Assembly (NCBI GenBank): GCA_040235515.1
Contig: JBECKX010000048.1
Coordinates: 1 to 17,847, forward strand
Direction: 5' to 3'
DNA from: Candidatus Zixiibacteriota bacterium
GTDB taxonomy: Bacteria > Zixibacteria > MSB-5A5 > CAIYYT01
DNA length: 17,847 bases
Positions 1-17,847 of the stretch are shown piece after piece (within the stretch, counting starts at the first letter, position 1; each line of letters opens with the position of its first letter). Both the position numbers and the translations under genes were made by a program. Below the pieces are notes generated by a model. The model ran no database searches. It was not told where the DNA came from and saw only the letters and a program-made list of their open reading frames with translations.

Positions 1-627
1 GCCGTGATTAATGGCCTGGTGGACCTCTACCAGGCGACCTTCGAAATCCGTTGGCTTAAATTGGCGGATAAACTGGCCGCCAGGATGATTGCCGAGTTTG
101 CAGACCCGGACGGCGGGTTTTACCTGACGCGAGCCGATCAACCCGATCTGCTGATCCGACAGAAGGACTCTTATGATGGCGCAACGCCATCCGGCAATTC
201 AATGGCCGCGCACGCCCTGGTTCGTCTCGGAGTGCTGCTGGGGAATTCCGATTATTCCGGTTATGCCGAGAAGGTGTTCCTGGCGCTGGCGCCCGATGTC
301 GAAAAGATGCCCTCGATGTACATGAATCTTATGAACGCCTACCATTTCCTGCGTTTCCGCCCCCGCGAGATTGCGATCGTCGGCGATCCGATTTCGCCGG
401 ATACCGAGAAGCTGCTCTCCACGCTGAATTCCGATTTCATTCCCAACTACCTGGTCTGCTTGCTCAATCCGAACTCCCTCGCGGCGGATGAGGCGATGGA
501 ACTGATTCCGCTCCTGCGAGATCGAAACCAGCTCGGCGGAAAGCCAACAGCCTTCGTCTGCGAGAATTACGCCTGCAAACTGCCTGTTACGACTGCCGAT
601 GAATTGGCAGCGCAGCTAAGCGAATAA
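1..627 (+). CDS. Thioredoxin-domain / six-hairpin glycosidase-like protein (YyaL/SPATA20 family), C-terminal part, 5'-truncated by window
   Basis: Frame is open from base 1. Family-typical motifs 'GLVDLYQAT', 'DGATPSGNS' and C-terminal 'AFVCENYACKLPVT'. Confidence 0.85.
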   Translation, partial: AVINGLVDLYQATFEIRWLKLADKLAARMIAEFADPDGGFYLTRADQPDLLIRQKDSYDGATPSGNSMAAHALVRLGVLLGNSDYSGYAEKVFLALAPDVEKMPSMYMNLMNAYHFLRFRPREIAIVGDPISPDTEKLLSTLNSDFIPNYLVCLLNPNSLAADEAMELIPLLRDRNQLGGKPTAFVCENYACKLPVTTADELAAQLSE

Positions 628-686
628 CCCGGAAAACAGGGTGTATGTCATTCAGATGTGGATTTCCCGGTATTAGCCCAGCTCAA

Positions 687-715
687 CTGAGCCGACCCGA
701 TCTCTGAGCCGACCC
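687..715. repeat. Direct repeat CTGAGCCGACCC x2 (17-bp period)
   Basis: Exact 12-mers at 687-698 and 704-715. Confidence 0.8.
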
Positions 716-763
716 TCACCAGTTGTTCCCCCAATCGCATCCTATCCTCCTCTTAATAATCGC

Positions 764-791
764 TTGACACTCCGGCAAGCAGAGATATATT
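764..791 (+). promoter_or_regulatory. Sigma70-type promoter of atp operon
   Basis: TTGACA (764-769), 16 nt, TATATT (786-791). SD GGGAGG at 808-813 precedes TTG 818. Confidence 0.75.
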
Positions 792-817
792 AGCCGACTA
801 AACTTGCGGGAGGCCGT

Positions 818-1054
818 TTGCCTGTGGTCGAGAAAAACGACGACAAATCGGATTGGATGCGGCAAATGGGCATGCTGGCGGTAATCCCAATAATAATGGT
901 GGTTTCGCCGCTCGTGGGTTACTTTCTGGGGTCCTGGTTGGATAAGCGGTTTGGAACTGAACCCTGGTTAATGACGATATTAATTTTTCTCGGATTTATC
1001 GCAGCGGGCAAAGAGATTTATAATATACTTCGTAGAGTAAATAAGGACACTTAA
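818..1054 (+). CDS. atpZ: AtpZ/AtpI-family (ATPase gene 1) small membrane protein
   Basis: 78 aa, two TM segments, 'GYFLGSWLDKRFGTEPW' motif, first gene of atp operon. Confidence 0.85.
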   Translation: MPVVEKNDDKSDWMRQMGMLAVIPIIMVVSPLVGYFLGSWLDKRFGTEPWLMTILIFLGFIAAGKEIYNILRRVNKDT

Positions 1055-1077
1055 GATTGTAACTTTTTTCACAAGCT

Positions 1078-1491
1078 ATGGGTCTTGAATTCATCACACG
1101 CATAATTCGAACTACCGCGATGGTCGCATTATTAGCGGCTTTGGCGGTATCTGTCTATTATGACTGGAATTTTGCGCTCGGAATGTTGGTGGGAACTCTC
1201 TGGGGACTGACCAACCTCTTCTTGATGAAACTGCTGATCAGGGAGGTCATTTCTCCCCGGAAAACCCGTATGAACCAGGCCGTAGTGCTGATGCTGGTGA
1301 AATTCCCGTTGCTCTATGTCGGCGGTTATCTGATTCTGGCCTGGGGGTTCTTCTCAGCCTATTCGTTGCTGGCAGGATTCTCGCTCATGTTTGCAGTTAC
1401 TCTCTTAAAGGTCCTGGGCAGAGTGGTGATGGGCATGGATGTGCCCGGCTTAACGCAATTGACGCGTAACCAGGCGGAGGGAACCAATTGA
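1078..1491 (+). CDS. atpI: ATP synthase protein I (AtpI/UncI)
   Basis: 137 aa, about 4 TM helices, directly upstream of atpB with TTGA stop/start overlap. Confidence 0.75.
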   Translation: MGLEFITRIIRTTAMVALLAALAVSVYYDWNFALGMLVGTLWGLTNLFLMKLLIREVISPRKTRMNQAVVLMLVKFPLLYVGGYLILAWGFFSAYSLLAGFSLMFAVTLLKVLGRVVMGMDVPGLTQLTRNQAEGTN

Positions 1492-2426
1492 TTCTCGATA
1501 AGCTGCTGATCCCATTTGTTTCACAGACTGACGCGCATGGTAGCGAAGCCGCTCACTCCGTTGCGGACACTCTGGCAGATACCCTGAGCCACGTCGGCCA
1601 CGTTGCCGGCCAGGCGGCGGGTCATGTCGCCGAGCATGCCGCAGAACATGGTGGAGAGCACGGCGGTTCGCACGAACTTCCGAACATCATTACAGTCCTG
1701 TATAAAGCGTTCGGCGAGACGTTTTCGTCGTTGCACCACTGGGAGAACATCATCTTCGCGTTCATCGCACTGATCTTCCTTTGCGTTGTGGCGATGGTGG
1801 TCTACCGCAAGCGCGAAATGATTCCCGGTCCGCTGCAGAACTTCGTCGAGCTGATCGTGGAAGGGCTCTACAATTTCTTCCACAGTATGCTCGGGGATCA
1901 TGCCAAGAAGTACACACCGTTCCTCGGAACGCTGTTTCTCTATATTCTGGTGATGAACTGGATGGGTATCATACCCTTCCTCAAGGCTCCGACCTCCGCC
2001 GCGGTGATTCCATTCTCGCTGGCGATCGTTGTGTTCATTTATTCACAAAGTGTCGGGTTTAAGCATCTCGGTGTGATCGGCTGGCTGAACCATCTGGCGG
2101 GTGAGCCGAAAGGGGTCATCGGCTGGGCACTGGTGCCGTTGATGATTCCGATCCACCTGATCGGCGAGATCGCCAAGCCGGTTTCACTGGCATTCCGTCT
2201 CTTTGGAAACATCACCGGTGAGGATATTCTCGTCGCTGCTTTCGCGATGCTCGGAATCCTGGCGCTTTCGTTCGCCGGACCTTCACCGGTTGGACTCCCG
2301 CTGCAATTGCCGTTCTACTTCCTCGGCCTGTTGATGTCGACGATCCAGGCGCTCGTGTTTGCGTCGCTGGCGGCAATCTATATCGCTTTGATGCTTCCCC
2401 ACGAACACGAGGGTGAGGGACACTAG
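1488..2426 (+). CDS. atpB: F0 subunit a with His-rich N-terminal extension
   Basis: 'PGPLQNFVE', 'KPVSLAFRLFGNI' (essential Arg), 'IQALVF'. SD GGAGG 1476-1480 and TTG start. Confidence 0.97.
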   Translation: MILDKLLIPFVSQTDAHGSEAAHSVADTLADTLSHVGHVAGQAAGHVAEHAAEHGGEHGGSHELPNIITVLYKAFGETFSSLHHWENIIFAFIALIFLCVVAMVVYRKREMIPGPLQNFVELIVEGLYNFFHSMLGDHAKKYTPFLGTLFLYILVMNWMGIIPFLKAPTSAAVIPFSLAIVVFIYSQSVGFKHLGVIGWLNHLAGEPKGVIGWALVPLMIPIHLIGEIAKPVSLAFRLFGNITGEDILVAAFAMLGILALSFAGPSPVGLPLQLPFYFLGLLMSTIQALVFASLAAIYIALMLPHEHEGEGH

Positions 2427-2496
2427 TCGAGAGAACTGATGAATATGAATAGAATTAACTTAATCATAATTACTAACAGGTAGTCAGGAGGAAATC

Positions 2497-2730
2497 ATGG
2501 ATTTCACATTTGCCCTAGCACTATCTCTTCCGATCGCAATCGGTCTTGCAGCTATCGGTTCCGGTTTTGGTCTCGGTCGCGCTGTCGGTCAGGCGATGGA
2601 AGCGATGGGTCGTCAGCCGGAAGCTGCTGGCAAGATTCAGACCGCTATGATCATCGGCGCCGCGTTCATCGAGGCTCTGACGATCTACGCCTTCGTGGCA
2701 TTCTTCCTTCTTCAGGGAAAAATCCAGTAG
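2497..2730 (+). CDS. atpE: F0 subunit c (H+-type)
   Basis: GxGxGxG helix, RQPE loop, 'FIEALTIY' carboxylate. SD AGGAGG 2486-2491. Confidence 0.98.
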
Positions 2731-2771
2731 GCAGCGCGAGCGAATCGAAGAATAGGATTCGGTAAAATCTG

Positions 2772-2811
2772 CGGCGGGCGGCTTTCCAGCACGCTGAATC
2801 TCCGCCCGCCG
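2772..2811 (+). promoter_or_regulatory. GC-rich stem-loop between atpE and atpF
   Basis: Perfect 10-bp inverted repeat CGGCGGGCGG (2772-2781) / CCGCCCGCCG (2802-2811), no U-tract. Confidence 0.7.
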
Positions 2812-2845
2812 ATACGACGAACCTGTTGGTGAGGAAAACAGTACC

Positions 2846-3355
2846 TTGCTTGAGCAAATACTAGATCAACTGAAGATCGAGATCCCGCAGCTGATTACCC
2901 ACATCATCGGCTTTCTTGTCGCGCTCTGGATTCTCAAGAAGTACGCCTGGAAGCCGTTGCTGGCTCTCCTTGAAGAGCGCCGCGAAAAGATCAAAAGCCG
3001 CTTCGATGAGATCGACGCGAAAATCGCCGATGCCGATCAGCTTAGGTCCCAGTACGAAACCAAGCTGAAAGAGATCGATGATGAGGCGCGCCGGAAGATC
3101 AACGAAGCGATAGCCGAGGGTGAGAAGATCGCCGGTAAGATCAAGGAAGATGCCCGTGCCGAGGCACGCGGAATCATGGAGCGCCAGAAGGCGGAGCTTG
3201 ATCAGGATTACGCCAAAGCGCGCATTCAGTTGAAGGAAGAAGTCATTGCGATGACAATGACTGCAACAGAGAGAATTATCAAGGAACGCCTCGATGAAGC
3301 CAAGCACCGCGATTTGATCGGTCGCTTCATCGATGAGGTAGAACAAGCCAGATAA
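2846..3355 (+). CDS. atpF: F0 subunit b
   Basis: Single N-terminal TM, 'LKKYAWKPLLALLEERREKI', long coiled coil. TTG start. Confidence 0.95.
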   Translation: MLEQILDQLKIEIPQLITHIIGFLVALWILKKYAWKPLLALLEERREKIKSRFDEIDAKIADADQLRSQYETKLKEIDDEARRKINEAIAEGEKIAGKIKEDARAEARGIMERQKAELDQDYAKARIQLKEEVIAMTMTATERIIKERLDEAKHRDLIGRFIDEVEQAR

Positions 3356-3365
3356 TCTGGCTCAA

Positions 3366-3430
3366 TGAGCTGTGGCGAATGAATGGGTGCCCCACCGCTT
3401 GCGGTGGGAGACCTGATCAGGATCGGCTCA
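3366..3430 (+). promoter_or_regulatory. Structured atpF-atpH intergenic element
   Basis: Hairpin CCCACCGC-TT-GCGGTGGG (3391-3408), enclosed by TGAGCTG (3366-3372) / CGGCTCA (3424-3430). Confidence 0.6.
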
Positions 3431-3445
3431 GGAGAATATGATACC

Positions 3446-3994
3446 TTGGAAGCAACACAAGTAGCACATCGTTACGCCAGCGGTCTGTTTGAGCTGACTC
3501 AGGAGAAGAACGTCTCCGAGTCTGTACACGAGGACCTTTCAACGATCGCCGCTCTCCTCAAAGAGGATCGAACGCTGCTGAACTTTCTGGCCGCGCCGCA
3601 GCTGCTGGAGTCGGACAAAGTTGCCGTCGTCGAGAAGGTATTCAAGGATAAGGTGCAGACCTACCTCTATTCCTTCCTGCAACTCCTGGTACAGAAACAC
3701 CGCACCGACTTTCTGGTCGAAATCGCCCAGGAATATGAAAAGCTATACAATCAGAGCCGTGGCCTGATCGCCACGCGCCTGATTACCGCCGTGCCCCTGA
3801 CCGACAGCGAGCGGGCACAGATTTCCGCGAAACTGAACAGCCTTACCAAGATGACGGTAACCCTCGAACCCGAGGTTGACCCCGCCATTATCGGTGGCGC
3901 GATCGCGATTGTTGGAGATAAGATCATCGACCGGTCCGTCAGACACGACCTGCGCCAATTGCGCGAACAACTGATGGATATCAAGGTCAATTGA
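3446..3994 (+). CDS. atpH: F1 subunit delta (start re-called to TTG 3446; ORF track gives 3383)
   Basis: 'VAHRYASGLF' and 'VDPAIIGG...IIDRSV'. SD AGGAG 3430-3434. The 3383 extension runs through the hairpin and is not delta-like. Confidence 0.93.
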   Translation: MEATQVAHRYASGLFELTQEKNVSESVHEDLSTIAALLKEDRTLLNFLAAPQLLESDKVAVVEKVFKDKVQTYLYSFLQLLVQKHRTDFLVEIAQEYEKLYNQSRGLIATRLITAVPLTDSERAQISAKLNSLTKMTVTLEPEVDPAIIGGAIAIVGDKIIDRSVRHDLRQLREQLMDIKVN

Positions 3995-4046
3995 TCACTC
4001 CTGAATGAGAAGAATATTGTTTTGGATAGATGGGAGAAGTTGATCG

Positions 4047-5576
4047 ATGGCTCTGAAACCTGAAGAAGTCAGCTCCATAATCAAGCAGCAGATTGCCGGC
4101 TACGAGACCAAGCTCGAGATGGAGTCGGTAGGAACCGTGCTGCAGGTGGGCGACGGTATCGCCCGCGTCTGGGGTTTGCAGGACGCCATGATGGCGGAGC
4201 TGGTACAGTTCCCCAATGATGTTACAGGCGTAATCCTGAACCTCGAAGAAGATAACGTCGGTGTCGCCATCATGGGCGACGACCGCAAGATCGAAGAGGG
4301 TGACGAGGTTCGCCGTACGGGCCGAATCGCTTCGGTACCGGTCGGTGAGGCCATGATCGGGCGCGTCGTCAATCCGCTCGGCGAGCCGGTTGACGGTAAA
4401 GGACCGATCGCTTCAACCGGATTTCGTGATATCGAGTCACCGGCGCCGAACGTGGTTCAGCGTCAACCCGTGAGCCAGCCGCTCATGACCGGGCTGAAAG
4501 CTATCGACTCAATGATCCCGATCGGTCGCGGTCAGCGCGAGCTGATCATTGGTGACCGTCAGACCGGTAAGACCGCTATCGCCATCGATACGATCATCAA
4601 TCAGAAAGACACGGATGTTATCTGTATTTACGTTGCCGTAGGTCAGAAGCAGTCCACCGTGGCGCAGGTCGTGGCGACGCTCGAGCAGTATGGCGCGATG
4701 GAGTATACTATCGTCGTAACTGCTCCCGCGAACTCACCGGCGCCCCTGCAGTACTTCGCACCCTACGCCGGTGTGACGATGGGTGAGGAGTTCATGTACA
4801 AGGGCAAGCATGTCCTGTGCGTGTACGATGACCTCTCCAAGCACGCCGCTGCCTATCGCCAGTTGTCGCTGCTGCTTCGTCGCCCTCCGGGCCGTGAAGC
4901 TTACCCCGGTGACGTCTTCTATCTCCACTCACGCTTGCTGGAGAGAGCCGCGAAACTCTCCGATGACCTTGGCGGCGGTTCACTCACCGCGCTCCCGATC
5001 ATCGAGACACAGGCGGGTGACGTATCAGCCTATATCCCGACTAACGTGATTTCGATCACCGACGGTCAGATCTTCCTTGAAGGTGACCTCTTCTTCGCCG
5101 GTACCCGGCCCGCCATTAACGTGGGTATCTCGGTATCGCGTGTGGGAGGTAACGCTCAGACGAAGGCCATGAAGAAAGTTGCGGGCCGCCTGCGACTCGA
5201 CCTCGCGCAGTATCGTTCGCTGCAGGCATTCGCGCAGTTCGGCTCTGACCTCGACAAAGAAACTCAGCGCCAGCTCACGCGTGGTTCGCGTACCGCGGAA
5301 GTGCTCAAGCAGGGCCAGTATCAACCGATGCCGCTGGAGCGCCAGGTCGCGATTATCTGGGCTGCGGTCAACGGCTATCTCGATTCGCTGCCGCTGGAAT
5401 CGATCAAGGATTTCGAGGTCGGTTTCTATCCATTCATCGAGAAACAATTCCCGGACATCTTCCACAAGATCCGTACTTCCAAGCTTCTCGAGGATGACAC
5501 CGCAGCGACACTTAAGAAGGCAGTAGAGCAATACAAGGCGGAGTTTGAGAAGAAACATTCAGGAGCTGCCGCGTAG
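4047..5576 (+). CDS. atpA: F1 subunit alpha
   Basis: Walker A GDRQTGKT, '[24 protein letters not shown]'. Confidence 0.99.
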
Positions 5577-5593
5577 CCGGGTTGATGAATTAG

Positions 5594-6460
5594 ATGGCAA
5601 CACTTCGAGACATTAAGAAGCGCATTCGCGCGGTCAAGAGCACCAAACAGATCACCAAGGCGATGGAGATGGTTGCTGCGGCACGGTTACGCCGGGCCGA
5701 GCAGGAAGCTGTGCAATCACGCCCTTATGCCGACAAGATGCGCTTGATCCTGAAACAGATTTCCGCCGCCGCCGCAACTCTGGACCATCCCTTCTTCGAG
5801 CAGCGTGAAGTCAAACATCAGACGGTCGTACTCTTTACCGGCGACCGCGGCTTGTGTGGATCCTATAATTCCAATTTGATCCGTAGAACGACACAGATAT
5901 TGAAAGCCGAAACCGAAGTGCCGATCGACCTGGTTCTGGTCGGTAAGAAGGGTGAGGATTTCTTCAAGCGCCGCAGTTGGCCGATCGCTCGAGTGTTCAA
6001 GGGTCTGCAGGGGAAGATGGATATCGACCTCGTGCGTGGCATGACCGACTACGTCATCGACCGCTTCATTTCCGGTGAGACCGACAAAGTGCAATTGATC
6101 TACGCCAAGTTCATCACCAAGTCTACGCATCGTATCACCGTAGCGGATTTTCTGCCGGTTTCACCGCCGGAAACCACGGAGGATACCAAGACTTCGAACA
6201 AGCAATATATCTTCGAGCCGGATCCGGCGCAGATTTTCGATTCACTGATGCCGGCTTATGCGCGAACGATGATGCAATCGGCAACTGCGGACGCGCTGGC
6301 TTCGGAGCACGCGGCCCGCATGATGGCGATGGGCCAGGCGACCAAGAACGCCGACGAGATGGTTGACTCATTGACCCTCCAGTACAACAAGGCGCGTCAG
6401 TCGGTGATCACCAAGGAACTTCTTGAAATCGTCTCCGGTGCGGAAGCACTTAACGGATAA
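5594..6460 (+). CDS. atpG: F1 subunit gamma
   Basis: 'QITKAMEMVAAA', 'DRGLCG', 'YNKARQSVITKELLEIVSGAEAL'. Confidence 0.99.
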   Translation: MATLRDIKKRIRAVKSTKQITKAMEMVAAARLRRAEQEAVQSRPYADKMRLILKQISAAAATLDHPFFEQREVKHQTVVLFTGDRGLCGSYNSNLIRRTTQILKAETEVPIDLVLVGKKGEDFFKRRSWPIARVFKGLQGKMDIDLVRGMTDYVIDRFISGETDKVQLIYAKFITKSTHRITVADFLPVSPPETTEDTKTSNKQYIFEPDPAQIFDSLMPAYARTMMQSATADALASEHAARMMAMGQATKNADEMVDSLTLQYNKARQSVITKELLEIVSGAEALNG

Positions 6461-6494
6461 GTAGTTTGAGCAGAATACCAGATTCGAATAATAG

Positions 6495-7934
<1,440 letters not shown>

Positions 7935-7939
7935 GGGTT

Positions 7940-8356
7940 TTGGCAGCGCCGTTCCAACTTGCCGTGGTCTCGCCTGAACGTATCCTGTTCGAGGAAGAGA
8001 TAACTTCACTCGTTGTCCCGGGTGGTGAGGGCTACCTCGGTATCCTGGCCCACCATGCGCCGATCATCACTACCCTGAAGGTAGGGGAGATCAAATTCCG
8101 TACGCCGGACAACAAGGAAGTCTTTATGGCGACCAGCGGTGGCTTTATGGAGGTTTCCGACAACAAGGCGACTATCCTGGTTGATACCGCTGAATTCCTC
8201 GATGAGATCGACCTTGGTCGTGCGCAGGATGAGCTAAAGCGTGCAGAGAATCTCCTCAATCTCGACCTGAGCAGCAGTGACAGGGAACTGGCGATGCACT
8301 CCCGCGAGAAGGCTAAGAACCGACTGGCCATCATCAAAAAGCATGGACAGAACTAG
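7940..8356 (+). CDS. atpC: F1 subunit epsilon
   Basis: 'VVSPER', 'GYLGILAHHAP', 'GGFMEV', 'IDLGRA'. TTG start. Confidence 0.96.
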   Translation: MAAPFQLAVVSPERILFEEEITSLVVPGGEGYLGILAHHAPIITTLKVGEIKFRTPDNKEVFMATSGGFMEVSDNKATILVDTAEFLDEIDLGRAQDELKRAENLLNLDLSSSDRELAMHSREKAKNRLAIIKKHGQN

Positions 8357-8456
8357 AGGATTGGTCGAGGCAAGCAGAGAAAGAATTGAAGCATCTGGAT
8401 AGGAACCTCCCCCTCTTATCCAATTTCCGGTCACAACGGACGTGACTGCATTTAAT

Positions 8457-8494
8457 ACGGCGCTGAAGGCAACTGACTTTCGGCGCCGTTTCTT
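8457..8494 (+). terminator. Probable intrinsic terminator of atp operon
   Basis: 13-bp stem ACGGCGCTGAAGG / CTTTCGGCGCCGT (2 G-U pairs), 7-nt loop, followed by TTCTT. Confidence 0.7.
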
Positions 8495-8579
8495 AATCCC
8501 TTATCGCTGTAACCGTAGCACCGACTACCGGGGCTGTTTCACTGTCCGGTTCGGCGTACCCCCGGCCATCTGACTTGAG

Positions 8580-8607
8580 TTGACTTGGTTTTTCCAATTG
8601 CTATATT
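8580..8607 (+). promoter_or_regulatory. Sigma70-type promoter of ppi-dxr-rseP
   Basis: TTGACT (8580-8585), 16 nt, TATATT (8602-8607), with extended -10 TG at 8599-8600. Confidence 0.7.
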
Positions 8608-8671
8608 CGACTGCGTAAATAGATATTCGACACCGGGGCTGCAACTCGGAATCCAAGGAGCAACTGAAGCA

Positions 8672-9319
8672 ATGACAAAATTATTCGCACTTGTATCAAT
8701 TTTCGTTCTGGGAGTGTTCTTAATGACCGGCTGTGCTGAAGATAAATCGAAAAACCCGATCGTTGTGCTGGAAACCACAGAGGGAACCATTGAACTGGAG
8801 TTGTTTCCTGAAGTTGCACCGAAACATGTCGAGAACTTTGTCATGCTGGCCAACGACGGTTTCTACGATTCAGTCATCTTCCACCGCGTGATCGACGGAT
8901 TCATGATCCAGTCAGGCGACCCGACTGGAACTGGCCGCGGAAATTCCGGCAGAATGCTGCAGGCGGAGTTTAACGATTCGACCCACAGAGCCGGAACTCT
9001 CGCGATGGCGCGTTCCCCACAAGGCCCGAACACCGCCTCTAGTCAGTTCTACATCTGCCTTGAGCCGCGACCGGAGCTCGATCACCAATACACGGTGTTC
9101 GGCAAGACCATTGCCGGCATGGACGTGGTTCGCAAAATCGGCAAGACTCCGACCTCAGGCAATATCCAGCGCGTCAGGCTGGACTCCGCCTGGGTAGCAC
9201 AGTTGATGAAGATGAAGGATGAAGAGGGGGCTGACATCGCAACCTACCCGGATGGGACAATCATGCCAGACCGACCGTTGCATCCCATTCGCATAATCAA
9301 GGCTTACGAGAAGAAATAA
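8672..9319 (+). CDS. Cyclophilin-type peptidyl-prolyl cis-trans isomerase, lipoprotein (start re-called to ATG 8672)
   Basis: 'FHRVIDGFMIQSGDP', 'LAMAR', 'SQFYI', 'YTVFG'. Signal peptide with lipobox-like 'MTG-C'. SD AAGGAG 8655-8660. Confidence 0.93.
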   Translation: MTKLFALVSIFVLGVFLMTGCAEDKSKNPIVVLETTEGTIELELFPEVAPKHVENFVMLANDGFYDSVIFHRVIDGFMIQSGDPTGTGRGNSGRMLQAEFNDSTHRAGTLAMARSPQGPNTASSQFYICLEPRPELDHQYTVFGKTIAGMDVVRKIGKTPTSGNIQRVRLDSAWVAQLMKMKDEEGADIATYPDGTIMPDRPLHPIRIIKAYEKK

Positions 9320-9343
9320 TCCCCTCGTAAGCGCTGAAGATCT

Positions 9344-10510
9344 GTGAAGAAAATCTCGGTACTCGGTGCCACCGGCTCGATCGGCACCAGCCTCTTTGAT
9401 CTTGTTCGCAAGAATCGAGAGCGCTACAAACTCGAGCTGATCTCCTGCGGTTCAAGCGTGGAGAAGCTGGCTCAACTGGCAGAGGAGTTCTCAGTTCCTG
9501 CGGTTTATGTCGCGGACGAGACGCTCGCAGATGCCCCTTTCCCGGACTGCGTCAAACATCGCTATTTCGGCGCCGAGCAACTGGAGCCTGCGCTCGCCGG
9601 CGCTGAACCCGACCTGGTCGTGAATGCCATCGTCGGTGCTGCGGGGCTACAGGCGTCATACTTCACTCTCGAACGTGGCATAACCCTGGCGCTGGCCAAC
9701 AAAGAGTCGCTCGTTGCAGGTGGGGAATTGCTCACCTCCCTGAGCAAACGCAACGGCGCGGCGATCCTCCCGATCGATTCGGAGCACTCTGCTTTGCTGC
9801 AATGCTCACTCGCGGGCAGAACTGCGGAAATCGAGAAGCTGATACTGACGGCATCGGGGGGACCCTTCCGCAACAGGAGCGCCGAGAGCCTTGCCGATGT
9901 AACTGTCGCCGAGGCGCTTCGTCACCCCAACTGGTCGATGGGGGCCAAGATTACAATCGACTCCGCGACGATGATGAACAAGGGATTGGAAGTCATCGAG
10001 GCGCATTTTCTGTTCGATCTGCCGGCTGAACGAATCGATGTGGTGATCCACCCGCAATCGATCGTCCATTCGATGGTACAGTTCCAGGATGGCGCCACCA
10101 TAGCACAGCTCTCGCCGCCGGACATGCGCCTGCCGATAGCATACGCGCTCGAGTACCCCGAACGAATAGTCACGGATTTGCCGCGACTCGATCTCTCGAA
10201 GGCATTTACCCTCGAATTTGAGCCGCCCGATTTCGTTAAATTCCCGACGCTGCGGCTGGCGTATGAGGCGCTCAAACAGCGTGGCATGGCTCCACTGCGT
10301 CTAAATGCGGCAAATGAAGTCGCGGTTGCCGCTTTTCTTGCGGAAAAGATTAAATTTACTGACATTCCGACGATCATTGAGGGTGTAGTCAGGAACGATT
10401 CATCCTCTCAGGGTGATCCCCGGTCGCTTGCGGCGCTCCTGCAGGCAGACAAAGAAGCCCGATTGGAAGCTCAGGAAATCGTTCGAAACGGAACCTTACA
10501 GCAGGCATGA
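9344..10510 (+). CDS. dxr: 1-deoxy-D-xylulose 5-phosphate reductoisomerase
   Basis: GATGSIG, LANKESL, PIDSEHSA, HPNWSMGAKITIDSATMMNKGLEVIEA. Confidence 0.98.
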   Translation: MKKISVLGATGSIGTSLFDLVRKNRERYKLELISCGSSVEKLAQLAEEFSVPAVYVADETLADAPFPDCVKHRYFGAEQLEPALAGAEPDLVVNAIVGAAGLQASYFTLERGITLALANKESLVAGGELLTSLSKRNGAAILPIDSEHSALLQCSLAGRTAEIEKLILTASGGPFRNRSAESLADVTVAEALRHPNWSMGAKITIDSATMMNKGLEVIEAHFLFDLPAERIDVVIHPQSIVHSMVQFQDGATIAQLSPPDMRLPIAYALEYPERIVTDLPRLDLSKAFTLEFEPPDFVKFPTLRLAYEALKQRGMAPLRLNAANEVAVAAFLAEKIKFTDIPTIIEGVVRNDSSSQGDPRSLAALLQADKEARLEAQEIVRNGTLQQA

Positions 10511-10526
10511 CGTTAAATAAATCGGC

Positions 10527-11597
10527 ATGATAACAGTTCTCGCATTCATATTCGTCCTCGGGCTGCTGGTATTCGTGCATGAACTGGGGCACTTCGCGGT
10601 TGCCAAGTGGTCCGGAATTCGTGTCGAAACCTTTTCGCTCGGTTTTCCCCCGAAAATGATCGGTTTCCGCAAGGGTGATACCGAATATTGTATCTCCTGG
10701 ATACCGCTCGGCGGGTACGTCAAGATGTCGGGCGAGAAACCTGACGACGAGGATATCGAAGGTAAACCCTGGGAGTTCATGTCGAAACCGGTGTGGAAAC
10801 GCGCCCTCGTGATCTTTGCCGGCCCGGCGATGAATTACATTCTTGCGATCGCTATCCTCTTCGGCATCTACTATTTCCAGGGCGAGCCTGTTGCGGTCGA
10901 GGACAAAGCCGCTATCGGTGAGGTTGTCGCCGATCACCCGGCGGGCAAGGCCGGCTTGATGAGCGGAGACGTAGTCGTGGCGATTGATGACGAGCCGATC
11001 GGCACCTTCGAGGACCTCTACACCAAAGTCAACGGCGCACCCGGCGAGACTCTGAACTTCACCTGGCTGCGCGGCAGCGATACGCTCTCGGCGGCACTGG
11101 CCGTCAGCACCGACACGGTAATGAATATGCAGGGTGACCCCGAGGTTGTCGGCCGCATCGGTGTCGGTCGTCTGATCGAGTATCGCGACATGAGTTTCGG
11201 CGAGGCCGTGGTTGGCGGATTCGATATGGCCAACTTTTATGTCGTGATGATCTTCAAATTCCTCAAGAACGTGATCACCGGAGAAGCCTCTTCCAAACTG
11301 ATTGGTGGCCCGATCTTTATCGCACAGGCGGCAGGGGAAGCTGCCAAACAGGGGTTCGTTTCGGTATTGATCCTGGCTGCAATACTCTCGGTCAACCTCT
11401 GTGTCGTCAACCTGGCGCCCATTCCGGTGCTCGACGGCGGGCAACTGCTCTTCCTCGGAATAGAAAAACTGAAAGGCAGTCCGGTTTCGTTGCGGGGCCG
11501 CGCCATCGCCCAACAGATTGGCCTGGTGTTCCTGATCCTGCTTATCATCTTCGTCACCAGCAATGACATCATGAGGATCAATCTCTTCGGTTGGTAG
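10527..11597 (+). CDS. rseP: RIP metalloprotease RseP (M50, single PDZ)
   Basis: HELGH, 'IPLGGYVKM', 'AGPAMN', PDZ-like segment, 'NLAPIPVLDGG'. Follows dxr as is usual. Confidence 0.96.
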   Translation: MITVLAFIFVLGLLVFVHELGHFAVAKWSGIRVETFSLGFPPKMIGFRKGDTEYCISWIPLGGYVKMSGEKPDDEDIEGKPWEFMSKPVWKRALVIFAGPAMNYILAIAILFGIYYFQGEPVAVEDKAAIGEVVADHPAGKAGLMSGDVVVAIDDEPIGTFEDLYTKVNGAPGETLNFTWLRGSDTLSAALAVSTDTVMNMQGDPEVVGRIGVGRLIEYRDMSFGEAVVGGFDMANFYVVMIFKFLKNVITGEASSKLIGGPIFIAQAAGEAAKQGFVSVLILAAILSVNLCVVNLAPIPVLDGGQLLFLGIEKLKGSPVSLRGRAIAQQIGLVFLILLIIFVTSNDIMRINLFGW

Positions 11598-11627
11598 TGC
11601 CGACTCGACCGGTGCAAAAAATTTTGT

Positions 11628-11656
11628 TTGTAAAATTAGGCATAACTAATTATATA
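11628..11656 (+). promoter_or_regulatory. Putative promoter of mntR-tro operon
   Basis: TTGTAA (11628-11633), 17 nt, TATATA (11651-11656), in a very AT-rich island. ATG lies 7 nt after the -10. Confidence 0.55.
11634..11651. promoter_or_regulatory. DtxR-family (SirR/MntR-like) operator
   Basis: Palindrome AATTAG-GCATAA-CTAATT. Core TTAGGCATAACTAA resembles the staphylococcal SirR/MntR box TTAGGTTAACCTAA. It lies directly upstream of a DtxR-family gene. Confidence 0.75.
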
Positions 11657-11663
11657 AATAGAT

Positions 11664-12341
11664 ATGACGAATAAATCTCAATCGGTCTCAGCCGAGGATT
11701 ACCTCAAGGCGATCTACAGGCTGAGCCACGCCAGCGGCGTGCATGCACCAACCAAGCGGATCGCCGAAGAACTGGCGGTTACGGCGCCTTCCGTCACCGG
11801 CATGCTGAAGAAACTCGAATCTCGCGGGCTGGTTCATTACAGCCCCTATACGGGCGCGACCCTCTCCCGCAAGGGGCACGCACGGGCGATGAAGGTGTTG
11901 CGCCGTCACCGCCTGGTCGAGCTGTTTCTGCAGAAGTGTCTGAATATGAGCTGGGATGAGGTGCATGATGAAGCTGAAGTGTTGGAGCATGCGCTCTCGG
12001 ACAAGCTGGAACGGAGAATCGCCGATTGGCTGGGTGACCCCAGCTTTGACCCGCATGGCGCCCCGATCCCGGACGAGTCCGGGCGGATCGTCGAACGTCA
12101 GCTGGTTGCGCTCACCGAGATTGAGGCGGGTTGCACCGCTGTTGTTGCGGAAGTCCGGGGCAACGACGCGACGATGTTGTCGTATTTCAAGGACCATGGA
12201 GTCTTACCCAACCGCCGAATCACGCTTCTCGACAGGGGAGCATACGGTGGCTCGCTCAAACTCCGAATCTCACGCAAAACTCGATATGTCGGTCGTGACG
12301 CGGCCGCAAACGTAATGGTAGAGGTCATCGATGAAAGTTAG
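11664..12341 (+). CDS. mntR: DtxR/MntR-family metal-dependent repressor with C-terminal FeoA/SH3-like domain
   Basis: 'EDYLKAIY', HTH 'APSVTGMLKKL', 'RRHRLVELFL', 'VHDEAEVLEH', 'DPHGAPIP'. Confidence 0.93.
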   Translation: MTNKSQSVSAEDYLKAIYRLSHASGVHAPTKRIAEELAVTAPSVTGMLKKLESRGLVHYSPYTGATLSRKGHARAMKVLRRHRLVELFLQKCLNMSWDEVHDEAEVLEHALSDKLERRIADWLGDPSFDPHGAPIPDESGRIVERQLVALTEIEAGCTAVVAEVRGNDATMLSYFKDHGVLPNRRITLLDRGAYGGSLKLRISRKTRYVGRDAAANVMVEVIDES

Positions 12342-13233
12342 AATATTCCTTTGTGCCGCGACGATCCTGCTCACCACTGCACTCTCAGGGAGTGTGATGG
12401 CACGAGCTTCAGACGACAAACCTGTCGCCGTCGCAACCACCACCATGATTTCGGATCTCGTCCGGCAGGTTGGCGCGGATCGCATCGAGGTGCATGGCAT
12501 CCTCTCGCCCGGTGCAGATCCACACACCTATAAGCCGGTTCCGGGAGACGCGATCGCCATCGCCCAGTCAGACATCGTGTTCCGCAATGGTCTCTACCTT
12601 GAGGGTTGGATGAACAAGCTGGTGGAAAACGCCGGTGGTGAACGACCCGTGATAACCGTCAGCGAGGGAGTAGAGGCGTTAGCTGATCCGGCAAAGTCTG
12701 GTCATCCCGATCCCCATATCTGGTTCTCCGTGCCATTCTGGAAGATCGCCACCGACAACGTCGCGAAGGCGCTGGCGGAGTTTGATCCGGTCGGCGCTGA
12801 GGTCTACCTCGCCAATGCAGAAAGATACAAGATGAGTCTCGACTCACTCCATGCCTGGGCCAGGACGGAGATGGAGAAAATCCCTGAGAAGCACCGCTAC
12901 CTTGTCACCTCGCATGATGCCTTCAACTACTTCGGTCACGAGTACAACATGACAGTCATCGGCGTACAGGGAATCTCCACCGAGTCGCAGGCCAGCAGTC
13001 AGGATGTGGCCGCCATCATCAAGTTCATCAAGGCTAAGAATGTACCCGCGATTTTCGTCGAAACTTCGGTGAACCCGAAGTTGATCGAGGAAATCTCTCG
13101 CCAATCGAACGCCCGAATTGGTGGAACGCTCTACGGCGACTCGACCGGGCCGGCAGGCAGCGGGGCGGAGACCTATATCGGGATGCTCTCGGCCAACGTC
13201 AGGACAATCGTGAAAGCTCTGGGTGGAAAATGA
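12331..13233 (+). CDS. troA: Mn/Zn/Fe ABC transporter substrate-binding protein (cluster A-I, TroA-like)
   Basis: Sec-type signal peptide. Ligand motifs DPHTY, DPHIW, SHDAF, YGDS (His3-Asp). Confidence 0.92.
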   Translation: MKVRIFLCAATILLTTALSGSVMARASDDKPVAVATTTMISDLVRQVGADRIEVHGILSPGADPHTYKPVPGDAIAIAQSDIVFRNGLYLEGWMNKLVENAGGERPVITVSEGVEALADPAKSGHPDPHIWFSVPFWKIATDNVAKALAEFDPVGAEVYLANAERYKMSLDSLHAWARTEMEKIPEKHRYLVTSHDAFNYFGHEYNMTVIGVQGISTESQASSQDVAAIIKFIKAKNVPAIFVETSVNPKLIEEISRQSNARIGGTLYGDSTGPAGSGAETYIGMLSANVRTIVKALGGK

Positions 13234-14006
13234 CACAAGCACCTCCTATTGAAATCCACGATCTCACCATTTCATACCATAAGCGCCCGGTGCTCTGGGG
13301 TGTCGATGTCGACATACCGGAGAAGGCGCTCGTGGGTATCATCGGCCCCAACGGTGCCGGCAAGTCGACCCTGATCAAGGGTGTCATGGGCATGCTGCCG
13401 TTGTCATCAGGTTACGTGAAGATCTTCGGCGAGCCGCTCAAACGCCGCCGCCGCGATATCGCCTACGTGCCACAGCGCGAGGCTGTCGACTGGGACTTTC
13501 CGGTCACCGCGTATGATGTCGCACTCATGGGGCGCTACGGCCACCTCGGGCTGCTGCAACGGCCCTCGAAATCGGATCGCAAGATTGCAGCAGAAGCCCT
13601 CGAGAAAGTCGGTATGTCGGCTTACCGTGACCGCCAGATCGGGAACCTCTCCGGAGGTCAACAGCAACGCGTTTTCCTGGCACGGGCACTGGCGCAGCAG
13701 GCACAGGTCTACTTAATGGATGAGCCGTTCGTCGGTGTCGATGCAGCGACGGAAAGTGTGATCATTGAACTGTTGCGCGACCTGCGCCGGCAGGGCAAAA
13801 CGCTCGTGGTGGTCAACCATGACCTGCAGGCAGCGAAGGAGTACTTCGATTACCTGCTCCTGCTGAACATGCGTAAGGTGGCATTCGGGCCGACAAAGGA
13901 AGTTTTTACCAATGAGATCCTGCAGAAGACCTACGGTGGCAAATTGACGATCCTCTCCGATGCCGCGGAAGCTACCCGGGAGCATGAAGGTGTACCGAAG
14001 CATTAA
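13230..14006 (+). CDS. troB: Mn/Zn/Fe ABC transporter ATPase (TroB/MntB-like)
   Basis: GPNGAGKS, 'YVPQREAVDWDFP', LSGGQQQR, 'MDEPF'. ATGA overlap with troA. Confidence 0.95.
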   Translation: MTQAPPIEIHDLTISYHKRPVLWGVDVDIPEKALVGIIGPNGAGKSTLIKGVMGMLPLSSGYVKIFGEPLKRRRRDIAYVPQREAVDWDFPVTAYDVALMGRYGHLGLLQRPSKSDRKIAAEALEKVGMSAYRDRQIGNLSGGQQQRVFLARALAQQAQVYLMDEPFVGVDAATESVIIELLRDLRRQGKTLVVVNHDLQAAKEYFDYLLLLNMRKVAFGPTKEVFTNEILQKTYGGKLTILSDAAEATREHEGVPKH

Positions 14007-15396
14007 ACGCTATCTGCTATTTACCGCTGTAGTGGCGCTCACTACAGCCGCCCCTGCCTGGGCCGCACGAATATCCGACCTGCAGGAGACTTCGGTCTGG
14101 ACGCAGATTGCCGAATATTTCTCCTTCAGTTCGCCGATCGCCGTCCAGACCCTCATCGGCTGCTCTGCGCTCGGTCTTCTGGGTGGATTGCTGGGGTGCT
14201 TCCTTGTCCTGAGGCGAATTTCACTCGTTGGCGATGCACTGGGCCACGCGATCCTCCCCGGTATCGGTTTCTCGTTCATGATCATCGGAGCCAAATCGAC
14301 ACTGCCTCTGCTGGCCGGTGCGATCGTTGCCGGCGTACTCTACAGCCTTGTGCTCGGGTTCGTCTCGCGGCAGCGCAGAGTCAGACCAGATTCTGCACTT
14401 GGTTTGACTTTCACCGCCTTCTTCGGATTGGGGATTGTCCTGCTCAGCTACATTCAAAATTCACCCACAGGCAGTCAGGCCGGTCTCGACAAATTTTTGT
14501 TCGGGCAAGCCGCGGCGATCTCGATGGTCGACATCAAGGTTAGCATCATCTTGCTTGTCATCACCGCGCTCGCGATAGTGGCGCTCTTCAAGCAACTCCA
14601 GGTCTTCTCTTTCGATGCCACCTTTGCCAGCTCGATCGGCATCAACACCGCACTCTACCACTACCTGATGATGGTGCTCTTCACCCTGACCATCGTTATC
14701 TCAGTTCAAGCAGTAGGCGTAGTGCTTGTGGTGGCATTGCTGATCATCCCGCCCACGACAGCCCATTTGCTGGTGGATAGATTGCGCTCGATGTTGATTC
14801 TCTCCGGGTTCATCGGATTGCTCTCCGGCGCGATTGGCAGCCTCTTCTCATACCTCTATTCCGGCATCCCGACCGGGCCGATGGTGGTGCTGGCGTCAGC
14901 TTCCATCTTTGCGTTCGCGCTGCTGTTCGCACCGACGAGCGGTGCCGTTCCGAAGCTGCTGCGCAAGCGGCAACGTCGGCGTCGCACAGAATTGGAGAAT
15001 CTGCTCAAGTCGTTGCTTGAGTTCAACCGTCACCGGAACGTCGAGGATTCCACTCCGATTGCTCTCGACGACTACCTGCGCTTCAGCGAGTCCGATCCTG
15101 ACTGGACATCGAGACAAATCAAGCGAGCGCAACGCGCAAAGCTGCTGTTGCCTGGTGACAAGGGAGACACGCTGGTGCTCACCGATGCCGCCCTCAATTC
15201 TGCGCGGCGTATACTCAGAAACCATATCCTCTGGGAACTCTACCTCGATCAATACACCGACATCGCAGCAGATCACGTACACTTTGATGCCGAGCGGATC
15301 GAGCATGTGCTCACCCCGGACATCATTTCACGCCTGGAGAGCATCCTCGCCGGCAGGACGATCGGCAAGACCGATCCGAGCAGGGGTAACGCATGA
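13984..15396 (+). CDS. troC: ABC-3 metal permease (TroC-like) with N-terminal signal-like extension and C-terminal DtxR-like domain; start ATG 13984 or GTG 13990
   Basis: 'GDALGHAILPG', 'GLDKFLFG', 'VGVVLVVALLIIP'. Tail 'RNHILWELYL...HVHFDAERIEH'. GGGAG at 13978-13982 fits GTG 13990 best. Confidence 0.9.
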   Translation: MKVYRSIKRYLLFTAVVALTTAAPAWAARISDLQETSVWTQIAEYFSFSSPIAVQTLIGCSALGLLGGLLGCFLVLRRISLVGDALGHAILPGIGFSFMIIGAKSTLPLLAGAIVAGVLYSLVLGFVSRQRRVRPDSALGLTFTAFFGLGIVLLSYIQNSPTGSQAGLDKFLFGQAAAISMVDIKVSIILLVITALAIVALFKQLQVFSFDATFASSIGINTALYHYLMMVLFTLTIVISVQAVGVVLVVALLIIPPTTAHLLVDRLRSMLILSGFIGLLSGAIGSLFSYLYSGIPTGPMVVLASASIFAFALLFAPTSGAVPKLLRKRQRRRRTELENLLKSLLEFNRHRNVEDSTPIALDDYLRFSESDPDWTSRQIKRAQRAKLLLPGDKGDTLVLTDAALNSARRILRNHILWELYLDQYTDIAADHVHFDAERIEHVLTPDIISRLESILAGRTIGKTDPSRGNA

Positions 15397-16673
15397 GCTT
15401 CCACGATCTTTTCATCGCACCGCTGCAATTCGAGTGGATGTTACGCGGACTACTGATCGCGATATTCCTCAATGTCTCCCTCGGAATAATCGGGTCGTTT
15501 CTTGTGCTGCGGCGCATGGCCCTGATGGGGGACGCCGTCTCCCACGCAGTGTTGCCCGGTATTGTGGTGGCGTTTCTGATTTCAAATTCGCGCGCCTCGC
15601 TGCCGCTTCTGATCGGAGCCACTGGAGTCGGATTCGCGACAACGTTCCTGATCAATGGCATCAAGCTGAGCAGCAAGGTGAAAGAGGATGCCGCAATGGG
15701 TATCGTCTTCACCTCGATGTTCGCGCTCGGTGTCGTGCTACTCAATTCGTTCGCGTCGCATGTTGATCTCGACCCCGACTGCGTGCTGTATGGAGATCTG
15801 CTGGGTGTCCCGAGCACGACGGTGTGGGTGATGGCTGTCGTAACACTGGCTGTCGTCGCCGGCGTCATACTCTTCTACAGACAACTCCAGGTGACCGCCT
15901 TCGATGGCTTGTTTGCTGACGGAGTCGGAATCTCATCGAACTGGACTCACTATATCTTCATGGGTGTCCTGGCGGTCATACTCGTCATCGCCTTCGAGGC
16001 GGTAGGCTCGATTCTGGTCGTTGCCATGCTGATTGCTCCCGGCGCCACGGCATATCTCTGGACGGACCGCCTACCTCCCATGCTGACCGGTTCCGCCATC
16101 CTGGGAATCATTGCAGGGGTGCTGGGTCTCTACATCTCGGTCTGGCTCAATTGCTCGACCGCCGGCGCGATGGTCTGCGTCTCGTTTCTACTCTTCCTGA
16201 TCTCGCTGATCGCTTCACCCAAGCATGGCGTGGTAGCGCGCTGGTGGCGGCGGCGAAAGCTTCGTCGCAGGATTCTGGCGGAGAACCTCCTCAAGGAACT
16301 GGTGCGACTCAACGCGCGCGAGGTGGCTGTCTCGTTCGAGAGGTTGATCGAACTCACCCGGCTGCCGGTGCGGCGATTGCAGAAGGGAATCATGCGGCTT
16401 CGACAACGCGGGCTGATCGATCGACCTGAGCCGGAGTCTGTGCGACTCACGCCGGATGGGGAAGTCGAAGGGATGCGAATTCTCCGCTATCATCGTCTGT
16501 GGGAAGCTTTCCTCAGTTCAGAGATCGAGCTGCCTGAGGATCATCTTCACCGTGATGCGGAAGAGATGGAGCACCTGCTCACACCGGAGATGGAAGCTCA
16601 GCTTGCGGAGCTGTTGTCAGATCCTGACAAGGATCCGCACGGCAGCCCAATTCCTCCCTCATCCTCGAACTAA
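15393..16673 (+). CDS. troD: ABC-3 metal permease (TroD-like) with C-terminal DtxR-like wHTH + dimerisation domain
   Basis: 'GDAVSHAVLPG', 'HVDLDPDCVLYG', 'VGSILVVAMLIAP'. Tail 'RYHRLWEAFL...HLHRDAEEMEH...DPHGSPIP'. ATGA overlap with troC. Confidence 0.92.
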   Translation: MSFHDLFIAPLQFEWMLRGLLIAIFLNVSLGIIGSFLVLRRMALMGDAVSHAVLPGIVVAFLISNSRASLPLLIGATGVGFATTFLINGIKLSSKVKEDAAMGIVFTSMFALGVVLLNSFASHVDLDPDCVLYGDLLGVPSTTVWVMAVVTLAVVAGVILFYRQLQVTAFDGLFADGVGISSNWTHYIFMGVLAVILVIAFEAVGSILVVAMLIAPGATAYLWTDRLPPMLTGSAILGIIAGVLGLYISVWLNCSTAGAMVCVSFLLFLISLIASPKHGVVARWWRRRKLRRRILAENLLKELVRLNAREVAVSFERLIELTRLPVRRLQKGIMRLRQRGLIDRPEPESVRLTPDGEVEGMRILRYHRLWEAFLSSEIELPEDHLHRDAEEMEHLLTPEMEAQLAELLSDPDKDPHGSPIPPSSSN

Positions 16674-16694
16674 CCCGCAGCAGTATCCGCAGCG

Positions 16695-17816
16695 CTACTC
16701 TTCTGAGTTCGTTGCGGTGGAGTCCTCCGCCGTGGAGTCTGAGGCCGCACGGTAGTCAGGCTGAGAGAGAGCGTACTTGACGCGGTAGTTGCTGTCACCC
16801 GCCGATGGCAACTGCGTCAGGGATCCCAGCACGACCGGGTTGACGGTGGAAAAGCGCTTGATCGGATCGAAGTCACCGAGGAAAAGCAGTCCTGCCTCGG
16901 CGGATGTAACGATGAAAATCGGGAAACTGGTTGTGATATGCTCTCCGCGAGTCGCGAGCGGATGCTTACCGATGACCTGAAAATCGAGTGCGGTCAGCCC
17001 GTCACGCAGGATCATGAAACTGAGCGTATCCGTTAAGAAACGATAGTCCGGATTGACACCCACGCGATTACCCCACGACTCTGGCATCGAAATCACGCGC
17101 ACATTGGTTGAGTGCTCCACGACGAACTGCACTTCCTGGTAGAGATTCCGCTGACACTCGAGATTGACAATCATCAGGCAAGTGTCCCCCTTCTGTATCG
17201 GAGTCGGGAATTCGAAGCGGGCTGAGAAATCGCGGTTCGAAGGTTGATTCTTTAGCTCTCTGATCTTCGGAAACTCGAGTTGAAGGTTCTCGGCGGCCCG
17301 GAAGGGGTGGGGGGGTACCGTTGCCGCGCCACACTCTGTCGAAGTACCCGAGCAGATCGTTTTGCCATCCTCGTCGATCAACAGCATCAATCTCCCCATA
17401 GTCTGCCAATCCCGTTCGATCAGGCGCGTAAACAGAATCTCGAAGCCACCGACGTATTCTGGTGTAAAAGTAACCTCAAACTCCCTGGTCATCCCGGAAT
17501 CGATAGGTGTCTCCCAGGTCAGGCGTGCGGGCTCAAATTCTGGACCGCGTGGGCCGATGTTGACGAACTCGAATGTCTGAACCGTATCGAGATCTGCCAG
17601 CGCGGTGAGAGAGACTTTGATCCTGGCTGGTTTGCCATACTGCGGTTGCTGAACGAATTCCATCGAACCGGCGAATGGCTGCGACGGCTTAAAGCGATAG
17701 CGGCTGAAAAGTGGTTTAAAGACAGCCGGCTCCGCACTGACGATCTCCACGCTCAGCACAACTGCCGCAAGCGCCAGTATCACAGCGGATTTCAACAGGG
17801 ATTTTTTCGCAATCAT
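16695..17816 (-). CDS. Secreted hypothetical protein with two apparent beta-rich repeat domains
   Basis: 373-aa ORF with signal peptide (MIAKKSLLKSAVILALAAVVLSVEIVSA). GGAG occurs upstream on the minus strand. No family recognised. Confidence 0.75.
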   Translation of the reverse strand: MIAKKSLLKSAVILALAAVVLSVEIVSAEPAVFKPLFSRYRFKPSQPFAGSMEFVQQPQYGKPARIKVSLTALADLDTVQTFEFVNIGPRGPEFEPARLTWETPIDSGMTREFEVTFTPEYVGGFEILFTRLIERDWQTMGRLMLLIDEDGKTICSGTSTECGAATVPPHPFRAAENLQLEFPKIRELKNQPSNRDFSARFEFPTPIQKGDTCLMIVNLECQRNLYQEVQFVVEHSTNVRVISMPESWGNRVGVNPDYRFLTDTLSFMILRDGLTALDFQVIGKHPLATRGEHITTSFPIFIVTSAEAGLLFLGDFDPIKRFSTVNPVVLGSLTQLPSAGDSNYRVKYALSQPDYRAASDSTAEDSTATNSEE

Positions 17817-17847
17817 TGATCCAATTCACTCCAGACGTCGCTTGTCG

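Follow-up and report, generated by a model that had tools for sequence, protein, structure and literature searches.

Permease-DtxR fusions have been reported in 11 phyla (PMC5599777), and they have so far been read through one example, YtgR of Chlamydia, as repressors awaiting release. In C. trachomatis, YtgC-YtgR (CT069/CTL0325) is a permease of the TroC type bearing a DtxR-like domain at its C-terminus, encoded in the four-gene importer operon ytgABCD; YtgR is reportedly cleaved from YtgC and represses the ytg and trpBA promoters. In Treponema, a five-gene set (TroABCD-TroR) encodes a binding protein, an ATPase, two different permeases and a DtxR-like repressor that has an 18-bp operator (PMC2628430). 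In E. coli ZnuBC, a zinc-sensing domain at the C-terminus of ZnuC reportedly locks the importer (PMC12236471, a preprint; PDB 9OKO-9OKR). Substrate-binding cytoplasmic domains of MetNI and ModABC are described as dimerising and stopping the transport cycle, with the ATPase rather than the permease carrying the known trans-inhibition domains (PMC10710835).

The locus considered here is a repressor-troABCD operon within a 17,847-nucleotide stretch of a Candidatus Zixiibacteriota genome (the window). All five genes lie on the forward strand. The first encodes a free repressor of the DtxR/MntR/TroR family (11664..12341, 225 aa, from profile matches), followed by a TroA-like metal-binding protein (12331..13233, 300 aa; PF01297, 290.8 bits), the ABC ATPase TroB (13230..14006, 258 aa; PF00005) and two permeases with DtxR-like tails, TroC (13960..15396, 478 aa from the first ATG) and TroD (15393..16673, 426 aa). 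The database gene call for TroC is 468 aa, which fits a GTG start at 13990, and its N-terminus is signal-peptide-like. The operon combines PF00950 permeases with an ABC ATPase and a PF01297 binding protein, which makes this an ABC-3 (Tro/Mnt/Psa/Znu) importer. The TroA sequence contains DPHTY, DPHIW, SHDAF and YGDST (three His and one Asp), which by analogy with TroA/PsaA would be its metal ligands. The top NCBIfam matches of TroB are Mn/Fe ABC ATPases, all under their cut-offs. At four related loci the Mn/Fe question can be approached from another side, as MntH stands in for the ABC genes at the same site; this swap points to Mn/Fe as the operon's substrate, and the importer is a Tro/Mnt-type ABC system, likely for Mn(II). 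This genome itself has no Nramp match and one Fur match. The rseP protease gene adjoins the operon, and is likewise found beside the locus in its MntH version. The identical five-gene layout recurs in 7 of 13 sister-genus genomes, so the fusion is no product of misassembly.

As the original prediction held, both permeases are fused to a DtxR-like domain, and every motif it quoted is in frame and in its place. With a Fe_dep_repr_C (PF02742) cut-off of 27 bits, TroC scores 47.2 bits (E 2e-12) at aa 412-463 (15193-15348), after an ABC-3 domain at aa 62-323, and TroD scores 82 bits (E 3e-23) at aa 353-421 (16449-16655), after an ABC-3 domain at aa 12-274. The Pfam search suggested by that prediction also named Fe_dep_repress (PF01325), the DNA-binding domain, and this matched neither tail; a winged-helix fold is nonetheless predicted in both (AF2 models, with Foldseek on the TroD model). 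Each tail (TroC, 14944..15393, from Pfam, alignment and AF2; TroD, 16230..16670, from Pfam, Foldseek and alignment) consists of a basic helix, a divergent winged helix and a metal/dimer domain. The TroC motifs are RKRQRRRR (14962-14985), ENLLK (14995-15009), RNHILWELYL (15217-15246) and VHFDAERIEH (15277-15306), and the tail ends in DPSRG, without an H-G-x-P-I-P end. Those of TroD are RWWRRRKLRRR (16239-16271), ENLLK (16281-16295), RYHRLWEAFL (16485-16514), LHRDAEEMEH (16545-16574) and a complete DPHGSPIP end (16632-16655). The free repressor counterparts are EDYLK (11694-11708), RRHRLVELFL and VHDEAEVLEH, and the identity to this protein is 21% for the TroC tail and 32% for that of TroD.

The basic stretches had been described as polybasic linkers. 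They are present, but not as a loose tether: a continuous helix is predicted from the basic stretch into DtxR helix 1 (TroC aa 329-358; TroD aa 280-305), so that the membrane domain and tail are predicted to be joined rigidly (AF2 pLDDT 88 and pTM 0.82 for TroC, 93 and 0.85 for TroD). The TroD core superposes on Streptococcus PsaC of PsaBC (7KYP; Foldseek rmsd 2.3 Å over 278 columns) and its tail on Deinococcus DR2539 (8PVT; 1.7 Å over 128 columns), the closest solved structures of the permease half and the tail half among the matches listed. No solved chain combining the two was found among the 28 sequence matches and the Foldseek matches listed, and an ESM Atlas search returned Fe_dep_repr_C clusters only. 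For the related B. subtilis importer, an MntB2CDA model with pTM 0.84 is listed in PMC11466899. The pore Asp/His pair (TroC D92/H96, TroD D47/H51, equivalent to PsaC D46/H50) is kept, and is invariant in the permease alignments.

With an ABC-3 permease followed by a C-terminal DtxR-like domain, TroC and TroD are fusions of the YtgCR type; MntC of B. subtilis may have a similar tail. The YtgCR tail starts with EHLLK where the window tails have ENLLK, with an atypical helix region in both (PMC7755916, supplement file 1), and the visible part of that alignment, which excludes the metal-binding end, contains no canonical recognition motif. Unlike in Chlamydia, both permeases here are tailed, and the operon opens with the gene of a complete free DtxR protein that has an operator to itself. 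Neither Treponema permease (TroC, 298-304 aa; TroD, 366-367 aa) is long enough to hold a full tail, and the repressor gene is last in that set rather than first. ZnuBC, whose permease is of the ABC-3 family as in the window importer, offers a precedent for a cytoplasmic metal sensor, which the tails would be here, with transcription controlled separately (by Zur in ZnuBC). It senses, however, through a Cys/His motif at the C-terminus of the ATPase rather than a DtxR fold on the permease, and its permease is a homodimer instead of two different proteins. The regulatory domains of MetNI and ModABC, which belong to the ATPase and differ in fold, serve as an analogy only.

The stand-alone repressor that had been predicted alongside the fusions is borne out. 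It matches PF01325 (Fe_dep_repress, 71.6 bits), PF02742 (95.1) and PF04023 (FeoA, 51.6), giving a complete protein of winged helix, metal/dimer domain and FeoA with an intact recognition helix, and its best solved relative is 8PVT (E 8e-43), titled as the Mn-dependent repressor DR2539. Together with an upstream palindrome these domains place it in the DtxR/MntR family. The palindrome, a predicted DtxR/MntR-type operator with no assigned strand, is the 18-bp imperfect AATTAG-N6-CTAATT at 11634..11651, where the free repressor would bind; its core, TTAG-N6-CTAA, begins 28 bp before the repressor ATG, has the same offset in 11/11 closest loci, and the operator occurs as a single exact copy in the whole genome. 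A scan of 11500-11760 for a sigma-70 promoter or terminator found nothing. The operator also sits at the free repressor in the four MntH loci without ABC genes, so its conservation does not depend on the tails. A general operator across divergent double-tail loci was rejected, as the strict pattern occurs in only 4/27 (shuffled mean, 0.16).

The tails differ from this repressor in what they have kept. In double-tail operons, 45/45 C and 45/45 D tails have H82, E108 and H109 (numbered as in the repressor), and E86 is found in 43/45 C and 45/45 D tails, with ligand identities as given in PMC4805248. The candidate ligands of the window tails are H422, E426, E448 and H449 in TroC and H367, E371, E393 and H394 in TroD; the conservation of ligands among homologues, on which the original prediction had staked itself, is thus upheld, and the tails would bind metal. 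Their affinity and metal are uncertain, because both window tails have Asn where MntR has its N-terminal site ligand, D8, and the His of DPHG is missing from the TroC tail. The DNA-contact residues S43 and M47, found in 31/40 and 38/40 free repressors, are not conserved in tails, and Y62 (29/40 free repressors) falls in a gap in 89/90 tails. PF02742 matches all 97 D-type and 89 C-type fusions, and PF01325 only 1/97 D-type (weakly, E 0.0055) and 0/89 C-type; the tails accordingly resemble DtxR/MntR proteins in PF02742 and the His/Glu ligands, and not in the PF01325 recognition helix. They also have a W85 and a D98-H99 pair of their own, and position 101 is Asp instead of His in 36/45 C tails and His in 45/45 D tails. 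In PF02742 matches genome-wide, only the free repressor and the two tails appear. A quick tree rejected the idea that the tails are recent copies of the neighbouring repressor, with 39/40 free repressors grouped behind a 98% branch, apart from the tails.

Selection among the 7 closest operons follows the same division, although pS is near saturation (0.6-0.8) and the pN/pS ratios are comparative only. The metal/dimer domain (0.22 in C, 0.19 in D) matches the membrane core in constraint (0.23, 0.20), and the tail winged helix is relaxed (0.54 in C, 0.67 in D, vs 0.32 in the free repressor). Invariant winged-helix columns number 2/43 in the C tail and 3/41 in the D tail vs 14/39 in the free repressor. 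These patterns suggest that the conserved job of the tails is metal binding on the transporter.

A further feature lies in the ATPase. After YGGKL, TroB carries the motif LSDAAEATRE (aa 242-251; 13953..13982, forward strand), a predicted helix noted for its co-occurrence with metal-binding tails, and the protein ends 24 residues after YGG; this is a short motif and not an ATPase-borne substrate-binding regulatory domain. Scored with a leave-one-out profile, at a 4-bit threshold fixed after the scores were seen, the motif is present in 85/88 tail-bearing operons and 0/22 tail-less ones. In a held-out set the figures are 22/23 vs 0/4, or 19/20 vs 0/4 after removal of 3 duplicates, and the one tail-bearing exception (L296) has a single permease gene. 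A hand rule (88/88 vs 1/21) had been fitted post hoc and was set aside for the profile, and an origin of the motif as a by-product of troC overlap was rejected (0/68). It is absent from operons with winged-helix-only tails, and from a Brevibacillus operon whose tail lost its histidines. Only 3-4 phylogenetically independent contrasts underlie the association, which does not reach significance (sign test, p at least 0.5). The co-occurrence points to a link between tail and ATPase, and a TroB helix accompanying metal-binding tails appears to be new here.

The survey proposed with the original prediction shows that double fusions accompanied by a free repressor are common rather than exceptional: among 80 similarity-ranked metagenome loci, 37 have double tails, at least 20 of them with a free repressor alongside. 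A literature search without Thompson 2012 and Akers 2011, which may mention them, found no paper describing double permease-DtxR fusions. Single metal-binding tails are also common, on C only in 16/80 loci and on D only in 5/80, and TroB of these operons bears the same C-terminal helix motif. Two tails are therefore not required, and a clamp that depends on two tails, as had been proposed, is not supported.

The reading we consider best, and judge somewhat better than an even bet, is that of a metal sensor located on the transporter and coupled to TroB. The DtxR-derived domain that ends both permeases would bind cytoplasmic metal, and metal-loaded tails would slow the pump through the short TroB C-terminal helix, while the free DtxR repressor would control transcription at the upstream operator. 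One tail is seemingly enough for coupling; the second would add a partner or second site. The tail-TroB contact, the inhibitory direction of its effect and the pairing of C and D tails in double-tail systems are each putative, and the link with the ATPase to which the co-occurring TroB helix points fits the trans-inhibition originally proposed. Metal-loaded tails might instead control assembly, stability or proteolysis of the complex, or buffer or hand on metal, with no fast brake. This is unlikely, yet the same ligand conservation speaks for it, W85 and D98-H99 suggest a remodelled site or interface, the C and D tails carry different signatures at position 101, and YtgC is reportedly proteolysed. 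It leaves the tracking of tails by the TroB motif unexplained, unless the motif is an assembly contact, and the adjacent rseP gives it no help, being plain synteny given the flanked MntH version; rseP as a tail-releasing protease was rejected on the same ground.

Somewhat less probable again is a YtgR-like role, in which one or both tails, whether cut free by proteolysis or still tethered, regulate through metal-dependent DNA binding by a non-canonical helix. The reported cleavage of YtgR and repression of its target promoters speak for this, as do the visible YtgCR alignment with the same kind of tail, the winged-helix fold retained in the models and the scarcity of the strict operator in divergent double-tail loci. 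Weighing against it, constraint within both tails is lowest in the winged helix, the operator goes with the free repressor rather than with the tails, and the join is predicted as a continuous helix. Moreover, in single-chain TroC-tail-TroD proteins a hydrophobic segment follows the tail in 30/31, so that such internal tails would be anchored at both ends. That the tails are the operon's repressor is unlikely, because the free DtxR is intact with an operator and the tails lost the DNA-contact motif; this much of the earlier claim that they do something other than repress stands, but its argument from the free repressor is weakened, because the YtgR tail looks to be of the same type yet reportedly binds DNA. 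Least probable, to the point of being doubtful, is a membrane dock in which tails heterodimerise with the free repressor and sequester it, as also originally proposed. The dimerisation fold is common to both partners, and the free repressor accompanies many double-tail loci, but in 17/37 no free DtxR was seen in the DNA retrieved (some loci being incomplete). Tails and free repressors also separate on the tree and differ at W85/W97, two repressor types, long and short, accompany tails in the same set of loci, and the same repressor persists where tails are absent.

The architecture itself is common, and what this operon offers is a separation of two jobs, with two tails beside an intact repressor that has its own operator. 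Extending the on-transporter sensor across many phyla, such that permease DtxR sites act as a brake via a dedicated TroB helix and this was the ancestral job of the YtgR domain, is a tentative proposal that we think could well be wrong. If the brake reading is true, a transcription-factor sensor would have been rebuilt as permease-borne ABC trans-inhibition. Should coupling run through the TroB helix, this would allow a precise test of whether manganese import is controlled post-translationally, and would give reason to re-examine the role of YtgR while it is still attached.

Five overlapping or abutting genes at 11664–16673 (+) encode a DtxR-family repressor, a metal-binding protein, the ABC ATPase TroB and the ABC-3 permeases TroC and TroD. 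Profile searches bear out the original prediction that both permeases are fused to DtxR-like domains, and the motifs that it quoted were all located where it placed them. Each permease matches ABC-3 and is closed by the metal/dimerization domain Fe_dep_repr_C (PF02742) above the Pfam cut-off (47.2 bits in TroC, 82 bits in TroD), while the DNA-binding PF01325 was found by the Pfam search on neither; the free repressor matches PF01325, PF02742 and FeoA. The genome, rated 100% complete, has no PF02742 match beyond these three proteins. Confident AlphaFold2 models (TroD, pLDDT 93 and pTM 0.85; TroC, 88 and 0.82) place the basic stretch in one continuous helix with DtxR helix 1, followed by the winged helix and dimer helices. 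The TroD model superposes on PsaC at an rmsd of 2.3 Å and on the Mn-dependent repressor DR2539 at 1.7 Å over 128 columns. Clearly, the double-tail architecture is real. A signal-peptide-like TroC start (13990–14075), common to many C-type fusions, stops right before a conserved ARI motif.

The neighboring genes include an F0F1 ATP synthase cluster (1078–8356) and a dxr-rseP pair (9344–11597), both named from translations, with rseP identified by Pfam M50 and PDZ domains. Among the listed ORFs, none of at least 80 aa lies at 2426–2846, where the short subunit c gene is expected. A 373-aa ORF at 16695–17816 (−), with no Pfam or NCBIfam match, recurs next to the locus, at 35–38% identity, in 10/11 close loci.

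The original prediction hinged on metal ligands being conserved among homologs, and across 45 double-tail operons H82, E108 and H109 (repressor numbering) are present in 45/45 of both C and D tails, with E86 kept in 43/45 and 45/45 (ligand assignments from PMC4805248). Residues of the recognition helix and wing that free repressors keep (S43 in 31/40, M47 in 38/40, Y62 in 29/40 and G64 in 39/40) show no conservation in these tails. A broader sample of 402 tails gives the same picture of residues kept and lost. Likewise, PF02742 matches all D-type (97/97) and C-type (89/89) fusions, and PF01325 only 1/97 (E 0.0055) and 0/89. Among the seven closest operons, pN/pS values, which are comparative only because pS is near saturation, indicate equal constraint on the metal/dimer domains (0.22 and 0.19) and membrane cores (0.23 and 0.20), and relaxation of the tail winged helices (0.54 and 0.67) relative to that of the repressor (0.32). 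Tails also carry a specific Trp at position 85 (89/90) and, frequently, Asp-His at 98–99. In the window, the N-terminal Asp ligand has become Asn in both tails, and the TroC tail is without the H-G-x-P-I-P end. A free-standing counterpart of the tails occurs at two loci (L060:5096-6232, −; L061:1458-2507, +), where a soluble DtxR paralog with PF02742 and FeoA and no PF01325 lies directly behind a complete repressor. In a Brevibacillus plasmid (L072, NZ_CP011075.1), with no adjacent repressor, a full-length TroC tail has lost the His/Glu ligand pattern.

The metal-binding tails co-occur with a C-terminal motif on TroB. Where an operon encodes one or more such tails, TroB has an L-[SDT]-[EQ]-A-A-E-A-[VL]-like end after a conserved YGG-[KR]-L; the window copy, LSDAAEATRE, lies at 13953–13982. 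With 9 undecidable rows excluded and a threshold of ≥4 bits chosen after the scores were seen, a leave-one-out profile recovered the motif in 85/88 such operons versus 0/22 without a metal domain. Later-fetched loci gave 22/23 versus 0/4, with 2 undecidable (19/20 once 3 duplicates of earlier loci are removed), the exception being L296, a locus with a single permease gene bearing a FeoA-like tail extension. Operons with winged-helix-only tails also lack the motif, as does the Brevibacillus operon, whose tail lost its histidines. Gene overlap with troC does not account for the motif (0/68). The trait changes just four times on the TroB tree, giving 2–4 independent pairs, none in the opposite direction, a number that puts significance in a sign test out of reach. 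As a lead rather than proof, the motif may be the coupling point for the tails; it would be helical and in contact with them.

Transcriptional control appears to lie with the free repressor. A TTAG-N6-CTAA core occurs 28 bp upstream of its start in the window and 11/11 closest loci, and within 90 bp in 6/9 more distant ones; the 18-bp palindrome occurs exactly once in the genome, and one other site differs from it by a single mismatch. In 4 of the 11 closest loci (L064–L067, from genomes G003, G013, G014 and G017), the chromosomal site of troABCD is occupied by an MntH/NRAMP gene, and both rseP-dxr and the downstream gene remain close by; in L064 a universal-stress-protein-like ORF follows. 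Because the same repressor and operator head MntH/NRAMP in these loci, the predicted operator tracks the free repressor, and Mn or Fe is the likely cargo. The genome itself contains one Fur and no Nramp match. The strict core occurs in just 4/27 divergent double-tail loci (shuffled mean 0.16), which argues against generalizing the pattern.

Within the host's class, both tails occur in 8/121 genomes, namely this one and 7/13 of a sister genus; the sole same-genus genome yielded no match. Among the best 80 of 571 metagenome hits, ranked by likeness to TroD and hence favoring tailed proteins, 37 had both tails, 16 C only, 5 D only and 5 none, the rest being 7 in which a TroD tail follows one that is cut off, 1 single chain bearing one tail and 9 undecidable. 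The pairing of double fusion and free repressor recurs in at least 20 of those 37 (14 by our own profile, 6 more by Pfam). When two other phyla were sampled for operons by similarity to TroB, 2/8 and 11/21 of the new ones were double-tailed. Tailed D-type proteins carry source names such as Planctomycetota, Poribacteria, Armatimonadetes and Eremiobacterota. The family grades from winged-helix-only tails (L068, L069, L071, L213, L215, L274–L276 and L290, which lack the metal domain) through one and two full tails to single chains. The latter (P0016–P0045, P0243, P0245 and P0273) include TroC-tail-TroD forms, with named members from Phycisphaerales/Isosphaera, as well as TroC-TroD-tail and binding protein-permease-tail forms. 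In P0145, P0154, P0244, P0246, P0269 and L296 the tail runs on into a FeoA-like domain (PF04023 is listed for P0145 and P0154). C and D permeases fall into two distinct clades with support of 100; on the D tree, tail state switches several times. Since the D tails of the host lineage cluster with C-type tails (95%, quick tree), an independent origin of its second tail is hinted at.

Single permease-DtxR fusions are published and said to span 11 phyla (PMC5599777; context in PMC2628430, PMC8346216 and PMC4989314). Full-text searches, screened mostly as result listings, found no description of double tails or the TroB motif, nor did term searches of PMC11466899 and the first half of PMC11672702; primary Chlamydia papers may bear on the point.

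How the tails act can be weighed against the Chlamydia precedent. A YtgR-like regulator is a quite unlikely reading, kept alive because the YtgCR tail, in a published alignment up to the metal-domain start (PMC7755916, supplement file 1), is of the same kind without a canonical helix, yet DNA binding by YtgR is reported (PMC5599777, PMC6504234, PMC10239878). Of 31 single-chain TroC-tail-TroD proteins, 30 have a hydrophobic segment after the tail, so a single cut would not free it. That the tails dock the free repressor, as originally suggested, we consider highly doubtful; that they control assembly or turnover, or hand metal on, is rather unlikely. The proposed two-tail clamp is possible, and C and D tails do differ in their residue signatures, but two tails are not essential, because TroB has the same motif in operons with one tail.

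We lean towards the tails sensing metal and acting on the transporter through TroB. Within the transporter family, ZnuC and its zinc-sensing domain offer a precedent (preprint PMC12236471), whereas MetNI and ModABC serve only as analogies (PMC10710835). Metal would be sensed on the transporter itself and the signal passed to TroB. The double-tail architecture is common in uncultured bacteria, where its predicted function would be to add fast feedback on the transporter to slower transcriptional repression.
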